Shown piece by piece: positions 1 through 64,000 of a DNA stretch of 64,000 bases. Where the stretch lies: positions 472-64,471 of the forward strand of contig DATABA010000031.1 of NCBI GenBank assembly GCA_036259835.1, read 5' to 3'. Under the pieces are notes generated by a model that made no database searches, had not been told where the DNA came from, and saw only the letters and a list, made by a program, of their open reading frames with translations. Origin of the DNA: Actinomycetota bacterium (lineage in GTDB: Bacteria > Actinomycetota > UBA4738). The position numbers and the translations under genes are program-made. The first letter of the stretch is position 1, and each line of letters opens with the position of its first letter.

Positions 1-6
1 AATGAC

Positions 7-1011
7 GTGGCGAGCTCTGAACTGATTCCCGACACACAACACGACCGGCGACGACTCGATGAGCGAATCGCCCACGTGCTTCTCCGTCGCCGGAATCGAG
101 AGGTGTCCGAACGGCGCAAGCGACTGTGGCTTGGAGTCGCCACCGTCCTCTTCTCGGGGGCCTTCGTGCTGGGCTTCGCAACTCTGCCGGACATACGGCA
201 GCCGGTTCGGTGGCACTTCTTCGTCCTGTCAGGTCTGCTCGGGGCGCCGGCACTCGTTGCTCTCGGTGCCGCGGAGTACGACGCGTCGGCCCGACTGTTG
301 GGCCATGGCCAGGTGCCGGCGCGTGAAGCTCTCCGCCTCAGCATTCTTTCCACGGCCGCGAACCTTCTGCCCATTCCCGGATCCGTCATTGTTCGGACGG
401 CGGCGCTGTATCGCCTCGGATCACCCCTCGGCGGAGCGGTTCTTTCGACTCTAACGGTCGGACTCTCCTGGGTCGCCACAGGAGCGCTCATCATCGGCGG
501 GGCGCTGCTGGCCGACTCGCCGGACGCGCTTGGCGTCGTGTTGCTGGTCGGAGGGGCCATCTCCATGATCGGCATCTATGTGCTCATGCGGCGTATCCGC
601 GGGCCCGCCGGCGTCAATTCTCTCTTCGTTCGAATCGTGGCCATCGAATCGCTCTACGTGGTCGTCGGGGCCGTAAGGTTCCTGCTGGTCGTTGCGGGCT
701 TGGGCCTCTCACCCTCATTGAGCCAGGCAGCTGCCCTGACGCTCAGTGGGATGGTTGCGTCCATGACCGGAATCTTTCCTGGGGGCTTGGGTATCAGGGA
801 ACTCGCCGCCGGCGCCATCAGCCCGCTGATCAACCTCCCGGCGTCGGTCGGAATCGTCGCAGCGTCGATCATCCGGATAGCGAACCTGGCGGTACTGGTC
901 CCCATTGCGTTGGTTTTCCTTCACGGGCGGGATAACCAGATGATGAAACCAATCGAGGCCGGCAGTGAGATCGGCGGTCCTCTAGCTGGGTCTGAAACCC
1001 GTGAACCCTGA
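7..1011 (+). CDS. Polytopic membrane protein, flippase-like (LPG-synthase TM / UPF0104-like); may be 5'-partial
   Basis: 334-aa ORF with about 8 hydrophobic helices and Gly/Ala/Leu-rich segments (..GIFPGGLGIRELAAG..) typical of flippase-like TM domains. There is no upstream stop in frame before the window edge. Its last 11 nt overlap the sulfotransferase start. Confidence 0.55.
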   Translation: MASSELIPDTQHDRRRLDERIAHVLLRRRNREVSERRKRLWLGVATVLFSGAFVLGFATLPDIRQPVRWHFFVLSGLLGAPALVALGAAEYDASARLLGHGQVPAREALRLSILSTAANLLPIPGSVIVRTAALYRLGSPLGGAVLSTLTVGLSWVATGALIIGGALLADSPDALGVVLLVGGAISMIGIYVLMRRIRGPAGVNSLFVRIVAIESLYVVVGAVRFLLVVAGLGLSPSLSQAAALTLSGMVASMTGIFPGGLGIRELAAGAISPLINLPASVGIVAASIIRIANLAVLVPIALVFLHGRDNQMMKPIEAGSEIGGPLAGSETREP

Positions 1012-1957
1012 CCGAATCAAGGTCCTGTGCTTGGTCGGCAAGGGGAGGTCGGGCGGAACCTTGCTCAACAATCTGCTCGGCCAGATCGATGGTTTTGTGG
1101 CCCCCGGCGAACTGCGGCACCTGTGGGGATGGGGCCTTCAACAGGGTTCGCTGTGTGGGTGCGGAGAGCCGCTTCCCCAATGCGCTTTCTGGCAGGAAGT
1201 CCTGAAGACGGCCTTTGATGGAAGAGCCGCGGACCCGAGCACGATCGTTGCCTGGGAGAGGGAAATCCTTTCGTGGCGAGCCGTGCCACGCATGATCATG
1301 CAGTCGCCGCACGGTCGCCCGCGATGGCAGGCTCTCACGTCGTACGTGAACGTGATGAGCCGAATCTATCGGGCGTTGGCGACGACCACAGCAGCCAATG
1401 TGATCGTGGAGTCCACCAAGTGGGCGGCCTCACCCACCGCGCTCGGTCTGGTTCCGGGGACCGACTCGTACGTCCTGCACCTTGTGCGAGACCCCCGCGC
1501 AGTCATCTATTCGTGGAAAAACCGAGACAAGCGCTGGGTGGATCGCCCCGGCACTCCCGCGATGGAACGGTTCGGCCCCTTCTTTTCGGTGGCCAGTTGG
1601 TGGGCGCGCAACTCCATGGCTCACATGACGGGATTTCGACGCGGCGATCACCGGTATGTGCGGTATCGGTACGAAGACTTCATTCGGGACCCTCGGGGCG
1701 CGCTCCGAAGGATCTGCGCCTGGCTCGGTGAACCCGACGCCGACCTTTCATTCATGTCGAATGGAAAGGTCACGATCGCGCCGACTCACACCGTCGCCGG
1801 AAATCCCAACCGGTTTCGAACCGGTGAAATAGAAATTCGCCTCGATGATGAGTGGCTGGGCCGCCAGCCGCTGCCGGATCGACTCGTCGGCACGCTTTTT
1901 TCGATGCCCTTGTTGCAGCTCTACGGGTATCCCCTCCTGCCACAGAAAGGCAGGTAG
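1001..1957 (+). CDS. Sulfotransferase family protein
   Basis: The N-terminal PAPS 5'-phosphosulfate loop is present (KVLCLVGKGRSGGTLLNNLLG). A 3'-phosphate-binding-like motif follows (LVRDPRAVIYSW). Length is 318 aa. Confidence 0.8.
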   Translation: MNPDRIKVLCLVGKGRSGGTLLNNLLGQIDGFVAPGELRHLWGWGLQQGSLCGCGEPLPQCAFWQEVLKTAFDGRAADPSTIVAWEREILSWRAVPRMIMQSPHGRPRWQALTSYVNVMSRIYRALATTTAANVIVESTKWAASPTALGLVPGTDSYVLHLVRDPRAVIYSWKNRDKRWVDRPGTPAMERFGPFFSVASWWARNSMAHMTGFRRGDHRYVRYRYEDFIRDPRGALRRICAWLGEPDADLSFMSNGKVTIAPTHTVAGNPNRFRTGEIEIRLDDEWLGRQPLPDRLVGTLFSMPLLQLYGYPLLPQKGR

Positions 1958-1971
1958 TACCCGCCACAACA

Positions 1972-4290
1972 TCACATTCGGCGGTGCCGCTCCCGCGACC
2001 AGACGAACCAACCGAGCAATACAAGCGAAATAACCGCTATCAGCGATACACCGAGGCCCGCCCGGATCGAGGAGTCGTTGTAGACGAGTCGAACCGTGTG
2101 TCGACCAGCGGGCATGGCGATGGCCTGAACCAGGAAGTTTGCGGGCAATATGCGTGTCTTTCGGCCGTCGACCGTCGCGCGCCAGTTTTGATCGTATGGC
2201 GTGCGAACCAGGAGCAAGCTGGGCTGGTGGGCGAAGACGCGGATCACCGCCTCATGGGGACCGCGGGTCGCGTACTGGACACTGGATCGATCACCCGAGC
2301 GCCGTCGTGGATCGGCGGTGAGCGCGCCGCCCGGCAGTCCCGGCGGCTCCTCGAGCACGGCAGTCGTCGATGGGTCGAACCCGGGCTCGCGGATCGCCCG
2401 AAGCGCCTCCTCAGGCGTAGGAACAACGGTCCACCTCGTGAGCAGGGACGCGCGGGCCGGCACCGCACTCAGCTCGTAGATGCTCAGGTCGCCGCGGGGC
2501 TCGAGCACCCGCGAAGCGCCGGGCCGAACCCATGGTGCGGCCACGACGTATCTCACCTGGAGGAGATCGAAGACTGCTCGCGGAGGATCCCGGAAGAGCG
2601 AGAGGTTGTACCGGAGCGGAACCGTCGTCATCGCCCGCACGAACATCCAGTACCGGAGAAGTTGAACCGGGTTGTATCCCTGAACGTGCTCGACCCGAAA
2701 CAGAGTGGAGCGCGGATCAGCCTGGAGGCGTTCCCACCCGGATGCATTTTGAAGGAGGTATCGGCCTCGGGGCAGCGTTTGGAGCGCACGCGCGAGGGGG
2801 TCGGGCCGGACGTATGAGGCCGTGTCGATGGTTGGTTCTGCTCGGTCCACGAGGAGTCTTGGGATGGGAGCAAATGGCGGGCGCCGGTAGCCGATAAGAC
2901 CGCTTCCAACCATCTCGGCTGCCACGACGACGGGCGCGATGAAGGCGAGGGGGCGCGTCCGCGCCAGGACGAACACCGGTATCGAGACAGCGACTCCGGC
3001 CCACAGAAACGAAAGTTCGAACGGCGTGGCTCCGAAGATTGGCGGCAGAAGCCCCCAGACCAATGCAGACAGAGCGATCGCCCCCACCAGCGGGCGCCCC
3101 CGCTCCTCCGTCAGCCATGCCTCCAGCCCCAATGCGGAGAGGACGGCCATGATCAAAAGCAGGCCATACCCCCACCACTCGGGGCTATGCAAATACAGAT
3201 CAGCCAGGCGGGAAGACGCCGCGTGCTCCGCGACCTCGCTCGCGACTGGGCGAAGTGTCAACACATAGAACAACAACCCGAGGACCGCCAGACCACCTCC
3301 CAAATACCGGAACCGCTTCGAAAACAACGCCCCGAACATCACGCCGAGGGGAAGGGCGCCCAGGTGGGTGCCCGGGGTGGTCGCGAATTTCAGAGGCCAG
3401 TCGGGGCTGCTCGCGGGTATGACGCGGCGCAGCATCGTTCCGCTGAGCTCGCCAGAAAGCCGATCGAGAGCCGCATATCCGAGCCCGATGCTCGTTCGGG
3501 GAAGGTACCCAAGTCTTGGAAGGAGGTACGCCATATTGATGAGAACGAAACCGGGAAGCAGAAGCGCACCGAGCACGAGGATCGACCGCCTGCCGCCAAC
3601 GTGAGCCACCAAGCGCCGATCCCACGCCTTCGCGATGAGGTACGCCGCCAAAATCGCGGTCCCCATCGCCAATCCCACGCTGAAGTGAGCGGCCGCAATT
3701 TGCCCCCACGACAACGCCGTGGCGCCACACCAGGCGACGCGAGCCGCATTCGTCCCGGCGTGGAGATATCGGGAACAGGCCCCCAGCGAGACCGCCGTCC
3801 ACGCGAGTGACGCGGCGAGGGGCAATGAATGCGTGAGTTGGGATCCGGCGATCCCCAAGGCCAACGCCAGTCCTCCAACCGTTGCCGATGGCCGGCCCGT
3901 ACCTTCGGATCGGAGAAACCAATAGATTCCGAGCCCGGCGAGCACCGGCTGAAGCACGACCATCCACCGGATCGCCACGTCGCATGGAAGCGTCGTAAAG
4001 AGACCCATGGCCGGCAAATACATCCATCCGGATTGTGGGTCCGAGGCAAAGGGGACTCCGGCCATGGTGTAGGGGTTCCATAGGGGAAGATCGCCCGAGG
4101 CCACACTTCGTCCCAGATGGCAAAACGTTGGAAGCCAGAACGTCGGAAGGTCGCCGTTTGCAATCTTCCCTCCAAAGGCCGTGCGATTCAGAAGCACCAG
4201 AACCGCCCCGAGGATGAGAAGTGGACCGGCCAAGACTGGGACGAACGAACGCCAGCCGCTCGATCGTTGATCGCGGCGTGCCTGTCGCAT
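1972..4290 (-). CDS. YfhO-like polytopic membrane protein (putative glycan/glycolipid glycosyltransferase)
   Basis: 772 aa. The N-terminus (..DLPTFWLPTFCHLGRSVASGDLPLWNPYTMAGVPFASDPQSGWMYLP..) matches the conserved YfhO entry motif. Many TM helices are followed by a C-terminal soluble domain and a terminal TM helix. Confidence 0.7.
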   Translation of the reverse strand: MRQARRDQRSSGWRSFVPVLAGPLLILGAVLVLLNRTAFGGKIANGDLPTFWLPTFCHLGRSVASGDLPLWNPYTMAGVPFASDPQSGWMYLPAMGLFTTLPCDVAIRWMVVLQPVLAGLGIYWFLRSEGTGRPSATVGGLALALGIAGSQLTHSLPLAASLAWTAVSLGACSRYLHAGTNAARVAWCGATALSWGQIAAAHFSVGLAMGTAILAAYLIAKAWDRRLVAHVGGRRSILVLGALLLPGFVLINMAYLLPRLGYLPRTSIGLGYAALDRLSGELSGTMLRRVIPASSPDWPLKFATTPGTHLGALPLGVMFGALFSKRFRYLGGGLAVLGLLFYVLTLRPVASEVAEHAASSRLADLYLHSPEWWGYGLLLIMAVLSALGLEAWLTEERGRPLVGAIALSALVWGLLPPIFGATPFELSFLWAGVAVSIPVFVLARTRPLAFIAPVVVAAEMVGSGLIGYRRPPFAPIPRLLVDRAEPTIDTASYVRPDPLARALQTLPRGRYLLQNASGWERLQADPRSTLFRVEHVQGYNPVQLLRYWMFVRAMTTVPLRYNLSLFRDPPRAVFDLLQVRYVVAAPWVRPGASRVLEPRGDLSIYELSAVPARASLLTRWTVVPTPEEALRAIREPGFDPSTTAVLEEPPGLPGGALTADPRRRSGDRSSVQYATRGPHEAVIRVFAHQPSLLLVRTPYDQNWRATVDGRKTRILPANFLVQAIAMPAGRHTVRLVYNDSSIRAGLGVSLIAVISLVLLGWFVWSRERHRRM

Positions 4291-4350
4291 GTGCGGGCGA
4301 TACTAAGTGGTCGACCTAACCGAGCCCATGTCGGCTGATACAGTGCCGAC

Positions 4351-6357
4351 GTGTCGACGGACCAGTTGACGTCGAAGGATTTACGTTCTTCTCAAAGTCG
4401 CGAGATTCAACGCGCGGTCGTTCGTTCGCACATGCCCGCATTCGCTTTGACTGCATTGACCGGAGCGCTTCTGGTCGCGTTCTACACGGGCCTTTATTAC
4501 GTGAATGACTACCGGTTCCCCATTGGATGGGACACAGCCCGCTACCTGTTCCATACGAACTTCATCGCGGAGCGAGGGTTCGGAACCGAGATTCCGCATC
4601 TGTTGCCGCTGGCCGAGCCCCTCACCGCGAACAGGCCAGGATTTCCCGTCCTTGCCCTGACGCTCTCGAGCCTCTTCTCAACGTCTACGTTTCGCGTGGC
4701 GACCCCGATCCCCCTTGCCGGTGCTATCGCGACGGCCCTGGCTGTCGGGGCGTTTGCCTCGGCAGCGCTCGGCTTGAAGCGATGGGAAATGCTCGTCGTC
4801 ACCCTCATGGCCGCCGTATCGGCCCCCCTCATCCGACTGCTGGCTCCTGAGACCTACACCGACAACCTGATGGCGGCGGCTATTTGCATGGCGGCGCTTC
4901 TCCCGGTCATGGCAGTCGTGAAGCACGGAACTTCGTTCGTGCCGGCAATGATCTTGTTCGGGATCGGAGGCATCATCCACCCTGTATCCCTCGCCATCGT
5001 TCTGGGCGCTCTTGTCATTACCGCCATCGCATATGGCCCGTCGTCGTGGCGTGAGTGGCGAAGCGGCCAAGTGCCATTGGTTGCAACATCCTCTGCGCGC
5101 CTCGGACTCGTCCTTTCGGGCTCGGCCGCCGTAGCCGGTCTGGGAATTCTCGCTCTCAGCCCAGGCGGTCCGGATATTCGGACCGTGTATCGCGGAGAGC
5201 TCGAGAAGAAGCTTCGAGAGGACCTCCCGCTATACCGATTTCCGCTCACGCTCCCGTTGGCCGGTGTGGGAGCGGCCGCCGTGTCCGCTTGGCGATCCCG
5301 GCCTCCTCGATGGCGACTGGGAGGAGGATTTGCGCTCGTGCTCTTGCTTTCGTGGGCCGTGGTCACAGCCATCGGAATCCTTCTGTTCGTTGCGGGAAGC
5401 GATGTCTCTCTTCATCGATTCCTTGCGTTCTTCCTTCCCCTTCCGCTGCTAATGGGGGTCGGGATACTGGCCTTGGGCCGGCTTCTGAGATCCAGGACCT
5501 CGGTGATATCCGGCGTGTTGATTGTGGTCTTTGCCACGGGAGCGTTCGTGTTCCTCGGGGCTCGCGACCTCTACCGGACCATCCCGGACGAGCGAGGAAT
5601 CCAATGGATCGACAAGGGAAAGATCGACGATGCTCTCACCGCTGGCCGGTACCTCGATATGACGGGGGTTTCGGCGAACGAGCCTGTCGTCTTCGTCATC
5701 GACGACCATGGCCCCAACCCGGTGGTGTCCGTCTCGCAGCTCATCTATGTCATTGCGGCCAATCTTCGTCCCGAGCGAACGGAGCAAGCGCACTTCTACT
5801 TCGGGGATCCCGAACGCTACCTCCAGGGGAAGCCGACGGTCCGGCCGGGCCGTCCTCTCTACAACCAAATGAGCGCGCTGCTGTGGCGCGACATCCAGCC
5901 GCTCATCCGCACGAAGCCCATCGCCCTCGTGCTGGCTTCCTACAACCCTCAGTACCTGGAGACTGTCTCCCGGCATCCCGAGTTGCGGACGCTCAACAAC
6001 ACAATGGTCCTGAATGGCCCCGATCCCCCGACGTCAAAGCTCCGCAACCTCATCCCGGCCAGTGGGCCGCTCCGGATCTTGAGCTTGCAGTTGGCGACCC
6101 TGCTCGTCCTTTTCCTGGCGGGGCTCGGGTGGGCGATCGTCCTACTCCCCAGAGGGCTTCGGTCACGCGAGGTCCTCGCCGTCGCGCCTGCGGTTGGCAT
6201 CGCCTTCGTCGTGGCCGCGGGAGTGTTGCTCGACCGCGCAGGAGTCCGACCTGCCGGATTGGCCGCAGCGGCAACGCCGCTCCTGATCGCCATCCCCGGG
6301 TGGGTGCTCGCGGCGCGTCGGGTCGTTCGAACTCCCGATCTCTTCTCCACCGACTGA
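4351..6357 (+). CDS. Large polytopic membrane protein with extracytoplasmic C-domain (GT-C-like by inference); paralog of 8433..10442
   Basis: 668 aa with about 12 TM helices, a soluble domain and then terminal TM helices. Conserved blocks are shared with the 669-aa ORF at 8433 (FY..Y....G.DT..Y ; P.V.V..D....P ... HFYFGDPERYL vs HLFWGAPRDFL). Confidence 0.55.
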   Translation: MSTDQLTSKDLRSSQSREIQRAVVRSHMPAFALTALTGALLVAFYTGLYYVNDYRFPIGWDTARYLFHTNFIAERGFGTEIPHLLPLAEPLTANRPGFPVLALTLSSLFSTSTFRVATPIPLAGAIATALAVGAFASAALGLKRWEMLVVTLMAAVSAPLIRLLAPETYTDNLMAAAICMAALLPVMAVVKHGTSFVPAMILFGIGGIIHPVSLAIVLGALVITAIAYGPSSWREWRSGQVPLVATSSARLGLVLSGSAAVAGLGILALSPGGPDIRTVYRGELEKKLREDLPLYRFPLTLPLAGVGAAAVSAWRSRPPRWRLGGGFALVLLLSWAVVTAIGILLFVAGSDVSLHRFLAFFLPLPLLMGVGILALGRLLRSRTSVISGVLIVVFATGAFVFLGARDLYRTIPDERGIQWIDKGKIDDALTAGRYLDMTGVSANEPVVFVIDDHGPNPVVSVSQLIYVIAANLRPERTEQAHFYFGDPERYLQGKPTVRPGRPLYNQMSALLWRDIQPLIRTKPIALVLASYNPQYLETVSRHPELRTLNNTMVLNGPDPPTSKLRNLIPASGPLRILSLQLATLLVLFLAGLGWAIVLLPRGLRSREVLAVAPAVGIAFVVAAGVLLDRAGVRPAGLAAAATPLLIAIPGWVLAARRVVRTPDLFSTD

Positions 6358-6365
6358 CGGCTGCG

Positions 6366-7514
6366 GTGCGGATCGCCGTCGATGCCAGACCCGCTGCGTT
6401 CCCCTATCCGACGGGGGTCGGACAGTACACGCGGCAGCTGTTGCGGCTTCTCCCACGACTGGATCCGCAGTCGACGTATCTCGCGTGGTACCTCAACGCG
6501 CGAGGGGTGTTGGGCGGTCCGCGCCGTATGTTCACGGACATCGCCGCCCCCAATCTCCGAGAGCAATGGACTCCGCTGCCCGCGAGATGGTTCCGGCCAC
6601 TGGAGCAGCGCTTCGAGCTTCCGCGCGTGGAATGGCTGGTCGGCTTCGACGTCTTCTTCGCGCCGAACTTCATCCCGCCGCCGACCAGAACGAACCGACT
6701 CGTCATGACGGTCCACGACGTGGCATTCCGGCTGTTTCCGGAAACCGCTCCACACGGCACCCTCAGATGGCTGACGCGGCTCGACCGAGCGCTCCGGCAG
6801 GCCGCCCGAATCATTGTGGTATCCGAGCAGACGAAGCGAGACCTTCTCGAGCAGTACGGCGTCGCCGAACGCCAGGTCGTCGTGGTCCCCAATGGGGTCG
6901 ACGCGAACGCGTTTCAACACGTCACCGACACGGATGTGAGTGCGGCGCGTGAGCAGCTCGGAATTGCCGGTCCCTATCTCCTCTTCCTCGGCGGAATCGA
7001 GCCGAGAAAGAACCTGCCCGCCGTCGTCCGCGCGTTCGCCCGGCTCCCTCCGGATGTCCGGCCGCTGCTCGTGATCGCGGGCTGGCGAACCGAATGGAAC
7101 CCCGAAGGTTGGAACGCGCTCCAGCAGGCGCTCGGTGAGGTCGCCACTGAGATCCGTTCGCGTATCCACGTCACGGGTTACGTTCCGGAGAAACGGAAGG
7201 CAGCGCTCCTAGCGGGGGCTGAAGCACTCGTCTACCCCTCGCGGTACGAGGGCTTCGGGCTGCAGGTCCTGGAAGCGATGGCTGCGGGCACGCCGGTTCT
7301 GACGTCCAACGTTTCCGCGCTCCCCGAAGTGGCAGGTGACGCCGCGCTCCTTGTCGATCCGACCGATCTTGAATCGATCGCCGGCGGAATGGAAAAACTG
7401 CTTCGGGACCACCAACTTCGGAAGGATCTTCGCGAACGCGGACGAGCACGGGCGGAGCGGTTCAGCTGGGAGGAGACTGCCCGGCGGACCGTTGAGGTCC
7501 TCCACCAAGCGTAG
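6366..7514 (+). CDS. Glycosyltransferase family 4 (GT-B, GT1/GT4 type)
   Basis: Begins MRIAVDARP.. from a GTG at 6366 in the frame of track ORF 5055..7514. The C-terminal EX7E-type motif is present (YPSRYEGFGLQVLEAMAAGTPVLTSNVSALPEVAG). The upstream part of the long track ORF is a shadow of 4351..6357. Confidence 0.85.
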   Translation: MRIAVDARPAAFPYPTGVGQYTRQLLRLLPRLDPQSTYLAWYLNARGVLGGPRRMFTDIAAPNLREQWTPLPARWFRPLEQRFELPRVEWLVGFDVFFAPNFIPPPTRTNRLVMTVHDVAFRLFPETAPHGTLRWLTRLDRALRQAARIIVVSEQTKRDLLEQYGVAERQVVVVPNGVDANAFQHVTDTDVSAAREQLGIAGPYLLFLGGIEPRKNLPAVVRAFARLPPDVRPLLVIAGWRTEWNPEGWNALQQALGEVATEIRSRIHVTGYVPEKRKAALLAGAEALVYPSRYEGFGLQVLEAMAAGTPVLTSNVSALPEVAGDAALLVDPTDLESIAGGMEKLLRDHQLRKDLRERGRARAERFSWEETARRTVEVLHQA

Positions 7515-7525
7515 GATCGCTCCTC

Positions 7526-8449
7526 GTGCGCGTACTGATTACGGGTGCGGCCGGGTTCGTTGGAGCGAACCTCGTCGTGTACCTGCTCGAACGGGGCCAC
7601 GACGTCGTGGCTCTCGACGATCTGTCCGCGGGGGCTCGGCCCTCCTGGTGGGCCCGAGACTCCCGTCCCGCCTCCGTCGAGGCAAGCATCGAAGATCACG
7701 ACGCGGTCCGGCAGGCCATGGAGGGCGTGGATGGGGTCGTGCACCTTGCCGCCCGGCCCGGCGTGGCGGACTCAGTCGACCGCCCGGATCTGGACTTCAG
7801 GACCAACGTCCTTGGCACGTTCACGGTGTTCGACGCAGCACGCCAATCGGATGTGTCGCGGTTCGTCTTCGCGTCCTCTGGAGCCGTCCTGGCAGCCGCA
7901 ACCCCGCCGCTGCGCGAGGACATGGCACCGGCTCCGAAATCACCGTACGGCGCATCGAAGCTCTACGGCGAGGGGATCACCGCGGCCGGCGACGCGTTCG
8001 GAATCGTGGGGATTTCGCTGCGGTTCTCGAACGTCTATGGTCCCCACTGCGCCCACAAGAAGAGCGTGGTCGCCAGCTTCCTGAGCCGCGCGTTGACGGG
8101 CAAGCCGCTCGTGATTTACGGCGACGGCACCCAGACCAGAGACTTCATCTACGTGGAGGACATCTGCGCCGCGATCGTGCACGCGCTCTCGGCCGATGAG
8201 GGCGGCGTCTACCACCTCGGAACGGGCATCGAGACCTCCGTCAACGATCTGGCCGAAAGCGTCATCAAGATTGCCGGTACGCAGGTGGAGATCGAACGGC
8301 AGCCCCCCCGCCCTGCCGATGCCACGCGCAGCTTCGTGGAGTACGAGGCTGCACGCAAGGCGCTCGGGTGGTCCCCTCAGGTAAGTCTGGACGAAGGCCT
8401 GACTCGAACGGCCGCCTGGATGCGTTCGAGCAGTGGCCATGAGGCCTGA
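7526..8449 (+). CDS. NAD-dependent epimerase/dehydratase (UDP-sugar 4-epimerase-like SDR)
   Basis: Rossmann motif MRVLITGAAGFVGANL and catalytic YxxxK (SPYGASKLYGE). Length 307 aa. Confidence 0.9.
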   Translation: MRVLITGAAGFVGANLVVYLLERGHDVVALDDLSAGARPSWWARDSRPASVEASIEDHDAVRQAMEGVDGVVHLAARPGVADSVDRPDLDFRTNVLGTFTVFDAARQSDVSRFVFASSGAVLAAATPPLREDMAPAPKSPYGASKLYGEGITAAGDAFGIVGISLRFSNVYGPHCAHKKSVVASFLSRALTGKPLVIYGDGTQTRDFIYVEDICAAIVHALSADEGGVYHLGTGIETSVNDLAESVIKIAGTQVEIERQPPRPADATRSFVEYEAARKALGWSPQVSLDEGLTRTAAWMRSSSGHEA

Positions 8450-10442
8450 AGCGGTTCTCGAAGCGTCGCGAGCGGAATCGGAAACCCCCGGACGACGGGT
8501 GCGTGCTCGTCGCATCGCCACCGCGGTCCTGTTCCCGTTGGTCCTCGTTGCGTTCTACGTCGTGATCTACCCGGCCAGGGGCGTCGAGGTCGCTCTGGGT
8601 TCCGACACGCCGGTCTACGTGTGGTGGGCCCGGCGGGCCGGCGCGCTCGGACTGAGCGCCTTCCAGGCCGGGTCTCGTCCGGGGATCGTGGCCCCGCTGG
8701 CAGCGATGGCCGACGTCCTTCGAATTCCGGTCGCCGGCGTCGTGTCGGCCATTGGTCCGGCCCTTGCGACCTCTCTAGGGTTCGCCGTGGCCGCCTTCGT
8801 CGACCTCGCTCTCGGACGCGATCCGTTTCGGTTCGTGCTGACCGCGGTGTTCACCGCGACCTTCCTGTCGCTTCTCGTCGCCGGGTACTTTTCGACCCTC
8901 GCCTTCGGGCTGCTCTTCGTGGCAGCACTGGCGTGCCTCCTCACGCGCGCCCACGCGCTGGCGGAGAAGGACCATCGCCGGGCAGCAACCGTTGCGACGG
9001 TCTTGCTCTTCGCCGTCGCAGTCATGGCCCACCCCCAGTTCCTGATATTCGGAGCGGTGGTGGTCACCGGCTCGGTGATCGCTCTGATTCCGAGCGTTCA
9101 GCGCGACCGTCGCGCCGGCCTTCCTCTGTTTCGCACAACTGCCGCGTGGACGGCGGGGACATTTGTGCTTGGCACGGCCGCGGGCGCGGGTGCGGTGGCA
9201 GCCATCGGCGCGGCGGCCCGGGCGCACTCCGACACGTCTCGAGACGCGATCCTCCGCCGCCTTCGTCTCTCGTCCTTGACGAACGAGTCGTATCGCGAAG
9301 TGCTCCGCCGGTTTTTCCCCTGGTTCCGAGTCCTCACTGTGGGTGGACTGGCTGCCACACCGCTATTCGTTCGCAGGAACCCATCTCCAGAGTCAAACGC
9401 GGCGACCGATCGCCGGCACCTGTTTTGGGGAGCCGTCGCGGGGTGGGGCGGCGTGACGGTGATCGCGGTCGTGGCCCTGATCGTCGGTATCCGGAGCCCG
9501 GGGCAGCGCCTCGCCGCGTTCTGCCTCCCGCTGCCAATCCTCGGTGCCCTGGGACTCCGAGAGGTTCACCACAGGCTCGCCGGTGAAGAGAGGAAAGCAC
9601 TGGCCTCTCGGGTCCTCGTCCTCGCCGGTGCTCTCTGGGTGGTCGTCGCCTTCATGGGGTGGGGCAAGCTCCAGCCGCTGGTCTCGGGCGAATCGGCGGC
9701 GCAGTTCGAAAGGGCAGGGCGTGCACTGGCTGCGCAACCGAAAGGAACGCCGCTCATCTTGGTCGTCCATGACTTCATGGAGGACCCCGGCATTCGAACC
9801 ACGCGCTACACGAATTACCTTCGAGCAGTGGTCCCGCCTGCCCGTATGACCGACGTGCACCTCTTTTGGGGCGCGCCGCGGGATTTTCTGTCCCGACGGC
9901 CGACGTTGATCGGACGGTTCGAACACGACCGGCTCGCCGAGGCGTACTGGAACGCCGTCCGTCGCATTCTCGGTCAGCGACCGGTGGCCGTCGCGTTTCG
10001 AGGGCTTGATCCGCAGGGCTACGCGCAGGCCATCAGGTTGGGCGGCCGAGAGCTCGGTCCGGATGTCGCCGTCCTCCCCGGCTTCTCGGGAACCGAGCGT
10101 TCGGAACCCCTGCCTTCGGAATGGACAGACGTGGGGGCCGGACCGATCTCTCCGTGGCTTCCCGTCTGGCTCTCTCCGGTGCTTCTCGCGGCGTTGGCGC
10201 TGATCGGGTGGCCTGTGGCCGCGGCCTGTCTTCCACAGGCCGACCGCGTCATTCAGTGGTCGCTCGCTCCAGCCCTGGGGCTTGCCACCTTGGGACTCAC
10301 GTCATGGATCGTCGACACCGCGGGATTCAGGTTGGCGAACGGAGGAGGAACACTCGCTGCAGTGCTTGCGATCGCAAGCGGTTTGGCGGCCTGGCTCTGG
10401 GCCCGACAAGCTAAAGCGACGGCGGTTGCTTCGGTCCGCTAG
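8433..10442 (+). CDS. Large polytopic membrane protein, paralog of 4351..6357
   Basis: 669 aa with the same TM / soluble domain / TM architecture and the same conserved blocks as the 668-aa ORF. It overlaps the epimerase stop by 17 nt. Confidence 0.55.
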   Translation: MAMRPEAVLEASRAESETPGRRVRARRIATAVLFPLVLVAFYVVIYPARGVEVALGSDTPVYVWWARRAGALGLSAFQAGSRPGIVAPLAAMADVLRIPVAGVVSAIGPALATSLGFAVAAFVDLALGRDPFRFVLTAVFTATFLSLLVAGYFSTLAFGLLFVAALACLLTRAHALAEKDHRRAATVATVLLFAVAVMAHPQFLIFGAVVVTGSVIALIPSVQRDRRAGLPLFRTTAAWTAGTFVLGTAAGAGAVAAIGAAARAHSDTSRDAILRRLRLSSLTNESYREVLRRFFPWFRVLTVGGLAATPLFVRRNPSPESNAATDRRHLFWGAVAGWGGVTVIAVVALIVGIRSPGQRLAAFCLPLPILGALGLREVHHRLAGEERKALASRVLVLAGALWVVVAFMGWGKLQPLVSGESAAQFERAGRALAAQPKGTPLILVVHDFMEDPGIRTTRYTNYLRAVVPPARMTDVHLFWGAPRDFLSRRPTLIGRFEHDRLAEAYWNAVRRILGQRPVAVAFRGLDPQGYAQAIRLGGRELGPDVAVLPGFSGTERSEPLPSEWTDVGAGPISPWLPVWLSPVLLAALALIGWPVAAACLPQADRVIQWSLAPALGLATLGLTSWIVDTAGFRLANGGGTLAAVLAIASGLAAWLWARQAKATAVASVR

Positions 10443-11074
10443 AGCTCCGGAAGAGCTTTGAGGAGACGGCGAACTGCCTCGGCAGGGTCGTCTGCTTCCG
10501 TGACGGCCCGAACGACAACGATGCGCCTAGCCCCGGCCTCGACCACGTCCGGGAGCGTCTCCTCGTTGATCCCGCCAATCGCGAACCACGGGCGGTCTTC
10601 GCGATCAACCGCGAAGCGAACGTAGTCGAGTCCGGTGCCTGGGCGTCCCTCTTTCGTCGGTGTCTCAAAGACGGGTCCGACGCAGACGTAATCCGCGTCC
10701 GGCGGCGCCGCCTCGAGCTGCTCCGGGTCATGCGTCGACAGGCCGAGGAGCTTCTCACGCCCAACGAACCGACGAGACGCTTCCACAGGAAGATCGTTCT
10801 GTCCGACGTGGACTCCATCCGCTTCGAGCACCGCCGCCACGTCCGGACGATCGTTCACGAAGAAAAGCGCGTCGTGTTTGGCCGCCTGCTTCCTGAACGT
10901 CTCCCCCCACCGAAGAAGATCCCCCGCTTCGGCGTCCTTGTCTCTCAGCTGGATGATGTCGGCGCCGGCAGAGAGCACCGTGTCGAGAAATGCAGAGAGG
11001 TCGCCTCGAGATTGACGCCCATCCGTGACCACGTAGAGCCGCGCCCGAGCGAGTCGTTCTCTTCGATCCATCAA
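10439..11074 (-). CDS. thiE: Thiamine-phosphate synthase
   Basis: RARLYVVTDGR.. at the N-terminus, ..IIQLRDK.., ..VHVGQNDLP.., ..FAIGGI... 211 aa, last gene of the thi operon. Confidence 0.9.
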   Translation of the reverse strand: MMDRRERLARARLYVVTDGRQSRGDLSAFLDTVLSAGADIIQLRDKDAEAGDLLRWGETFRKQAAKHDALFFVNDRPDVAAVLEADGVHVGQNDLPVEASRRFVGREKLLGLSTHDPEQLEAAPPDADYVCVGPVFETPTKEGRPGTGLDYVRFAVDREDRPWFAIGGINEETLPDVVEAGARRIVVVRAVTEADDPAEAVRRLLKALPEL

Positions 11075-11286
11075 CCACCGGCAACGGCTCGGACCAGCTC
11101 GAGCCGGTCGCCGTCGCCTAACCGAACCTCCTCATACCTCGTGCGCTCGAGCGGTTCGCCGTTGTGCTCCACCACCACGAACTGTGGATCCAGGTCCCGG
11201 TCGCGGACGAATGCGGCGACGGTCGTTCCCGCGGGCACCTCGTAGGTCTTTCCGTTGGCCGTTACGCGCACACTGGCGACGCCCAT
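11071..11286 (-). CDS. thiS: Sulfur carrier protein ThiS
   Basis: 71-aa ubiquitin-like protein ending ..LELVRAVAGG (C-terminal GG). This is the internal Met of track ORF 11071..11583. It overlaps the thiE start by 4 nt. Confidence 0.85.
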   Translation of the reverse strand: MGVASVRVTANGKTYEVPAGTTVAAFVRDRDLDPQFVVVEHNGEPLERTRYEEVRLGDGDRLELVRAVAGG

Positions 11287-11311
11287 ACCGGCGCCATTCC
11301 TCCCGCTCGCC

Positions 11312-12463
11312 TCAGCGACCACCCTTCGAAAGCATCGATTCGGTCGCCGGAAGGACCTCTCCCCAGTCCTCCCACACCGGTTCGTACCCGAGTTCACGCA
11401 ACCGCGCGGCAACCTGCCCCGGTGAACGGAGATCGGCCACTTCGAATTGCTCCGTGGCCTCCTTCGGCTTGGTGTATCCGCCGGGCTCGGAGTGAGAGCC
11501 GGCGCTGGTGTGGGTGACCCCGATCTGGAATAGACCGTCACGGAATTCGGGCGCCTCGCGAGCCGAGATGACGATGCCGGCATCCGGAAGTGTCAGCCGC
11601 AACGCGCAGATGAGTTGAACGAGCTCGGCATCCTCGATCGGATTTTGCGGCTGGTATCCGGCCGCCGACGGCCGAAGGCGCGGAATGCTCACCGTCACCT
11701 GGGTCCGCCAGTAGTGCTTCATCAGGAATCGAGCGTGCGCGGCCATCGCGATGGCCTCGTACCGCCAGTCGTCGTGGAGTCCAAGGAGCGCCCCGATACC
11801 GACGCGGCGCATCCCGGCCCGAGCCGCACGTTCCGGTCCGAGGAGCCGCCAGTCGTAGTGCCGCTTCTTCCCGGCCAGGTGAACCTTCGAGTACGTCTCG
11901 GGATGGTACGTCTCTTGATAGATCACCACCGCCTCGCAACCGGCCGCGGCCAGGCGCCGGTATTCCTCCTCGCTCCATACCTGAACCTCGATGGCGATGG
12001 ACGGAACTTCGTTCGACAGCAGCCGGATTCGTTCCTCCAGGAACTCCACGCCGGTGAGCTTCTGGTGCTCTCCTGTCAGGAGCAGGATCGAACGAAATCC
12101 CTGCCGCAAGAGGTGACGCGCTTCGGCGAGGGTTTCGTCAGGCGTGAGCGTCTTCCGGGCGATGGGAAGCTCGCGGGCGAAGCCGCAGTAAACACACGTG
12201 GTGAGGCACTCGTTCGAGAGATAGAGCGGCGCGTACATGTGCATGGTCCGGCCGAACCGTGCGAGTGTCAGCCGCCGGGATGCCTGGGCCAGGGCCTCGA
12301 GCCGCGCTCGGGCCGAGGGCGAGAGGAGCGCCGCGAAATCGAACAGCGTTCGTTCCAGCGGGGGCGCGTCGAGCGCGCGCTCCACTCGATCCGCTGGCGC
12401 CGTCCGTGCCTCGTCCACCAACCGATCCAATGGAAGGGTCGAGAGTGCCTCGGCGAACGTCAC
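11312..12463 (-). CDS. thiH: 2-iminoacetate synthase (tyrosine lyase) ThiH, radical SAM
   Basis: Radical-SAM CxxxCxxC motif ([10 protein letters not shown]), 383 aa, located between thiG and thiS. A GTGA overlap joins it to the thiG stop. Confidence 0.85.
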
Positions 12464-13323
12464 TGCGGCGTCACCGCCGGGTCGGCCTGAGAGCTATGCA
12501 GCTTGTCCAGGAAGCCCGTAAGCGGACTGGAGGCCTCGGCGGCCTCCCTTGCCGGACCGAGGCCAGCGCGATGCGCCTGGCGACCGGCTTCGACCCCGAG
12601 GCGGAACGCCCGCGCCATCTCGACCGGGTCGGTCGCGACGGCAATGGCCGTGTTGACCAGCACGGCATCCGCGCCCATCTCCATGGCTTCGGCTGCGTGG
12701 GACGGCGCACCCAGGCCGGCGTCGACGACGACCGGAACCGTGGCCTGCTCCAGGATGATCTGGATCGCGTCGCGAGTCCTCATGCCCTTGTTCGACCCGA
12801 TCCACGACCCGAGGGGCATGACCGTGGCGCATCCGGCGTCCTCGAGTCGCTTCGCCAGAACCGGGTCGGCGTTGATGTACGGAAGCACCGCGAAGCCCTC
12901 GGCAACGAGCATCTCGGCGGCCTTCAGCGTCTCGACCGGGTCCGGGAGCAGATACCGCGGTTCCGGCGTCACTTCGAGCTTCACCCACGGCGGCATCCCC
13001 GCCGCCCGTGCCAGACGGGCCAGTCGAACCGCCTCCTCCGCGTCCACGGCGCCAGAGGTGTTGGGCAGCAGCAACACGCGCTCCTGATCGATGAACTCCA
13101 GGATGTCGGGACCGCCGGTCGCCTCCAGATCGACGCGTCGCAATGCGACCGTCACCATCTCCGTCCCCGAGGCAGCAATGGCGTCTCGCATCACCGAGAA
13201 CGAGCCGAACTTGCCGGTCCCGATGATCAGGCGCGACCGAAAGGATCGGCCCGCGATCATCAACAGGTCTGAGGTGAGGTCGCCCTCGGGCGGGCCATTG
13301 TCGGAAGCCCCTGTGCCCCTCAT
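12460..13323 (-). CDS. thiG: Thiazole synthase ThiG (start uncertain: 13323 or 13260)
   Basis: Conserved ..[18 protein letters not shown].., ..VKLEV.., ..[11 protein letters not shown]... The track start (GTG 13338) lies inside the riboswitch P1 stem, so the ATG at 13323 is preferred. Confidence 0.9.
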
Positions 13324-13335
13324 TGAAATCCGAAT

Positions 13336-13423
13336 CACTCCCTTCGCCGGTGTTACCCGGATCAGGTTCCACGGGTCGCCGGCGCGTCCAGCCGGCCTCT
13401 CAGCCCGGTTGCCCGAGCTCCCC
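13336..13423 (-). promoter_or_regulatory. TPP (THI-box) riboswitch upstream of thiGHSE
   Basis: The minus strand reads GGGGAGCUCGGGCAACCGGGCUGAGAGGCCGG...GACCCGUGGAACCUGAUCCGGGUAACACCGGCGAAGGGAG. It contains the invariant CUGAGA and ACCUGAUCCGGGUAA(U/C)ACCGGCG(U/A)AGGGA elements. Confidence 0.85.
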
Positions 13424-13544
13424 GGAATAGCTCCCAGTCGAATCGATTATACGAGCGCGAACTGACTCGCTCTCGGCTCCCAGAGATCGCGTTTTCCTCC
13501 CATACAATCCGAACAAATCCACTGCTGGAGCGTGGAAGGACGTC

Positions 13545-15374
13545 GTGTCGCTGATCGCCCCAACCATCGAAGATCGGTATCAGATCGTCACGAAGGTCGC
13601 CTCCGGCGGGATGGGTGTTGTCTACCGCGGCCACGATCCCATTCTCCTTCGCGATGTCGCGATCAAGGTTCTCCACCCTCACCTCGCGGGCGACCACGGG
13701 TTTGTCGACCGGTTCCGCCGTGAAGCTCGCGCGGCCGGAATCCTGAACCACCCGAACATCGTCGGGGTGTACGACTGGGGTTCGACCGACGGCACGTACT
13801 TCATGGTCATGGAGTTCGTTCCGGGGGTGAACCTTCGCGCGGTTCTCACGGCGGCGCGTCGCCTCCAGCCAATGCAGGTGGTCGAAGTGGCCATTCCGGT
13901 CCTCCGGGCGCTCGAGCACGCGCACAAGCACGGAATCGTGCACCGCGACATCAAGCCCGAGAACATCCTGATCGCCCAAGCGGGCGGCGTGAAGGTCGCG
14001 GACTTCGGTCTGGCCCGGGCGTACGCGGAGTCGTCGGTCAGCCAGACCGATGGAATGGTCACCGGGACCGTGCAGTACCTGGCTCCCGAGCAGATTCAAG
14101 GCAGTCCTGCCGATCCCCGAACCGATCTCTACGCGCTCGGCATCGTGATGTTCGAGATGCTGACCGGACGGGCGCCGTTCTCGGGCGAGACGTCACTGGC
14201 CATCGCGTACAAGCATCTGGCCACTCAGGTCCCGCCGCCCTCCTCGGTCGCGCCGGGGATCCCCCCGCACCTGGACCAGTTTGTTCTGTGGGCGACGGCC
14301 AAGAACCGCGACGCCAGACCGCCCTCCGCCAGAGCGCTGGGTCGCGAGCTCGAGCGAACGGTCCGGACGCTTCCACGAGCCCCCAGGGTGATCGAGGTCG
14401 CCTCGGAGACGTCTCCGGCCGAACCGCCGAGCGAGGAGCGGGCAACGACTGTCACCATTCCACGCCTCGCGCCGCCTCCACCACGCAAGCGACGGCGAGG
14501 TTGGGTGCTGGTCCCGGCCATTCTTGGAGCGCTGGGGCTCCTCGGCGGAACGGCCTGGGCGGCCTGGGCCTATCTGGTTCCTCACTACACGCGCATCCCG
14601 GACGTCTACGGGCTGACGGTCCAGCAGGCCGAACACCGGCTGGAAGCGGCCGGGCTCGACCCTCGAAACGGTGCGGGGGTGTTCTCTCGGACCGTACCGG
14701 CCGGGCAGATCGTCCTGACCAAGCCGCCCTCGGGTGTTCGGGTCGAGAAAGGCGATGAGGTGGTCCTCGTCCCGTCCGTCGGGCCTGAGCTCCGTCCGGT
14801 TCCCGGTGTGGAGGGAAAGCGCGAGGCCGCGGCAACCAGACTGCTCGAGAGGGCCGGTTTCGAGCCGAAAGTGAAGCGCGCCTACGACGACGAAGTCCCG
14901 CCGGGCAGGGTCATTCGGCAGAGCACGGAAGAGGGTGTGCGGCTCGAACGTGGCGCCCCGGTAACCATCACCATCAGCCGGGGTCCCGCGCCGGTCGAAA
15001 TCCCGGAGCTTGCCGGCCGACAGGCTTCGGAGGCCGCGCTCACGTTGGAAACGCTCGGCTTCGAAGTCGACGAAACCGAGGAGTTCTCCGTAGAAGTCGA
15101 GCGCGGTCTGGTGATCCGGACGCAGCCAGACGCCGGACAGAAGGAACTTCCGGGCTCCACCGTCACCATCGTGATCTCGAAAGGACCGCGGCAATTCACG
15201 ATGCCGAACGTCGTCGGCATGACCGTGGTCGATGCTCGGGCCGAACTCGAAGGACGCGGGCTGCACGTCAAGGTGATCCGCCTGCCCGGATTCCAGGGAA
15301 CGGACGTCCAGCTTCAGCGTCCCGACGCGGGGGCGACGGTGCGGGAAGGCGAAGAGGTCTCTATCTACGCCTGA
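13545..15374 (+). CDS. Ser/Thr protein kinase with four extracellular PASTA domains (PknB-like)
   Basis: Hanks kinase motifs are present (GGMGVVYRG, AIKVL, HRDIKPENIL, DFGLA, APEQ). One TM helix (GWVLVPAILGALGLLGGTAWAAWAYLV) is followed by four PASTA-like repeats of about 65 aa. SD GGAAGGA lies upstream of the GTG start. Confidence 0.9.
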   Translation: MSLIAPTIEDRYQIVTKVASGGMGVVYRGHDPILLRDVAIKVLHPHLAGDHGFVDRFRREARAAGILNHPNIVGVYDWGSTDGTYFMVMEFVPGVNLRAVLTAARRLQPMQVVEVAIPVLRALEHAHKHGIVHRDIKPENILIAQAGGVKVADFGLARAYAESSVSQTDGMVTGTVQYLAPEQIQGSPADPRTDLYALGIVMFEMLTGRAPFSGETSLAIAYKHLATQVPPPSSVAPGIPPHLDQFVLWATAKNRDARPPSARALGRELERTVRTLPRAPRVIEVASETSPAEPPSEERATTVTIPRLAPPPPRKRRRGWVLVPAILGALGLLGGTAWAAWAYLVPHYTRIPDVYGLTVQQAEHRLEAAGLDPRNGAGVFSRTVPAGQIVLTKPPSGVRVEKGDEVVLVPSVGPELRPVPGVEGKREAAATRLLERAGFEPKVKRAYDDEVPPGRVIRQSTEEGVRLERGAPVTITISRGPAPVEIPELAGRQASEAALTLETLGFEVDETEEFSVEVERGLVIRTQPDAGQKELPGSTVTIVISKGPRQFTMPNVVGMTVVDARAELEGRGLHVKVIRLPGFQGTDVQLQRPDAGATVREGEEVSIYA

Positions 15375-15381
15375 GCGGATC

Positions 15382-16224
15382 CTGATCGGAGCCCACGTAC
15401 CGACTAGAGGCGGGCTGGTCGGTGCCATCGAGTCCGCCAAGGCATGCGGCGCCGAGACCGCCCAGATCTGGGGCTCCAACCCGAGAGCGTGGGCCCACCC
15501 GAGCGTGAACGATTCGCTCAGGCGGCAATTCGTGGAGGGATGGCGTGAAGCCGGACTCGGACCACTGTTCGTCCATTCGCCCTATATGGTCAACGTCGCG
15601 TCCCCGAATCAGGATTTTCGACGCCGTTCGGTCGAGCTGGCGCGGGCGACCGTGTCGCTGGCTGAGGACATCGAGGCGTCGGGCGTCGTCGTTCATGCCG
15701 GCGCCGGCGGCGCGGGCACGCCTCGGGCGCAAGCCGTCCGGGCCGCGGCCGATTCCCTCCGAGAAATCGCAGAGGAAGCGGACAGAACTCGCGTTCTGAT
15801 CGAATTGACCGCCGGAGGCGCCGGAACGGTCGCATCGACGTTCACGGAGGCCTCCGAGCTTTTCGACGCGGCCGGCGGAGAGCAACGTCTCGCGCTCTGC
15901 GTGGACACGTGCCACCTCTTCGCCAGGGGCTACGCCCTCGAATCCGACGATGGCGTCGCCGAGTGCTTCGGTGAGTTACGTCAGCTTGGGTTGGACGGGC
16001 GTCTCCACCTCGTCCACGCGAACGATTCGATGCACGAGCGCGGTCAGCGGCGGGACAGTCACACGCACATCGGGAAGGGACGTATCGGCGAGGACGGATT
16101 CAGGGCGATCCTCGCCGATGCGTCCGTCAAGCGCTGCCCGGTGCTCTGCGAGACGCCGGGACGCCTCGAAGACCACGCGCGCAACATCGCGACGCTACGC
16201 CGCCTCAGCCCTTCCGGCGGTTAA
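15382..16224 (+). CDS. nfo: Endonuclease IV (deoxyribonuclease IV); apparent non-canonical start
   Basis: ..FVHSPYMVNVASP.., ..VVVHAG.., ..LCVDTCHLFARGY.., ..HLVHANDS... The conserved N-terminus (L)IGAHVPTRGGL lies upstream of the first ATG/GTG/TTG (15505). CTG at 15382 or ATC at 15379 is 5-8 nt after the kinase stop. Confidence 0.85.
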   Translation: MIGAHVPTRGGLVGAIESAKACGAETAQIWGSNPRAWAHPSVNDSLRRQFVEGWREAGLGPLFVHSPYMVNVASPNQDFRRRSVELARATVSLAEDIEASGVVVHAGAGGAGTPRAQAVRAAADSLREIAEEADRTRVLIELTAGGAGTVASTFTEASELFDAAGGEQRLALCVDTCHLFARGYALESDDGVAECFGELRQLGLDGRLHLVHANDSMHERGQRRDSHTHIGKGRIGEDGFRAILADASVKRCPVLCETPGRLEDHARNIATLRRLSPSGG

Positions 16225-16231
16225 CCCCGGA

Positions 16232-17065
16232 TCAGGCCCGCTCGAGCTCGCCTCTGAGCTGCGTGACGGTCAGGTTCTCCACGCGAGTCCTGAGGTCCAG
16301 GTACAGGACGATGGTGACGAGCGCGGAGAACGGCGCCGTGATGATTTGTCCGATCGTCTGCATGATCAAAGCGAACGTCACGCTGTCCCCACCGATCCTC
16401 GTGAGGATGCTGTTGACCACCTGCACGATGATCGCGGCCACGACGACCACGCCGAACACGTGCCAGAAGTGTCCCTTGACGAGATTCCACGACCGCCCCA
16501 GCGCTTTGGTTCCCCGTTGCCCCTCCATCACGACAGAGGGAACCGCGACGGCGAGCATCGCCAGGAAGATCAGTCCGGGGATGATCAGGAGGAGGAACCC
16601 AACGCCCACGATGATGGCCACGAGGAACGACACCCACAGAACGCTCCCGAATCTCCGCAGACCCCATCGATAGCTGTCGCTGATGTCAACGCGCTCCCCG
16701 AGCGTGGCGCCGGCCGCCCCGCGAAGCAGCGCCGCCTGCAGGATCGCGTTGATGATCACGCCGATCGCAGCAGATATAAGCGCCGCGAGCAGGAACACGA
16801 ACAGCCCCGGTGACTCCTGAACCGTGAACGTTTGGCCGCCGATCGTCTGCGTCGTGGTGTCCGTGTCGGTAATGGCCCGCACGATGATGTAGCCAATGAT
16901 CGTGAGCGGGATGACCACGATGGCGACGATCGCGAAGAGCTGCAGGGCGTTCTTCCGGTAGATGTCGAGCGCGGTGCTGAAGATGTCGCCGAACGACCTC
17001 GGGGGGAGCGCCGGGTCGCCGGATGGCGGCGGTGGTACCGCGGGCGGTGGTGGTACGTCGGCCAT
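16232..17065 (-). CDS. Membrane protein with Pro-rich N-terminus (unknown function)
   Basis: 277 aa, beginning MADVPPPPAVPPPPSGDPALPP, then about 6 TM helices. Strong SD (GGAAGGAG, 7 nt spacer, ATG). Confidence 0.6.
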   Translation of the reverse strand: MADVPPPPAVPPPPSGDPALPPRSFGDIFSTALDIYRKNALQLFAIVAIVVIPLTIIGYIIVRAITDTDTTTQTIGGQTFTVQESPGLFVFLLAALISAAIGVIINAILQAALLRGAAGATLGERVDISDSYRWGLRRFGSVLWVSFLVAIIVGVGFLLLIIPGLIFLAMLAVAVPSVVMEGQRGTKALGRSWNLVKGHFWHVFGVVVVAAIIVQVVNSILTRIGGDSVTFALIMQTIGQIITAPFSALVTIVLYLDLRTRVENLTVTQLRGELERA

Positions 17066-17146
17066 GTGCTGGCTCCTTCCTGATTGGGTTGGTAGCGGCG
17101 GGAGTCTACCCGAGAAGGCTCCGGCCCGGTCAAACCGACCGGTGGT

Positions 17147-17548
17147 TCATTCTTGGTCGGCCGGTTCGAAGTCTCCCGAGATCTGTCGAAGAGCGACGAA
17201 CGCAAAGGCGTCGAGCGCCAGCGCGAGCAGCGCCGAAACAGGCTGCTTGAACAAGGCGAACAGCAGCAGGACGGCCGAGGACACGAGCAGCCACATGGCG
17301 AGCCGCCACCCCGTTCGCCGAATCACCCGAATACCCGCGACGATCTGCGAGACGCTGAACACGACCAGGAGCATCGCCAACAGGGCGAAGATCACGCCGG
17401 AGGTGGATGCCACCCCGAACAGGAAGTACGCGGTCAACAGACCCACGATGGCGCCCACGACGACCAGTGCCCCCACGCCGTTCGCCTGATTGACGGAGGT
17501 TCTGTTTCGCCGCCGCGCCTGCTCTTCCTGCGATCGTTCTTCCGCCAC
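17147..17548 (-). CDS. Small membrane protein (about 133 aa, 3-4 TM helices)
   Basis: The hydrophobic C-terminal two-thirds of track ORF 17147..17716. An internal GTG at 17548 is preceded by GGAGGA plus a 6 nt spacer. The longer form would overlap the upstream gene. Confidence 0.5.
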   Translation of the reverse strand: MAEERSQEEQARRRNRTSVNQANGVGALVVVGAIVGLLTAYFLFGVASTSGVIFALLAMLLVVFSVSQIVAGIRVIRRTGWRLAMWLLVSSAVLLLFALFKQPVSALLALALDAFAFVALRQISGDFEPADQE

Positions 17549-17562
17549 GTTGTTTCCTCCGG

Positions 17563-18177
17563 CTACGGTTCGGTCTCCGATTCCCGGCTCTCCTGGTACG
17601 AATACCGCTCCTCCCGCCAGGGATCCGCGTGGTTGTGGTACCCACGAACCTCCCAAAATCCGCGCCGGTTTTCTGCGGTCAGCTCGACGGCCCGAACCCA
17701 TTTCGCGCTCTTCCACGCATACCGCTTGGGGACCACCAGTCGAAGCGGGAAACCGTGCTCAGGAGCGAGGGGCTCTCCTCGGTTCCCCCACGCAAGAAGG
17801 ACGTCGTCATCCATCATCGCCTCGAGCGAGAGATTCGACGTATACCCGTGGTCGCAGTGCGCCACGACCCACGCCGCTTCCGGCTTGGGCCGAGCGCGCT
17901 CGGCGATGGTCCGGAACGGAACCCCTTCCCACTCGTTGTCCAGGGTCGTCCACCCGGTCACGCAGTGCATGTCGGCGCCCACCCTTGTCGGTCCAAGTGC
18001 CTTGAGCTCCGAGTAGCTCAGCGTGTACTCCTCCTCCACGGCCCCGAAGACCCTGAAGTCCCACGTCGCCTCGTCGAACCGCGGGATCGCGCCGTAATGC
18101 AGAACGGGCCACCCCTTCACCAGGCGCTGACCGGGCGGAATCCGGACCGCGATCTCTTCGGGATACCTGCGGGCCAT
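17563..18177 (-). CDS. Sulfite-oxidase-like molybdopterin-binding oxidoreductase (small cytoplasmic type)
   Basis: ..MHCVTGWTTLDNEWEGVPF.., ..GEPLAPEHGFPLRLVVPKRYAWKSAKWV.., ..RGFWEVRGYH.. are typical of the oxidoreductase molybdopterin-binding domain. Start taken at MARRYPEE, just after the ltaE stop. Confidence 0.8.
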   Translation of the reverse strand: MARRYPEEIAVRIPPGQRLVKGWPVLHYGAIPRFDEATWDFRVFGAVEEEYTLSYSELKALGPTRVGADMHCVTGWTTLDNEWEGVPFRTIAERARPKPEAAWVVAHCDHGYTSNLSLEAMMDDDVLLAWGNRGEPLAPEHGFPLRLVVPKRYAWKSAKWVRAVELTAENRRGFWEVRGYHNHADPWREERYSYQESRESETEP

Positions 18178-18179
18178 CG

Positions 18180-19232
18180 CTACGCGTCCTGCCCTCGTTT
18201 GAGATCTGCGGTGACCCTGTGCCAAGCCGCGACCGCCGTGTCAACGTCGCCGGCGGAAACGTCGCGATGCGTCACGAACCTGAGTTTTCCCGCGACGACG
18301 TTCGCCAGGACATCGTGTTCCCGCAACCGGCCCATGAGGTCGACCGTGGAGATCCCAAGGGAGGCCGGGTCGACGAAAACGATGTTGGTTTCCACGCCGC
18401 CGGGATCCACCGAACCCGGGGTCGCCTCGGCGATCCCTTCGGCAAGCCGCCGGGCGTTTGCGTGATCCTCCTCCAGCCGGCCCGGCCCTTCCTCCAGTGC
18501 GACCAGTCCTGCGGCCGCCACCACGCCAGCCTGTCGCCACGCCCCTCCGAACAGGATTTTGACCCGCCTCGCTTCCTGGACGAACGCTTCCGACCCGCAC
18601 AGGACCGACCCAATCGGCGCTCCGAGCCCCTTCGACAGCGACAGCATCATGGTGTCCACTTCGGCCGCGTACTCCCCGACCGGTGTCCCGCTGGCCACGC
18701 TGGCATTGAAGATCCGGGCGCCGTCCAGATAGACCGGAACACCGGCCTCATCCGTGACCTTCCGGATCGCCCGGAGTTCGTCCGCCGGCATGACGGTCCC
18801 GCCACCGACCTGGTGCGTGTTCTCGAGAGACACGAGGTCGACTACCCGGACGTCGAACGGGTCCGGCACCAGCGCCTGCGCGACCATGTCCGCGGTGAGC
18901 TGGCCTCTCGAGGCCGCGATCGGCCGAAAGGCGATTCCGGAGAGCACCGCCGCCGAGTGAAGCTCCACCGTTGAGACGTGCGACGTCCCCTCACACACCA
19001 CGAAGTGCCCGGAGCGAACGAACACGTGAAGCGCGATCTCGTTCGCCATCGTTCCGGTGGCCACATACAGCGCCGCTTCCTTGCCCGTGATCTCGGCGCA
19101 GCGCTCCTGGAGCCGGTTTACCGTGGGATCGTCGCCGTACCAGTCGTCTCCGACCTCCGCCTCTGCCATGGCCGTTCGCATGGCCGGTGTGGGCCGGGTC
19201 ACCGTATCGGAACGCAGGTCGATCGGCCGCAT
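18180..19232 (-). CDS. ltaE: Low-specificity L-threonine aldolase (PLP enzyme)
   Basis: N-terminus IDLRSDTVTRPTPAMRTAMAEAEVGDDWYGDDPTVNRLQE, PLP-Lys region ..LSLSKGLGAP... Length 350 aa. Confidence 0.85.
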   Translation of the reverse strand: MRPIDLRSDTVTRPTPAMRTAMAEAEVGDDWYGDDPTVNRLQERCAEITGKEAALYVATGTMANEIALHVFVRSGHFVVCEGTSHVSTVELHSAAVLSGIAFRPIAASRGQLTADMVAQALVPDPFDVRVVDLVSLENTHQVGGGTVMPADELRAIRKVTDEAGVPVYLDGARIFNASVASGTPVGEYAAEVDTMMLSLSKGLGAPIGSVLCGSEAFVQEARRVKILFGGAWRQAGVVAAAGLVALEEGPGRLEEDHANARRLAEGIAEATPGSVDPGGVETNIVFVDPASLGISTVDLMGRLREHDVLANVVAGKLRFVTHRDVSAGDVDTAVAAWHRVTADLKRGQDA

Positions 19233-20542
19233 CAGTCGGGTCCGTACATCTGGACGAGATAGCCGAAGCGGTCGCGGAAGGCCTCAGGGCTCATGTTGGC
19301 CGCGGCGGCGATCGGTTTGAGCTTCTCCGGATCGTCGAGGTCCTCCTGTTCCAGACGGATCATGTATTCGGTCGCCACTCGGTATGTCCCGCTGCCTATG
19401 TTCACTTCCCGTGTCCGCGGACGGCCGGTCTGAGGATCGGTGAAGGACCCGAACGGCAGGGGAACCATGTGGTCCTCCTGGATGGTGATCATCGCGCCGT
19501 GCTCCGGACGACCCGAGTCCATGAGACCGCGGAGATAATCGATGGCACCGTATCCCAGGTCCCTGGTGTAGCCGATGTCGAAGGGAATGGGCGGGGCGCA
19601 CCGGAGCTCGTAGCCGATGTTCTTCGGCGTGATGGTGATCTTCTGACCACGAGCCTTGAACCGTGCCCGGACCATGTCGGCCAGGACACTGTCGAGGACC
19701 AGCTCGCCCAAGCGGATGTGACCGTGCTCGTCGCGTTCGATGTTCGGCATGGCGGCGGACAGCTCCTCCTCGGAGAGCCGCAGCGCGATCCCCTCGGAGA
19801 AGACCGCCACGCCAAACGGACGGCCGTGTGCGATTCGCTTCAGGATGGATGTCTCGAGCAGGTCGACCAGGTGATCGAGCCGAATGGGCGCGTCCTTGGC
19901 GAACTCCTCTGCAATTACGGTGAGGGTCGCACCGGCCGCCTTGCCGATGCCCACCGCCAGGTGACCGGCGGACCGTCCCATGGCCAGCACGAAGAACCAT
20001 CGCCTGGTCGTCATGGCGTCCGTCATGAGGTTGTTCACCAGCTCGACGCCGACCGACCGCGCCGTCTCGAAACCGAACGTCTGGATTCCTCCCGGGAGCG
20101 GCAGGTCGTTGTCGATGGTCTTCGGAACGTGAGCCACTCTGATCCGTCCGCCCGCCGCCTCCGCGACCTTCGAGGCCGAAAAGGCAGTGTCGTCCCCGCC
20201 AATCGTGACGAGCACGTTGACGCCGAGCCCCTCCAGCGCCTTGAGGGTGTTCGACATGCGCCAATCGGGGTCGGTTGCGGTCGGATCGGGCACAGTGGGA
20301 TTCGCTCGCGAGGTGAACAGCACCGATCCGCCCATTTGATGAATGCGGGAAACGTCGGCGATCCCTAGGTGCTGAACGTGCGCCGTCGAGCCTTCGATGA
20401 GGTGCTGAAAGCCGTCCAGAATGCCGACCACGTTCCAGCCGCTATTGACGGCTTCAATGGTTGCTGCTGAGATGACGGAATTGATGCCAGGAGCCGGACC
20501 TCCCCCGCACAGTATGCCGAGCGTGACATTGCGCTGGCTCAT
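19232..20542 (-). CDS. 6-phosphofructokinase, probably PPi-dependent type
   Basis: GILCGGGPAPGINSVI, TIGGDDT (Asp at the position that is Gly in ATP-PFKs), PKTIDNDL. Start taken at MSQRNVT (internal Met of track ORF 19232..20707). Confidence 0.85.
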   Translation of the reverse strand: MSQRNVTLGILCGGGPAPGINSVISAATIEAVNSGWNVVGILDGFQHLIEGSTAHVQHLGIADVSRIHQMGGSVLFTSRANPTVPDPTATDPDWRMSNTLKALEGLGVNVLVTIGGDDTAFSASKVAEAAGGRIRVAHVPKTIDNDLPLPGGIQTFGFETARSVGVELVNNLMTDAMTTRRWFFVLAMGRSAGHLAVGIGKAAGATLTVIAEEFAKDAPIRLDHLVDLLETSILKRIAHGRPFGVAVFSEGIALRLSEEELSAAMPNIERDEHGHIRLGELVLDSVLADMVRARFKARGQKITITPKNIGYELRCAPPIPFDIGYTRDLGYGAIDYLRGLMDSGRPEHGAMITIQEDHMVPLPFGSFTDPQTGRPRTREVNIGSGTYRVATEYMIRLEQEDLDDPEKLKPIAAAANMSPEAFRDRFGYLVQMYGPD

Positions 20543-20628
20543 GGACGTCGGCCGCGACTGTACCTCAAGGCGAGTGCAGGGAGAACCGATGGAGCAACTG
20601 GCGTCGACCCATACAGCCAGGGAACTCC

Positions 20629-21687
20629 ATGCGAACCAAATCCGCTCTCGTGCTGGCGCTCGCCCTGACGGCGACCCCAGCGTTTCCGGCGCGGGCCACC
20701 TCCCCATTCTCGTCTGACCCGCCGCTCTTCCAGACGACCGGGACTGGGCCTCAGGCCGAGACCTCCATTCAGGACGTCCTCAGCCGGCTGCGGGAGATGA
20801 CGGACGAGTACCGGCGAATTCAGGAGGGGCTGGAACAGGCCGCGACCGACCTTAAGCTGACCGCGCGGCGGCGTGACGACCTCAGCGCGCAGCTTGTCCA
20901 GGCACAGGACGATCTGGATGGCGAGGCCGTCCGGGTCTATCGGGAGGGCGCCGGCACCGCGCTCGAGCTCATCCTCGGAGCGGAGACCACCAGCGACCTG
21001 GCGGCAATCGGTCAGATCACCAATCGAACGCTGGAGGTCCGGAACCAGACCATCGAGCGGGTGACGTATTTGCGCTCGGCAGCCAACCAGACGCAGAGCC
21101 TGCTCCGCGCGCGTCAAACCGAACTGCAGTCGTCTGCCCGACGGCTCCGAACGCTCGCATCCCGGATCTTCGCGGGATTGGATCGCGCGCAGGCCATCGC
21201 CGTTCAGTCCGGTCTGGCCCAGAGCGGCCTTCTGGAGCAACAGCAGGCGTTCGAGGAACTGACCGGCGAAGCGGCAAACAGCCTTTCGGCGTTGGTCGCG
21301 GTGGCAACCGGGGCGAATCAAGTTGGTTCCCTCTCGCTTCTCGGTCCGACCGGCGGGCGAACGTGCGCGATTCCGAGTGGGCTGCGCCCGACGGGACAGA
21401 CGCTCGCGGGCCAGGCGTCCTACTACGGGTGGGAGCTCGCTGGAAACCACACCGCCAGTGGAGCGGTGTTCGATCCGCGGCTCTTCACCGCCGCGCACAA
21501 AACGCTGCCACTCGGAACGTTCCTGCGGGTTCAGTACGGAGGACGCTGCGCCGTCGTCCTGGTCAACGACCGCGGGCCATACGTCGGTCCGAGAATCATC
21601 GACCTCTCTCAGGGCGCGGCGGAATACCTCGGCATGCTTTCGTCCGGCGTCGGCTACGTGACGGCCGAAATCCTGGTCCCCGCGTAA
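20629..21687 (+). CDS. Secreted RlpA-like (DPBB) protein with long coiled-coil N-domain
   Basis: Signal peptide MRTKSALVLALALTATPAFPARA. A ~230-aa Gln/Leu/Arg-rich helical region is followed by a C-terminal DPBB domain (GQASYYGWELAGNHTASGAVFDP..AAHKTLPLGTFLRV...VLVNDRGPYV..RIIDLS). Confidence 0.75.
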   Translation: MRTKSALVLALALTATPAFPARATSPFSSDPPLFQTTGTGPQAETSIQDVLSRLREMTDEYRRIQEGLEQAATDLKLTARRRDDLSAQLVQAQDDLDGEAVRVYREGAGTALELILGAETTSDLAAIGQITNRTLEVRNQTIERVTYLRSAANQTQSLLRARQTELQSSARRLRTLASRIFAGLDRAQAIAVQSGLAQSGLLEQQQAFEELTGEAANSLSALVAVATGANQVGSLSLLGPTGGRTCAIPSGLRPTGQTLAGQASYYGWELAGNHTASGAVFDPRLFTAAHKTLPLGTFLRVQYGGRCAVVLVNDRGPYVGPRIIDLSQGAAEYLGMLSSGVGYVTAEILVPA

Positions 21688-21716
21688 CCCGAAGCACCGA
21701 ACAGCGCTGCGATAGC

Positions 21717-23222
21717 ATGCGCGCGGTGGCGCGGATCCTTTCCATCGATGCCGGCACGACGGGCGTCAAATCGCTGGTCGTCGACGAGAACGGGGCGGTC
21801 CTCGGCTCCGGGTATCGCGAATTCCCCCAGAGCTTTCCGCGCCCTGGATGGGTGGAACACGACCCGGATGACTGGTGGACCGCGACCATCGAATCATCGG
21901 GGCAAGCGCTGGCAGCGACCGGGACCGAGCCGTCTTCGGTGACAGCGATCGGCATCACGAACCAGCGCGAGACGACGGTGATTTGGGAGCGGGCGTCGTT
22001 CAAACCCATTTACCCCGCCATCGTGTGGCAGGACCGGCGAACGGCACCTCTGTGCGACACACTCCGCGAGGAGGGTTGGACCGAACGCATTCGAGACCGG
22101 ACCGGCCTGGTGATTGACCCGTACTTCTCCGGCACCAAGGTGGCCTGGCTACTGGACAACGTTCCCGACGTACGGAAGGAGGCGGCAACCGGTGCCCTCG
22201 CCTACGGAACCGTCGACTCGTACCTGCTGGCCCGGCTGACTGGTGGACGAGTCCACGCCACCGAATGGACGAACGCGTCCCGGTCCATGCTCTTTGACAT
22301 TCACAAGCTCGATTGGGAACCGGAGATCATGGAACGCCTGGATGTCCCGCGGGCCTTGCTTCCCGCCGTGGGCCCGTCATCCGGGCGGTTCGGGATCACC
22401 GATCCCAATGCATTTCTCGGCCTGGAGGTACCGGTGTCGGGAATGGCCGGCGACCAACAGGCGGCGCTGTTCGGCCAGGCATGCTTCGAGCCCGGCGCGA
22501 CCAAGAACACGTACGGAACCGGATCGTTCGTCCTGATGAACACGGGAGATCGGCCGCCGCAGTCGAGCGGTCGCGTCATCGCCACGATGGCGTGCGGTCA
22601 CGGAGAGGCGTCCGCGTACGCGCTCGAGGGTTCGATCTTCGTCACGGGGGCGGCCATCCAGTGGCTCAGAGATGGCCTCCAGATCATTGAACGAGCCGAC
22701 CAGACCGGTTCGTTGGCGGCCTCCGTGCCCGACAGCGGCGGCGTCTATTTCGTCCCGGCACTCACTGGGCTCGGGGCTCCATGGTGGGATGCCTACGCGC
22801 GCGGCACCATCGTCGGTATCACTCGTGGTACCACGCGCGCTCATGTGGTTCGGGCGGCCGTCGAAGCGATGGCCTACCAAACGCGCGATGTAGTCGAGGC
22901 GATGCTGGCCGATGGCGACGTTCCACTGGTCGAACTGCGCGTGGACGGAGGAGCCAGCGTGATGGACCTTCTCCTCCAGTTTCAGGCCGACCTGCTGGGA
23001 GTTCCGGTTCGGCGCGCCGCCGTCCAGGAGACCACGGCCCTTGGAGCGGCCTATCTCGCCGGTCTGGCCGAAGGCGTGTGGACCACTGTGGGTGAGCTGT
23101 CCGGCCTGTGGCGCGAGGACCGTGCGTTCGAACCGGGCGACTCGGCTCGAGCGAACGAAGGCTACGCCGGATGGCGACGAGCGGTCGAGCGTTCGCTCGG
23201 CTGGATCACGGACAGGACCTAG
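21717..23222 (+). CDS. glpK: Glycerol kinase
   Basis: ILSIDAGTTGVKS.., ..GITNQRETTVIWE.., ..GDQQAALFGQ.., ..TYGTGSF... ATG at 21717 in the frame of track ORF 21363..23222. Confidence 0.9.
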   Translation: MRAVARILSIDAGTTGVKSLVVDENGAVLGSGYREFPQSFPRPGWVEHDPDDWWTATIESSGQALAATGTEPSSVTAIGITNQRETTVIWERASFKPIYPAIVWQDRRTAPLCDTLREEGWTERIRDRTGLVIDPYFSGTKVAWLLDNVPDVRKEAATGALAYGTVDSYLLARLTGGRVHATEWTNASRSMLFDIHKLDWEPEIMERLDVPRALLPAVGPSSGRFGITDPNAFLGLEVPVSGMAGDQQAALFGQACFEPGATKNTYGTGSFVLMNTGDRPPQSSGRVIATMACGHGEASAYALEGSIFVTGAAIQWLRDGLQIIERADQTGSLAASVPDSGGVYFVPALTGLGAPWWDAYARGTIVGITRGTTRAHVVRAAVEAMAYQTRDVVEAMLADGDVPLVELRVDGGASVMDLLLQFQADLLGVPVRRAAVQETTALGAAYLAGLAEGVWTTVGELSGLWREDRAFEPGDSARANEGYAGWRRAVERSLGWITDRT

Positions 23223-23248
23223 ACCGGATCCCGCCTAGCCGGGCTGCG

Positions 23249-23998
23249 CTACGAGCGAGGAGCGCCGGCCCGCTCAGCGGGCTGCACGGGAGTCGGCTCC
23301 GCCTCTTTCGTGGCCTCTTCGCCTCTGGGTTGCTGAGTGAGCTGCTCCTTGAGCTTCGACGCGTACTCGTCCACGTATTCCTGTCCCGACAGCAGCATGA
23401 TCTCGTACATGATCTCGTCGGTTACGGACCTGAGAACGAAGCGGTCGGCCGGCGTGTCGAAGTGCCGGTCGAACCGAAGGGGTTTTCCGAACCGCACCTC
23501 CGTTTGGCCGGCCTTCGGGATCTTGCGGTCGTAGGGCATGAGCTCGTAGGTGCCGATCAACGCTGCCGGGATCACCGGAACTCGCGCCTCGAGCGCCATA
23601 CGGGCAACGCCGGTCTTGCCGCGGTACAACCTGCCGTCCGGTGACCTGGTGCCTTCGGGGAAGATCCCCACGAGCTTTCCTTCCCGAAGAGCGCTCACGC
23701 CCGCCCGAAGCGCGTCTTCCGCCGCCGACTTGCTCTCCCGGCGAACCGGGATGACGTTCGCGCCCTTGAAGAACCATCGGAGATACCACTTGTCGAAGTA
23801 TTCGGCTTTGGCCAGGAACACGACCTTCCGCTTCGGCACGACCAACGGAAGGAGGAGGTCATCGAGGAACGACTGGTGGTTCGCCGCGATGATCGCCGGA
23901 CCATCGGCGGGAATGTTTTCGAGCCCTGAGGCCCTGGGACGGTAAAGCAGGCGCAGGAGGGGGCCGAGTAGCACGAACTTCATCAGCCACCAAAACAT
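23249..23998 (-). CDS. plsC: 1-acyl-sn-glycerol-3-phosphate acyltransferase
   Basis: HX4D motif (ANHQSFLDD), FPEGTRS motif, N-terminal TM helix MFWWLMKFVLLGPLL. SD GGGAGGAAAGC precedes the ATG at 23998. Confidence 0.85.
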   Translation of the reverse strand: MFWWLMKFVLLGPLLRLLYRPRASGLENIPADGPAIIAANHQSFLDDLLLPLVVPKRKVVFLAKAEYFDKWYLRWFFKGANVIPVRRESKSAAEDALRAGVSALREGKLVGIFPEGTRSPDGRLYRGKTGVARMALEARVPVIPAALIGTYELMPYDRKIPKAGQTEVRFGKPLRFDRHFDTPADRFVLRSVTDEIMYEIMLLSGQEYVDEYASKLKEQLTQQPRGEEATKEAEPTPVQPAERAGAPRS

Positions 23999-24088
23999 GC
24001 TTTCCTCCCGCTCACAGACCGCCGCGAGGGCCGCGGCGTTACGCTCTATATAGACTACTTCCCGACCTAATCGGAGGGAAACGCGCAG

Positions 24089-24214
24089 GTGATCGGGTTC
24101 GGAGTGCTCGAATGGACCTTTGTCGCCGTCCTGGTCGTGCTGGTCGGTGCGGCGGGAGTATTCGCGTTGTTTCTCCTGTTTCAGCTCTTCCAGACACATT
24201 CGCGGCGCGGGTGA
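24089..24214 (+). CDS. Candidate 41-aa single-TM small protein (below the ORF-track cutoff)
   Basis: GTG at 24089 preceded by GGAGGG. Product VIGFGVLEWTFVAVLVVLVGAAGVFALFLLFQLFQTHSRRG. Third-codon positions are G/C-rich. An AT-rich TATATAGACT patch lies upstream, and the ORF ends 27 nt before the esterase gene. Confidence 0.3.
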   Translation: MIGFGVLEWTFVAVLVVLVGAAGVFALFLLFQLFQTHSRRG

Positions 24215-24241
24215 TCAGCGAGAGCATCCGTACCGTTTGAG

Positions 24242-25012
24242 ATGGCAGACACGCGCCCTCGTCCAGGCTGTCTTCCGTTCCGCTTCGATGCGGGACCCGT
24301 TGGAGCGCTGCTGCAGCACGGCTTCAGCGGGTGCCCGGCGTCGATGCGTCCGATGGGCCAGTGGCTGAACGAGCGAGGGCTCTCCGTTGTCGGGCCTCGG
24401 CTCCCCGGACACGGAACGAGGTGGGAGGATCTCGAACAGGCAACCCTGGAAGACTGGGAGCAGGAGGCCGAGAGGGCTCTCGCGGACATCTCTTCCCGTT
24501 GTTCGACGGTGATCGCCGTGGGTCTCTCGTTCGGTGGGGCCATGGTGCTGCACTTGGCCGCGAAGCATCCCGACGTTGTGAAGGGCGTCGTGGCGATCAA
24601 CTGCGACCTGATCCGTCCGAAGTTGGCCCTGGTCCCGATCGCGCGTCGCTTCACTCGAACGGTCAAGGGCATTGGGAACGACATCAAGAAGCCGGGCCAG
24701 AACGAGTTGCCGTATGACCAAATTCCCCTTGCGGCGCTGGACCACCTCAGGCGGTTCTACGCCATGGTGAGGAAAGAGTTGCCGTCGGTCCGTGCTCCGC
24801 TCCGCGTATTCACCTCCACAGAGGACCACGTGGCGAAGACGGCGTCGTCACGCTACGTCCTTCGAAACGCCGGAAGCACTGACAAGGAGCAGGTCATGCT
24901 GACCAACTCGTACCACGTGGCGACGCTCGACTACGACGCCGAAATCATCTTCCAGGGCGTCCTGGACTTCGCGAACACGAAGGCGTCCGGCGCCGAACCG
25001 GCGCCGGCGTGA
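24242..25012 (+). CDS. Alpha/beta hydrolase (carboxylesterase / monoacylglycerol-lipase-like)
   Basis: 256 aa. Nucleophile elbow GLSFGG, HGFSG oxyanion region, C-terminal ..SYHVATLD.. (His). Confidence 0.8.
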   Translation: MADTRPRPGCLPFRFDAGPVGALLQHGFSGCPASMRPMGQWLNERGLSVVGPRLPGHGTRWEDLEQATLEDWEQEAERALADISSRCSTVIAVGLSFGGAMVLHLAAKHPDVVKGVVAINCDLIRPKLALVPIARRFTRTVKGIGNDIKKPGQNELPYDQIPLAALDHLRRFYAMVRKELPSVRAPLRVFTSTEDHVAKTASSRYVLRNAGSTDKEQVMLTNSYHVATLDYDAEIIFQGVLDFANTKASGAEPAPA

Positions 25013-25055
25013 CCACCGCGCCGACCGCCCCCGCGATCGCCCGCCGCGGCTAGCG

Positions 25056-25691
25056 ATGGCAGTCGTCACCGTCTCTCGGCAGTACGGCGCGGGCGGATTT
25101 CGAGTCGCTCGAGACCTCGCCGACGCCCTTGGGTTCCGCCTGGTCGACCGGGAGATCGTGGAAGAGGCAGCCAGGAGGATCGGCTGGGATCCGGAGGCCG
25201 CGAAAGCTCGCGACGAACGAGCGCCCGCGTTGGTGGAGGAGGTCGGAATGGCACTCGCCGGCGCGGGACATTCCGCTGGGGCCTGGCCTCCGTTGTTCGC
25301 TCCGCCGCCTTCGGTGGACGATCGGTCTCTGGCCCGTGCCACCGGTGCGGTGATCGCTTCTCTCGCCGACGCGGGTGACTACGTCATTCTCGGACGGGGC
25401 GGACAGGCGGTTTTGAAGGATCGACCCGGCGCATGCCACATCGCCCTGGTCGGAGACGTGGGCGATCGAGTCCGTCGGATCATGGAGTGGCAGGGCGTGG
25501 ACGAGCGTGAGGCGAGGTCGCGTTGTCACCGCGTGGATGCCGATCGGGCCGGCTACGTCCGCCGGTTCTACGGCGTCGACATCCGAGATCCGGCTCTCTA
25601 CGACTGTGTCCTCAACACGTCGCGCCTCGACCTCGAGCGCGCAGTTGCCGTCGCCGTGGTCGCGGCGAGGGAGAAGCTCAGCCTTACCTGA
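25056..25691 (+). CDS. Cytidylate-kinase-like family protein (P-loop-like)
   Basis: N-terminus VVTVSRQYGAGGFRVARDLADALGFRLVDREIVEEAARR is characteristic of this family. Length 211 aa. Confidence 0.7.
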   Translation: MAVVTVSRQYGAGGFRVARDLADALGFRLVDREIVEEAARRIGWDPEAAKARDERAPALVEEVGMALAGAGHSAGAWPPLFAPPPSVDDRSLARATGAVIASLADAGDYVILGRGGQAVLKDRPGACHIALVGDVGDRVRRIMEWQGVDEREARSRCHRVDADRAGYVRRFYGVDIRDPALYDCVLNTSRLDLERAVAVAVVAAREKLSLT

Positions 25692-26905
25692 TGGGAGCGT
25701 TCGACTCCCTCAGGTACAGGGATTACCGCCTCCTGTGGACCGGGGCGGTCCTGTCCAATATCGGCACGTGGATGCACCTGACCGCGCTGTCCTGGTACGT
25801 CTTCTTGCTCACCAGGTCGGCGTTTTGGGTCTCGTTCGCCACCTTCGCGAATTTCGTTCCTACGGTCCTATCCCCTCTCGCGGGCGTCTACACCGACGAG
25901 TTCGATCGGAAGAAGATGCTCGTCTACACCCAGCTGTTCATGATGGTGAGCGCGGGAGTCCTCGCCATCCTGGTGGCGACGCATCACGCGAATCTCTTTT
26001 GGGTGTTGGCCCTGACGTTCGCCCTCGGCATCGGGTTCACCTTCAACGGCACGACATGGCAGGCGTACATGCCGTCGCTCGTACCCCCCGAGTCGATGGT
26101 CAACGCGATCGCGCTGAACTCCGCGCAGTTCAGTGTGGCGAGGGTGATCGGTCCCGCGATCGCGGGCGTGCTACTGGGCCTTGCAGGCGCCGGGCTGATC
26201 TTCGGGATCAACGCGATTTCGTTCGTGGCCGTCCTTGTCGCCCTCGCGTTCATTCGCACGGGCTCCGTTCGGGCGCCGCAACGAAGAACCGTCCGAGATC
26301 TGCTGGTCGGAGGCTTCGACTACACATGGCGACACCGGCGGATCCGAGCCATGATTGTGGTCATCGCGGTGATGTCGTTCTTCGGTTCCCCCGTCACCGC
26401 GCTCCTTCCGATCTTCGCCGCCGACGTTTTCGGCCGGGGAGCGGCTGGCTACGGAACGCTGGCGGCGGCGATGGGCGTGGGAAGCGTCCTCGGGGCGCTG
26501 GCCCTTGGCCGCCGTGGGCACGTAACCCCGAGGCTCATCGCCGGAGCTCTGGTCGCGCTCGGGGTGACTTTGATTCTCTTCGCGTCCATCTCCGTGTTCT
26601 GGGCCGGTGCGGGCCTCCTGGTGCTGTTCGGTTCGGCCTTTCTCATCGTTGTTTCGGGCACCAACAGCGACATCCAGCTGCACGTGGACGAAGCCATGCG
26701 CGGCCGGGCGATCAGCGCATGGCTGTTGGCGTTTGGAACGACCTACCCCGCGGGATCGTTACTCGCCGGGCTCCTCGCGGAGATATGGGGAGCACCGGCG
26801 ACCATGGTCGTGGGCGGCGCCGTCTGCGCGGTTTCCGGTCTCGTCCTGTGGTGGCTTCCTCAGGAAGCGCTCAGAACCGAGGCTGAGCTCGGTCTCGGCA
26901 ATTGA
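25691..26905 (+). CDS. MFS transporter (EntS/DUF894-like)
   Basis: MGAFDSLRYRDYRLLWTGAVLSNIGTWM.. followed by 12 predicted TM helices. The ATG overlaps the upstream TGA by 1 nt. Confidence 0.85.
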   Translation: MGAFDSLRYRDYRLLWTGAVLSNIGTWMHLTALSWYVFLLTRSAFWVSFATFANFVPTVLSPLAGVYTDEFDRKKMLVYTQLFMMVSAGVLAILVATHHANLFWVLALTFALGIGFTFNGTTWQAYMPSLVPPESMVNAIALNSAQFSVARVIGPAIAGVLLGLAGAGLIFGINAISFVAVLVALAFIRTGSVRAPQRRTVRDLLVGGFDYTWRHRRIRAMIVVIAVMSFFGSPVTALLPIFAADVFGRGAAGYGTLAAAMGVGSVLGALALGRRGHVTPRLIAGALVALGVTLILFASISVFWAGAGLLVLFGSAFLIVVSGTNSDIQLHVDEAMRGRAISAWLLAFGTTYPAGSLLAGLLAEIWGAPATMVVGGAVCAVSGLVLWWLPQEALRTEAELGLGN

Positions 26906-26929
26906 CCCACATGGGCCGACGCCGATCCC

Positions 26930-27628
26930 TTACGTCTCGGGGAGCTCCAGCTCGGCCACGACAGGCAGGTGGTCAGAGGCCGTCCGCACGTTTGGCGCTG
27001 CCGAAACCCAGGACGCCGTGACCTGCGTTACGTCGCGGGCGAAGAGGTAGTCGATCCGAGCGCTCGGCGTCTTGGCTGGGAAGGTCAACCCATCGCCATC
27101 ACCTGCAGTGGCGAACGCGTCGAACAGCCGCTCCGAAATCCACCGCGCCGCTGTGCCGTCCGGGCCTTCGTTCACGTCGACACCGACGACCAATGGTCCC
27201 TTCACCCCGGCCAGGTAATCCGTGAGAACGCGGGCATGGTGGACTCGTTCGCGGGGAGCAAGGCCCAGATGGGTGGCGACCGCGGTGAGCGGCGCACCGA
27301 GCCGTCGGAGCTCGGCGGCAATGAAACCGCGACGATAGGTTCGGCCGAGTCTCGGGAAGTCCTGAACCTTCACCGAGACCAGCCTCCATTCCCGCGAGTA
27401 CAGAACCGCGTTGCGCACGCGGTTGAACATTCGGTGGCTGGAGACCCATTCCATTCGCAGACGCTTGGCCAGACGCCGTACTCGTCGCCGCGAACGCGAT
27501 TCTTGAAGCAAGACCAGGTCCGGTCGCTCCCTCGCGATGACGCTCGCAACGGCGCCGACTCCGGACCGGAACCCGTGCACGTTCCACACCAGGGCGCGAA
27601 CGCGCATGTTGCTAATCCAGAATGCCAA
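26930..27628 (-). CDS. Endonuclease/exonuclease/phosphatase (EEP) family protein
   Basis: ..RALVWNVHGF.., ..DLVLLQE.., ..GVDVNEGPDG.., C-terminal ..SDHLPVVAELE... Confidence 0.8.
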   Translation of the reverse strand: MAFWISNMRVRALVWNVHGFRSGVGAVASVIARERPDLVLLQESRSRRRVRRLAKRLRMEWVSSHRMFNRVRNAVLYSREWRLVSVKVQDFPRLGRTYRRGFIAAELRRLGAPLTAVATHLGLAPRERVHHARVLTDYLAGVKGPLVVGVDVNEGPDGTAARWISERLFDAFATAGDGDGLTFPAKTPSARIDYLFARDVTQVTASWVSAAPNVRTASDHLPVVAELELPET

Positions 27629-27640
27629 CCGACGGGACGG

Positions 27641-28579
27641 TCAATACGCCACCTGCGTGCCGGCGCCGCCGCTCAGGGCGACAGGCCCCCGCTCCAGGGA
27701 CGTGATGATGGCCCGCTTTCCCCCGCCCTCGACGAACTGGACCGCCGCTTCGACCTTCGGCTGCATGGATCCCGCTTGGAACTCCCCGGCTTCGAGCCGG
27801 CGGCGTGCCTCCTCGGGGGTGATCCTGGACAGGAGATGCTGCTCCGGGGTGCCGAAGTCCTCGAATACCCCTTCAACGTCGGTCAGGATCAACAGGGCGT
27901 CGGCCTCGACGTCCTTGGCCAGGATGCACGCCGCGAGATCCTTGTCGACCACCGCTTCCACGCCTTCCAACCGCGGTCCCTCCTCGATCACCGGGACTCC
28001 CCCACCACCGGCCGAGATCACGATCACGCCGTCGGCGACCAGCTGCCTGATGACTGGAGCTTCCACGATCGAATACGGATGGGGCGAGGGGACGACACGA
28101 CGCCATCCTTCTCCCCCGGGCGCCGGCGCGACCTGGTAGCCGCGATCGCGGGCCAGCCGTGCCGCTTCGTCTTCCGAATAGTAGGGCCCGATGGGCTTGG
28201 TGGGCTCGCTGAAAGCTGGGTCGTTCTTCGGCACGCGCGTCAACGTGAGGACGGTCACGACCGGGCGATCCATGCCGCGTTCGTAGAACACGTCGCCGAT
28301 CGAGGTCTGAAGCAAGTACCCGATCTGCCCCTGGCTTTCCGCACCGCAAATGTCCAGAGGCATGGGCGCGACGACGTGGCTCGCCACTTCGTTCTGAAGG
28401 AGGATCCGGCCGACCTGCGGCCCGTTGCCGTGGGTGACGACCACTTCCCATCCCTGCTGAGCGATGTCGGCGATGACCTCGGCGGAGAAACGCGCCGAGC
28501 GCCGCATGGTCTCCGCAGTTTCCTCGGCTCCCTTCGGGAGAAGCGCGTTCCCGCCGAGCCCGACGACCACTCGCTCCAC
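27641..28579 (-). CDS. arcC: Carbamate kinase
   Basis: MERVVVGLGGNALL.., ..VVTHGNGPQVG.., ..GGGGVPV.., ..VDKDLAA... Length 312 aa. Confidence 0.9.
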   Translation of the reverse strand: MERVVVGLGGNALLPKGAEETAETMRRSARFSAEVIADIAQQGWEVVVTHGNGPQVGRILLQNEVASHVVAPMPLDICGAESQGQIGYLLQTSIGDVFYERGMDRPVVTVLTLTRVPKNDPAFSEPTKPIGPYYSEDEAARLARDRGYQVAPAPGGEGWRRVVPSPHPYSIVEAPVIRQLVADGVIVISAGGGGVPVIEEGPRLEGVEAVVDKDLAACILAKDVEADALLILTDVEGVFEDFGTPEQHLLSRITPEEARRRLEAGEFQAGSMQPKVEAAVQFVEGGGKRAIITSLERGPVALSGGAGTQVAY

Positions 28580-28587
28580 GCGAGTTC

Positions 28588-29904
28588 CTACGACAGGACC
28601 GCCCGGAGAGCGTCGGCCATAGTCGGCGACCCCTCCGTCTCTTCCAGCTCGTAGGTGACCCTCACCGCGGGCTTGTCGATCCGGATCAGATGGCGAAGGT
28701 CGATCGGACTGGCCACCAGGACCACGTCGACCGGAGTGGAATTGATCATGGTCTCGAGCTCGTGGAGCTGCTCAGTGGAATAGCCCATCGCCGGGAGCAC
28801 AGGGCCGACCTCGTACTTGGCGTACACGTCCTTCAGCGTCCCGACGGCCCATTGGCGCGGGTCCACCACCTCGGCGGCGCCGTTCTGCCGGGCCGCCACC
28901 ACGCCGGCCCCGTAGAGCATGTCGCCGTGGGTCAGCGTCGGTCCGTCCTCGATGACCAGCACCCGCTTCCCGGCGATCTTCCCCCCTTCCTCGTCCACTC
29001 GAACCGGACTGCGCGCCTTGATGATCAGGGCATCGGGATTGACCGCGCCGGCGGAGTACATCACCTCCTGCACTTCATCTTCGGCTGCCGAATCCACCTT
29101 GTTGATGACGATGACGTCGGCCATTCGGAAATTGGTCTCGCCCGGGTGATACGAGAGCTCGTGTCCGGCTCTCAGGGGGTCCGCCACGACGATGTGGACG
29201 TTCGGCCGGTAGAACGGGTAGTCGTTGTTGCCTCCGTCCCACACCAGGACGTCGCATTCCTTCTGGGCCTGCTCGAGGATTTCGCCGTAGTCGACGCCGG
29301 CGAAAACGACGGTGTTGTTTCGCAGGTGCGGCTCGTACTCCTCGCGCTCCTCGATGGTGACGTTGGCCTCGTCCAGGTCGTCGAACGTCTGAAATCGCTG
29401 GACACGCTGCTTCACGATGTCGCCGTACGGCATCGGATGACGAACGACGACTGGCGTCTTCCCGTGCTCCTTCAGGGTTCGAACCACGTGCCGTGTGGTC
29501 TGGCTCTTCCCCGAGCCGGTTCGCACGGCGCACACCGCGACGACAGGGACGGATGCGTCGAGCATCGTTTCGTTTGGTCCGAGAATGATGAACGAAGCGC
29601 CGGCGGCCATGGCCACACTGGCCTGGTGCATCACGTACTCGTGCGAAACGTCCGAATAGGCGAAGACGACCTGGTCCACCCGGAGGTCTTTGACGAGCCG
29701 AGACAGCAAATCCTCGAGGTGAATGGGAATCCCGTCCGGATACCGCGACCCGGCCAACTCCGGAGGGTAGCGGCGGTTCTCGATAAATGGGATCTGCGTC
29801 GCCGTGAACGCAACGACTTCGGTTTCAGGGTCGTCGCGATACGCCACGTTGAAGTTGTGGAAGTCGCGGCCAGCCGCGCCCATGATCACCACGCGTCGCG
29901 TCAT
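28588..29904 (-). CDS. COG2403-type P-loop protein (predicted GTPase / cyclic-2,3-diphosphoglycerate-synthetase-like)
   Basis: RRVVIMGAAGRDFHNFNVAYRDDPETEVVAFTATQIP.., P-loop AVRTGSGKSQTTR, ..VVRHPMPYGD... Start taken at the internal MTRRVV. Confidence 0.65.
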   Translation of the reverse strand: MTRRVVIMGAAGRDFHNFNVAYRDDPETEVVAFTATQIPFIENRRYPPELAGSRYPDGIPIHLEDLLSRLVKDLRVDQVVFAYSDVSHEYVMHQASVAMAAGASFIILGPNETMLDASVPVVAVCAVRTGSGKSQTTRHVVRTLKEHGKTPVVVRHPMPYGDIVKQRVQRFQTFDDLDEANVTIEEREEYEPHLRNNTVVFAGVDYGEILEQAQKECDVLVWDGGNNDYPFYRPNVHIVVADPLRAGHELSYHPGETNFRMADVIVINKVDSAAEDEVQEVMYSAGAVNPDALIIKARSPVRVDEEGGKIAGKRVLVIEDGPTLTHGDMLYGAGVVAARQNGAAEVVDPRQWAVGTLKDVYAKYEVGPVLPAMGYSTEQLHELETMINSTPVDVVLVASPIDLRHLIRIDKPAVRVTYELEETEGSPTMADALRAVLS

Positions 29905-30020
29905 TCGTGAGCCTCTTTCGTGTGAGCGGGGGGCATTCGCGGGCAGCCGAACGAGCTTACGTGGGCGAAAACGGCGCGTCAAAGATCGCTGTTCGTACCT
30001 CCCGCCTCAGCCGATGCAAG

Positions 30021-30935
30021 CTAGACGAGCGTGGGAAGGACGCGCTCTGCGATGAGCTCCCGACGGCCGGCAGGCCCGGCCAGCACGATGATGACCCACT
30101 CGGCGCCCGCGTCGGCGAGATCACGGAGATGCTCGGCAAAGTCCTCAGCTGGCCCGGCCCACGCCAGCTCGTCCGTCAACCCCTTCTGCTTTCGCGACTC
30201 GAGGAGGCGGTCGACGTCGGTCTTGTCCTCACCGACGAGAACGATTCCGGCCCAGGTCGCCTCCGCTCGACGACCGGCGGCAGCGGCCTCCTCCGCGAGA
30301 ACCTGCGACTTCGTTCGAAACGCGTCCGGGAGGAGACCCCATCCGTTCCACCCGTCGGCGATCCGTCCCGCCATGCGAACGACTTCGTCGGCCTGTGCTC
30401 CGATCCATACGGGCGGACCTCCCTGCTGAACCGGAGGCGGGAGCAGAGGCCCGTCCAACCTCGGGACGTGGTCGCCGCCCTCGAAGACGTTTCCCGAGAA
30501 GAGCGCCTTCACAGCAGAAACCGTCTCGGCGAGGTGCGCCCGTCTCTCTTTCACCCCGAGGTTCGGGAAGCCGAACGTGTCATGCTCTGGACGGTCGATC
30601 GGGTCACCCGTTCCGATGCCCAGCACCATCCGGCCATCGCTCATCAAGTCGATGGTCGAAGCCATCTTCGCCAGGAGCCCAGGCGGTCGGAGAACGGCGC
30701 GGGTGACAAGGGTCCCGAGTCGCACGCGTTCGGTGCTTGCCGCCACAGCGGCGAGGGTGGTGAACGCCTCCAGAGCGGGCCGATCCGGGCTCGCTCCCGG
30801 GGGGAAGAAATGGTCGAAGACAAAAGCCCCGTCGTAGCCGAGCTGTTCGGACGCCTGCGCGGCGGAGATGACCTTCGCCGGATCGCCCGAGAACATCGGC
30901 AAAACCACGCCGACCTTCGGTCTTCGCTCGCTCAT
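30021..30935 (-). CDS. LLM-class (luciferase-like) F420-dependent oxidoreductase
   Basis: ..LGYDGAFVFDHFFPPG.., ..RVRLGTLVTR.., ..GRMVLGIGTGD... 304 aa. 4-nt overlap with the upstream glucokinase gene. Confidence 0.8.
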   Translation of the reverse strand: MSERRPKVGVVLPMFSGDPAKVISAAQASEQLGYDGAFVFDHFFPPGASPDRPALEAFTTLAAVAASTERVRLGTLVTRAVLRPPGLLAKMASTIDLMSDGRMVLGIGTGDPIDRPEHDTFGFPNLGVKERRAHLAETVSAVKALFSGNVFEGGDHVPRLDGPLLPPPVQQGGPPVWIGAQADEVVRMAGRIADGWNGWGLLPDAFRTKSQVLAEEAAAAGRRAEATWAGIVLVGEDKTDVDRLLESRKQKGLTDELAWAGPAEDFAEHLRDLADAGAEWVIIVLAGPAGRRELIAERVLPTLV

Positions 30936-31918
30936 CCGGTGAACGCCTCTCCTTTCGGGTGCGCGCCGTGCTCTTCTGCCTGCAAAACCGCGAGGTCTGC
31001 GGCACCGACCGCTCCGGCATCGTTCCCCAACTTTGCCCGAACGATGGGGACTCCCGGGCGATGCTGGGGGGCTTCCACGGCCTCGAGGAAGGCTTGCCTT
31101 GCCGGATCCAGAAGAGCGTCTCCCACGTCGGCCACTCCGCCCCCCACCACGACCACTTCGGGATCGAGGACGTTGACCAATCCCGCGATCCCCTCCCCGA
31201 GGCGCCGGCCCACGTCCGCCAACACGCGAATAGCCACCGGGTCACCGTACTGAGCCGCCTCGGAGACCAGCCGCCCGGTCACATTCTGTGAGTCCCCGCT
31301 GGCCATCCGAGCCAGCGTGCTCTCGGGCTGGCGCTGCGCCGCCTCCCGGCCCAGGCGGTCCAGGGCCCGGCCCGACGCAACCTGTTCCCAGCACCCCAAG
31401 TTCCCGCACCCGCAACGAGGCCCGTTCGGTTCGACGATGATGTGGCCGATCTCGCCGGCAAACCCGTGGGCGCCCCGAACGAGCTTCCCGTCCGAAACGA
31501 TTCCGCCCCCGATCCCAGTCCCCACCGTCACCAGCAGCATGTCGTTGAATTCCAGGCCGGCTCCATACCTGAACTCGCCCCATGCCGCTGCGTTCGCGTC
31601 GTTGTCGACGACGGTTGGAAGTCCGGTCGCGGCAGCCACCTCGTGTCGGATCGGAACATCGCGCCACGCCACGTTCGGCGCGAACCGCATGACGCCCTTC
31701 CGATCCACCATGCCGGCCGCTCCCACCCCGATTGCCAGTACCTGGTCGGCCATGAGCTCCCGCGCCACGGCGACGATCGCGCGCACCGATGCAGCCGAAT
31801 CCTCCGCGGGCGTGGCGACGGTCCGCCGGTCGAGGATCGTTCCTTCGGTCGTATCGACCAGAAGACCCCTCACCTTGGTCCCACCCGCGTCGACGCCAAC
31901 AGCAAGTCGAGCCGGCAT
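30932..31918 (-). CDS. glk: ROK-family glucokinase
   Basis: GVDAGGTKV.., ..VDNDANAAAWGE.., ROK zinc motif CGCGNLGCWEQ. Confidence 0.85.
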   Translation of the reverse strand: MPARLAVGVDAGGTKVRGLLVDTTEGTILDRRTVATPAEDSAASVRAIVAVARELMADQVLAIGVGAAGMVDRKGVMRFAPNVAWRDVPIRHEVAAATGLPTVVDNDANAAAWGEFRYGAGLEFNDMLLVTVGTGIGGGIVSDGKLVRGAHGFAGEIGHIIVEPNGPRCGCGNLGCWEQVASGRALDRLGREAAQRQPESTLARMASGDSQNVTGRLVSEAAQYGDPVAIRVLADVGRRLGEGIAGLVNVLDPEVVVVGGGVADVGDALLDPARQAFLEAVEAPQHRPGVPIVRAKLGNDAGAVGAADLAVLQAEEHGAHPKGEAFTG

Positions 31919-31986
31919 AGGCGCCGAGAGTACCGAACGACGATGCCAGGGACTACTGATTCACGACAGCCGTTGGGAGAACCCGC

Positions 31987-33105
31987 TCAGTACCGAAGGA
32001 GCGCGCCGACGTCCTCCTTGCCGGTGTCGGTTCGGTCGAGCGTTTGGACACGAGAGCTCTGTTTGATGGCAGCCTCCACAGCCGACTCCATCACGTCGGG
32101 GACGTCCTCGAACTCCGCACCACAGCGAGGGCATGTCTTTCCCGTGACGGCGAGCCACTCGCACCGCGGACACTTCAACCCTTTTTCCGATCGCCCGAAC
32201 GGGACCACCAGAGTGTCGACTCGTCCTTCGTTCAGCGCCTTGAGTGCGTGCCCGAGCCCAATGACGCCCAAGCGACCGGCCGCCGCCTCAGCTTCGAGCC
32301 TCTCCAGGGTGGCCCTCTCCCGCTGCCCTTCCAGCTCTTCCTCGACCTGGAGTGATTTCTGCAGCACGTCATCGGCGTTGGCATGCATCGGAAGCGTCGT
32401 TCGGGCCACCACCCGGCGCTTCAGGTAGTCGTGGAGGCCCTCCTCGAACGCCGGAACGATCTCCTCGGGACCGGCGAGGATCAGATGATCGAAGTTTCGG
32501 CGCTTGAAGTAACGAAGGAGGACGTCCCCAACGTGCTTGAGGTGCCGTTCCACCAGCTCCTCGATATGTCGCTGAAACCGCGCCTGCGACCATCCGCCCT
32601 GGTCGTGCTGCCCGGGAACGTCATCGAACACGTCGGTCGCTTCTTCGATCCTTCCCATCTTCGCCAGAAACACCCGTGCCTTCTCCCGGTCGACGATCAC
32701 CGTGCAGAACGACTCGTACGTCTCCACCATGGCTTCCAGCGGCAGGACGTACGGGTGGTCGGCGATCACCGCTCGGTCCTGGACGGAACGGGGCACCAGG
32801 ACCTTCTCCCACATCCCGGCCTCTGACGACGAGAACAATGCGACGCCTCGGTTATTGCCTCGATCCAGGCCGTTGAGGAAGTCGATGAACCGGTCGACGT
32901 CGCCTTTCACCGAGCGCTTGGCCTCCTTGTCCCCAGCGGCCTGGTCCTTCAGCTGCGTGCAGAGCGCTTCCGCTCTCACCATGTAGTTCTCGCGACGCGG
33001 AAATCGGCGTCCGTCGACGTCGAGGTAGAGGCTCGAGACCGGCGCGCCGTTCGAGCTCCACTCGGCTAGCTTGCGCAGATAGTCGCGGTCGAGGTCGGCC
33101 ATCAC
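31987..33105 (-). CDS. eRF1/Vms1-like (bacterial archaeo-eukaryotic release-factor family) protein with C-terminal zinc ribbon
   Basis: 372 aa. It carries a GGQ-like loop GQHDQGGWSQARFQRH (compare eRF1 GRGGQSALRF) and CPRC-x11-CPRC near the C-terminus. 4-nt overlap with the upstream 117-aa gene. Confidence 0.6.
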   Translation of the reverse strand: MMADLDRDYLRKLAEWSSNGAPVSSLYLDVDGRRFPRRENYMVRAEALCTQLKDQAAGDKEAKRSVKGDVDRFIDFLNGLDRGNNRGVALFSSSEAGMWEKVLVPRSVQDRAVIADHPYVLPLEAMVETYESFCTVIVDREKARVFLAKMGRIEEATDVFDDVPGQHDQGGWSQARFQRHIEELVERHLKHVGDVLLRYFKRRNFDHLILAGPEEIVPAFEEGLHDYLKRRVVARTTLPMHANADDVLQKSLQVEEELEGQRERATLERLEAEAAAGRLGVIGLGHALKALNEGRVDTLVVPFGRSEKGLKCPRCEWLAVTGKTCPRCGAEFEDVPDVMESAVEAAIKQSSRVQTLDRTDTGKEDVGALLRY

Positions 33106-33455
33106 TCCACCTTGATCCGCTCGAGCTTCGACGGCTTGGCCGTCCCCTCCAGCCGCGCGTCGATGAGCGAACGAACCGCCAGCAGCACTTCGCGGCTTGC
33201 CCCCAACAGGTGCTGCACGAGGTCGGGGCGAGCCTCTCCCACCGCAGTGACGACCAGGCAGATCGGACAGAGCGCCACGGAACAGATCGGCTGCTGCATC
33301 TCGTGGGCTCCATCGGCCAGCGCCGAGAGATCCGCTTCCAGCGAGGGCTCGCTTGGATCCGGTCCTGAGTTGATCGTGATCTTCTCGGCGCGCCGGCTCG
33401 ATGATCGTGTGGAGGACCGCCGTGATCGCTGTGAATTCCCCTTTGTTTCCGCCAT
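33102..33455 (-). CDS. Small protein with Ser/Arg-rich N-terminus and CxxxxCxxC motif (unknown function)
   Basis: 117 aa: MAETKGNSQRSRRSSTRSSSRR... then ..QQPICSVALCPICLVV... Its start lies 1 nt after the ArsA stop and its stop overlaps the eRF1-like start. Confidence 0.5.
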   Translation of the reverse strand: MAETKGNSQRSRRSSTRSSSRRAEKITINSGPDPSEPSLEADLSALADGAHEMQQPICSVALCPICLVVTAVGEARPDLVQHLLGASREVLLAVRSLIDARLEGTAKPSKLERIKVE

Positions 33456-33456
33456 G

Positions 33457-34674
33457 TCATCTCCTCGCTTGAGAACCGGCGTCGACCGGTGCCTCCCGAG
33501 CGGAGGGCTTCGCGAACCGAACGTCCAGTCGGCCGTCCTCGAAGTTCGCTTCCTGCACCTCCAACCGCTGCAGCGTCTGCGGCAGGATCATGTTTCTCTT
33601 GTACGACCCGACGCTGATGTACAGCTCGTCGGCCTTGCGGAACACGTCCAAGTCCGACCGTTCGACGAACGGCAACCGCAAGGAGAGAACGTACGAGCTG
33701 CCTCTCCGCCTGACGCGCATCGGTTCATCGCGGTGCAGGATGGAGGTCGGGTCGGTGTCGCCGTAGACCTCTCCCGCCATGTCGGCCAGAAGATCGAGTC
33801 CCACCATTTCGCGGTCGAACAACCGCGCCTTCAGGATCGGAACCGGCTCGAAGGACTCCATGATCATGGACAGGTGTTCGGCCTGGATCTCCTTCCACTT
33901 GCCGAAGTAGGGGTCCGACACCTCGGCCGGAATGATCCTGTTCACCACCACCGCGTCTGTTCGATAGCCGAACAGCGAGAGGTACGTGTAGGTCCGTCGC
34001 GCTTCGGCGATGACCATCTTCTCGGGGTTCACCACCAGGCGAACCGACGACATCCGATCGTTCGTCAGAAGCTGCCGCACGCCGTCCAGGTTGCGATGCA
34101 GTCGTTCAACCGCAGCGTAGATGCGGTCTTCGGCGATGGGCATGGTGGTGATGCGCGTGAGCAGCGGGCGAACGGTCTTCACGATGCGGCGTTCGACCGG
34201 AAAGATTCGCTCGATGTACCAGTTCATGATCTCCGGGAGCGAGAGCAGCCGAAGCGTTTCCGCCGTGGGCGCGCAATCGATCACCAGGAGGTCGTACTTC
34301 CCTGAATCCACGTGCTGCTTGACGTCGATCAGGCTGAAGATCTCGTCCAGCCCGGGAATGACCGAGAGCTCCTCCGCTTCGATCGCGTCGACGCCCGCCC
34401 AATTCAGCCAGGAGATCACGAACTCCTGAATCTCCCGCCAGTTCGCCTCCAGCCGATCCTGGGCGTCGATCTGCTCGGCCCAGAGGTTCGGCGCGATCTC
34501 CTGGGCGCTCGACGAGAGCGGGATGTCGAATGAGTCGGCCAGCGAGTGGGCGGGGTCCGTGCTGATGACGATGGTTCGTTTGCCCGACATCGCGGCCCGG
34601 ACTGCGGTGGACGCGGCAACGGTGGTCTTGCCGACCCCGCCCTTGCCGGTGAACAGGAGGATCCGCACGACCAA
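33457..34674 (-). CDS. ArsA/Get3-family ATPase
   Basis: Deviant Walker A FTGKGGVGKTT, signature TDPAHSL, 405 aa. Confidence 0.85.
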   Translation of the reverse strand: MVVRILLFTGKGGVGKTTVAASTAVRAAMSGKRTIVISTDPAHSLADSFDIPLSSSAQEIAPNLWAEQIDAQDRLEANWREIQEFVISWLNWAGVDAIEAEELSVIPGLDEIFSLIDVKQHVDSGKYDLLVIDCAPTAETLRLLSLPEIMNWYIERIFPVERRIVKTVRPLLTRITTMPIAEDRIYAAVERLHRNLDGVRQLLTNDRMSSVRLVVNPEKMVIAEARRTYTYLSLFGYRTDAVVVNRIIPAEVSDPYFGKWKEIQAEHLSMIMESFEPVPILKARLFDREMVGLDLLADMAGEVYGDTDPTSILHRDEPMRVRRRGSSYVLSLRLPFVERSDLDVFRKADELYISVGSYKRNMILPQTLQRLEVQEANFEDGRLDVRFAKPSAREAPVDAGSQARR

Positions 34675-34716
34675 AGAGCCTACTGAAAAGGGTGAGGGAG
34701 CCGGTTTCTCGGCTGC

Positions 34717-35163
34717 TTAGCGGCCCTCCACCCGCTTCTTCAGGCCGCCGAGGGCCGTGCCGACGATCATTCGCTCCGCCTGCTTTCGAACCATCCCCGG
34801 CAGCTTCACGCCCGCCTCGACGGTCATCCGGTACGTCACATGAGTCCCGTCGTCGGTCTCCTCGAGCTCGTATTCGCCCTTGAGGCTCTTTACGGCGCCG
34901 GATGCGTCCTTTGACGTCCACGACAACCCGCCGTTCTTCGCCTTGTACTTGTAGGTCAGGGTGTAGCTGGCGTTGAAGCCCATCTGTCCGACTTCCATGA
35001 AGACCTCGCTCGGGCGGCCCTGTGAATCGGTCTTCTTCACCTCCACCTTCTTCACTCCCTGCGCCCAGTCGGGATACGACTCGAAGTCCGTGATGACCTC
35101 GAGGACCTCCTCCGCCGTGGCGTTGATGTCGATGTCGCCTTCGGTCTGCTCGGCCATGGACAC
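34717..35163 (-). CDS. SRPBCC (cyclase/dehydrase, START-like) protein
   Basis: 148 aa. ..ATAEEVLEVITDFESYPDWAQGVKKVEV.. is typical of the polyketide_cyc2/SRPBCC fold. Confidence 0.7.
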   Translation of the reverse strand: MSMAEQTEGDIDINATAEEVLEVITDFESYPDWAQGVKKVEVKKTDSQGRPSEVFMEVGQMGFNASYTLTYKYKAKNGGLSWTSKDASGAVKSLKGEYELEETDDGTHVTYRMTVEAGVKLPGMVRKQAERMIVGTALGGLKKRVEGR

Positions 35164-35177
35164 TCCCTTCCGTCGAC

Positions 35178-35945
35178 CTAGTCGGCCACCTCGATCGTGA
35201 AACCCCGGCCCGTTGCCTGGAAGTGGCCGACGTTCACGAACTCTGTCCCGTGGATCATGCCTCGATTGACAAGCGGCTGATGAACGTGCCCGAACAACGC
35301 ATACCTCGGCCGGTGCTGCTGCGCGTACGCGATCAGGGCGACCGATCCGGGCTCGAACTTCCTGGCAACGACGTCGTAGGTGTACCAGGGAATCCTGGGC
35401 GGCATGTGGGTGCAGATCACGTCAACCCGGCCGACTTGTTCGAACTTCGCCTCGTATTCCGCGTCCGACACTTCTCCCGGGATGCCAAGGGGCGTTTGCA
35501 CGCCGCCCCCGACGAACCCGAAAGTGGTGTCGCCGACCCGCACGCTCTCGCCATCAACGAATCGCACGCGCTCGGGCAGCGACGCGCGCAAAACATCGGG
35601 AACGTCCACGTTCCCGAACGTCACGTAGGTGCGGTCGGGAAGCGCCTCGAAGACCTGCTCGTATTGCCGTCGCGCCAACTCCAGGAATCGGGCCCGGAAA
35701 TCGAAGTCCGGCGCGGTGCTCCGCCGAATCGCCGCTCTAGCCTCGTCGAATTTCCCTCTGGATCGCAGGTCGGCCGCTTTCGCCACCGGTTCGCGCCCGA
35801 AGACCTCGACCAGGATCCCGTCCATCGTGCGGTAGTCGAGAACGTTGATGAGATCGCCCAGAACGAGCAGGACGTCGCACTCGCGGGCGATTGGCTGGAT
35901 GTGCTCGACCGCTCCGTGAAGGTCCGAGATCGCGGTCACCCGCAC
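35178..35945 (-). CDS. Metallophosphoesterase
   Basis: ..VTAISDLHG.., ..VLGDLIN.., ..GNVD.., ..FGHVH... Start taken at GTG 35945, because the track start at 36023 adds an unconserved extension that overlaps the divergent HAD gene. Confidence 0.75.
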   Translation of the reverse strand: MRVTAISDLHGAVEHIQPIARECDVLLVLGDLINVLDYRTMDGILVEVFGREPVAKAADLRSRGKFDEARAAIRRSTAPDFDFRARFLELARRQYEQVFEALPDRTYVTFGNVDVPDVLRASLPERVRFVDGESVRVGDTTFGFVGGGVQTPLGIPGEVSDAEYEAKFEQVGRVDVICTHMPPRIPWYTYDVVARKFEPGSVALIAYAQQHRPRYALFGHVHQPLVNRGMIHGTEFVNVGHFQATGRGFTIEVAD

Positions 35946-35970
35946 GCCGAGGAGGGTAGCATCCGCCGTC

Positions 35971-36738
35971 GTGACTCCCAGCGACGGCCCGGTTCGAGGG
36001 ATTCTCTTCGATTTCGGCCACACGCTCGTGGATTTCCAACGAACTCAGGAAGCGCTTCACGCGGCGTACGAACAGATCAGAGCTCGCATCGAGGCGGTCG
36101 CGTACATGGAGGTTCCTGAGCTATTGGATCTGGTGGAGCGAGTCGCCGGCGGCGTTGATCGCCTGGTGGAGCAGTCCTACGAGGAGCGAAGGTTGCAAGA
36201 GCTGGACCAGGCCCAGCTGCTTCGCGATTCGTTCGCGACGATCGGATTCGACCTCCCGGACGACGTTCTCGAGCACATCGTGCACCTCGATCACTCGGCA
36301 TACTCGAATTCGCTCACTGTTACACCGGACGTGATGTCAACACTCGAGGACCTTCACGCTCGCGGATACCGAATGGGACTCGTGTCGAACCTCTCGCTGC
36401 GTCCGGCGCTCGTCAGGCAGGATCTCGATCGACTCGGCCTCGCTCGGTTCCTCGAAGCCACCGTTTTCTCGAGCGAGATCGGATATCGAAAGCCGGATCC
36501 TCGAATCTTTCAGACCGCCTTGGAGCGGCTGGAGTCAGATCCGGCAGAAACCGTGTTCGTTGGTGACCGGCTGCTTGACGACATAAGCGGCGCGCGTGCA
36601 GTCGGAATGCGAGGGGTGCAGACCCGACAGTTCAGGCAGGAAGAGAACCCCGAGGTCGTTCCCGACGGCGTTATCGAGCACCTCAAGGAGCTTCCCGGCG
36701 TGCTCGAGCGGTGGCCCGGTCCTCGAACACGGTCCTGA
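35971..36738 (+). CDS. HAD-superfamily hydrolase (subfamily IA-like)
   Basis: Motif I ILFDFGHTL, motif II ..LVSN.., motif III/IV ..YRKPD.. and ..VFVGDRLLDDISGA... Confidence 0.8.
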   Translation: MTPSDGPVRGILFDFGHTLVDFQRTQEALHAAYEQIRARIEAVAYMEVPELLDLVERVAGGVDRLVEQSYEERRLQELDQAQLLRDSFATIGFDLPDDVLEHIVHLDHSAYSNSLTVTPDVMSTLEDLHARGYRMGLVSNLSLRPALVRQDLDRLGLARFLEATVFSSEIGYRKPDPRIFQTALERLESDPAETVFVGDRLLDDISGARAVGMRGVQTRQFRQEENPEVVPDGVIEHLKELPGVLERWPGPRTRS

Positions 36739-37153
36739 GCGCCACGAGGCCGTTTCGAATCGCCGACCGGTAGGCTCGCTCGCGCCGATTCCACCGACGC
36801 GGACGAGTGGCGAGCCTCAGAAGGCCGTTGACGACGGTTCCTTCCTTGGAGGGTTCCAGGAACCACTCCAGCACTCCATCCACGTCGCCGGCCATCTGGA
36901 TGATCACCCCGACTCCTGGGCGCTTCCCTGCGACGGAAGCCTTCACCCGACCCAGCGCGGGAAGCGTCAGCGTGACGTGTCGTTCGGTCTCACGTTCATC
37001 TATCCGGATGTCGCTCCACCACGACGGATACGTGGGAAGGCTTTCGACAATCCGATAGACGTCTTCCGGCGGTCCGGGAACCCAGCCTCGGTCGTGAACG
37101 GAGACTTCAGGCGCATACGGTTCGGCGGGAGTGGAAGGTCGCCCGTAATCCAT
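36683..37153 (-). CDS. SRPBCC-family protein (START-like)
   Basis: 156 aa. ..PPEDVYRIVESLPTYPSWWSDI... It lies 7 nt downstream of the GT4 gene, and its 3' end overlaps the convergent HAD gene by 56 nt. Confidence 0.6.
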   Translation of the reverse strand: MDYGRPSTPAEPYAPEVSVHDRGWVPGPPEDVYRIVESLPTYPSWWSDIRIDERETERHVTLTLPALGRVKASVAGKRPGVGVIIQMAGDVDGVLEWFLEPSKEGTVVNGLLRLATRPRRWNRRERAYRSAIRNGLVALRTVFEDRATARARREAP

Positions 37154-37160
37154 CAGGCGC

Positions 37161-38291
37161 TCACCGCGCGGCTTGGGTGAGGATCGCGCTCAGCTTCTCG
37201 GCCGCGATCGGCCAGGTGAACTCGTTCTCCGCCCGCGCCCGGCCTGCGGAGCCCATCCGATTGGCGGCTTCCCGGTCGCTTAGCAGCTGGGCAATGGCGA
37301 GCGCCACGGCTTTCGGTTCGCGGCCCTCCACGAGGAGTCCTGTTTCCTCGTCGGCAACGGCTTCGTCGGCTCCTCCCGACCGCCCCGCAACCACAGCCTT
37401 GCCCGTCGCCGCAGCCTCCAGGAAGACGATCCCGAAGCCCTCCACTTCCAGACCGCCCCACCTGGATCGGCACGGCATGGCGAAGACGTCGGCCGCCGCG
37501 TAGTACTGCGGAGCGTCTTCGTCGCTGACCTCTCCGACGAAGACGACGGAGCCGGACGGGGCACGGGCGGCCTCTGCCTCGAGCTTCGGGCGGTATGGAC
37601 CGCCCCCCGCCAGAACGAGAACCGCCTCGGGAACGAGCCTGCGAATGAACTCCATCGAGCGGATGAGGATGTCCTGCCCTTTTCGGGGCACGAGCCGGGA
37701 CACGCACACGATCATGGGACTCGCGTCGAGCCCCCAGCCGTCGCGTACCGGCGTCCCATCCACCGAAGGAGCGAACCGGTCCACATCCACGCCGGGATAC
37801 AGAACGCTCAAGGGAACATGAGCGGGCACAGCAGTTCTGATAGCTCGGGCGGTGTACCGGCTCACAGCTGTGACCGCTCGCGCGTGGTGAAGCGCCTTTC
37901 GAAGCGCCGCGGACAGCGCCGGGACTCGCGCGACCCACGCTTCCACCCCATGCGTCAGCACGGCGTACGGAAGGCCCCGAGAGGCGAGATTCGGACCGAT
38001 CAGCGGGAGGGGGAACCCGTGTCCGAACAGGACGACGTCCGCCCGATGCTCCCGAACCAGCGACCGAACACGCCGGGCAAGATCGGACGAGGGCGAGACG
38101 AACGAGGACGGCCAGCGGTGAACGGCGAAGGGCTGCCCTTCATCGTGTTCCCGCCATCCCGCCCAGTTCGGAGCGAGGACCGCGACACGGTCGTGTGGAA
38201 GGTGGCGGACCAGGTTCCACACATACTGCTGCACCCCACCAACGCGCGGCGGGAAATCGTTCGTCACGACCAGCACTCTTGGAACGTCCAT
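37161..38291 (-). CDS. Glycosyltransferase family 4 (PimA/PimB-like mannosyltransferase-type)
   Basis: RVLVVTNDFPPRVGGVQQYVWNL.. at the N-terminus. ..RLVPRKGQD.. and ..GFGIVFLEAAATGKAVVAGRSGGADEAV.. form the EX7E region. Confidence 0.85.
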   Translation of the reverse strand: MDVPRVLVVTNDFPPRVGGVQQYVWNLVRHLPHDRVAVLAPNWAGWREHDEGQPFAVHRWPSSFVSPSSDLARRVRSLVREHRADVVLFGHGFPLPLIGPNLASRGLPYAVLTHGVEAWVARVPALSAALRKALHHARAVTAVSRYTARAIRTAVPAHVPLSVLYPGVDVDRFAPSVDGTPVRDGWGLDASPMIVCVSRLVPRKGQDILIRSMEFIRRLVPEAVLVLAGGGPYRPKLEAEAARAPSGSVVFVGEVSDEDAPQYYAAADVFAMPCRSRWGGLEVEGFGIVFLEAAATGKAVVAGRSGGADEAVADEETGLLVEGREPKAVALAIAQLLSDREAANRMGSAGRARAENEFTWPIAAEKLSAILTQAAR

Positions 38292-38296
38292 CCGGC

Positions 38297-39451
38297 TCAG
38301 ACGGTGCCGTCGGCACGCAGAGCATCCATACCGGCGCCGTCCACGCCGAGCGCTGCCAGGACATCGCCGGTGTGTTCGCCGAGCCTCGGTGCGGGCTTGA
38401 GGGCGGTTTGCGGTAGCCCCGACATCTTCAGCGGAGGACCTGGTCCGACGGGTTGGCCGTCGATCTCGGCAACCATCCCCCGGTGCCGCACCTGAGGATC
38501 CGCGAGCGCCTCTCCGAGGTCATTCACCGGTCCGACGCATGACGGCACGTCGCGAAATTCATCCAGCCACTCGGCGCGATTACGCGTGGCGAAGATCTCC
38601 TGCAGGCGGTCTCCCATTTCCGCTTGGCGCTCAGGCGCGGCGTACTGGTCGGGGATCAGCTCCGGACACCTGAGCCTGTTGCACAATGCTTCCCAGAACT
38701 GCGGTTCGAGCGCGCCCACGGTGAGATAGCCGCCGTCGCCTGCTCGGTAGACCCGATAACACGCGTAGCCCCCGGTTAGAGACGCCATTCCTCGTTCGGG
38801 CGCCATTCCCGTTGCCAGGTATTCGCCCGCATGGATCGATAGCCACGAAACGACTCCGTCGAGCATTGACGTGTCAATGAAGCGTCCCTGTCTGCTCCTG
38901 GGTCGGTCCAGCAAGGCGGCCAGGATCCCCACCGCCGCGAGCATCCCTCCTCCGCCGAGGTCTCCCACCTGAACTCCAGGGACGACAGGTGGCCCGCCCG
39001 GCGCGCCGGTCATCGAAAGGACCCCGCCGTATCCCAGGTAGTTGATGTCGTGTCCCACCAGGTCGCGGTACGGCCCGTCCTGCCCGTACCCGGTAATGGC
39101 GCAGTACACGAGCTGCGGGTTCGCCTCGGACAACGCTTCGTATCCCACACCGAGACGCGCCATCACTCCGGGGCGGAAGCTCTCGACCAGGACGTCGGCG
39201 CGTGAGGCGAGCTTCCGCAGCAGCGAAACACCGTCTGGGTTCTTGAGGTTCAGGGTTATGGAGCGCTTCCCTCTGTTCAGCGCCCGGTGGGCGGCGCTCT
39301 CCCCCTCCACCAACGGAGGAGTCCACCGGATGTAGTCGCCCCTGGCGGGCTCCTCGACCTTGATCACGTCGGCTCCGAGATCGGCCAGGAGCAACGTGCA
39401 GTAGCCGCCAGGCAAGAGCCGGGTGAGATCCAGAATCGTGATCCCAGCCAG
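38297..39451 (-). CDS. Family III CoA-transferase (CaiB/BaiF / alpha-methylacyl-CoA racemase-like); apparent non-canonical start
   Basis: ..LPGGYCTLLLADLGADVIKVEEP..RGDY.. The conserved PLAGITILDLTRL segment lies upstream of the first ATG/GTG/TTG (TTG 39415). CTG at 39451 is the best in-frame candidate after the in-frame stop at 39497-39499. Confidence 0.8.
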   Translation of the reverse strand: MAGITILDLTRLLPGGYCTLLLADLGADVIKVEEPARGDYIRWTPPLVEGESAAHRALNRGKRSITLNLKNPDGVSLLRKLASRADVLVESFRPGVMARLGVGYEALSEANPQLVYCAITGYGQDGPYRDLVGHDINYLGYGGVLSMTGAPGGPPVVPGVQVGDLGGGGMLAAVGILAALLDRPRSRQGRFIDTSMLDGVVSWLSIHAGEYLATGMAPERGMASLTGGYACYRVYRAGDGGYLTVGALEPQFWEALCNRLRCPELIPDQYAAPERQAEMGDRLQEIFATRNRAEWLDEFRDVPSCVGPVNDLGEALADPQVRHRGMVAEIDGQPVGPGPPLKMSGLPQTALKPAPRLGEHTGDVLAALGVDGAGMDALRADGTV

Positions 39452-39473
39452 CGGGGCGCCGGTCGGGTGCGCT

Positions 39474-39791
39474 TCAGGCCCCTCTCTGAAGCACCTTCAG
39501 CACTCCGGTGACGCCGAGCTTCTCCGCCACTTGACCCTTCGCCCCCTCGACCAAGAACCTCTTGCCACGCTCCTGCGATTCCTTGAGCAGCGAAACCAGT
39601 GTGGCAACGCCGTAGCTGTCCATGAACGTGACTGGAGACAGGTCGACCCGAATCACCTTGACGCCATCATCCACGAAATGGTCTTCCAGGGCACGGCGCA
39701 ATTGTTCGGCTCGAAAATGATGAGCCAGCTCCCCGCTCAGCTGGAGGAGGACCGAGTCTTCCGTCCGGGCAGCTATTCGGTACTGGACCAT
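39474..39791 (-). CDS. STAS-domain anti-sigma-factor antagonist (SpoIIAA/RsfB-like)
   Basis: MVQYRIAARTEDSVLLQLSGEL....VIRVDLSPVTFMDSYGVATLVSLL.. SD AAGGGAG precedes the ATG at 39791. Confidence 0.8.
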   Translation of the reverse strand: MVQYRIAARTEDSVLLQLSGELAHHFRAEQLRRALEDHFVDDGVKVIRVDLSPVTFMDSYGVATLVSLLKESQERGKRFLVEGAKGQVAEKLGVTGVLKVLQRGA

Positions 39792-40073
39792 TCCCGCTCC
39801 CTTGCGGGGCGCAGAGTCAAGCCGCCGGCGCCGGACTCCCGCCACCGGCGAGGTCTAACTTCCCGCTTCCCGCGGTCCTTATGCGCTCGGGGCGCCAAAA
39901 AACCCGATTTCGTCACTTTGAGGTATGGACGCCGAGCCGAGAAATTGGCAGGATGGCCCTTCTCAATCACGGCCTGCTCGAAGCGGTACTCACTCACGGC
40001 GAATGTGCAAGGGGGGATCGTGGAACAGGACGGCGCAGGGAGCCCCTGGTCTTTTGGCGAACAAGCGCTTAGG

Positions 40074-40352
40074 ATGACCGGCGTGCCGAGCCCGGACATC
40101 GACCTGAAGACCCTTCCGAAGGACGTCAGCCCACCCGACTACTGGCAGGAACGCGCGGCCTGCTACGGCCTGGACGCGGAGGTCTTCTTCCCGACCACGG
40201 AGGAGGAAGCGGGGCTCGCCCTCTCGTATTGCTCCGTCTGCCCTGTGAAGGAGCTCTGCCTGGCGTGGGCGCTCAAGAACGGCGAGCGCTACGGCGTATG
40301 GGGAGGCACCACGGAGCAGCAGCGGCGACGGCTGATCCGCCACGTGGCCTGA
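40074..40352 (+). CDS. WhiB-family [4Fe-4S] transcription regulator
   Basis: Four Cys (AAC..x..YCSVCPVKELC) plus the GVWGG turn and a basic C-terminus (QQRRRLIR). The internal ATG of track ORF 39423..40352 is used; the exact start is uncertain. Confidence 0.85.
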   Translation: MTGVPSPDIDLKTLPKDVSPPDYWQERAACYGLDAEVFFPTTEEEAGLALSYCSVCPVKELCLAWALKNGERYGVWGGTTEQQRRRLIRHVA

Positions 40353-40422
40353 GGCGACCACCCCACCCACCCCGCTCCGAACCAGCTCAGAGCCTGGTAG
40401 CGACCTCCGTTCCTATAATCGA

Positions 40423-41601
40423 TTGGTGAAGCGCGCAGTTATCGTCGAAGGAGCTCGGACTCCCGTGGGGCGCTTCCTCGGCTCCTTTTCCGAGCTCCCC
40501 GCGGTCGATCTCGGAATCAGGGCGACCACGGCCGCTCTGGAACGAGCCGGCGTTCTGGTCTCTGAAGTAGACGAGCTCGTCTTCGGCCACGCCCGCCAAG
40601 CCGGAAACGGGCCGAATCCGGCGCGTCAAGTGGCCTTCCGGTCCGGCCTCGGCGAGGAAACCCCCGCGTTCACGGTGAACATGGCGTGCGGCTCGGGGAT
40701 GAAGGCCATCCAGGTGGCTGCGGAACAGGTGATGCTCGGCAACGCCGAAGTTGTCGTGGCGGGCGGGCAGGAGAACATGACCCGAACCCCCTTCCTCCTC
40801 GACCGTATGCGGTTCGGATACCGGATGGGCAACGCCACCGTCTACGACGGGATGCAGCGAGACGGCTTCCTCGACCCACTCTGTGGCCTGATCATGGGCG
40901 AAACCGCGGAGAACCTTGCCCGGCGGTACGAGATCCCTCGCGAAGAGCAGGATGAGTTCGCGCTCCGGTCACAACAGAAGGCCGAGGCCACCGCCGACCG
41001 CAGGGCCAAGGAGATCGTTCCCGTCGAGGCGCCCGGTCGAAAGGGCAGCATCGTCGTGGAGCGTGACGAGCATCCTCGGGGCGACACGTCCATGGAAGGC
41101 CTGAAGAAGCTGAAGCCGGTGTTCGACCCCGAATCGGGAACCATCACGGCGGGCAATTCATCCGGTATCACCGACGGCGCCGCAGCGCTCATCGTCATGT
41201 CGGAGGACCGGGCGAAGGCCGAGGGTCGCCAACCGTTGGCCCGAATCGTCGCCTACGCCAGCGTCGGCGTGGATCCCGCGTACATGGGCATCGGCGTCGT
41301 TCCAGCCACCCAGAAGGTCCTGGAGAAGACCGGTCTGTCGATACAGGACTTCGAGGTCGTCGAGCTCAACGAAGCGTTCGCCGCTCAGGTCCTTGCCTGC
41401 GATCGCGAGCTGAAGCTGGACCACGACCGCCTCAATCCGAACGGCGGGGCCATCGCTTTGGGTCATCCGATCGGAATGACCGGCGCCCGGATCGTCCTCA
41501 CCACCGCCTACGAAATGCGCGAGAAGGGCTACTCGCTCGGGCTCGCCACGCTGTGCATCTCCGGCGGGATGGGCATGGCCATGGTGCTGGAGAGGACCTA
41601 G
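40423..41601 (+). CDS. Acetyl-CoA C-acetyltransferase (thiolase II)
   Basis: ..VNMACGSGMKAI.. (active-site Cys), ..NEAFAAQ.., ..NPNGGAIALGHPIGMTGARI.., ..CISGGMG... Length 392 aa. Confidence 0.9.
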   Translation: MVKRAVIVEGARTPVGRFLGSFSELPAVDLGIRATTAALERAGVLVSEVDELVFGHARQAGNGPNPARQVAFRSGLGEETPAFTVNMACGSGMKAIQVAAEQVMLGNAEVVVAGGQENMTRTPFLLDRMRFGYRMGNATVYDGMQRDGFLDPLCGLIMGETAENLARRYEIPREEQDEFALRSQQKAEATADRRAKEIVPVEAPGRKGSIVVERDEHPRGDTSMEGLKKLKPVFDPESGTITAGNSSGITDGAAALIVMSEDRAKAEGRQPLARIVAYASVGVDPAYMGIGVVPATQKVLEKTGLSIQDFEVVELNEAFAAQVLACDRELKLDHDRLNPNGGAIALGHPIGMTGARIVLTTAYEMREKGYSLGLATLCISGGMGMAMVLERT

Positions 41602-41623
41602 ACGCTCTCGGAACCAGACCGGG

Positions 41624-41731
41624 TCAGCGAAGAACCCAGACCAGCGCGGCCGCGATCATCGCCAGCCCGAACAGGAAAAGCAGGACATCTCCGGCCTTGA
41701 TCTTCCCGGGTTGCATCGGGTTGAAGCCCAT
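41624..41731 (-). CDS. Candidate 35-aa single-TM small protein (below the ORF-track cutoff)
   Basis: The ATG lies 2 nt after the TAG stop of the 81-aa gene. Product MGFNPMQPGKIKAGDVLLFLFGLAMIAAALVWVLR. Third-codon positions are G/C-rich. Confidence 0.35.
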   Translation of the reverse strand: MGFNPMQPGKIKAGDVLLFLFGLAMIAAALVWVLR

Positions 41732-41733
41732 CC

Positions 41734-41979
41734 CTAGGTATCGACCTCGTGAAGCCGGTAGTACTCCTCGAACTTCGCCGGGGACAGCCAGTAGATGTGC
41801 TGCTCGACCGTCGAAGCGAACGTCCTGGCTTCGGCTTCGCTCGAACAGGATCGAGTAAAGGCCACGGCGCCACTAGGTCGAAGGATCTGCACATCCCACC
41901 CGGACGCGCCCTGGTTCAAGCGGACCGTGTAGTAGTTGATGGGCACTTCGCGATGGGCCTCTGGCTTGCCAGCCGTCAT
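41734..41979 (-). CDS. Hypothetical 81-aa protein (third gene of the REC operon)
   Basis: MTAGKPEAHREVPINYYTVRLNQGASGWDVQILRPSG... with balanced composition. The ATG overlaps the upstream TGA (TGATG). The N-terminal part of the longer track ORF 41734..42303 is Arg/Gly/Pro shadow-like. Confidence 0.5.
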   Translation of the reverse strand: MTAGKPEAHREVPINYYTVRLNQGASGWDVQILRPSGAVAFTRSCSSEAEARTFASTVEQHIYWLSPAKFEEYYRLHEVDT

Positions 41980-42281
41980 CACCGAAAAATGCCTCGCCGT
42001 TGCTTCTTCCGATTGTCCTTCAGCCGATCGAGATGCGCCTCGAGCGGGGCGATGAGCGATTCCCGGTCGAATGTCATGGCCGGTTCCATGTCGGAAATTT
42101 TCTCGAGGGCGTTTTCCAGGACGTTGCCGGCGTTCTCCGCCGTCTCCAGCGCCTCCGCCAGGATCGCGGTGTAGTCGCTGTTGAACGGCAGCCCATCCCA
42201 TGGGCAGTGACCCTGGGTCTGCAGGATCTGTTGAACCAGGACGTCCCGGCCGCACTCCTTGTGGAACACCTTGATCTTCAA
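41979..42281 (-). CDS. Hypothetical 100-aa protein (second gene of the REC operon)
   Basis: MKIKVFHKECGRDVLVQQILQTQGHCPWDGLPF... followed by a helical acidic segment. The TTG start overlaps the REC stop (GTTTGA) and is preceded by AGGGAGG. Confidence 0.55.
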   Translation of the reverse strand: MKIKVFHKECGRDVLVQQILQTQGHCPWDGLPFNSDYTAILAEALETAENAGNVLENALEKISDMEPAMTFDRESLIAPLEAHLDRLKDNRKKQRRGIFR

Positions 42282-42670
42282 ACCGCCTCCCTCTTGTCGT
42301 CACCGACGAACCCGGCCACCGTGTCGGCGATCTCGAATGGGTTCACCGGCTTCACGAACCACGCGTCTGCCCCTGACCACCTCGCCAGCCATTCGTCGTG
42401 TCGCCGGTCCAGGAAGATGATCACTCGCCCGGGGAACTGGGGATCCGCGTTCTTCAGGTCTCGGGCCACAGCGAACGCTCCGGCGCGAGAGGCGATTTCG
42501 TCGGCCACGACCACATCGGGGACGTGCCGCCATGCCAGGGCGATTCCGCGAATTCCGTCCCTTGCCTCCAGGAACTCGGGTTCTTCGCCGGTGGATCGTT
42601 TCACGCTTCGCATGATGGCGGCCATGGCGTCCCGCACCTTGGGGTCCGAGGAAATGAGCAGGATCTTCAC
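42278..42670 (-). CDS. Stand-alone response-regulator receiver (REC) domain protein
   Basis: 130 aa. MKILLISSDPK.. (acidic pocket), ..PDVVVADE.. (phospho-acceptor Asp position), ..AWFVKPVNP.. (conserved Lys-Pro). No output domain. Confidence 0.75.
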   Translation of the reverse strand: MKILLISSDPKVRDAMAAIMRSVKRSTGEEPEFLEARDGIRGIALAWRHVPDVVVADEIASRAGAFAVARDLKNADPQFPGRVIIFLDRRHDEWLARWSGADAWFVKPVNPFEIADTVAGFVGDDKREAV

Positions 42671-42679
42671 GCGGCCCCG

Positions 42680-42685
42680 ATTCTA
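42680..42685 (-). promoter_or_regulatory. Candidate -10 hexamer (TAGAAT) for the REC operon, possibly a short-leader or leaderless transcript
   Basis: The minus strand reads CTGGTTAGAATCGGGGCCGC-GTG. A TANNNT hexamer sits 9 nt upstream of the GTG start, and no convincing SD lies in between. Confidence 0.3.
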
Positions 42686-42772
42686 ACCAGCGACCTGCGC
42701 GGATCCGGCAGCCTGAGGCAGACTACGCAGGGCCACGACGGCTGCGCAGAGCTTTGGAAGAAAGGGGACGAC

Positions 42773-43726
42773 GTGAAGACGATCAGAGAACAGCTCACCG
42801 CCGAGTTCTTCGGGACCTTCAGCCTGGTGTTCATTGGAGCGGGGTCGGCCGCGCTTCTCGGCTTCAGACCCGACATCGCCGGCTTGATCGGCATCGCGCT
42901 GGCCCATGGCCTGGTATTGGCCGTCATGGTCTCGGCGCTGGGCCACATTTCCGGAGGGCACTTCAACCCGGCAGTGACAATCAGCGTTTGGGTGTCCGGA
43001 AAGATCGAGACGCTCCGCGCCCTGTTCTACATCGTGGCCCAGCTGGTGGGCGCCGCCGCGGGTGCCGGTCTGCTCAGACTGGCTATTCCTGAGCGGCTGT
43101 GGCGTCACGATCCAACGAGCCTCGGCGCGACCGCGCTCAGCCGCCAGTTCGGCGTCACGCCGGCGAACGCGTTGCTGCTCGAGGCGGCACTCACGTTCTT
43201 TCTCGTGTTCACGGTATTTGCCGTCGCGGTCGACGACCGGGGTGTCTTCAAGTCGATCGCCGGTCTCCCGATAGGCCTCGTCCTGACGTTCGACATCCTG
43301 GTGGGCGGCTTCCTCACCGGAGCCAGCATGAACCCGGCCCGCTCCTTCGGCCCTGCATTGTTGATCTGGGAATGGAAGGACTTCTGGATTTACCTGGCCG
43401 GTCCGCTCGCCGGCGGGATCGTGGCTGCCAGCGTCTACTGGTTCTCGTTCCTGCGGGGACGGTTGGTCACCGCCCCACGGACAGAGACGCCGATCGGCGG
43501 CGGTCCAGAGGAAGATCTGCCGACCGGTCGGGCCTCCGAGGAGGCCCTTGCTGAAGGTCGGGTTTCTGAAGATGAGATGCCGGACCAGCCTCGGACGGAG
43601 ACGGAGACGGAGACTCCCTCTACGCAGCCCGCGTGGGGTACGGGCGGAGAAACACGACCCGGCCAGCCACGCTTGGGTCAGCCGCGGGAGTTTGGGGCGG
43701 AACGGCCGAGCGAGGAAGACCGGTAG
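42773..43726 (+). CDS. Aquaporin/MIP-family channel with ~85-aa acidic low-complexity C-terminal tail
   Basis: Two NPA boxes (SGGHFNPAVT, GASMNPARS) and six TM helices. SD GAAAGGGGA precedes the GTG at 42773. Confidence 0.9.
   Translation: MKTIREQLTAEFFGTFSLVFIGAGSAALLGFRPDIAGLIGIALAHGLVLAVMVSALGHISGGHFNPAVTISVWVSGKIETLRALFYIVAQLVGAAAGAGLLRLAIPERLWRHDPTSLGATALSRQFGVTPANALLLEAALTFFLVFTVFAVAVDDRGVFKSIAGLPIGLVLTFDILVGGFLTGASMNPARSFGPALLIWEWKDFWIYLAGPLAGGIVAASVYWFSFLRGRLVTAPRTETPIGGGPEEDLPTGRASEEALAEGRVSEDEMPDQPRTETETETPSTQPAWGTGGETRPGQPRLGQPREFGAERPSEEDR
43593..43614 (+). repeat. Short tandem hexanucleotide repeat (GGAGAC/GACGGA x3) encoding TETETE in the aquaporin tail
   Basis: Direct reading: ggacggagacggagacggagac. 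Confidence 0.6.
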
Positions 43727-43729
43727 CGG

Positions 43730-44686
43730 TCACGGCGCGCATTCGGCGCCGCGACCGAGAAACAGTCGAGGGCAGGGCGGCAGCGAGGTTCCGAGCCTCG
43801 TGGCCGTCACGACCTGACGGATGGCTCGAATGACCAGTTTCGGCTGATCTCGCTGGATGCCGTGCCCTGACCGTGCTGCGATGACGTGAACGGCGTTGGG
43901 CGAAAGCCGCGCCTCCTGCCGTTGGAGCTCGGTCCACAGCTGCTCGAAGGCCGGGGTTGAGTCGGCAGGCGTGAGGCCGCGGGTCACCAGAACCAGCGGC
44001 AGCTCGCTCAGTCCACCCGCCGCGAGCAGTTGCTTTCCGAGACGTTCGATATCGACCACCGTGCCACCCTCGCGTGCTCCGCGCGTGAGGAAGCGCTCGA
44101 CCCTGGCCTTGCCCGCGATTCGATACAGACGCGAACGAGGAACGCTCAGGAACGTGGCCGGTACGGGATCCACCAGCACGACGCCGCTCACCTCGGAGCC
44201 GTACCGGTCGGCGAAGAGCTGGGCAATGGCCCCGCCGAACGAATGACCTACCGGCACGTACGGGCCAGGAACACCACTTCGGCGAAGGAGCGTGCGAAGC
44301 TCAACCGCGAGATCCGCTCCATCGACGCGCGAAGGGGGATGGGCCCGCGGTTCACTTCTCCCCAAGCCAGCTCGGCTGTAGGAGCAGACCCTCGTGAACC
44401 GGTCGACCGGCGCCTGCACGGGGGCCCATGTCCGAAGGCTCCCCCTGAAACCGTGGATCAACACAACGGTCGGTGTGCCCTCTCCGGAGCACCGGATGTG
44501 GAGACGGTGCCCACCGACGTCGACGAGTTTCGAGAACGGTGCGACCTTCTTGTCAGCCGACGGTTCCGGCGGGCGAGATGCCGGAGTAGGACCACCGCGC
44601 AATTCACCACCATTCGAGGTGCAGGCCGCGGTCGTGAAGACGAGCGCGGCGAGCAACCCGTACAGAGCGCGGATGGAGAGGTTCAG
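43730..44686 (-). CDS. Alpha/beta hydrolase lipoprotein; apparent non-canonical start
   Basis: Lipobox ..LVFTTAAC, nucleophile elbow GHSFGG. The track start (TTG 44656) leaves only an 11-residue uncharged signal peptide. An in-frame CTG at 44686 gives MNLSIRALYGLLAALVFTTAAC and lies 5 nt after the korB stop. Confidence 0.7.
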   Translation of the reverse strand: MNLSIRALYGLLAALVFTTAACTSNGGELRGGPTPASRPPEPSADKKVAPFSKLVDVGGHRLHIRCSGEGTPTVVLIHGFRGSLRTWAPVQAPVDRFTRVCSYSRAGLGRSEPRAHPPSRVDGADLAVELRTLLRRSGVPGPYVPVGHSFGGAIAQLFADRYGSEVSGVVLVDPVPATFLSVPRSRLYRIAGKARVERFLTRGAREGGTVVDIERLGKQLLAAGGLSELPLVLVTRGLTPADSTPAFEQLWTELQRQEARLSPNAVHVIAARSGHGIQRDQPKLVIRAIRQVVTATRLGTSLPPCPRLFLGRGAECAP

Positions 44687-44691
44687 CGGCG

Positions 44692-45747
44692 TTACTTGAC
44701 GACCCAGGTGTCGCCCGAGTGCAGCAACTTGTCGATCTCACCAGCGCCGAGCTTCGCCGTGGCCATCTCGATCTGGCGATCCATCAGCTCGCCGTACACG
44801 GGACGAGAGACGTCGCGGAACACCCCGATGGCCGTGGGCTCGGCCGGTCCACGAGACAGGTGGGCGAGGGCGAACGCCAACGAGGGATTCTCGGCGTGCG
44901 CGTCGTGGACGTAGATCAGCTCCTGGGGGACCTCACTGGTCTCCGCCACGCGAAGCGTCCCGTCGTACTCGACCGCCACACACTTCTCACCGTTTCGGCC
45001 GAAGATGACCGGTTTTCCGTGCTCCAGCCGAATCTGGTTCTCGGCCTTCGTGTCCTTCCCGGTCAGCGCGATGAACGCGTCGTCGTTGAAGACGTTGCAG
45101 TTCTGGTAGATCTCGACGAAGGCCGTCCCCTCGTGCCGAGCGGCCTGTCGGAGGACGTCGGTGAGGTGTTGCCGGTCAACATCCAGTGATCGCGCTACGA
45201 ACGTCGCTTCGGCCCCGAGTGCCAGCGCGATCGGATTGAACGGGTGATCGAGCGACCCGAAGGGTGTCGACTTGGTGACCTTCCCTTCCTCGCTCGTCGG
45301 CGAGTATTGCCCCTTCGTCAACCCGTAGATCTGGTTGTTGAACATCAGGATCTTGACATTGATGTTTCGGCGGAGGGCATGGATCAGATGGTTCCCGCCA
45401 ATGGAGAGCGCGTCGCCGTCTCCGGTAACGATCCAAACGGAAAGGTCGGGCCGGGCCGTGGCAAGTCCCGTAGCAATGGCGGGGGCGCGACCGTGGATCC
45501 CGTGCACCCCGTACGTGTCCATGTAGTACACGAACCGGCCCGAGCACCCGATTCCCGTGACGAACACCAGCTGATGAGGCGGAATCCCAAGCTCCGGCAT
45601 GAAGCCCTGGACCGCGGAAAGAATGGCGTAGTCGCCGCAGCCCGGACACCACCGGACTTCCTGATCGCTGGCGAAGTCCTTCTTGGTGAACGTTTTGACG
45701 GCTCCCCCACCGTTCCCCTGAGCGTGTCCGTTGCCGTCGCTCGCCAT
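44692..45747 (-). CDS. korB: 2-oxoglutarate/2-oxoacid:ferredoxin oxidoreductase beta subunit
   Basis: ..WCPGCGDYAIL.., TPP-binding ..GDGDALSIGGNH... Length 351 aa. Confidence 0.9.
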   Translation of the reverse strand: MASDGNGHAQGNGGGAVKTFTKKDFASDQEVRWCPGCGDYAILSAVQGFMPELGIPPHQLVFVTGIGCSGRFVYYMDTYGVHGIHGRAPAIATGLATARPDLSVWIVTGDGDALSIGGNHLIHALRRNINVKILMFNNQIYGLTKGQYSPTSEEGKVTKSTPFGSLDHPFNPIALALGAEATFVARSLDVDRQHLTDVLRQAARHEGTAFVEIYQNCNVFNDDAFIALTGKDTKAENQIRLEHGKPVIFGRNGEKCVAVEYDGTLRVAETSEVPQELIYVHDAHAENPSLAFALAHLSRGPAEPTAIGVFRDVSRPVYGELMDRQIEMATAKLGAGEIDKLLHSGDTWVVK

Positions 45748-45749
45748 GA

Positions 45750-47588
45750 TCAGAGTCTCCTCAAAATTTCGTGTTCGATCTCGGCCGTCTGGAACGGCTG
45801 TCCCTGGACCTTTGAATAGCCCTCCGCGTCCACCAGGAACTCGGCGCGAATGATCTTCAACAGCTGACCGGTGTTCATCTCCGGGACGAGGACCCTCGCA
45901 TAGTTCCGAAGCACGTCGCCGATGTTCTTCGGAAGTGGATTGAGGTGGGTGAGGTGTGCGGACGCGACCTTTCGACCGGCCTCTCGCACTCGCCGCACCG
46001 CGGCCTTGATGCTGCCGTAGCTCGAACCCCAGCCCAAGACCAACAGCTGAGCATCACCATCGGGGTCGTCCACTTCCAGCAGCGGGATGTCGTCGGCGAT
46101 CTTCGCCACCTTGGCGGCGCGGAGATGCGTCATGCGTTCGTGGTTGGCCGCGTCGTAGGAAATGTCGCCGGTGACGTCTTCCTTTTCCAACCCGCCGATG
46201 CGGTGGACCAGCCCTGGTGTGCCCGGCACGGCCCAGGGGCGGCTGAGGTTCTCGTCCCGGAGGTACGGCATGAACCCGTCGTCGTGGTTCGGTTGCGTGG
46301 CGAATCGCGGCTCGATCTCCGGCAGGGTGGCGGTGTCGGGAAGGCGCCACGGCTCGCTCGAGTTCCCGAGAAACGTGTCGGATAGCAGGATCACGGGGGT
46401 CCGGTACTTCACGGCGATGCGGACGGCCTCGATGGCCGCGTCGAAGCACTGTGCCGGCGTGTACGACGCGACAACCGGAATGGGCGACTCGCCGTGACGG
46501 CCCCACACGGCGGCGAGAAGATCGGCCGCTTCGGTCTTGGTCGGCATTCCGGTGGACGGTCCGGCCCGCTGAATGTCGACGATCACCATGGGAAGCTCCA
46601 GCGCGACGGCCAGCCCGATCGTTTCCTGCTTCAGGTCGAGTCCCGGCCCGCTCGTTCCGGTCACGCCGATCTGACCGCCGAACGCCGCACCGACCGCTGC
46701 CCCAGCCGCGGCGATCTCGTCCTCGGCCTGGAGCGTCCGCACGCCGAAGTTCTTGTGCCGCGACAGCTCATGCAGAAGCTCCGACGCGGGCGTGATCGGA
46801 TAGCTGGCGTAAAAGATCGGAAGACCGCTCTTGACGCTGGCGGCGATCAATCCCCACGAGAGTGCAGTGTTCCCCGAGACGTTTCGATACACCCCCGGCG
46901 TGACGGTGGCCGGCTTGATCTCGTAGGTGTGGGCGAATAGCTCGGTGGTCTCACCGAAGTTGTATCCGGCTCGAAACGCCGCGAGGTTTCCCTCCATGAT
47001 CGCGGGCTTCTTTTGGAACTTCTTCTCGATCCAGCGGAAGGTGACGTCGGTCGGGCGTCCGTACATCCAGGAGACGAGGCCCAGAGCGAAGAAGTTCTTG
47101 GCCCGCTCCGCCTCCTTCTTGGTGATCTCCATCCCTTCGGTCGCCCGAAGCGTGATCGAGGTCATCGGAACGCGGAAGACCTGGTAGGCATCGAGTGACC
47201 CATCGTCGAGCGGGTTGGACGTGTATCCGGCCTTCTCCAGGTTTCGCTCCAGGAACGCGTCCTCGTTGGCGATGATCACGCCGCCCTTCTCCAGGTCCTT
47301 GATGTTCGCCTTCAGTGCGGCCGGGTTCATCGCCACCAGCACGTTCGGCTCGTCGCCGGGCGTGAGGATGTCGCGAGACGCAAAGTGGATCTGAAACGCC
47401 GAGACACCGGGAAGGGTGCCCGCCGGAGCTCGAATTTCCGCCGGGAAGTCGGGAAGCGTGGCGAGGTCGTTGCCCAGTACCGCGGTTGCGCTGGTGAACC
47501 GGTCTCCCGTCAGCTGCATACCGTCGCCGGAGTCGCCGGCGAACCTCACGACGACCCGGTCTTTCTCTACAACGCTCTTCGCGGCCAT
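45750..47588 (-). CDS. korA: 2-oxoglutarate/2-oxoacid:ferredoxin oxidoreductase alpha subunit
   Basis: 612 aa. ..FAGDSGDGMQLTG.., ..YPITPASE... It lies immediately upstream of korB (2-nt gap). Confidence 0.9.
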   Translation of the reverse strand: MAAKSVVEKDRVVVRFAGDSGDGMQLTGDRFTSATAVLGNDLATLPDFPAEIRAPAGTLPGVSAFQIHFASRDILTPGDEPNVLVAMNPAALKANIKDLEKGGVIIANEDAFLERNLEKAGYTSNPLDDGSLDAYQVFRVPMTSITLRATEGMEITKKEAERAKNFFALGLVSWMYGRPTDVTFRWIEKKFQKKPAIMEGNLAAFRAGYNFGETTELFAHTYEIKPATVTPGVYRNVSGNTALSWGLIAASVKSGLPIFYASYPITPASELLHELSRHKNFGVRTLQAEDEIAAAGAAVGAAFGGQIGVTGTSGPGLDLKQETIGLAVALELPMVIVDIQRAGPSTGMPTKTEAADLLAAVWGRHGESPIPVVASYTPAQCFDAAIEAVRIAVKYRTPVILLSDTFLGNSSEPWRLPDTATLPEIEPRFATQPNHDDGFMPYLRDENLSRPWAVPGTPGLVHRIGGLEKEDVTGDISYDAANHERMTHLRAAKVAKIADDIPLLEVDDPDGDAQLLVLGWGSSYGSIKAAVRRVREAGRKVASAHLTHLNPLPKNIGDVLRNYARVLVPEMNTGQLLKIIRAEFLVDAEGYSKVQGQPFQTAEIEHEILRRL

Positions 47589-47721
47589 TTGCTCCCTGAA
47601 GGTGCCGTACCGAAGGCTGCCCTCGGCTTGGATTCCTTACTGTACTGCTTCGGTTCTGGTCGCCCGCGCTGTTAGTGATGCGGCCGGAAGACGCGGGCCG
47701 CCGGACCGAACCTGCTGTGTC

Positions 47722-48042
47722 TTAGTGGAACGAATGGCCGCAGGCGCAGCTTCCCTGGGCCATCGGGTTGTCGATCGTGAAGCCCGAGGCCTCCAGCGAG
47801 TCGACGAAGTCGATCTTCGCCTCGCTGAGGTACGGGACGCTCATCCGATCCACGACGACCTTGACCCCGTGGTGCTCGGCCGTGATGTCGCCTTCGGAAA
47901 CCTGATCATCCAGGTACATCGCGTACCGCAATCCGGAGCACCCGCCGGGTTGCACCGCTACGCGGAGGGCAATGTCCGAGCGGCCCTCCTGCTCCAACAG
48001 CTCTCTCACCTTGCCTGCCGCCGTTTGCGAAAGCGCAACCAT
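47722..48042 (-). CDS. Fe-S cluster insertion protein (HesB/IscA/ErpA family)
   Basis: ..LRVAVQPGGCSGLRY.., C-terminal ..GSCACGHSFH. SD GAGGAG precedes the ATG. Confidence 0.9.
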   Translation of the reverse strand: MVALSQTAAGKVRELLEQEGRSDIALRVAVQPGGCSGLRYAMYLDDQVSEGDITAEHHGVKVVVDRMSVPYLSEAKIDFVDSLEASGFTIDNPMAQGSCACGHSFH

Positions 48043-48133
48043 TCCGACTCCTCAATAACAAGAGAATTACCTGCTCAAGTATACCGGCCGTGGACCGGCC
48101 TTCCTCGGATTCCTGCGCCTCCGCTTCTGCCCT

Positions 48134-48607
48134 TCAGGCCGGCTCTTTGAAGTCCGCGATCTCGGCGTTGGTCGCCGCCAGGAGGTCTTGGGGGGTGATC
48201 GGGAACACCGCGTCCGGAGCGCCGGCAGCCGCCCACAGGACCTCATACCTCGGCAGGTCGGAGTCCATGAGGATTCGCAGGCGGCGCGGGTGTCCGAATG
48301 GCGGGGTGCCGCCGATGGCGAACCCCGTCGCCTCACGGGCCTCCTCCGGCGTCGCCCTCCGCACCTCCCGCACCCGCAGGACCTCGGCCAGTCGCGCTGG
48401 GTCGGCACGGTTCGCCCCCGAGGTGAGCGCGATGAACGGCGTTCCGTCGGCGACGAACACAAGTGACTTCACGATCTGTCCGACATCACACCCCACCGCT
48501 CTGGCCGCATCGGGCGCGGTTCTGGTCCCCGCGGGGAACCGCCTCACCTCCGCGGTCAAGCCTGCTGCTTCGGCTTCCGCCAGGAAGCGATCAACCGCCT
48601 TGGCCAC
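48134..48607 (-). CDS. YbaK/EbsC-type aminoacyl-tRNA editing domain protein
   Basis: ..GQIVKSLVFVADG.., ..GFAIGGTPPFGH... Start taken at internal GTG 48607, because the track ORF's N-terminus is Arg/Ser/Pro shadow-like and overlaps glxK. Confidence 0.7.
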   Translation of the reverse strand: MAKAVDRFLAEAEAAGLTAEVRRFPAGTRTAPDAARAVGCDVGQIVKSLVFVADGTPFIALTSGANRADPARLAEVLRVREVRRATPEEAREATGFAIGGTPPFGHPRRLRILMDSDLPRYEVLWAAAGAPDAVFPITPQDLLAATNAEIADFKEPA

Positions 48608-49727
48608 CGACCCGCTCCATTCGAGTCTCCCTCGCAGCCTCGGCCGCCAGCTCGGCCAGCAGCTGGCGAGCGCGTTCGCGGGCGGCTTCACGGCCGAAAC
48701 GCTCGGCGAGCGACCAGATCTTCGTCCCGGGCCGATCGACGCGCTGCTCCCCGCACAACACCATGGCCGGTATGCGCAACTCTTCAGCCATGCGGAGGAC
48801 TCCGGCCGGCGCCTTGCCACGCAGAGACTGCTCGTCGAATGCGCCTTCCCCGGTGATGACGAGAGCGATGCCCTGCATCCGCTCCTTCAGCCGAACCGCC
48901 TCCATCACCACGTCGACGCCGGACCTCAGCCGCGCGCCGAGAAATGCGACCAGGCCGCCACCGAGACCCCCGGCCGCTCCCGCTCCCGGCATGTCCCGAA
49001 TGTCGACACCGAGATCCCGATAGACCACCGCGGCGAAATGCCGCAGCGCTTCGTCAAGCAGATGAACGTCTTCCGGCGATGCCCCTTTCTGGGGGCCGTA
49101 CACCGCCGATGCTCCGCGCGGACCGACCAGCGGATTATCCACGTCCGTCGCGGCGACGAACTCGACGTCGCGAACCAGCGGATCGATGCGTGTGACGTCG
49201 ATGCGAGACAGCTCGAGCAGCGCGGCGCCGCCCGAGCGAAGCTGCCTTCCCTCTCGGTCCAGCAGGCGCACCCCCAGCGCCTGTGCCATGCCGGCCCCGG
49301 CATCGTTGGTGGCGCTTCCCCCAATGCAGACCAGTACTCGCCGAGCCCCCCGACGACACGCAGCCAGAATGAGCTCGCCGGTTCCTCTCGTTGTCGTCCG
49401 CCTCGGATCCCGTCGGGCGGTCGGGAGGAGTTCGAGACCCGACGCTCTGGCCATTTCCACCACGCCGGTCGGCCCCTCCGGCGCGCGCACGACCGCGAAC
49501 TCCGCGTCGACGGGTTCGTCCAGCGGACCGGCGACGCGCTCGCGAAACCGCTCGCCGCCCACGCCTGATACCAACGCTTCGAGCGTTCCCTCGCCACCAT
49601 CGGCCATGGGAATGATCTCGATTTCGGAAGACGGATCGCCGCGGCGCCACCCAGTCGCGATGGCCTCGGCGGCCTCCGGCGCCGTCAACGTTCCCTTGAA
49701 CTTGTCCGGCGCCACGAGGACCCGCAC
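48591..49727 (-). CDS. glxK: Glycerate kinase
   Basis: MRVLVAPDKFKGTLTAPEAAEAI.., ..PMADGGEGT.., ..VITGEGAFDEQSLRGK... Confidence 0.85.
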   Translation of the reverse strand: MRVLVAPDKFKGTLTAPEAAEAIATGWRRGDPSSEIEIIPMADGGEGTLEALVSGVGGERFRERVAGPLDEPVDAEFAVVRAPEGPTGVVEMARASGLELLPTARRDPRRTTTRGTGELILAACRRGARRVLVCIGGSATNDAGAGMAQALGVRLLDREGRQLRSGGAALLELSRIDVTRIDPLVRDVEFVAATDVDNPLVGPRGASAVYGPQKGASPEDVHLLDEALRHFAAVVYRDLGVDIRDMPGAGAAGGLGGGLVAFLGARLRSGVDVVMEAVRLKERMQGIALVITGEGAFDEQSLRGKAPAGVLRMAEELRIPAMVLCGEQRVDRPGTKIWSLAERFGREAARERARQLLAELAAEAARETRMERVGGQGG

Positions 49728-49752
49728 GAGGCCCAGGCTACAATCTGCGCCG

Positions 49753-50184
49753 ATGAACGGGTCCGTCGTGTCGATTCAACGTTGCCATGGCCGCGGAACG
49801 CCCATGGAACCGGTCCATGACGCCCTGCTCGAAGAGGGCGGCCTGGCCGGCGATGACCACTTCGAACCGCAGTCCATCCGGCAGCTGCTGCTGGCCGACG
49901 CCGAAGCGCTGGAGGCGTTGAGTCTCGCCCCCGGCGACATCCGGGAGAACCTGACCCTGAGAGGCGTCGGTGTCATGCAACTTCGCCCCGGCACCACGCT
50001 CGCCATCGGCGACGCGGAAGTCGAGATCACCAAGGAGTGCACGCCGTGCCGGCGCATGGAGGATGTCCGCCCAGGGCTGATGCGACAGCTATCGGGCCGC
50101 CGCGGCATGTACGCGCGGGTGGTTTCCCCAGGGGCTATTCGCCCCGGTGACCCCGTGCGAATCGCCGAACCTGCCCTTCGATGA
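49753..50184 (+). CDS. MOSC-domain protein
   Basis: ..RENLTLRGV.., ..EVEITKECTPCRRME.. (conserved Cys), ..GMYARVVSPGAIRPGD... ATG at 49753 in the frame of track ORF 49186..50184. Confidence 0.75.
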   Translation: MNGSVVSIQRCHGRGTPMEPVHDALLEEGGLAGDDHFEPQSIRQLLLADAEALEALSLAPGDIRENLTLRGVGVMQLRPGTTLAIGDAEVEITKECTPCRRMEDVRPGLMRQLSGRRGMYARVVSPGAIRPGDPVRIAEPALR

Positions 50185-51017
50185 GCCCGCTCGACCGGAC
50201 CTGGCTGCTGGGAACCGCTCGCGCCGAGCGAGAAGGCCTGGGGCGCACCATTCAGTACACCCCGCCGGACACGTGGGAACACGAAAGCCCGGCCGAGGGA
50301 TGGAGGAACCGCGACATCGTTGCCCACCTCGCCGCGACCGACGTGGCGGCGGCCGCGGTGATCGCCGGCGAAACTCCGTCCGAGCTGGAGGAGTACACGA
50401 AGACGCTGAACGGCGAGCCGTTCTCGGTCAACGCGTTCAACGACTACTCGGTGCGAAAGCGGGCGAACGAGCCGTTTCGAGTCGTGGTTCGGGAATGGGG
50501 GCAGGCGGCGGACCTGTTCCTGGCGCGCGCAGGCAAGCTTTCAGAAGAGGACTGGTCCCAACGGAAGGTCGATTGGGTCGCGGGCCGAATCGGCGTTCCC
50601 TACCTGGTCCAGGAGCGGGTGGTCGAATGGTGGCTTCACGGCGAGGACATCCTGGCGGGGGGAGGGAATCCGCCGCGTCTGGAGCACGCTCCGATCTTCT
50701 GCGTGAACGACTTCGCCATTCGCCTGATCCCGTGGGCGTTGGGCTTGGCGGGCCACACCATTCGGGGCAAAAGCGTCAAGGTCGACCTGCACTCTGTCGG
50801 TGGCGGGTCGTGGCACTACGGACTGGCGCCGAGGGAGAGCCCTCCATCAGACAAGGTCCCCGACGCGATCATTCGCGGGCGGGCCTACGCGTTCGCGCTG
50901 GTTGCCGGCAGGAGGGCGTCGTACGAGTACTACCTGGCCGAAGGTGAACTCCAGACGGCCGGCGACGACGCGCTCGCGGAACTTATTCTCCAGAACCTCA
51001 GAGCCTTCGCGGAGTGA
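50181..51017 (+). CDS. DinB-fold / maleylpyruvate-isomerase-family (mycothiol-dependent type) protein
   Basis: ..WRNRDIVAHLAATD.. is the N-terminal DinB-like metal-binding His region. ATGA overlap with the MOSC stop. Confidence 0.7.
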   Translation: MSPLDRTWLLGTARAEREGLGRTIQYTPPDTWEHESPAEGWRNRDIVAHLAATDVAAAAVIAGETPSELEEYTKTLNGEPFSVNAFNDYSVRKRANEPFRVVVREWGQAADLFLARAGKLSEEDWSQRKVDWVAGRIGVPYLVQERVVEWWLHGEDILAGGGNPPRLEHAPIFCVNDFAIRLIPWALGLAGHTIRGKSVKVDLHSVGGGSWHYGLAPRESPPSDKVPDAIIRGRAYAFALVAGRRASYEYYLAEGELQTAGDDALAELILQNLRAFAE

Positions 51018-51796
51018 GGCCCCGCTCCCGCCGCCGAGACCTCATCGGCGCTGCGGGGGTCGGACTGCTTGCGGGGTTTCTCTCGGGACTGTTTGGAGTG
51101 GGTGGCGGAATCCTGATCGTCCCGGGACTCGTTCTGCTCATGCGGATGAATCAGCGGCTTGCGCATGGAACTTCGCTCGCCGCCATCGTCCCCATCGCCG
51201 TGGCCGGCGTCGCCGGGTACGCCCTGGCTGACGCGGTCGACTGGACGGCCGGCGCCCTGCTGATCGTGGGCGCCGCGGCGGGGACGGTGGTCGGAACGAC
51301 AGCCCTCCGTGTCGTTCCCGAGAACTGGCTGAGAGCTCTGTTCGCGGCGTTTCTGGTTCTGGCCGCAGCGCGGCTGTTCCTTCCGGTCACACAGGCAATG
51401 GGCCGGGGAGCGATCGATCCAGGCGCCGTGATGGGGCTGGTCGGCATCGGCGTGTTGTCCGGAGCAGTGGCGGGGTTGCTCGGAGTTGGGGGCGGAATCG
51501 TCATCGTGCCCGCGCTGGTCCTGCTGTTCTCCCTGCCGGACCCGGTTGCCAAGGGGACGTCGCTCCTCGTCATCATCCCGACCGGCCTGATCGGGACTCT
51601 CAGCAACGTTCGAGCAAGAAACGCAAACCTCCCGGTGGCCGCGGTGGTCGGCGCGCTCGGAATCGTGTCGGCGTTCGGGGCGTCTCAGCTCTCAACGGTG
51701 CTTCCGGCGCGGCTATCGAGAATCCTCTTCGCGATCCTCCTTTTGGCGGTGGCCGCGCAGCTGTTGCTGCGGCTCAGACGCGGTGCGGCGAAGTAG
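51014..51796 (+). CDS. TauE/SafE-family sulfite/anion exporter
   Basis: 260 aa with 7-8 TM helices and a duplicated GxGGG motif (GLFGVGGGILIVPGL / GLLGVGGGIVIVPAL). GTGA overlap with the upstream stop. Confidence 0.8.
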   Translation: MRPRSRRRDLIGAAGVGLLAGFLSGLFGVGGGILIVPGLVLLMRMNQRLAHGTSLAAIVPIAVAGVAGYALADAVDWTAGALLIVGAAAGTVVGTTALRVVPENWLRALFAAFLVLAAARLFLPVTQAMGRGAIDPGAVMGLVGIGVLSGAVAGLLGVGGGIVIVPALVLLFSLPDPVAKGTSLLVIIPTGLIGTLSNVRARNANLPVAAVVGALGIVSAFGASQLSTVLPARLSRILFAILLLAVAAQLLLRLRRGAAK

Positions 51797-52226
51797 CCGA
51801 AGAAGTTCCCGCTTCTGAAAGTGCTTCCTGAAACACATCCCAGGCCAGAACGGCGCACTTGATGCGTACCGGGTACTTCACCACGCCCTTGAGCGCGATC
51901 AGGTCGCCGAATTCCTCTTCGTCCGGGTCGGAGCCGCCCTGCATCATGCTTCGGAACTCTTCGGTCAGGAACGCCGCCTCGTCGACGGTCTTCCCCTTCA
52001 CCGCTTCGGTCATCATCGAAGCGCTGGCCTGGCTGATCGAACATCCCTGGCCCTCGAACGTCACGTCGGCGACGCGGCCGTCGTCGAGGTGCGCGTGAAC
52101 GGTGATCTCATCGCCGCACAGCGGATTGTTCTTGTGGCACGTGAGCTCGGCGCCCGGAAGGTCTCGCTTGTTCCGGGGGTTCTTGTAGTGGTCGAGGATG
52201 ACCTCCTTGTAGAGGTCGTCAAGCAC
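51774..52226 (-). CDS. sufU: SUF Fe-S scaffold/sulfur-transfer protein SufU
   Basis: LYKEVILDHYKNPRNK.., ..NPLCGDEITV.., ..GQGCSISQASASMM... Confidence 0.9.
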   Translation of the reverse strand: MLDDLYKEVILDHYKNPRNKRDLPGAELTCHKNNPLCGDEITVHAHLDDGRVADVTFEGQGCSISQASASMMTEAVKGKTVDEAAFLTEEFRSMMQGGSDPDEEEFGDLIALKGVVKYPVRIKCAVLAWDVFQEALSEAGTSSATSPHRV

Positions 52227-53469
52227 CGAAGATCCTTTCCGCCTTCTCCAGTCCCTTCATGAGGGCGTCGACGTCCGCAAGCGTGTTGTAGACGTAGAAC
52301 GAGGCGCGGTTCGTCGCCGGAACCTCGAGGATCCGCATGAGCGGCTGCGCGCAGTGATGCCCCGCCCGAATGCACACCCCTTCCTGACCCAGGACCTGGG
52401 CGAGGTCGTGTGGGTGAATCTCCTTGAACCAGAACGACACGGCGCCTCCGCGGTTCGCCGTGTCGGTGGGGCCGAAGACCTCGGCACCGGCTTCTGTCAA
52501 CCGCTTGATGGCGTACGAGGCGAGCTCGTGCTCATGCTCTCTGACCGCGTCCATCCCGATCCGCTCCAGGTATTCGATGGCCGCGACCAAACCGATCTCC
52601 TGAGCGATGTTCATGGTCCCCGCCTCAAACTTCCACGGCGGTTCCTTGAACGTCGAGCGGTCCGGCAGGACGTCCAAAATCATCTCTCCGCCGCCGAAGA
52701 ACGGGTTCATCTCCTCGAGCAGCTCCAGTCGTCCGTACAGACCTCCGGACGCGGTCGGACCGAGCATCTTGTGTCCTGAGATGGTCAGGAAGTCGATGTC
52801 GAGCTCGGCGACGTTGACCGGACGGTGCGGGACGAGCTGGGCCCCATCCACGACGATCACGGCGCCAACGGCGTGCGCCGCCTCGGCGAGCTGCTTCAGG
52901 GGCGGCATCGTCCCGAGAACGTTCGAGTTCCCGGTAACGGAGACGATCTTCGTTCTATCCGTGATGAGCCCGTCCAGACCGGAGAGATCGAGCTCTCCTT
53001 CTTCGCCGAGGGGGATGAATTTCAGCGTCGCCCCGGTAGCGTGTGCTGCGAACTGCCAGGGGACGATGTTGGAGTGATGCTCGATCTCCGACAGAAGCAC
53101 CTGGTCGCCTTCTCGAAGCACCTTCCGCCCCCACCCATGCGCCACCAGGTTGATCGACTCGGTGGTCCCTCGGTTGAACACGATGCACGAGGGGTCCGGC
53201 GCGCCGACGAACCGGGCCAGCGTCCCGCGCGCGGCTTCGTATCGAGCCGTGGCCTCCTCGGCGAGCTCGTACACGGCGCGGTGGACGTTCGCGTTGTATC
53301 GCTCGTAGAACTCCCGCTCGGCATCGAGCACCTGACGGGGCTTCTGGGTGGTCGCCGCGCTGTCCAGGTAGACCAGCCGCTTGCCATGGAAGTCCTGCTG
53401 GAGGATGGGGAAATCGGCTTTGATTCGTTCGACGTCCAGCGCCCGCGACTGCTCGATGACCTTCGCCAT
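52219..53469 (-). CDS. sufS: Cysteine desulfurase SufS
   Basis: ..VYLDSAATTQKP.., PLP-Lys ..ISGHKMLGPT.., active-site ..RAGHHCAQPL... Confidence 0.9.
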   Translation of the reverse strand: MAKVIEQSRALDVERIKADFPILQQDFHGKRLVYLDSAATTQKPRQVLDAEREFYERYNANVHRAVYELAEEATARYEAARGTLARFVGAPDPSCIVFNRGTTESINLVAHGWGRKVLREGDQVLLSEIEHHSNIVPWQFAAHATGATLKFIPLGEEGELDLSGLDGLITDRTKIVSVTGNSNVLGTMPPLKQLAEAAHAVGAVIVVDGAQLVPHRPVNVAELDIDFLTISGHKMLGPTASGGLYGRLELLEEMNPFFGGGEMILDVLPDRSTFKEPPWKFEAGTMNIAQEIGLVAAIEYLERIGMDAVREHEHELASYAIKRLTEAGAEVFGPTDTANRGGAVSFWFKEIHPHDLAQVLGQEGVCIRAGHHCAQPLMRILEVPATNRASFYVYNTLADVDALMKGLEKAERIFGA

Positions 53470-53492
53470 GACCTAAAGCCTCCCGCTGAGCA

Positions 53493-54296
53493 CTAGCCTG
53501 CCACCGGCGCCGTCTCGATGCCAAGCTCCTTGCGGAGACCTTCGTAGCCCTTCTGCTCGAGCTCGTGAGCCAGCTCCGGCCCGCCGGACAGAACGATCCG
53601 GCCATCCATGAGCACGTGGATCTTGTCAGGAGTGATGTAGTTGAGAATCCGCTGGTAGTGGGTGATGAGGAGCACTCCGAGGCTTGGACCGATCAGCTGC
53701 TGCACACCACTCGCCACGGCCTTCAGCGAGTCGATGTCGAGCCCCGAATCGGTCTCGTCCAGGACTGCGATCTCGGGCTCCAGAACGGCGAGTTGGAGAA
53801 TCTCGTTCTTCTTCTTCTCCCCGCCTGAGAAGCCCTGGTTCACGTACCGGTTGACCATCTGATCTTCGATGCCCAGGAGGTTCATCTTCTCCTTGAGGCG
53901 CTTGCGAAAGGCCAGCGCGGATGTCTGCTCGCCCTTCACCGAGTTGTAGGCGGAGCGAAGGAAGTTCACCACCGACACGCCAGGGATCTCGGTCGGATAC
54001 TGGAAAGCCAGGAACAGCCCCATCTGCGCCCGCTGGTCGGGCCTCAGTCCGGTGACGTCCTGGCCCTTGAACAGGATCCGTCCGCCGGTGATTTCGTATC
54101 CCGGCCGGCCCATCAGGACGTTGGCCAGGGTCGACTTGCCGGACCCGTTTGGGCCCATGAGCGCGTGAACCTCACCCTGCCGGACGGTCAGGTCGATCCC
54201 CTTCAGGATCTGCTTACCCTCGACCTGAACGTGGAGGTCTCTGATCTCCAGCGTCGCGGTGCCCGTTGCTTCCATCGCTTCGGCTTTCTGTGCCAC
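53493..54296 (-). CDS. sufC: Fe-S cluster assembly ATPase SufC
   Basis: Walker A GPNGSGKST, ABC signature FSGGEKKK, Walker B AVLDETDSGLD. Confidence 0.9.
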   Translation of the reverse strand: MAQKAEAMEATGTATLEIRDLHVQVEGKQILKGIDLTVRQGEVHALMGPNGSGKSTLANVLMGRPGYEITGGRILFKGQDVTGLRPDQRAQMGLFLAFQYPTEIPGVSVVNFLRSAYNSVKGEQTSALAFRKRLKEKMNLLGIEDQMVNRYVNQGFSGGEKKKNEILQLAVLEPEIAVLDETDSGLDIDSLKAVASGVQQLIGPSLGVLLITHYQRILNYITPDKIHVLMDGRIVLSGGPELAHELEQKGYEGLRKELGIETAPVAG

Positions 54297-54614
54297 TTAT
54301 CTGTCCTCCAACTCGATCAGTATGGTGTCGGCTTCCACCTTCACTGGAAACGTCGCCACCGGAACCGTCGCCGGGAGGACGGTGGGCCGGCCGCTTCGAA
54401 GGTCGAACGTCGAGCCGTGTCGTGGGCACTCGATGGTCTCGTCGTCAACGTCCACTTCTCCCTCGGAAAGCGACGCCTCCGCGTGGGAACAAATGTCGTC
54501 CACCGCGAGAAACTCGCCCCCGATGTTGGCAACGGCGATCTCAATTCGATCGACAACGAATCGCCGCGCCTCCCCTTCCGGGATCTCCGTGGTCTTGCCC
54601 ACCTCACGCAGCAT
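54297..54614 (-). CDS. Rieske [2Fe-2S] ferredoxin-type protein
   Basis: 105 aa. CSH..x..CPRHG Rieske ligand motifs (DDICSHAEASL ... IECPRHGSTF). Confidence 0.8.
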   Translation of the reverse strand: MLREVGKTTEIPEGEARRFVVDRIEIAVANIGGEFLAVDDICSHAEASLSEGEVDVDDETIECPRHGSTFDLRSGRPTVLPATVPVATFPVKVEADTILIELEDR

Positions 54615-56007
54615 GGCCGGCCTCGTCGTCTTTCTTCTCGAGCTCGTCCGCGATGGCCTGCTCGAGCCCCTGTCGCACCTCCGGCAGCGTCACCCGGTCG
54701 AGCACTTCCTGGAAGAATCCGAACACCACCAGCCGTTCCGCCTCCTCGTACGGGATTCCCCGGCTCTGGATGTAGAACATCGTGTCCTCGTCGACGGGTC
54801 CGACGCTGGCGGCGTGTCCACACCGCACTGGATCGTTGGTCAGGATCTCCAGGTTCGGCACCGTGTGTGCCTTTGCCGTTTCGGAGAGCAGGATGTTCCG
54901 GTTCGTCTGGTACGCGTCGCACTTGTGAGCATCCCGCTGGATGATGACTGTGCCGGTATAGACCGCCCGAGACCGCCCCTTGAGGGCCCCCTTGTACAGC
55001 AGATCGCTCGCCGTTCGTGAACCCAGATGGTTCTGGATCGACCGGAAATCGAAGTGCTGATCCTCGTCGGCGAAGTAGAGACCGAGCATCTCGCTCGATC
55101 CGCCGTCGCCCTGCATCACGCTTTCGACTTCCGTGCGGGAAAGGCTCCCGCCGAACGCCACAACCAGAGAGCGCAGCTCCGCGTCGGGTGCGATGACGGC
55201 GTTCTGGACAGAAAGGTGGGTCACGCCGCGCCCCCAGTCCTGGAGTGAGACGTATCGGAGCTTCGACCCAGTTCCGAGATAGAGCTCCACGGCTGCGTCC
55301 GAAAGCACGCCTTCCAAGTCACGAGAGACGTATCGATCGATGAAGGTCAGCTCGGCGCCCTCGCCCAACACGATGATCGTGTGGGGAAACACCGCGAGGC
55401 GGTCACGGTCCACGTATGTGAGCGTTTGCAACGGCAGCTCGACGTGCACGCCATCGGGAACGTGGACGAAGGTGCCGCCCGTGCGAAAGGCTGCGTGGAG
55501 CGCGGAGAACTTGCTCCTCCACGGAGCCACTGCCTTGTGAAGGTGGGACTCGAGGCCGGAACTGTGCTGGCGAAGTGCTTCGTCTACCGACTGAAAAAGG
55601 ACGCCCTTCGACGCTTCGGCCGGGTCGAGGTGGGCCGTAATGACCGACGAGTTGTGTTGGATGGCCAGCCCGGATCGCTCCCCTACCGCCCCCGCTGCCC
55701 CGAGAATCTCCGGCCGGACGTCGTCGAGGTTGGCGGCGGACGGCTCCTCTGCGTACGGAATGAAGGGGGTGAGATCCAGATCCCGAAGGTCCGTGTAGCG
55801 CCATTCCTCAGTTTCCGGCGAAGGCATCGGCATGGCCTCGAACTGTTCGAACGCTAAAGTCCGAACGCCGTCGACAGCGACGCGCTGGCCATCCGGGGAC
55901 CAAGCTGTTGCGCCCCCCGCCTGCAGGGAAGGACCGGCGCCCTTCTTCGAGACGATTTCGGCGAGCGCTTCGCGCGTGAATCCGGTTGTCGTGGAAGTTT
56001 CGGCCAT
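54604..56007 (-). CDS. sufD: SufB/SufD-family Fe-S assembly protein, SufD-like
   Basis: The C-terminal block NILLSETAKAHTVPNLEILTNDPVRCGHAASVGPVDEDTMFYIQSRGI resembles SufD (..PQLEIYADDVKCSHGAT.G..D..Q.FYL.SRGI) more than SufB. Start taken at MAETST. Confidence 0.8.
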   Translation of the reverse strand: MAETSTTTGFTREALAEIVSKKGAGPSLQAGGATAWSPDGQRVAVDGVRTLAFEQFEAMPMPSPETEEWRYTDLRDLDLTPFIPYAEEPSAANLDDVRPEILGAAGAVGERSGLAIQHNSSVITAHLDPAEASKGVLFQSVDEALRQHSSGLESHLHKAVAPWRSKFSALHAAFRTGGTFVHVPDGVHVELPLQTLTYVDRDRLAVFPHTIIVLGEGAELTFIDRYVSRDLEGVLSDAAVELYLGTGSKLRYVSLQDWGRGVTHLSVQNAVIAPDAELRSLVVAFGGSLSRTEVESVMQGDGGSSEMLGLYFADEDQHFDFRSIQNHLGSRTASDLLYKGALKGRSRAVYTGTVIIQRDAHKCDAYQTNRNILLSETAKAHTVPNLEILTNDPVRCGHAASVGPVDEDTMFYIQSRGIPYEEAERLVVFGFFQEVLDRVTLPEVRQGLEQAIADELEKKDDEAGHAA

Positions 56008-56057
56008 GATCCCCCGACGGCCGGCTCTGGGATTGATTCGTTGACGTCCGCGCCGCT

Positions 56058-56090
56058 GGATTAATTCTATCAATTAGGTAGGAATTACCT
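56058..56090. promoter_or_regulatory. AT-rich island in the sufD / DNA-ligase divergent intergenic region (putative promoters or operator)
   Basis: ggATTAATTCTATCAATTAGGTAGGAATTAcc stands out in otherwise GC-rich DNA. AATT(A) occurs three times about 10 nt apart. There is an inverted repeat TAATTC(56062-67)/GAATTA(56082-87). TAGAAT reads on the minus strand and TACCTT on the plus strand as -10 candidates. Confidence 0.3.
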
Positions 56091-56122
56091 TGGTGGTTGC
56101 TGCGGTCTCGCACAATCACTAC

Positions 56123-57640
56123 GTGCTGCTTCAGGAGATCGCCGATACGTCCGCTGGGGTTGCCTCCACCCGATCCCGGCTGGCCAAGATCGAGCGGCTG
56201 GCGGACTGCCTTCGCCAGCTCCGCCCGGAGGAAGTTCCCATCGCAGTCGCTTATCTGGCTGGCGAGCTTCCCCAGGGATCGATCGGCATCGGGTGGGCGT
56301 CTCTCCGCGACCTTCCGCCACCGGCCCGGACGCCGACGCTCGAATTGCTCGAGGTCGATGCCACGCTGCGGCGCGTACAGGCGACCACCGGGACAGGATC
56401 GCAAGCCGCGAGGCGCCAGCAGCTGCATGGGATGTTCGGGCGAGCCACCGACGACGAACGCAAATTCCTGACCGGACTTCTGCTCGGTGAGCTCAGGCAG
56501 GGCGCGTTGGAAGGCGTGATGGTCGAAGCGGTCGCCAGGGCGGCCGGCCTTCCCGGCTCGGATGTCCGAAGAGCCGCGATGCTGGCCGGCGATCTCGGCC
56601 CCGTGGCCGAAGCGGCCGTCGCGAAAGGGGCACAGGGACTGGCTCGGTTCCGCCTGACCGTCCTGCGACCGATCCAGCCGATGCTGGCGCACTCCGCCGA
56701 TAGTCTCCAGGATGCGCTCTCCCGAACCCGAGCCGCCGCGGTCGAGTGGAAGTTCGACGGCGCCCGCGTCCAGGTTCATCGGCTCGGCGGCGAGGTGCGG
56801 GCGTTCACCCGGAACCTCGCCGACATGACGGATCGCGTTCCCGAAGTCGTCCAGGCCGTCGCGGCGCTGCCGGTCGAGTCGATCGTGTTGGACGGAGAGG
56901 CGATCGCGCTTCACGGCGATGGCCGGCCCCATCCCTTTCAGGACACGATGAGCCGGTTCGGAACACAAGTGCCGGAGCAACAGCTGGCGAAAGTCCGGCT
57001 CTCCGCGTTCTTCTTCGACTGCCTTCATCTCAATGGAGAGGATCTGATCGACCGACCGACGACCGAGCGGTTCGAGGCGCTGCGCGCCGCGGTGCCGGAC
57101 GAAGTGTTGATTCCGCGAATCGTCCCGCACGATCCGACCGAGGCGGAGCCTTTCTTCGACCGGGCGCTCCAACAGGGGCACGAGGGCGTGATGGTGAAGG
57201 CGCTCGACGCACCGTACGAAGCGGGACGGCGCGGTGCGAGCTGGCTGAAAGTGAAGCGCGCCAAGACGCTCGACCTGGTGATCCTGGCCGCAGAGTGGGG
57301 GCACGGCCGCCGTCACAAGTGGCTGAGCAACCTACATCTGGGCGCACAGGATCCCGCGTCGGGTCAGTTCGTCATGCTCGGGAAGACCTTCAAGGGAATG
57401 ACCGATCAGATGCTGACATGGCAGACCGAGCGACTGCTCGAGCTCGAAACACATCGCGACAGCTACACGGTCTACGTTCAACCGGAGATCGTGGTGGAGG
57501 TGGCCTTCGATGGGCTCCAGCGGAGCACCCGGTATCCCGCTGGCCTGGCGCTCCGGTTCGCCCGGATCAAGGGATATCGGCCAGACAAGCGTCCCGAGGA
57601 GGCAGACACCATCGAAACCGTCCGCGCGCTGGCCGGCTGA
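56123..57640 (+). CDS. ATP-dependent DNA ligase
   Basis: Adenylation motif I VEWKFDGARVQVH (KxDG), ..EGVMVK.., ..WLKVK... The conserved N-terminus (V)LLQEIADTS..TRSRLAKI suggests a GTG start at 56123 rather than the track TTG at 56090. Confidence 0.85.
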   Translation: MLLQEIADTSAGVASTRSRLAKIERLADCLRQLRPEEVPIAVAYLAGELPQGSIGIGWASLRDLPPPARTPTLELLEVDATLRRVQATTGTGSQAARRQQLHGMFGRATDDERKFLTGLLLGELRQGALEGVMVEAVARAAGLPGSDVRRAAMLAGDLGPVAEAAVAKGAQGLARFRLTVLRPIQPMLAHSADSLQDALSRTRAAAVEWKFDGARVQVHRLGGEVRAFTRNLADMTDRVPEVVQAVAALPVESIVLDGEAIALHGDGRPHPFQDTMSRFGTQVPEQQLAKVRLSAFFFDCLHLNGEDLIDRPTTERFEALRAAVPDEVLIPRIVPHDPTEAEPFFDRALQQGHEGVMVKALDAPYEAGRRGASWLKVKRAKTLDLVILAAEWGHGRRHKWLSNLHLGAQDPASGQFVMLGKTFKGMTDQMLTWQTERLLELETHRDSYTVYVQPEIVVEVAFDGLQRSTRYPAGLALRFARIKGYRPDKRPEEADTIETVRALAG

Positions 57641-57661
57641 GCCGGGCCGAATATCCTTCGA

Positions 57662-60283
57662 GTGATCATGGACCTGCCGACCGGGATCGTGACCTTTCTC
57701 TTCACCGACATCGAAGGGTCGACGAACCTCGCTCGAACGCTCGGATCTCGGTGGCCGCACGTCCTGGAAGAGCACAACGCGATCCTTCGAAACGCCATTC
57801 GCGCCCACGATGGCATCGACATCCGTACAGAAGGCGACGCCTTCTTCGCGGTGTTCCGCTCCCCCGGCGATGCGGTTCGAGCGGCGGCGACAGCTCAGCG
57901 GGTGCTGGCTGACCGTGAGTGGCCTGCGGACGGCCCGATTCGGGTCCGGATGGGCATGCACACAGGCGAAGGACGCCTGGCCGGTGACGACTACGTGGGT
58001 CTCGACGTCCACCGCGCTGCTCGGATCGCCGCTGCCGGGCACGGAGGGCAGGTGCTGCTCTCCGACGCGGCAAGGGTTTTGGTCGGTGACGGACTCACCG
58101 ACGGGCTCACGTTGCGCGACCTGGGGCAGCATCGTCTGAAGGACTTCGACGACCCGCAGCACATCTACCAGCTCGAAATCGAAGGCCTCGAGAGGGAATT
58201 CCCTCCGCTCAAGACCCGAGACATGCCGACACGGCTGCCGGTGCAGCTAACGTCGTTCATCGGCCGGAAGCGCGAGGTGCACCAGGTGAGTGAGCTGCTC
58301 GAGCGAAGCCGCCTGGTCACGCTCACCGGCCCGGGCGGGACCGGGAAGACGCGGCTCGCGATAGAGGCGGCAACCCGCATAACGGAGCGCTTCCCCGACG
58401 GTGTCTACTTCGTGGATCTCTCCCCCACCCGGGACCCGGCACTGGTGCCCTCGGCGATGGTCACCGCCCTAGGCCTGAAACAGCTTCCGGATCGGGGTGC
58501 ATTGGAATCGGTCACCGAGTACCTCAGGAATCGCGTTGCCCTTCTGATTCTCGACAACTTCGAGCAGGTAACCGAAGCATCAGGCGTCGCTCGAGTGGTG
58601 TTAGAGGAGTCGCCTTCGACCAACCTGCTGGTTACAAGCAGGGTGCACCTTGACTTACCCGGAGAGCATGAATTCCCCGTCCCACCGCTCGACGTTCCCG
58701 AACTGAACGGAGACGTCGGCGCCATTTCACAGAACGAGGCGGTGGAGCTGTTCGTTCATCGGGCCCGGGCCGTGCGGCCGTCGTTCGAAATCAGCGATCA
58801 GAACGCCCGGTCGATCGCAGAGGTCTGCGCCCGACTCGACGGACTGCCGCTGGCGATCGAGCTGGCCGCGGCGCAAACTCGCCTGCTGTCGCCGTCCGAG
58901 CTGCTCCAACGACTGCAACAGCGCCTGTCCGGACTCAGCACGGGTTCTCGAAACGTGCCCGAACGCCAGCGAACCCTCCGGAGCACCATCGAATGGAGCT
59001 ACGAGCTCTTGGAACCCGCGGACCGAAGGCTCTTTGCGCGACTCGGCGTTTTTGCGGGGGGCGGCACATTCGAATCGATTGAGGCCGTTTGCAATCCAGC
59101 AACAGACCTTGGTGTGGAGACACTTGAAGGCCTTGCGTCCCTGATCGGCAAGAGCCTCCTCCGCCGCATGGAGTTCCCTGAAGGATCCCGGTTCACGATG
59201 TTGGAAACCATCCGGGATTACGCGAGGGAACGCCTCGAGGCCGAGTTCGATCTCGACGACACAGAACGGCGACACGCCGGTTACTTCGCCACTCTGGCGG
59301 AGGAGCGCGGACCGACAGTTCGGGGAGCGACCGCCGACATCGTCGAGGCAGTGGTCCGGGACATCGACAATTTTCGCGCTGCCCTGTCGTGGTCCCTCCG
59401 AATGGACCAGGCTCAGTTCGGGCTTCGGATCGCCGCGGCGCTGTGGAGGGTCTTTGTCGAGACAGGACACTTGAGGGAGGCCGTCGAATCGCTGGAATCG
59501 CTCCTGGCACTACCCTCCGCGAAGGCTAGGGACCGGATCCGTGCCAGCGGGGTCATGGCTCTCGGATCTCTCCTCTACTGGCAGACGGATTATCGCGGGA
59601 CCCAAGACCGATACGAGGAGGCCCTTTCGATCTTCGAAGAGGTGGGCGACGAAACGGAACGGATGCAGGCGCTCATGTACCTCGCGTACTCCTTTGTGGC
59701 GCAGGAGGACCCGGACAATGCGCTTCGGACGATCGAGAAGGCACTTGCTCTCAGCGAATTTGTCACCGATGAAGCGCTTCTTGCGGAACTGACGGGCCTC
59801 AGAGGAGGCACTCATATCACACGAGGCGAGTACGACGAGGGCCTCAGATGGTTGGAGGAATCCCTCGAGCGGTTCGAAGCTGCCGGAGCGTTGTTGTGGT
59901 CCAACGAGACCCGGGCCCGGATCAGCAGCCTGTACCGAATGCAGGGGCGAGTCGATGAAGCGGAGGCTTACCTACGACAGTCCTTCGAGGTTTATCAGAT
60001 GGTTGGGGGCCTGACGAACTCGGGCGCGGTCGCCCTCCAGTTCGCGGCTGTGGCGACGGCTCGCGGAGATCACGAACGGGCCATGCGCCTCGCCGGGTTC
60101 GCGGAGAAGGTGTCCGAACAACTCGGAGGAAGGCCTCCCACCGCGCTCTTACTCATCCCCGACTTTCGAGCGGAGGCCGCGACCACCCTCGATGAGGCGA
60201 CCATTGATCGCCTCTGGAACGAGGGCAAGTCCATGGATCTGGAAGAGGCTGCTCACTACATGCTGCGAGAGAAGCAGGAATGA
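57662..60283 (+). CDS. Class III nucleotidyl-cyclase domain - NB-ARC/STAND P-loop ATPase - TPR protein, paralog 1
   Basis: Cyclase motifs FLFTDIEGST, TEGDAFFAVF, RMGMHTGEG, VHRAARIAAAGHGGQVLLS. P-loop GPGGTGKTRLA, Walker B LLILDNFEQV, VTSR. The C-terminal ~450 aa are helical and TPR-like. The start could be the ATG at 57668. Confidence 0.8.
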   Translation: MIMDLPTGIVTFLFTDIEGSTNLARTLGSRWPHVLEEHNAILRNAIRAHDGIDIRTEGDAFFAVFRSPGDAVRAAATAQRVLADREWPADGPIRVRMGMHTGEGRLAGDDYVGLDVHRAARIAAAGHGGQVLLSDAARVLVGDGLTDGLTLRDLGQHRLKDFDDPQHIYQLEIEGLEREFPPLKTRDMPTRLPVQLTSFIGRKREVHQVSELLERSRLVTLTGPGGTGKTRLAIEAATRITERFPDGVYFVDLSPTRDPALVPSAMVTALGLKQLPDRGALESVTEYLRNRVALLILDNFEQVTEASGVARVVLEESPSTNLLVTSRVHLDLPGEHEFPVPPLDVPELNGDVGAISQNEAVELFVHRARAVRPSFEISDQNARSIAEVCARLDGLPLAIELAAAQTRLLSPSELLQRLQQRLSGLSTGSRNVPERQRTLRSTIEWSYELLEPADRRLFARLGVFAGGGTFESIEAVCNPATDLGVETLEGLASLIGKSLLRRMEFPEGSRFTMLETIRDYARERLEAEFDLDDTERRHAGYFATLAEERGPTVRGATADIVEAVVRDIDNFRAALSWSLRMDQAQFGLRIAAALWRVFVETGHLREAVESLESLLALPSAKARDRIRASGVMALGSLLYWQTDYRGTQDRYEEALSIFEEVGDETERMQALMYLAYSFVAQEDPDNALRTIEKALALSEFVTDEALLAELTGLRGGTHITRGEYDEGLRWLEESLERFEAAGALLWSNETRARISSLYRMQGRVDEAEAYLRQSFEVYQMVGGLTNSGAVALQFAAVATARGDHERAMRLAGFAEKVSEQLGGRPPTALLLIPDFRAEAATTLDEATIDRLWNEGKSMDLEEAAHYMLREKQE

Positions 60284-62910
60284 GCAAGCCGCCCACGGGG
60301 ACGGTCACGTTCCTGTTCACCGATATCGAAGGGTCTACCAAGCTGCTTCACGACCTCGGCGAGGGATATCGCCAGGTCCAAAGCGACCATCAGCGGCTCA
60401 TGCGTGAGGCGATCGCAGCGTACGGCGGACATGAGGTGCGAACGGAAGGTGATTCGTTCTTTGTGGTTTTCCGATCCGCACCAGACGCGATGGCCTGCGC
60501 CGTTGCAGCTCAACGGGCGCTGGCGGCCCATCCGTGGTCGCACGGAGAGCCGCTGCGCGTCCGCATGGGGATGCACACCGGCGAAGGGCGGCTCCTGGGC
60601 CGAGACTACTTGGGCATCGACGTGAACCGCGCGGCCCGGATCGCAGCCGCGGGCCACGGCGGGCAGGTCCTCTTGTCGGATGCGACAAGGGTCCTGGTAG
60701 CCGACGCTGTTCCAGGGGGGGTGACGCTTCGGGATCTGGGGAAGCACCGCCTGAAGGACTTCGACGAGCCACGGAGCGTCCACCAGATCGTGATCGATGG
60801 GCTCGAGGCCAAGTTCCCTCCCCTCAAGACCCTCGAGATTCCCTCGAACCTGCCTGTGCAGCTCACAACCTTCGTTGGACGAGAGCGCGAGCTTGGCCAG
60901 ATCGGGGACGTTCTGGGTCGAAGGCGGCTTGTCACGCTGACGGGACCCGGAGGAAGCGGCAAGACCCGTCTGGCGATTCAGGCAGCCAGCCAGATGATGG
61001 AGCGGTTCCCGGACGGGGTCTTCTTCGTCGATCTCTCGGCGATCCGGGATGCGCGCCTGGTGCCCTCGGCGATCACCCTCTCGCTGGATCTGAAGGAGCG
61101 ACCCGGCCGCGGTCCCTGGGAAACCCTGAAGGAGCACTTTCAAGGTCGGACCTCCCTGCTCATCCTGGACAACTTCGAGCAGGTGATCGACGCGTCCGAC
61201 ATCGCTCGAGCCGTCCTGGAGACTGCCCCGAAAACCACCGTGCTCGTCACCAGCCGGGTCCGCCTCGACCTTCCAGGTGAGCAGGACTTTCCGGTCCCCC
61301 CACTGGAAGTGCCATGGCCTGAAGATGTCGGTTCTCTCGCGGGCAACGAATCCGTGGAACTGTTCCTTGATCGAGCTCGGGCGGTCCAGCCGTCCTTTGA
61401 GCTCACCAAAGACAACGCCCAGGCCGTTGCTGCGATCTGTACCCGGCTCGACGGGTTGCCCCTGGCCATCGAACTGGCTGCGGCGCAGGTGCGACTTCTC
61501 GCACCCGGCGAACTGCTGGCGCGCTTGGATCGCCGACTTTCGACGCTTGGAACGGGGTCTCGCCACGCCCCGGAGCGTCAGCGCACGCTCCGGCGGACGA
61601 TCGAATGGAGTTACGAACTCCTTCAGCCGGAGGAGCGCACCGTCTTTGCCCGGCTTGCCGTGTTCGCCGGAGGCGCCACCGTGGCCGCCATCGAGGAGGT
61701 ATGCAATCCCATGACGGACCTAGGCGTGACCGCCCTCGAAGTCTTGGCGTCGCTGATCGACAAGAGTCTCGTCCGTCGAGTGGAGTTCCCAGAAGGATCT
61801 CGGTTCTCGATGCTCGAGACCATCCACGAGTACGCGCGAGACCGCCTGGAAGCCGAATTCGATCTCGAGGACACTTCGCGCCGACACGCCGAGTTCTTTG
61901 CTCGCGATGCCGAGAAACTCGCCGCGCAGATTCGTGGTCCGGGCGGAGCCGCGCTCATGCCGGCAATGGTCCGCGACCTGGACAATTTCCGGGCGGCAAT
62001 GTCCTGGTCTCTTCGGATGGACCGAGCCGATCTGGGCCTGCCGATCTGCACGGTGCCGTGGAGATTCTTCCTGGAAGCGGGCCATCTGAGCGAATGGCGC
62101 GAAGCGCTCCAGTCGCTGTTGACGCTTCCCTCGGCAGCACCTCGGGATCGAATCCGCGCCGAAGCGGTCCTCGCCCTCGGGTCTCTCCTCTATTGGCAGG
62201 CGGACTACCCCTCGAGCAAACAGAAGTATGAAGAGGCCTTGGAGATGTACCTGGAGATCGGCGACGACCGAGGTGTGGCGGAGGCCCTCGCCGATCTCGC
62301 CTACGTCACCCTGGCGCAGGACGATCCCGACGCCGCCCTCCCGTTTATCGAAAAGGGATTGGATGCCGCCCGCCGGTGTCGAGACCTGGCCAGAGAAGCC
62401 GAACTTGCCGGACTGTTTGGCATCGCCCATTTTCAACGCGGGGAGTATGACGCTGCGCTCGCAGCCCTGAAGGAATCGATGGCAGGGTTCGAGACTGCTC
62501 CCACAAACGCCGGATACTGGCTGAACGAGACGAAAGTTCGAATCGGCTCCGTCTATCGGATGGCTGGGCGGTTGGATGACGCCGAGCATCATTTCCGTCA
62601 AGCGTTGATTGCCTATCGAGCCGATGCCGATGCCGGCCTTCCGAGCGCGGGTGCCGTGACGATTCAGCTGGCCGGTGTGGCGGCGGCTCGTGGAGACCAT
62701 GAGCGATCCCTTCGACTCGGCGGATTCGTCGAAGCCATCGCCGACCGCCTGGGCGGGATACTGCCGCCAGCGCTCATGCGAGTGCCCGACCTGAAAGCGA
62801 CGGCCCGGGAAAGCCTGGATGAGGCTACGGTCGAGCGTCTGTGGCGGGAAGGAAAAGCCATGCATACGGACCAAGCCTTGTCATACGCCCTCGGCGAAGA
62901 GACGCCATGA
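60280..62910 (+). CDS. Class III nucleotidyl-cyclase domain - NB-ARC/STAND ATPase - TPR protein, paralog 2
   Basis: Same architecture as paralog 1 (FLFTDIEGST, TEGDSFFVVF, VNRAARIAAAGHGGQVLLS, GPGGSGKTRLA, LLILDNFEQV). ATGA overlap with the paralog 1 stop. Confidence 0.8.
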   Translation: MSKPPTGTVTFLFTDIEGSTKLLHDLGEGYRQVQSDHQRLMREAIAAYGGHEVRTEGDSFFVVFRSAPDAMACAVAAQRALAAHPWSHGEPLRVRMGMHTGEGRLLGRDYLGIDVNRAARIAAAGHGGQVLLSDATRVLVADAVPGGVTLRDLGKHRLKDFDEPRSVHQIVIDGLEAKFPPLKTLEIPSNLPVQLTTFVGRERELGQIGDVLGRRRLVTLTGPGGSGKTRLAIQAASQMMERFPDGVFFVDLSAIRDARLVPSAITLSLDLKERPGRGPWETLKEHFQGRTSLLILDNFEQVIDASDIARAVLETAPKTTVLVTSRVRLDLPGEQDFPVPPLEVPWPEDVGSLAGNESVELFLDRARAVQPSFELTKDNAQAVAAICTRLDGLPLAIELAAAQVRLLAPGELLARLDRRLSTLGTGSRHAPERQRTLRRTIEWSYELLQPEERTVFARLAVFAGGATVAAIEEVCNPMTDLGVTALEVLASLIDKSLVRRVEFPEGSRFSMLETIHEYARDRLEAEFDLEDTSRRHAEFFARDAEKLAAQIRGPGGAALMPAMVRDLDNFRAAMSWSLRMDRADLGLPICTVPWRFFLEAGHLSEWREALQSLLTLPSAAPRDRIRAEAVLALGSLLYWQADYPSSKQKYEEALEMYLEIGDDRGVAEALADLAYVTLAQDDPDAALPFIEKGLDAARRCRDLAREAELAGLFGIAHFQRGEYDAALAALKESMAGFETAPTNAGYWLNETKVRIGSVYRMAGRLDDAEHHFRQALIAYRADADAGLPSAGAVTIQLAGVAAARGDHERSLRLGGFVEAIADRLGGILPPALMRVPDLKATARESLDEATVERLWREGKAMHTDQALSYALGEETP

Positions 62911-64000
62911 CGAAACTGCCAACCGGGACCGTTACCTTCCTGTTCACCGATATCGAAGGCTCCACGAAGCTTTTTCACGAACTCGGCGATCGGTATCGCG
63001 AAGTCCAGCGTGATCATCAGCGGCTCATGCGTGAGGCGATTGCGTTGGGTGAGGGGCACGAGATGCGAACAGAGGGCGACTCATTCTTCGTGGCCTTTCC
63101 GTCAGCTGCGCGCGCGGTGGAGGCGGTGGTTGCGGCTCAGCGGGCGCTGGCGGACCACCCTTGGTCGCATGGGAGGCCGCTGCGAGTCCGCATGGGCATG
63201 CATACCGGCGAAGGTCGTCTGCTGGGCGAGGACTACCTGAGCATCGACGTGAACCGCGCCGCGCGGATCGCTTCGGCCGGGCACGGCGGCCAAGTGCTTC
63301 TCTCCGACGCCACGCGCACTCTCGCCGAGACCGCCCTGCCCCAAGGCGTGTCGATTGCCGATCTCGGCAGACACGGGCTGAAGGACTTCGACGAACCCCA
63401 ACGGCTCTATCAGCTCGTCATCGACGGACTTCAGTCGGAGTTCCCTCCCCTCAAGACGCTGGAGGCGCCGACCAACCTTCCCGCGGAGGTGACCTCATTC
63501 GTCGGGCGGGAACAGGAAGTCAGGGAGGTCGAGGAGCTCCTGGAGTCGTCGCGGCTCGTGACGCTGACGGGTCCGGGGGGTTCGGGCAAGACCCGGCTGT
63601 CGATCCGGGTCGGCTCGAACGTGCTCGAGGAAGACCGGTTCCGCGACGGCGTCTTCTTCGTCGAACTCGCGGGCACGACCGATGCGCAGATGGTTCCGAG
63701 CGTGATCGCTTCGGCACTGGGCATCCGAGAGGAAGGGCCAAGGCCGCTTCTGGAAACGCTTCAGAGTGAGCTCCGTCACCGGACTGCACTCTTGATCCTC
63801 GACAACTTCGAGCAGGTGATCGAGGCGAGCCGCGACATCAGCACGCTTCTCGCTGCAGCTCCACGCGTTCGGTTCCTTGTGACGAGCCGGGGCCCTTTGC
63901 GTATTCAGGGGGAACGGGAATTCCCGGTTCCGCCCCTCCCGCTTCCGGAAACGGCTGAGCTTTCTCGCGACTCAGACGTCAGCGACTACGGCGCCGTTGC
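62907..64000 (+). CDS. Class III nucleotidyl-cyclase domain - NB-ARC/STAND ATPase protein, paralog 3 (3'-partial, runs off the window)
   Basis: MTKLPTGTVTFLFTDIEGST.., TEGDSFFVAF, VNRAARIASAGHGGQVLLS, GPGGSGKTRLS, LLILDNFEQV. ATGA overlap with the paralog 2 stop. The frame stays open to the window end and is not listed in the ORF track. Confidence 0.8.
   Translation, partial: MTKLPTGTVTFLFTDIEGSTKLFHELGDRYREVQRDHQRLMREAIALGEGHEMRTEGDSFFVAFPSAARAVEAVVAAQRALADHPWSHGRPLRVRMGMHTGEGRLLGEDYLSIDVNRAARIASAGHGGQVLLSDATRTLAETALPQGVSIADLGRHGLKDFDEPQRLYQLVIDGLQSEFPPLKTLEAPTNLPAEVTSFVGREQEVREVEELLESSRLVTLTGPGGSGKTRLSIRVGSNVLEEDRFRDGVFFVELAGTTDAQMVPSVIASALGIREEGPRPLLETLQSELRHRTALLILDNFEQVIEASRDISTLLAAAPRVRFLVTSRGPLRIQGEREFPVPPLPLPETAELSRDSDVSDYGAV

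Follow-up and report, generated by a model that had tools for sequence, protein, structure and literature searches.

Does a bacterial operon that joins a homolog of Get3 to a homolog of eRF1 represent a dedicated pathway of protein quality control? This question is raised by a locus in a soil actinobacterium, where genes for a SRPBCC protein, an ArsA/Get3-type ATPase, a 117-aa protein and an eRF1-like protein follow one another. An earlier note on this DNA had proposed that the operon encodes an uncharacterised quality-control or membrane-targeting module. Our analysis bears directly on family memberships, motifs, gene junctions and the distribution of gene orders, and from these we infer all biochemical activities and any interaction of the products. 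Judged by sequence comparison, the locus combines known protein families in an order along the DNA that had not been described before. We favor, with a probability of roughly 55%, a co-directional and probably co-transcribed run of two separable units rather than one obligate pathway. The units would lie side by side because of the history of the lineage and perhaps because of shared expression under stress.

Direct reading of the window (the whole stretch of 64,000 nucleotides that was analysed) shows all four ORFs, as described earlier, on the minus strand at 31987–35163 (Table 1). One base separates the ArsA stop codon, TGA, from the ATG at which the small gene starts, which confirms the reported 1-nt gap; GAGGAG lies just 5′ of this ATG. 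The next junction, between the small gene and the eRF1-like (baeRF) gene, reads GTG-GAG-TGA-TGG. It had been described as an ATGA-type overlap of 4 nt. The length is correct if translation begins at GTG, which gives a protein of 372 aa, but the shared bases are GTGA rather than ATGA; the ATG start annotated by NCBI gives 371 aa and a 1-nt overlap, TGATG. Elsewhere the spacing is wider, with 42 nt from SRPBCC to ArsA and 68 nt from baeRF to the ROK kinase gene. The ROK and luciferase-like genes again overlap by 4 nt, and the co-directional run thus exceeds four genes.

Table 1. Positions of genes, domains and motifs in and around the locus (nucleotides of the window).
Feature	Position	Strand	Remarks
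Metallophosphoesterase (MPE)	35178..36023	-	Metallophos 1.9e-08; first gene of wider conserved block
SRPBCC / START-fold small protein	34717..35163	-	Polyketide_cyc2 9.6e-17
ArsA/Get3-fold P-loop ATPase, single-domain, with C-terminal alpha-crystallin domain	33457..34674	-	ArsA_ATPase 1.4e-88
HSP20 / alpha-crystallin-like domain of ATPase, residues 326-387	33514..33699	-	PF17886 ArsA_HSP20 2.7e-23
117-aa ATPase partner (candidate)	33102..33455	-	PF27253 (AF_1253) family, distant DUF5304 relative
C-x4-C-P-x-C motif of small protein (C58, C63, P64, C66)	33258..33284	-	Start of helix 1
C-terminal I-K-V of small protein	33108..33116	-	Part of [ILVM]-x-[IV]-x-COOH tail
aeRF1-superfamily protein, three-domain, baeRF-1 family 10	31987..33105	-	PF18854 117 bits
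Middle-domain loop VPGQHDQGGWSQARFQRH, residues 163-180	32566..32619	-	Positional equivalent of aRF1 GGQ loop
CxxC...CxxC zinc ribbon of C-terminal domain (C312, C315, C325, C328)	32122..32172	-	Cysteine pattern
ROK-family glucokinase	30932..31918	-	ROK 1.1e-76; TIGR00744 266 bits (cut-off 260)
Luciferase-like monooxygenase	30021..30935	-	Bac_luciferase 3.5e-47

The linkage of the ATPase, small and baeRF genes does extend beyond this genome. It is seen in 39 loci, in which ArsA precedes baeRF at a distance that fits no more than the small gene, and all 39 belong to one uncultured lineage of Actinomycetota. The ArsA–small pair is present in every one of these tight loci, a 4-nt overlap joins the small gene to baeRF in 15 of 32, and the order is very stable within the lineage, holding down to a baeRF match of E = 2e-47 (L107). 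The genes 5′ of ArsA differ from locus to locus and SRPBCC does not always adjoin it, while MPE lies 5′ of SRPBCC in many loci of the clade and in Nonomuraea. Downstream of baeRF comes ROK, in those clade loci that extend far enough, followed by the luciferase-like gene; these two are as constant beside baeRF as ArsA is.

A different picture emerges outside the lineage. Among family-10 baeRF genes of other taxa (Thermoleophilaceae, Chloroflexota, Eisenbacteria and further groups), 58 loci are informative, each with 2 kb or more of DNA 5′ of the gene, and none has ArsA or the small gene near baeRF; the neighbors are instead unrelated genes, some of a stress type, which encode a sigma factor, a BON/YtxH protein, PCMT, ABC transporters or DAG kinase. 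Some sister lineages have baeRF without ArsA–small. In others, the pair is kept but parted from baeRF (L045, L084 and L090). The gene inserted after the small gene in sister lineages is either Lon protease, as in L045, where it overlaps the baeRF start, or an SMC-like gene of about 860 aa. Nonomuraea has the same block order as the window, with SRPBCC 42% and ArsA 44% identical, but the series there runs MPE–SRPBCC–ArsA–DUF5304–ROK, with ROK directly after the small gene, and no baeRF is detectable on the 11.85-Mb replicon. Together, the 58 loci without ArsA, the separated genes of the sister lineages and the absence of baeRF in Nonomuraea suggest that baeRF is an optional insert. As far as gene order can tell, the block ancestrally consisted of ArsA and a small protein of DUF5304 type, 5′ of glucokinase. 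Because the two units also exist apart in other genomes, the adjacency of the Get3 and eRF1 homologs is best regarded as a gene order specific to the lineage, and not as proof of a new quality-control pathway.

What might the first unit do? The ATPase (405 aa) has GKGGVGKT at residue 10 and DPAHS at residue 40, and it passes the cut-off of TIGR00345, the TRC40/GET3/ArsA subfamily, with 262 bits versus 135. Its C-terminal alpha-crystallin (HSP20-like) domain is a feature missing from the first description. The closest sequences in the PDB are those of an archaeal Get3-like protein (3zq6, 4e-51) and NosGet3d (3igf, 4e-27), and the NosAFP model aligns over the full length with 163 bits, below its cut-off of 325. 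The combination of one Get3-fold domain with a C-terminal alpha-crystallin domain likens the protein to Get3d, a group that has been reported in Actinobacteria (PMC6593721). There are differences, however. NosGet3d lacks a nucleotide-binding site, according to a review in Traffic (PMC6593721), whereas the P-loop of the window ATPase is intact; and the literature describes no partner protein for Get3d, whereas here a conserved small partner gene lies on the 3′ side.

That small gene encodes a distant relative of DUF5304 (PF17230). All 339 homologs that we collected have a precomputed PF27253 match. Against the DUF5304 profile the window protein, which is shorter, scores 16 bits (cut-off 26.8), and it passes only the newer PF27253 model, for which matches are precomputed only; weak DUF5304 matches are found in 28 of 32 relatives. 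In Nonomuraea, the equivalent position is taken by a true member of DUF5304, which is homologous to the window protein (hhalign probability 94%, E 1.5e-7). No function for small proteins of the DUF5304/PF27253 type has been published in the literature. SCO2127 of S. coelicolor, an ORF 5′ of glkA, may also belong among them. AF2 predicts residues 1–60 to be disordered and places helices at 64–75 and 77–104 (pLDDT 83–94). The Ser/Arg-rich N-terminus that had been remarked upon is real, but it is not conserved, as homologs differ widely in the net charge of this tail (-8 to +9). The C-x4-C-P-x-C motif is invariant in 32 homologs; it is shrunk to C-x2-C-P in L045, and gone in L084 and L090. The C-terminal tail, [ILVM]-x-[IV]-x-COOH, is found in 32 of 32 homologs and is also kept in the diverged small proteins of L045, L084, L090 and Nonomuraea. 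It resembles the I-x-I/V C-terminal anchor motif of small heat-shock proteins, and the neighboring ATPase has an alpha-crystallin domain; in the window, the motif and the domain fused to the ATPase are on different polypeptides, and the motif would have to work in trans.

In our preferred reading, the Get3/ArsA-fold ATPase with its alpha-crystallin domain and the small helical PF27253/DUF5304-type protein form one unit, which may act as an ATP-regulated holdase-type chaperone. The invariant [ILV]-x-[IV] tail of the partner would dock into the alpha-crystallin domain in the manner of the I-x-I/V tails of small heat-shock proteins, a hypothesis suggested by the motif itself, and the Cys triad may add a metal or redox site in the window clade. 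We think it very improbable that the ATPase is instead a true Get3 that delivers tail-anchored proteins to membranes, the small protein being its receptor or client. The Get3 fold and the TIGR00345 score would fit such a role, as would a moderately hydrophobic segment of the small protein, ICSVALCPICLVVTAVG. But neither CxxC nor CxC occurs in the ATPase sequence, where C134 is the lone cysteine, so the CxxC motif of the zinc-bridged Get3/TRC40 dimer is lacking; the hydrophobic segment is internal, a soluble helix by prediction, and missing in L084 and L090; and such bacterial homologs do not correlate with tail-anchored protein content, according to reviews (PMC6593721). An arsenic-resistance locus, in which the ATPase would be the ArsA subunit of the arsenite pump and the small protein an ArsD-like metallochaperone, is effectively refuted, although the Pfam name ArsA_ATPase and the three cysteines of the small protein invite the idea. 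The arsenite pump has tandem ATPase halves and a three-Cys metalloid site, whereas the window protein has a single ATPase domain in 405 aa and only one cysteine, hence no metalloid-binding triad. The TIGR04291 score is 104 bits, where the cut-off lies at 650, no arsB, arsC or arsR was found within the block, and related small proteins do without the Cys motif.

The second unit is the eRF1-like protein itself. Profile searches support its description as eRF1-type, with matches to baeRF_family10, acVLRF1 and eRF1_2 and a full-length alignment to aRF1. The strongest assignment comes from the RNase-H-fold middle domain, which matches PF18854 (baeRF_family10) over profile positions 1–143 of 143 with 117.4 bits (7.7e-34; Pfam gathering threshold 27.1). 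The earlier comparison with Vms1 is loose, because by its best family match the protein falls within baeRF-1, the clade of Balon relatives, and probably outside the VLRF1 clade. For acVLRF1, the Pfam score of 49.8 bits (5e-13) is above cut-off but well under the family-10 score, and the NCBIfam score is 22 versus 125. A GGxSQ-type loop is common to the window protein, aVLRF1 and acVLRF1, but acVLRF1 lacks the N-terminal domain that the window protein has (PMC6514570). NCBI names the identical protein 'Vms1/Ankzf1 family peptidyl-tRNA hydrolase'. The AF2 model is poor (pLDDT 56).

Compared with aRF1/eRF1, the protein shows a mixture of kept and lost features. The loop VPGQHDQGGWSQARFQRH aligns with 'vPGkHkmGGqSQrRyeR' of aRF1, its VPGxHxxGGxSQxRxxR context matches Aeropyrum aRF1 residue for residue, and the zinc ribbon of the C-domain is common to both. 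However, GGQ is absent; the aligned position is GGW, with a Gln two residues on. The N-domain lacks both stop-codon motifs, NIKS and YxCxxxF, and the score against TIGR03676, the aRF1/eRF1 equivalog, is 94 bits versus a cut-off of 234.7. Bacteria retain RF1/RF2 for termination (PMC6514570). The loop follows the pattern H-D/E-Q-G-G-W-S/A-Q-x-R-x-Q-R-H, with GGWSQ at residue 170; among 11 members of 30–60% identity, H167, G170, G171, W172, Q174, R176, R179 and H180 are invariant. Burroughs and Aravind (2019) singled out family 10 for retaining the conserved Gln within a catalytic loop of constrained length (PMC6514570), and the window protein has both. The loop is degraded in a family-10 subgroup and in sister lineages; the zinc ribbon is nearly invariant in family 10, with losses in L102, L107 and L128.

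By these sequence criteria, the closest of the compared systems is the hibernation factor Balon (MSMEG_1130). A-site binding without GGQ or NIKS is described for Balon, MSMEG_1130 and Rv2629 (PMC10901736; PDB 8v9j, 8v9k, 8rd8), which share with the window protein the superfamily, the three-domain layout, the lack of NIKS and an archaeal aRF1 ancestry within bacteria. It is a serious possibility, if one we rate at somewhat under even odds, that the eRF1-like protein is a non-catalytic factor of this type, which occupies the A site of idle or stalled ribosomes under stress (with EF-Tu) and uses its loop only to bind the peptidyl-transferase center. The family-10 profile and MSMEG_1130 align over the full length (4.9e-29; aRF1, 6e-20), the hibernation-factor families of NCBIfam are the next-best matches after aRF1, a Trp replaces the canonical glutamine of GGQ, and subgroups persist despite losing the loop. 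Distant members also have stress-type neighbors like those reported for Balon. Yet the scores fall far short of the hibernation-factor cut-offs (Rv2629, 80 versus 320 bits; MSMEG_1130, 72 versus 480; AOC03_06830, 33 versus 330), and the loop is far more conserved than would be expected of a non-catalytic family. MSMEG_1130 lacks both a GGQ-type loop and a zinc ribbon at the aligned positions, whereas family 10 has GGWSQ and a four-Cys ribbon where Balon carries an EF-Tu-binding hairpin. With the aRF1-like loop and the ribbon kept, peptidyl-tRNA hydrolysis is a possible activity. In the two-unit reading, then, this bacterial descendant of aRF1 would enter the ribosomal A site without needing a stop codon, as neither NIKS nor YxCxxxF is present, and would bring the conserved GGWSQ loop to the peptidyl-transferase center. 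A plausible outcome in the window clade is the release of peptidyl-tRNA from stalled ribosomes; alternatively, the protein would just park the ribosomes. Family-10 proteins may well be the bacterial aeRF1 relatives likeliest to retain peptidyl-tRNA hydrolase chemistry, and the window clade offers a clean test case against the loop-less Balon. To our knowledge, no family-10 baeRF-1 protein has yet been studied experimentally.

A dedicated ribosome-associated quality-control module, in which baeRF10 would release stalled chains, the ATPase capture them with the small protein as adaptor, and Lon degrade them in some lineages, does not follow from the comparative data and seems to us unlikely. Neither of the results that the earlier note named as refuting its interpretation was obtained, since the profile match and the linkage outside this genome both hold, but the functional tie does not follow from them, as the units are separable in other genomes. 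The stable order and the tight or overlapping junctions of the 39 loci are what a functional operon would look like, the variable genes 5′ of ArsA suggest that a unit begins there, the GGWSQ loop is kept in the window clade, and the Lon gene of L045, which encodes a proteostasis enzyme, overlaps baeRF translationally. On the other hand, separation occurs in both directions, ROK and the luciferase-like gene accompany baeRF just as constantly, synteny is kept in sister lineages after the loop is lost, and the other insert at the same site, the SMC-like gene, has no obvious link to such a role. A bolder version, which we consider slightly less likely still, holds that the alpha-crystallin ATPase of Get3 type, its I-x-I/V-tailed adaptor and a catalytically active family-10 protein are a bacterial counterpart of ribosome-associated quality control, joined once by Lon. 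If so, an aeRF1 homolog would free stalled chains, and the ATPase would hold them for refolding, insertion or degradation.

Perhaps the most useful by-product of the analysis is the conserved pairing of an alpha-crystallin Get3-type ATPase with a small I-x-I/V-ended protein. From deep-branching soil Actinomycetota to Nonomuraea, the small gene tracks the ATPase gene, always with the tail reminiscent of small heat-shock proteins, and its product is a testable candidate partner.

Seven co-directional genes on the minus strand, running from window position 36023 to 30021, form the block that contains the 372-aa aeRF1-like gene, hereafter baeRF (see table). The earlier note described four of these, from the SRPBCC gene to baeRF, and did so correctly except in one detail, an ATGA-type overlap at the start of baeRF. 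The sequence, read directly, gives GTGA with a GTG start codon; if the alternative ATG of the 371-aa NCBI annotation is used, the overlap becomes TGATG. At the junction between the ATPase gene and the gene for the 117-aa small protein, a TGA stop, a single base and an ATG start follow one another, with GAGGAG just 5′. The SRPBCC and ATPase genes lie 42 nt apart, and close spacing extends past these four genes: 68 nt separate baeRF from the ROK gene, which overlaps the luciferase-like gene by 4 nt. Scans for promoter-like or convincing terminator-like sites inside the block found none and were uninformative, and there is no Rfam element in or near it.

Features in the window and in homologous loci (L-numbers denote collected loci)
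Feature	Location	Strand
Metallophosphoesterase (MPE)	35178-36023	-
SRPBCC protein	34717-35163	-
ArsA/Get3-fold ATPase	33457-34674	-
117-aa small protein	33102-33455	-
372-aa aeRF1-like protein (baeRF)	31987-33105	-
ROK glucokinase	30932-31918	-
Luciferase-like monooxygenase	30021-30935	-
464-aa protein	28588-29982	-
SRPBCC-like ORF	36683-37153	-
HAD hydrolase	35971-36738	+
TPP riboswitch (RF00059)	13320-13434	-
Lon protease	L045:2453-4963
~860-aa insert ORF	L090:4402-6987
~860-aa insert ORF	L084:583-3186
ArsA-ACD ATPase, Bacillus thuringiensis	L155:4001-5366

Profile searches bear out the proposal that the 372-aa protein is an eRF1-type homolog. It scores 117 bits against Pfam baeRF_family10 (cut-off 27), while acVLRF1, eRF1_2 and further baeRF families are hit more weakly and NCBIfam aRF1_eRF1 is matched over its full length at a score under the threshold. 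The identical MAG protein carries the NCBI name 'Vms1/Ankzf1 family peptidyl-tRNA hydrolase'. The family is large (542 cluster representatives at E <= 1e-30 in an exhaustive search). A profile built from 24 diverse members aligns over the full length with MSMEG_1130, the Balon homolog solved by cryo-EM (4.9e-29), and its next matches are archaeal aRF1 (6e-20), eRF1, Rv2629 and Pelota. The family motif V-P-G-x-H-D-Q-G-G-W-S-Q-x-R-x-Q-R-H aligns onto vPGkHkmGGQSQrRYeR of aRF1. Because this places the loop on GGQSQ, the position of the canonical GGQ glutamine is taken by Trp in family 10, and a Gln follows two residues on. The loop is the GGxSQ form described by Burroughs and Aravind (PMC6514570), who picked out family 10 among the baeRF-1 families as one that has kept the conserved Gln and that may be catalytic. 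Residues H167, G170, G171, W172, Q174, R176, R179 and H180 are invariant in 11 members of 30-60% identity, and the loop is lost in one subgroup of the family. The window protein lacks the NIKS, YxCxxxF and GGQ motifs. Its C-domain carries a CxxC...CxxC ribbon, whereas MSMEG_1130 has no cysteines at that position, and it falls far below the NCBIfam cut-offs for hibernation factors. The alignments, motif inventory and ribbon thus place baeRF in the Balon clade as a less derived member that resembles aRF1. An AF2 model computed from 25 aligned sequences of close relatives has a mean pLDDT of 55.6 and is confident in the C-domain alone, too poor for judging the geometry of the loop or for searching by fold.

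The ATPase joins a single Get3-fold domain to a C-terminal HSP20/alpha-crystallin domain (PF17886, 2.7e-23), an architecture denoted here ArsA-ACD. It passes the TRC40/GET3/ArsA subfamily model; its match to the cyanobacterial Get3d model (NosAFP) is full-length, yet below cut-off. Its sequence contains a single cysteine and lacks CxxC, and reaches 104 bits against the arsenite-pump model, for which the cut-off is 650. We therefore reject both an arsenite pump subunit, with a role in arsenic resistance, and a zinc-bridged Get3 acting in tail-anchor targeting. Proteins combining the Get3 fold with an alpha-crystallin domain are already known as a group widespread among bacteria. Its function is unknown, a role as general chaperone being the favoured one, and the Get3d paper describes the partners as unknown (PMC6593721, PMC10248533).

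Searches detected 339 homologs of the small protein, each with a precomputed match to Pfam PF27253. Its AF2 model shows a disordered N-terminus, which is variable, and two confident helices beginning at the Cys motif. Invariant among the 32 homologs sampled are C58, C63, P64 and C66, the helix pattern H-L-x-x-A-x-R-E-x-L-L-A-x-R-x-x-x-D-A-R-L, and the C-terminus L-E-R-h-x-h-x. All 32 end in [ILVM]-x-[IV]-x-COOH, and 28 of the 32 match DUF5304 weakly. We found no literature on DUF5304 or AF_1253. Streptomyces coelicolor SCO2127, the ORF upstream of glkA, may belong with the DUF5304-type small proteins; in publications it goes by the name of a hypothetical protein.

The linkage of these genes was assessed in 146 loci with family-10 relatives, collected from reference genomes and metagenomes. 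Six-frame ORFs were searched with the window proteins and a small-protein HMM, and the resulting homology-based tables were used; ad hoc gene calls gave antisense shadow ORFs in high-GC DNA. Loci retrieved with the 11 loop-bearing members give biased GGW[SA]Q counts, which are excluded as evidence. In 39 loci, ArsA lies 249-502 nt upstream of baeRF, leaving room for the small gene alone; all are from Actinomycetota MAGs or soil metagenomes, and ROK and luciferase-like genes usually follow baeRF. The divergence of baeRF among these tight loci reaches E = 2e-47, in L107, and a 4-nt overlap joins the small gene to baeRF in 15/32 loci of the lineage, within which the genes 5′ of ArsA differ from locus to locus. 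Three further loci have the ArsA-small gene pair 2.8-3.2 kb upstream with another gene between, and two (L087, L102) have SRPBCC directly before baeRF and no ArsA. By contrast, 58 loci with at least 2 kb of upstream sequence have neither ArsA nor the small gene; in another 45, the upstream sequence is too short for judgement. The proposed three-gene linkage thus extends beyond this genome within the window's own lineage, but not to the 58 loci elsewhere. These belong to Thermoleophilaceae, Chloroflexota, Eisenbacteria, WOR-3 and other groups, and their recurrent neighbours (a divergent sigma-70-type factor, a BON/YtxH protein, ABC transporter genes, PCMT with GalT, CoaBC with DAG kinase) resemble the stress-type contexts reported for Balon. 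In Thermoleophilaceae loci (L036, L040, L042 and others), for example, a divergently transcribed sigma-70-type factor flanks baeRF, and downstream lie genes for a BON/YtxH (OsmY-like) protein and an ABC-2 transporter, a recurrent stress-type context unlike that of the window.

The converse case, ArsA-ACD in the absence of baeRF, is also found. A tblastn search of annotated records with the ATPase returned an ArsA-ACD gene of Nonomuraea gerenzanensis with 44% identity. The gene order there is metallophosphoesterase, SRPBCC, ArsA-ACD, 145-aa protein and, immediately after, ROK kinase, with no baeRF. The SRPBCC protein is 42% identical to the window copy and shares its ...LKGLKKRVEGR end. At 32.4 bits (cut-off 26.8), the 145-aa protein is a genuine member of DUF5304; it has C-RA-C-P-V-C, the common helix and a V-E-H-I-D-L-N end, and is homologous to the window's small-protein family (hhalign probability 94%, E 1.5e-7). 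The window baeRF had no match in the same record collection, including the whole 11.85-Mb Nonomuraea replicon. That record (NZ_LT559118.1), listed in PLSDB as 'plasmid I' with only 10 annotated features, is evidently the chromosome rather than a plasmid. A further ArsA-ACD ATPase, 41.5% identical, is encoded on the B. thuringiensis plasmid NZ_CP151870.1, with a MarR regulator 5′ and an overlapping 63-aa DUF3926 gene, whose product ends in NIIIE, following. We rejected DUF3926 as a relative of the actinobacterial partner, as it shares the position after ArsA-ACD with no detectable sequence relationship; this Bacillota pair is an analogous arrangement of ATPase and small I-x-I-tailed protein.

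Other genes also occupy the site between the partner gene and baeRF. In L045 (QEUQ01000002.1), the insert is a full-length Lon protease that overlaps the baeRF start by 8 nt. The SRPBCC, ArsA, ROK and luciferase-like genes flanking it are arranged as in the Actinomycetota block, so the phylum label of this MAG (Acidobacteria bacterium ATN3) may be wrong; a metagenome scan with its baeRF found no close relatives (<= 38% identity). In L084 and L090, the insert encodes an ~860-aa coiled-coil protein with no Pfam match. The two share a globular N-terminus (38% identity over 85 aa). Beyond it come a coiled coil of Ala/Glu/Arg, which is very long, and, at the C-terminus, a Walker-B-like LPFVLDHALTGL; the protein resembles the SMC/Rad50 type, with a P-loop that looks degenerate. 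In the diverged small proteins of L045, L084 and L090, the Cys motif is partly or wholly missing, but the helix and the terminal [ILV]-x-[IV] are preserved; a homolog search with the L045 protein found nothing. Sister lineages L083-L090 and L093 keep the ArsA...baeRF-ROK synteny and have lost the GGWSQ loop, which is replaced in the middle domain by acidic, non-conserved sequence, e.g. LPRGDDDDHSYRK. Conversely, L102, L107 and L128 retain the loop and have lost the zinc-ribbon cysteines.

We read the ancestral actinobacterial arrangement as MPE-SRPBCC-[ArsA-ACD + DUF5304-type partner]-ROK. The window's lineage has a family-10 baeRF gene between partner and ROK, and relatives have a Lon or SMC-like gene at the site as well. 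The unit that travels together is the ArsA-partner pair; baeRF adjoins it in this lineage alone and has a different genome context in every other taxon sampled. We therefore favour, at a confidence of 0.55, two separable units that are co-transcribed here. The first would be an ATP-regulated holdase, whose small partner may dock onto the alpha-crystallin domain by its I-x-I/V tail, as the motif suggests. The second would be an A-site factor of the Balon clade, and conservation of the loop suggests that it may still hydrolyse peptidyl-tRNA. It is about equally likely that baeRF is a non-catalytic hibernation factor. The operon arrangement had led to the proposal of a Get3/eRF1 quality-control or membrane-targeting module. 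Stable gene order, overlapping junctions and the Lon insertion speak for a true quality-control module of this kind, which we nonetheless consider improbable.

Each of the three proteins falls into a described family, and baeRF is already annotated by NCBI. The gene order is, to our knowledge, previously undescribed: the main texts of PMC6514570 and PMC10901736 do not mention it, and we found no further paper that does. The comparison across loci, however, marks it as a lineage-specific arrangement rather than a general system. The most valuable by-product of the analysis is the conserved pairing of the ArsA-ACD ATPase with its small partner.

Finally, several features lie outside the seven-gene block. 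The TPP riboswitch is the sole Rfam match in the window (64.9 bits, above the gathering score). A weak second SRPBCC-like ORF (Polyketide_cyc2, 26.3 bits, narrowly missing the cut-off of 27.4) shares ~56 nt at its 3′ end with the HAD hydrolase gene, which is convergent with it. The 464-aa protein has a marginal CobW/HypB/UreG P-loop as its sole match, and a gene of ~436 aa with no or faint Pfam matches occupies a comparable downstream position in three other loci (L001, L002, L153); the window's lineage may thus have a GTPase-like gene here that is conserved and uncharacterised.

Follow-up and report, generated by a model that had tools for sequence, protein, structure and literature searches.

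The stretch of DNA analysed here, a window of 64 kb, ends in a row of related genes, each of which joins a class III nucleotidyl cyclase-like domain to a STAND NTPase and a helical repeat region. This raises the question of what such proteins do and whether the copies work together in one assembly or in parallel as separate sensors. The triplet that a preliminary description had noted is confirmed: three paralogs of 871/873, 876, and 876 aa lie head-to-tail on the + strand, and the third passes the window end. The features of the locus are as follows.

57668..60283, + strand: copy 1 ("A-type"), 871 aa from the ATG at 57668 (873 aa if the GTG at 57662 is used)
57683-58141, + strand: cyclase domain of copy 1, residues ~8-160 (873-aa numbering)
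58283-59005, + strand: NB-ARC NTPase of copy 1, residues ~208-448 (873-aa numbering)
59339-60121, + strand: TPR region of copy 1, residues ~560-820 (873-aa numbering)
to 60280, + strand: conserved C-terminal helices of copy 1
60280..60283, + strand: ATGA stop/start overlap of copies 1 and 2, from the junction sequence
60280..62910, + strand: copy 2, a chimera, 876 aa from an ATG
60298-60795, + strand: cyclase fold of copy 2, residues 7-172, from the structure model
60637..60834, + strand: chimera breakpoint zone of copy 2, residues ~120-185, from diagnostic sites
60868-61815, + strand: NTPase, helical, and winged-helix module of copy 2, residues ~197-512, from the structure model
61816-62751, + strand: TPR-like helical repeats of copy 2, residues 513-824, from the structure model
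residues 825-876 of copy 2, + strand: terminal helices, from the structure model
62907..62910, + strand: ATGA stop/start overlap of copies 2 and 3, from the junction sequence
62907..64000, + strand: copy 3 ("B-type"), first 364 of 876 codons, frame open to the window end
62919-63356, + strand: cyclase domain of copy 3, residues ~5-150
63489, + strand: start of the NTPase of copy 3, residue ~195

The open reading frame list gives copy 1 as 57662..60283 (873 aa, GTG) and copy 2 as 60280..62910 (876 aa, ATG). The start of copy 1 in homologs and in the database entry P0004 (871 aa) is the ATG at 57668 (MDLPTG...). Copy 3 at full length corresponds to the database protein P0036 (876 aa), whose residues 1-364 match the window translation; this protein possesses the TPRs and the C-terminal motif of copies 1 and 2, and the predicted gene end lies ~1.5 kb past the window. 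Copies 1 and 2 share 60% identity over 871 aa, and copies 2 and 3 share 65% over the visible 347 aa. Both ATGA overlaps can be read directly in the junction sequences, ...GGAATGAGC and ...GCCATGACG. The two junctions are homologous, and the overlap falls at the same alignment column in the window and in the related loci L081 and L082. The overlaps had been taken to imply stoichiometric co-expression. The tight packing is real and coupling is possible, but a 4-bp overlap does not show fixed stoichiometry, and the genes in other family arrays are spaced by +3 to +154 nt.

The proposed order of cyclase, STAND NTPase, and TPR is borne out by profile and fold matches. The Pfam scores were above the cut-offs (Guanylate_cyc 21.9, NB-ARC 23.5, and TPR_12 30.1 bits) for Guanylate_cyc (45.1, 50.7, and 45.2 bits in the three copies), for NB-ARC (25-35 bits in all three copies), and for TPR_12 (62-69 bits in the two complete copies). 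The AlphaFold model of copy 2 has a pLDDT of 91.9 and a pTM of 0.80. In Foldseek searches, its cyclase part matched the cyclase domains of Ma1120 and Rv1900c with TM (target) values of 0.87-0.92 and an rmsd of ~2-3 Å, and the remainder matched Apaf-1, CED-4, plant NLRs, and the STAND-TPR protein PH0952 (6mfv), which was the best structural match (E 8e-15). The winged helix of the model consists of helices 450-494 and a hairpin at 499-510, and the paired helices at 513-824 form the C-terminal repeats. A precomputed HTH_77 match sits between the AAA and TPR matches. The reported lack of a LuxR-type HTH also stands. In copies 1 and 2, neither GerE nor another HTH gave a Pfam match at E <= 0.1; GerE was easily found, at E 1e-17 to 1e-21, in 10/10 homologs with a C-terminal extension, one of them from Mycobacterium, which served as the positive control. 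The window copies end immediately past the shared terminal motif, and no output domain other than the cyclase was recognised at the C-termini or elsewhere by Pfam or Foldseek.

The missing HTH had been regarded as a peculiarity of this locus, which it is not. Among 135 complete homologs sampled, 125 have the HTH-less form, and the GerE-bearing Rv0386/Mclx type is the minority (10). More than 8000 homologs with the ~875-aa architecture were found at E <= 1e-10, mostly in metagenome-assembled genomes of Actinomycetota and Chloroflexota, and the source annotation of the family is "predicted ATPase/class 3 adenylate cyclase". The triplet locus is thus an ordinary representative of a very large, already annotated family, whose cluster representatives from soil members of the Actinomycetota and Chloroflexota number in the tens of thousands. 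In the literature searched, we found no characterised full-length cyclase-STAND-TPR protein and no description of a second-messenger synthase controlled by a STAND module.

The canonical cyclase positions read D/R/D/D/H/R in copy 1 and D/R/D/D/N/R in copies 2 and 3. All three copies have the metal-binding Asp residues D15 and D58, which are found in every family sequence covering their columns (130/130 and 131/131, respectively), and the transition-state Arg (R120) is invariant in 131 family sequences. This invariant Asp/Asp/Arg set suggests that the cyclase heads are not dead. Copies 2 and 3 have the transition-state Asn (Asn116), which is replaced by His in copy 1 and in a coherent, conserved subclade (35/131). 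The specificity Lys of Ma1120 aligns with Arg54, a position occupied by R in 108/131 sequences and by S, G, H, K, D, or A in the others, while Asp109 is D in 107/131. The heads carry neither the Lys-Asp pair (ATP) nor the Glu-Cys pair (GTP). The substrate cannot be assigned because the specificity Lys is Arg here and, with the additional change from Asn to His in copy 1, neither activity nor substrate can be read from the sequence. The NTPase is similarly well preserved: the motifs GPGG[ST]GKTR and hhhhDNFEQ occur in all three copies (Walker A GPGGSGKTR and Walker B LILDNFEQ in copy 2), with G225, K228, and T229 of Walker A invariant in 131 sequences and D297 of Walker B found in 130/130 covering the column. 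Comparison with the L081 orthologs gave dN/dS values of 0.05-0.23 across every domain, i.e., purifying selection. The triplet is not a product of chance, as indicated by the number of homologs, the low dN/dS, and the pLDDT of the model, and the three genes are probably functional.

These residues bear on whether the cyclase-like domain makes a messenger at all. It could instead be a nucleotide-binding or dimerisation module in proteins that act as TPR scaffolds or as regulators through protein-protein contacts. The Arg at the Lys position and the loss of the transition-state Asn from copy 1 agree with such a role, and a regulatory rather than a cyclase function has been suggested for Mclx2 and Mclx3, which also lack canonical residues (PMC4452763). 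However, the invariance of both metal Asp residues and the transition-state Arg, together with the frequent Asp109, is difficult to account for in the absence of catalysis; the canonical Asn is retained by copies 2 and 3, the protein has no alternative output domain, and genes for cNMP-binding proteins adjoin family genes in relatives. We regard a purely non-catalytic role as very improbable.

The three copies are not equivalent in origin. Copy 2 is a chimera: its cyclase head is of the copy-3 type and its NTPase-TPR body of the copy-1 type. Of the diagnostic sites within its residues 1-125, 17 agree with B and 2 with A; within residues 186-876, 87 agree with A and 9 with B. This split affinity was recovered in 2000/2000 replicates each way by column resampling. 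The chimera is consistent with unequal crossing-over within an ancestral A-B pair, which would have produced both the middle gene, with its B head and A body, and the duplicated overlapping junction.

The divergence among the copies is uneven: the identity is 60-76% in the cyclase and 28-53% in the TPRs, and the pairs in L082, L083, and L001 have the same pattern. This domain-wise divergence favours a diversified sensor set rather than a hetero-oligomer; with similar cyclase heads and strongly divergent TPRs, different inputs would converge on one messenger. We therefore prefer the reading, with a probability of roughly 0.5, that the proteins are cyclases gated by ligands and activated through oligomerisation, that they differ in their sensors and share a cNMP output, and that the context is one of housekeeping. 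Class III cyclases assemble their active sites from two subunits, exclusively at the dimer interface. From this and established knowledge of STAND proteins, we infer the following steps. A ligand on the TPR array would release autoinhibition, and the NTPase module would then swap ADP for ATP and oligomerise. Oligomerisation would bring the cyclase domains together, and this proximity would switch on cyclic nucleotide synthesis because the sites need the dimer interface. The output, probably a purine cNMP, would be a diffusible messenger and not DNA binding; cNMP-binding proteins with genes elsewhere would read it.

The same two-subunit active site also allows an obligate hetero-oligomer, in which A-type and B-type proteins, with the chimera, co-assemble like paired sensor/helper NLRs or form A/B cyclase heterodimers with one canonical and one His site, and the overlapping genes serve co-production. 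Comparison of arrays is informative here. The preliminary description knew of no comparable three-copy array. The array is real but not unique: two related assemblies preserve it with its overlaps, as the triplet in L081 and as the junction of copies 2 and 3 in L166, and family pairs or triplets, which recur among the closest relatives, occur in L082, L083, L001, L167, L169, and L132, so that the homologs are not merely scattered single genes. In the distant relatives L082, L167, and L169, the array opens with a gene that clusters with copy 1 and closes with one that clusters with copy 3. This recurrent order suggests that the copies could work together, as do the overlapping junction kept at one alignment column and the restriction of the His-for-Asn exchange to a conserved subclade, which does not resemble random decay. 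On the other hand, single genes account for 155/167 chains among the homologs sampled, and the contig of P0003 and L085 have the same synteny with one family gene each. The middle copies of L167 and L169 are either split or truncated, elsewhere paired genes come from one and the same clade, and both genes of the L082 pair are of the His type. No complementary degeneracy is observed; every copy retains both metal Asp residues and the Arg, so a homodimer could work. An obligate hetero-oligomer thus seems unlikely. A more elaborate version, in which a mixed, paired-NLR-like STAND oligomer builds asymmetric A/B cyclase dimers whose cNMP is read by dedicated proteins, such as the TLC/MFS-HEAT-cNMP_binding membrane protein after the array in relatives, and which might serve as an immune or stress alarm, is quite unlikely.

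The neighbourhood was surveyed for possible readers of the messenger. No cNMP-binding gene is present across the 64-kb window, which counts against the preferred reading; relatives often have such genes directly beside family genes, which supports it. In 11 loci, a stand-alone cNMP_binding gene lies <=200 nt upstream of a family gene, and in L082, L099, L167, and L169, a membrane HEAT-cNMP_binding gene directly follows the array. The products of these neighbouring genes fall into stand-alone domains, membrane proteins with HEAT repeats, and a Crp-type regulator, with no TIR or small-TM killer among them. In L166, the closest proxy for the DNA downstream of the window, a convergent glyoxalase gene comes next after the array. 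The window neighbours are the Suf operon and TauE, MOSC, ATP-dependent DNA ligase, and transporter genes, i.e., a core-genome, housekeeping context. One single-copy relative adjoins a type I restriction subunit gene and toxin-antitoxin genes.

These neighbours also bear on a role in conflict or immunity, where the TPRs of the STAND sensors would bind phage or invader proteins and a cNMP alarm would activate a cNMP-binding effector, as in Pycsar/Pucsar. The preliminary description had proposed the STAND-fused cyclase as an effector; this idea is already in print, and one clade of cyclases fused to STAND NTPases has been predicted to be immune (bioRxiv 10.64898/2026.08.12.744502). The order of effector, NTPase, and repeats is that of Avs and NLR-like sensors, the TPRs are the least conserved part, and paralog arrays vary in copy number at one syntenic site. 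The adjoining cNMP-binding genes and the restriction and toxin-antitoxin genes noted above would also suit this role. However, the cyclase is the most conserved domain, whereas the immune clades of the preprint were chosen by fast-evolving cyclase domains; the dN/dS of the TPRs is <=0.23 where measurable, the window is not a defence island, and the cNMP-binding neighbours lack the killer domains. An immune function is decidedly improbable.

If STAND oligomerisation does activate a class III cyclase, NLR-like sensing would be linked to cyclic-nucleotide signalling, which would aid the interpretation of the Mclx proteins in mycobacteria, among them Rv0386, which is linked to virulence. The A-type, the B-type, and the A/B chimera of this locus are three natural variants, convenient for tests of input specificity and head pairing. 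The new observations are the chimeric copy 2, the conserved catalytic residues and dN/dS, the TPR divergence, and the cNMP-binding genes that adjoin family genes in relatives.

Several known systems resemble parts of these proteins. As in Pycsar/Pucsar, a cyclase would make a cNMP for a cNMP-binding partner, and the preprint with the predicted "immune clade 1" of cyclases fused to STAND NTPases mentions cyclases joined to an AP-ATPase/NACHT-type NTPase (bioRxiv 10.64898/2026.08.12.744502). Unlike those systems, the window proteins have a slowly evolving cyclase and only weak, partial PADLOC matches (PycC 14-21 bits over 60-70 residues, mad8 17-25 bits). Assignment to the PycC/PucC lineage was rejected on the PycC matches. 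A Pycsar/Pucsar effector was rejected on the gene content of the window and of L166, and Avs was rejected on the neighbouring genes and the absence of any PADLOC Avs model match.

The Mclx family (Mycobacterium cyclase/LuxR-like), comprising Rv0386, Rv1358, and Rv2488c, was defined in PMC4452763, where activity is described within the family for Rv0386 only. Its members combine a cyclase with an AAA/NB-ARC domain, and Rv0386 has a TPR with a LuxR HTH. The suggested kinship with the Rv0386 type holds: the cyclase, NTPase, and TPR are homologous, with 38% identity over residues 5-732 to the Mycobacterium homolog L079, and the family profile covers L079 to position 685/687, with the same terminal motif ahead of the HTH. 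Copy 1 further resembles Mclx2 and Mclx3 in lacking the transition-state Asn (PMC4452763). The window proteins differ in ending ~75-110 residues earlier, without GerE, and the cyclase is therefore their sole recognisable output.

The NTPase, helical, winged-helix, and TPR module is shared with STAND-TPR proteins such as PH0952 of Pyrococcus, AfsR-like proteins, and MalT/LAL, and among NCBIfam models the NTPase part most resembles AfsR (88-100 bits for the two complete copies). Those regulators carry SARP/LuxR DNA-binding effectors or none, in contrast to the N-terminal cyclase of the window proteins. The closest solved structures are Ma1120 of M. avium and Rv1900c of M. tuberculosis (sequence E 1e-22, fold TM ~0.9), which share with the window proteins the two metal Asp residues, the specificity Asp, and the Arg. 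The window proteins differ from Ma1120 in the exchange of the specificity Lys for Arg, and they add ~700 regulatory residues to what is a stand-alone cyclase in Ma1120 and Rv1900c.

The three cyclase-STAND-TPR paralogs are all read from the plus strand:

57662 to 60283, plus strand, copy 1: complete reading frame of 873 aa from GTG
60280 to 62910, plus strand, copy 2: reading frame of 876 aa
62907 to the window end, plus strand, copy 3: open at the window end, 364 codons visible

In homologs and in the database entry for copy 1 (P0004), the start is ATG 57668 (MDLPTG..., 871 aa). The sequences at the copy 1/copy 2 and copy 2/copy 3 junctions are GCAGGAATGAGC and CGCCATGACGAA, and they place the ATGA overlaps exactly where the preliminary description had read them (60280-60283 and 62907-62910). 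Copy 2 shares 60% identity with copy 1 over 871 aligned residues, and 65% with copy 3 over 347 residues of the part visible in the window. The complete copy 3 is the database protein P0036 (876 aa), whose residues 1-364 match the window translation exactly and which has the TPRs and the C-terminal motif common to copies 1 and 2. P0036, P0004 and the entry identical to copy 2 (P0001) are all listed on one 69,391-bp contig of an Actinomycetota MAG.

Guanylate_cyc (Pfam) matched copies 1, 2 and 3 with 45-51 bits (cut-off 21.9), NB-ARC matched all three with 25-35 bits (cut-off 23.5), and TPR_12 matched the two complete copies with 62-69 bits (cut-off 30.1). Reading frames, junctions and domain profiles thus confirm that three overlapping paralogs of this architecture adjoin one another. 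In the same Pfam scan, neither GerE nor any other HTH family matched the window copies at E ≤ 0.1. Partial NCBIfam matches link the NTPase part with AfsR and the cyclase part with LipJ (Rv1900c). Copy 2 was modelled with AlphaFold from an input alignment of 118 sequences, with a pLDDT of 91.9 and a pTM of 0.80. The top overall match of the model in a Foldseek search of the PDB was PH0952 (6mfv, E 8e-15), a STAND protein with a TPR sensor; the NTPase module resembled Apaf-1, CED-4 and plant NLR resistosomes, and the N-terminus resembled the cyclase domains of Ma1120 and Rv1900c (TM ~0.9). Precomputed Pfam matches place HTH_77 (PF25872) on all relatives between the AAA and TPR matches; in the model, helices 450-494 and hairpin 499-510 occupy this position as the STAND module's winged helix, not as a C-terminal output domain. 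A cryptic HTH in the C-terminal ~55 residues was ruled out because HTH-bearing homologs have the same motif, with GerE after it, and because the top 50 Foldseek matches of the model in the PDB include no DNA-binding fold.

The catalytic residues were counted in an alignment of 131 family members. All 131 have D58 (the second metal-binding Asp), R120 (the transition-state Arg) and the Walker A residues K228 and T229; D15 (the first metal-binding Asp) and the Walker B D297 are present in all 130 sequences covering these columns. The specificity Lys of Ma1120 aligns with Arg54, which is R in 108/131 members and S, G, H, K, D or A in the others; the Asp partner of the specificity Lys is D in 107/131. 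The transition-state Asn position is occupied by N in 96 members and by H in 35, and the His forms constitute a coherent subclade comprising copy 1, its orthologs and both genes of the related locus L082. Relative to the orthologs in L081, a locus of another Actinomycetota MAG, dN/dS was 0.05-0.23 in every measurable domain. The conserved catalytic residues and the low dN/dS together indicate that the array genes and their catalytic centres are maintained. No positive selection was seen in the TPRs, where dN/dS did not exceed 0.23 wherever it was measurable, dS being saturated in the copy 1 TPR region. With invariant catalytic residues, a merely cyclase-like, non-catalytic domain is improbable.

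In pairwise comparison, the window copies share 60-76% identity across the cyclase domain and 28-53% across the TPRs; the corresponding figures for the gene pairs of L082, L083 and L001 are 72-87% (cyclase) and 28-38% (TPRs). Across the family, the cyclase domain is likewise the most conserved part and the TPRs are the least. This pattern suggests similar effector heads joined to diversified sensors. In the best-supported reading, to which we assign a probability of about 0.5, the array is a set of STAND-gated cyclases, the copies of which most likely sense different inputs. Class III cyclases have active sites that only a dimer completes. Ligand binding at the TPRs would lead to nucleotide exchange and oligomerisation, which would bring the cyclase domains close to each other so that cNMP is made. 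We infer the steps past ligand binding from the established biology of STAND proteins and class III cyclases.

Family-derived profiles were used to survey 165 related loci, drawn from species-representative genomes and JGI metagenomes. In the 166 sources scanned, the family gene was single in 155 cases, paired in 10 and part of a triplet in 2, namely the window and L132; arrays are underrepresented in these counts, many contigs being short. The same triplet with 4-bp overlaps occurs in L081, the middle gene of which is 87% identical to copy 2, and L166 holds orthologs of copy 2 (86-88%) and copy 3 (81-82%) joined by an ATGA overlap. Family gene pairs are present in L082 and L083. L167 and L169 contain three-gene arrays with a damaged middle gene:

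L167:2925-5560, split middle gene: ORFs of 408 aa and 470 aa
L169:7922-9232, truncated middle gene: 436 aa; cyclase, P-loop and terminal motif kept, most of the middle gone

These may be decaying copies or assembly errors. The novelty first attributed to the coupled array is therefore partial: arrays are scarcer than single genes in the survey, but they recur in L081, L166, L082, L083, L167, L169 and L132. At the syntenic site (Suf operon, then a DNA ligase or unknown gene, then the family gene), a single family gene is found in L085 and in the contig encoding the homolog P0003; the site thus carries between one and three copies, depending on the locus.

The copies can be assigned to a copy-1-type lineage (A) and a copy-3-type lineage (B), with clade labels taken from the 120 best hits of copy 2. 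Residues 1 to ~120 of copy 2 share 74-89% identity with lineage B versus 43-67% with lineage A, and beyond residue ~180 the preference switches to lineage A. When 130 family sequences are ordered by closeness to copy 2, copy 3 comes 7th in the cyclase domain and 94th-99th in the remainder, and copy 1 comes 108th and 5th-7th, respectively. At diagnostic sites, those with a different fixed residue in each lineage, copy 2 is B-like at 17 and A-like at 2 within residues 1-125, and A-like at 87 and B-like at 9 within residues 186-876; column resampling recovered the signal in 2000/2000 replicates in each direction. The L081 ortholog of copy 2 has the same pattern. By these sequence criteria, copy 2 is chimeric. 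If an A-B pair underwent unequal crossing-over, the expected product would be A, then a gene with a B 5' end and an A 3' end, then B; such an event would also account for the likeness of the two junctions. The overlap falls in one alignment column at both window junctions, both L081 junctions and the single L082 junction, and its bases are ATGA except for GTGA at the first L081 junction.

In a tree made by neighbour-joining only, gene 1 of the L082 pair groups with copy 1 and gene 2 with copy 3. In L167 and L169, the first gene is nearer to copy 1 and the last nearer to copy 3 in the NTPase module and TPRs. The shared order indicates that the A-first/B-last arrangement is older than the window lineage; other pairs combine different clades. 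Between the window (57668-62907) and L081:407-5655, dS for copy 2 is 0.26-0.45 in the NTPase, winged-helix, TPR and tail regions and 0.79 in the cyclase; for copy 1, it is 0.8-1.7, with the TPR region saturated. Such uneven divergence points to recombination or gene conversion since the window and L081 lineages separated.

The conserved gene order and junction would also suit an obligate A/B hetero-oligomer. We consider this unlikely, however, because single genes are numerous, middle copies appear to be decaying and the catalytic sets are complete. Complementary catalytic degeneration, the signature of obligate-heterodimer cyclases, was not found across the copies in the 131-member alignment; heterodimerisation is therefore not forced.

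The genes preceding the array include the following:

51774 to 56073, minus strand: SufBD, Rieske protein, SufC, cysteine desulfurase and NifU, upstream of the array
54297 to 54614, minus strand: Rieske [2Fe-2S] gene, between SufBD and SufC
56090 to 57640, plus strand: ATP-dependent DNA ligase (DNA_ligase_A_N/M/C), ending 27 nt before copy 1

Genes for TauE, MDMPI_N and MOSC proteins also lie upstream. A Rieske gene likewise lies between SufBD and SufC in the Suf iron-sulfur cluster operon of the P0003 contig and of L085. The ligase gene and copy 1 may be on one transcript. The P0003 contig has the same ligase-cyclase order with a 28-nt gap; in L084, which has a single copy, the ligase is convergent downstream and a LigD primase-polymerase gene lies upstream. 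The ligase-cyclase adjacency may be plain synteny. Scans of 55800-64000, uninformative for an actinobacterium of 65% G+C, returned no promoter-like site and 3 terminator-like sites, fewer than in shuffles (mean 5.1), with no convincing one inside the array.

The array context is core genome and not a defence island. In PADLOC, there was no Avs match, and only weak partial matches to PycC (14-21 bits) and mad8 (17-25 bits) were obtained. An immune sensor would fit the architecture and the variable TPRs, and a clade of STAND-fused cyclases is predicted to be immune in a preprint (bioRxiv 10.64898/2026.08.12.744502); nevertheless, the genomic context, the slowly evolving cyclase domain and the lack of killer effectors make this function improbable for the array. 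The sole defence-like neighbourhood seen among the loci is L085:12735-18761, where the neighbours of a single family gene are an HsdR-like type I restriction gene with a fused Schlafen/AlbA_2 domain, toxin-antitoxin genes (PIN and Phd/YefM) and a gene for a small stand-alone cyclase.

Genes for cNMP-binding proteins adjoin the family genes in several relatives. In L082, a 1015-aa protein encoded 4 nt after the pair begins with a membrane part, continues with HEAT repeats and ends in a cNMP_binding domain. Genes of this type (~1000 aa) are located directly after the family genes, at:

L082:15265-18312, after the pair
L167:8216-11152, 3' of the array
L169:11858-14800, 3' of the array
L099:2562-5543, 3' of a single gene

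The membrane part is multi-pass, with weak matches to TLC ATP/ADP-translocase or MFS, and the protein has 936 homologs at E ≤ 1e-20, mostly in Actinomycetota MAGs. We regard the protein as a candidate messenger reader; to our knowledge, its group has no characterised member. In 11 loci, a stand-alone cNMP_binding protein is encoded upstream, less than 200 nt from a family gene; 8 of these genes share the strand of the family gene, at distances of 23-69 nt, and 3 are divergent. Often a second, divergent cNMP_binding gene is present alongside. Such two-gene cassettes, with one divergent and one co-directional gene, are found 23-69 nt upstream of a single cyclase-STAND-TPR gene in Chloroflexia genomes and soil metagenome contigs:

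L008:8998-9959
L018:8905-9942
L091:2322-3328
L109:2279-3198
L117:3215-4246

They also occur in L019, L025 and L113, and L055 has a Crp-type regulator 0.8 kb downstream of the family gene. Of the cNMP_binding domains found in flanks of ±10 kb, half are no more than 0.7 kb from the family gene; these neighbour counts are not independent, the loci being partly related. The proposed search for cNMP-binding genes around homologs thus succeeded in relatives, but no cNMP_binding ORF is present in the 64-kb window. None of the best 120 homologs of the L082 protein is listed on a contig of 69,391 bp, the length of the source contig. In L166, the best proxy for the DNA downstream of copy 3, the copy 3 ortholog is followed by a convergent glyoxalase gene.

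The locus is a member of a known, very large family, for which the papers searched describe no experimentally characterised full-length cyclase-STAND-TPR protein. A word-indexed search gave a lower bound of more than 8000 proteins at E ≤ 1e-10; the matches listed are mostly ~870-880 aa long, many of them under the name 'predicted ATPase/class 3 adenylate cyclase'. An exhaustive search of 50%-identity representatives returned 67,736 proteins at E ≤ 1e-30, a count that takes in cyclase-less STAND-TPR proteins; each of the best 150 representatives scored below E 1e-170, and some four fifths are 860-930 aa long. The hosts are chiefly Actinomycetota and Chloroflexota MAGs, with Dormibacterota, Myxococcota and others. 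P0251 (3933 aa), P0381 and P0385 (both 1600-1700 aa) match the family in several stretches, or carry the NTPase-TPR part at a great distance from the N-terminus, and may be fused multi-module versions. What this analysis adds is that the triplet has a chimeric origin, that its A/B order is conserved and that family genes in relatives are linked to cNMP-binding neighbours.

The preliminary description had contrasted the missing LuxR HTH with the mycobacterial relatives of Rv0386 type. Its reading of the architecture and of the absence holds, but the absence is not special: 125 of the 135 surveyed homologs reaching the profile end stop directly after the terminal motif ...ERAWxEGRAMxxEEAxAYA. 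The other 10 continue for 73-111 residues, and all 10 extensions, one from a Mycobacterium genome, contain a GerE/LuxR HTH (E 1e-17 to 1e-21). Therefore, cyclase-STAND-TPR is the family core, and the Mclx type is a minority to which an HTH was added. In mycobacteria, this type is represented by Rv0386, Rv1358 and Rv2488c (PMC4452763), and Rv0386 consists of cyclase, MalT/ATPase, TPR and LuxR parts (bioRxiv 10.1101/2024.03.06.583649). The window copies have the same core as Rv0386, whereas the HTH is an addition of the Mclx type.
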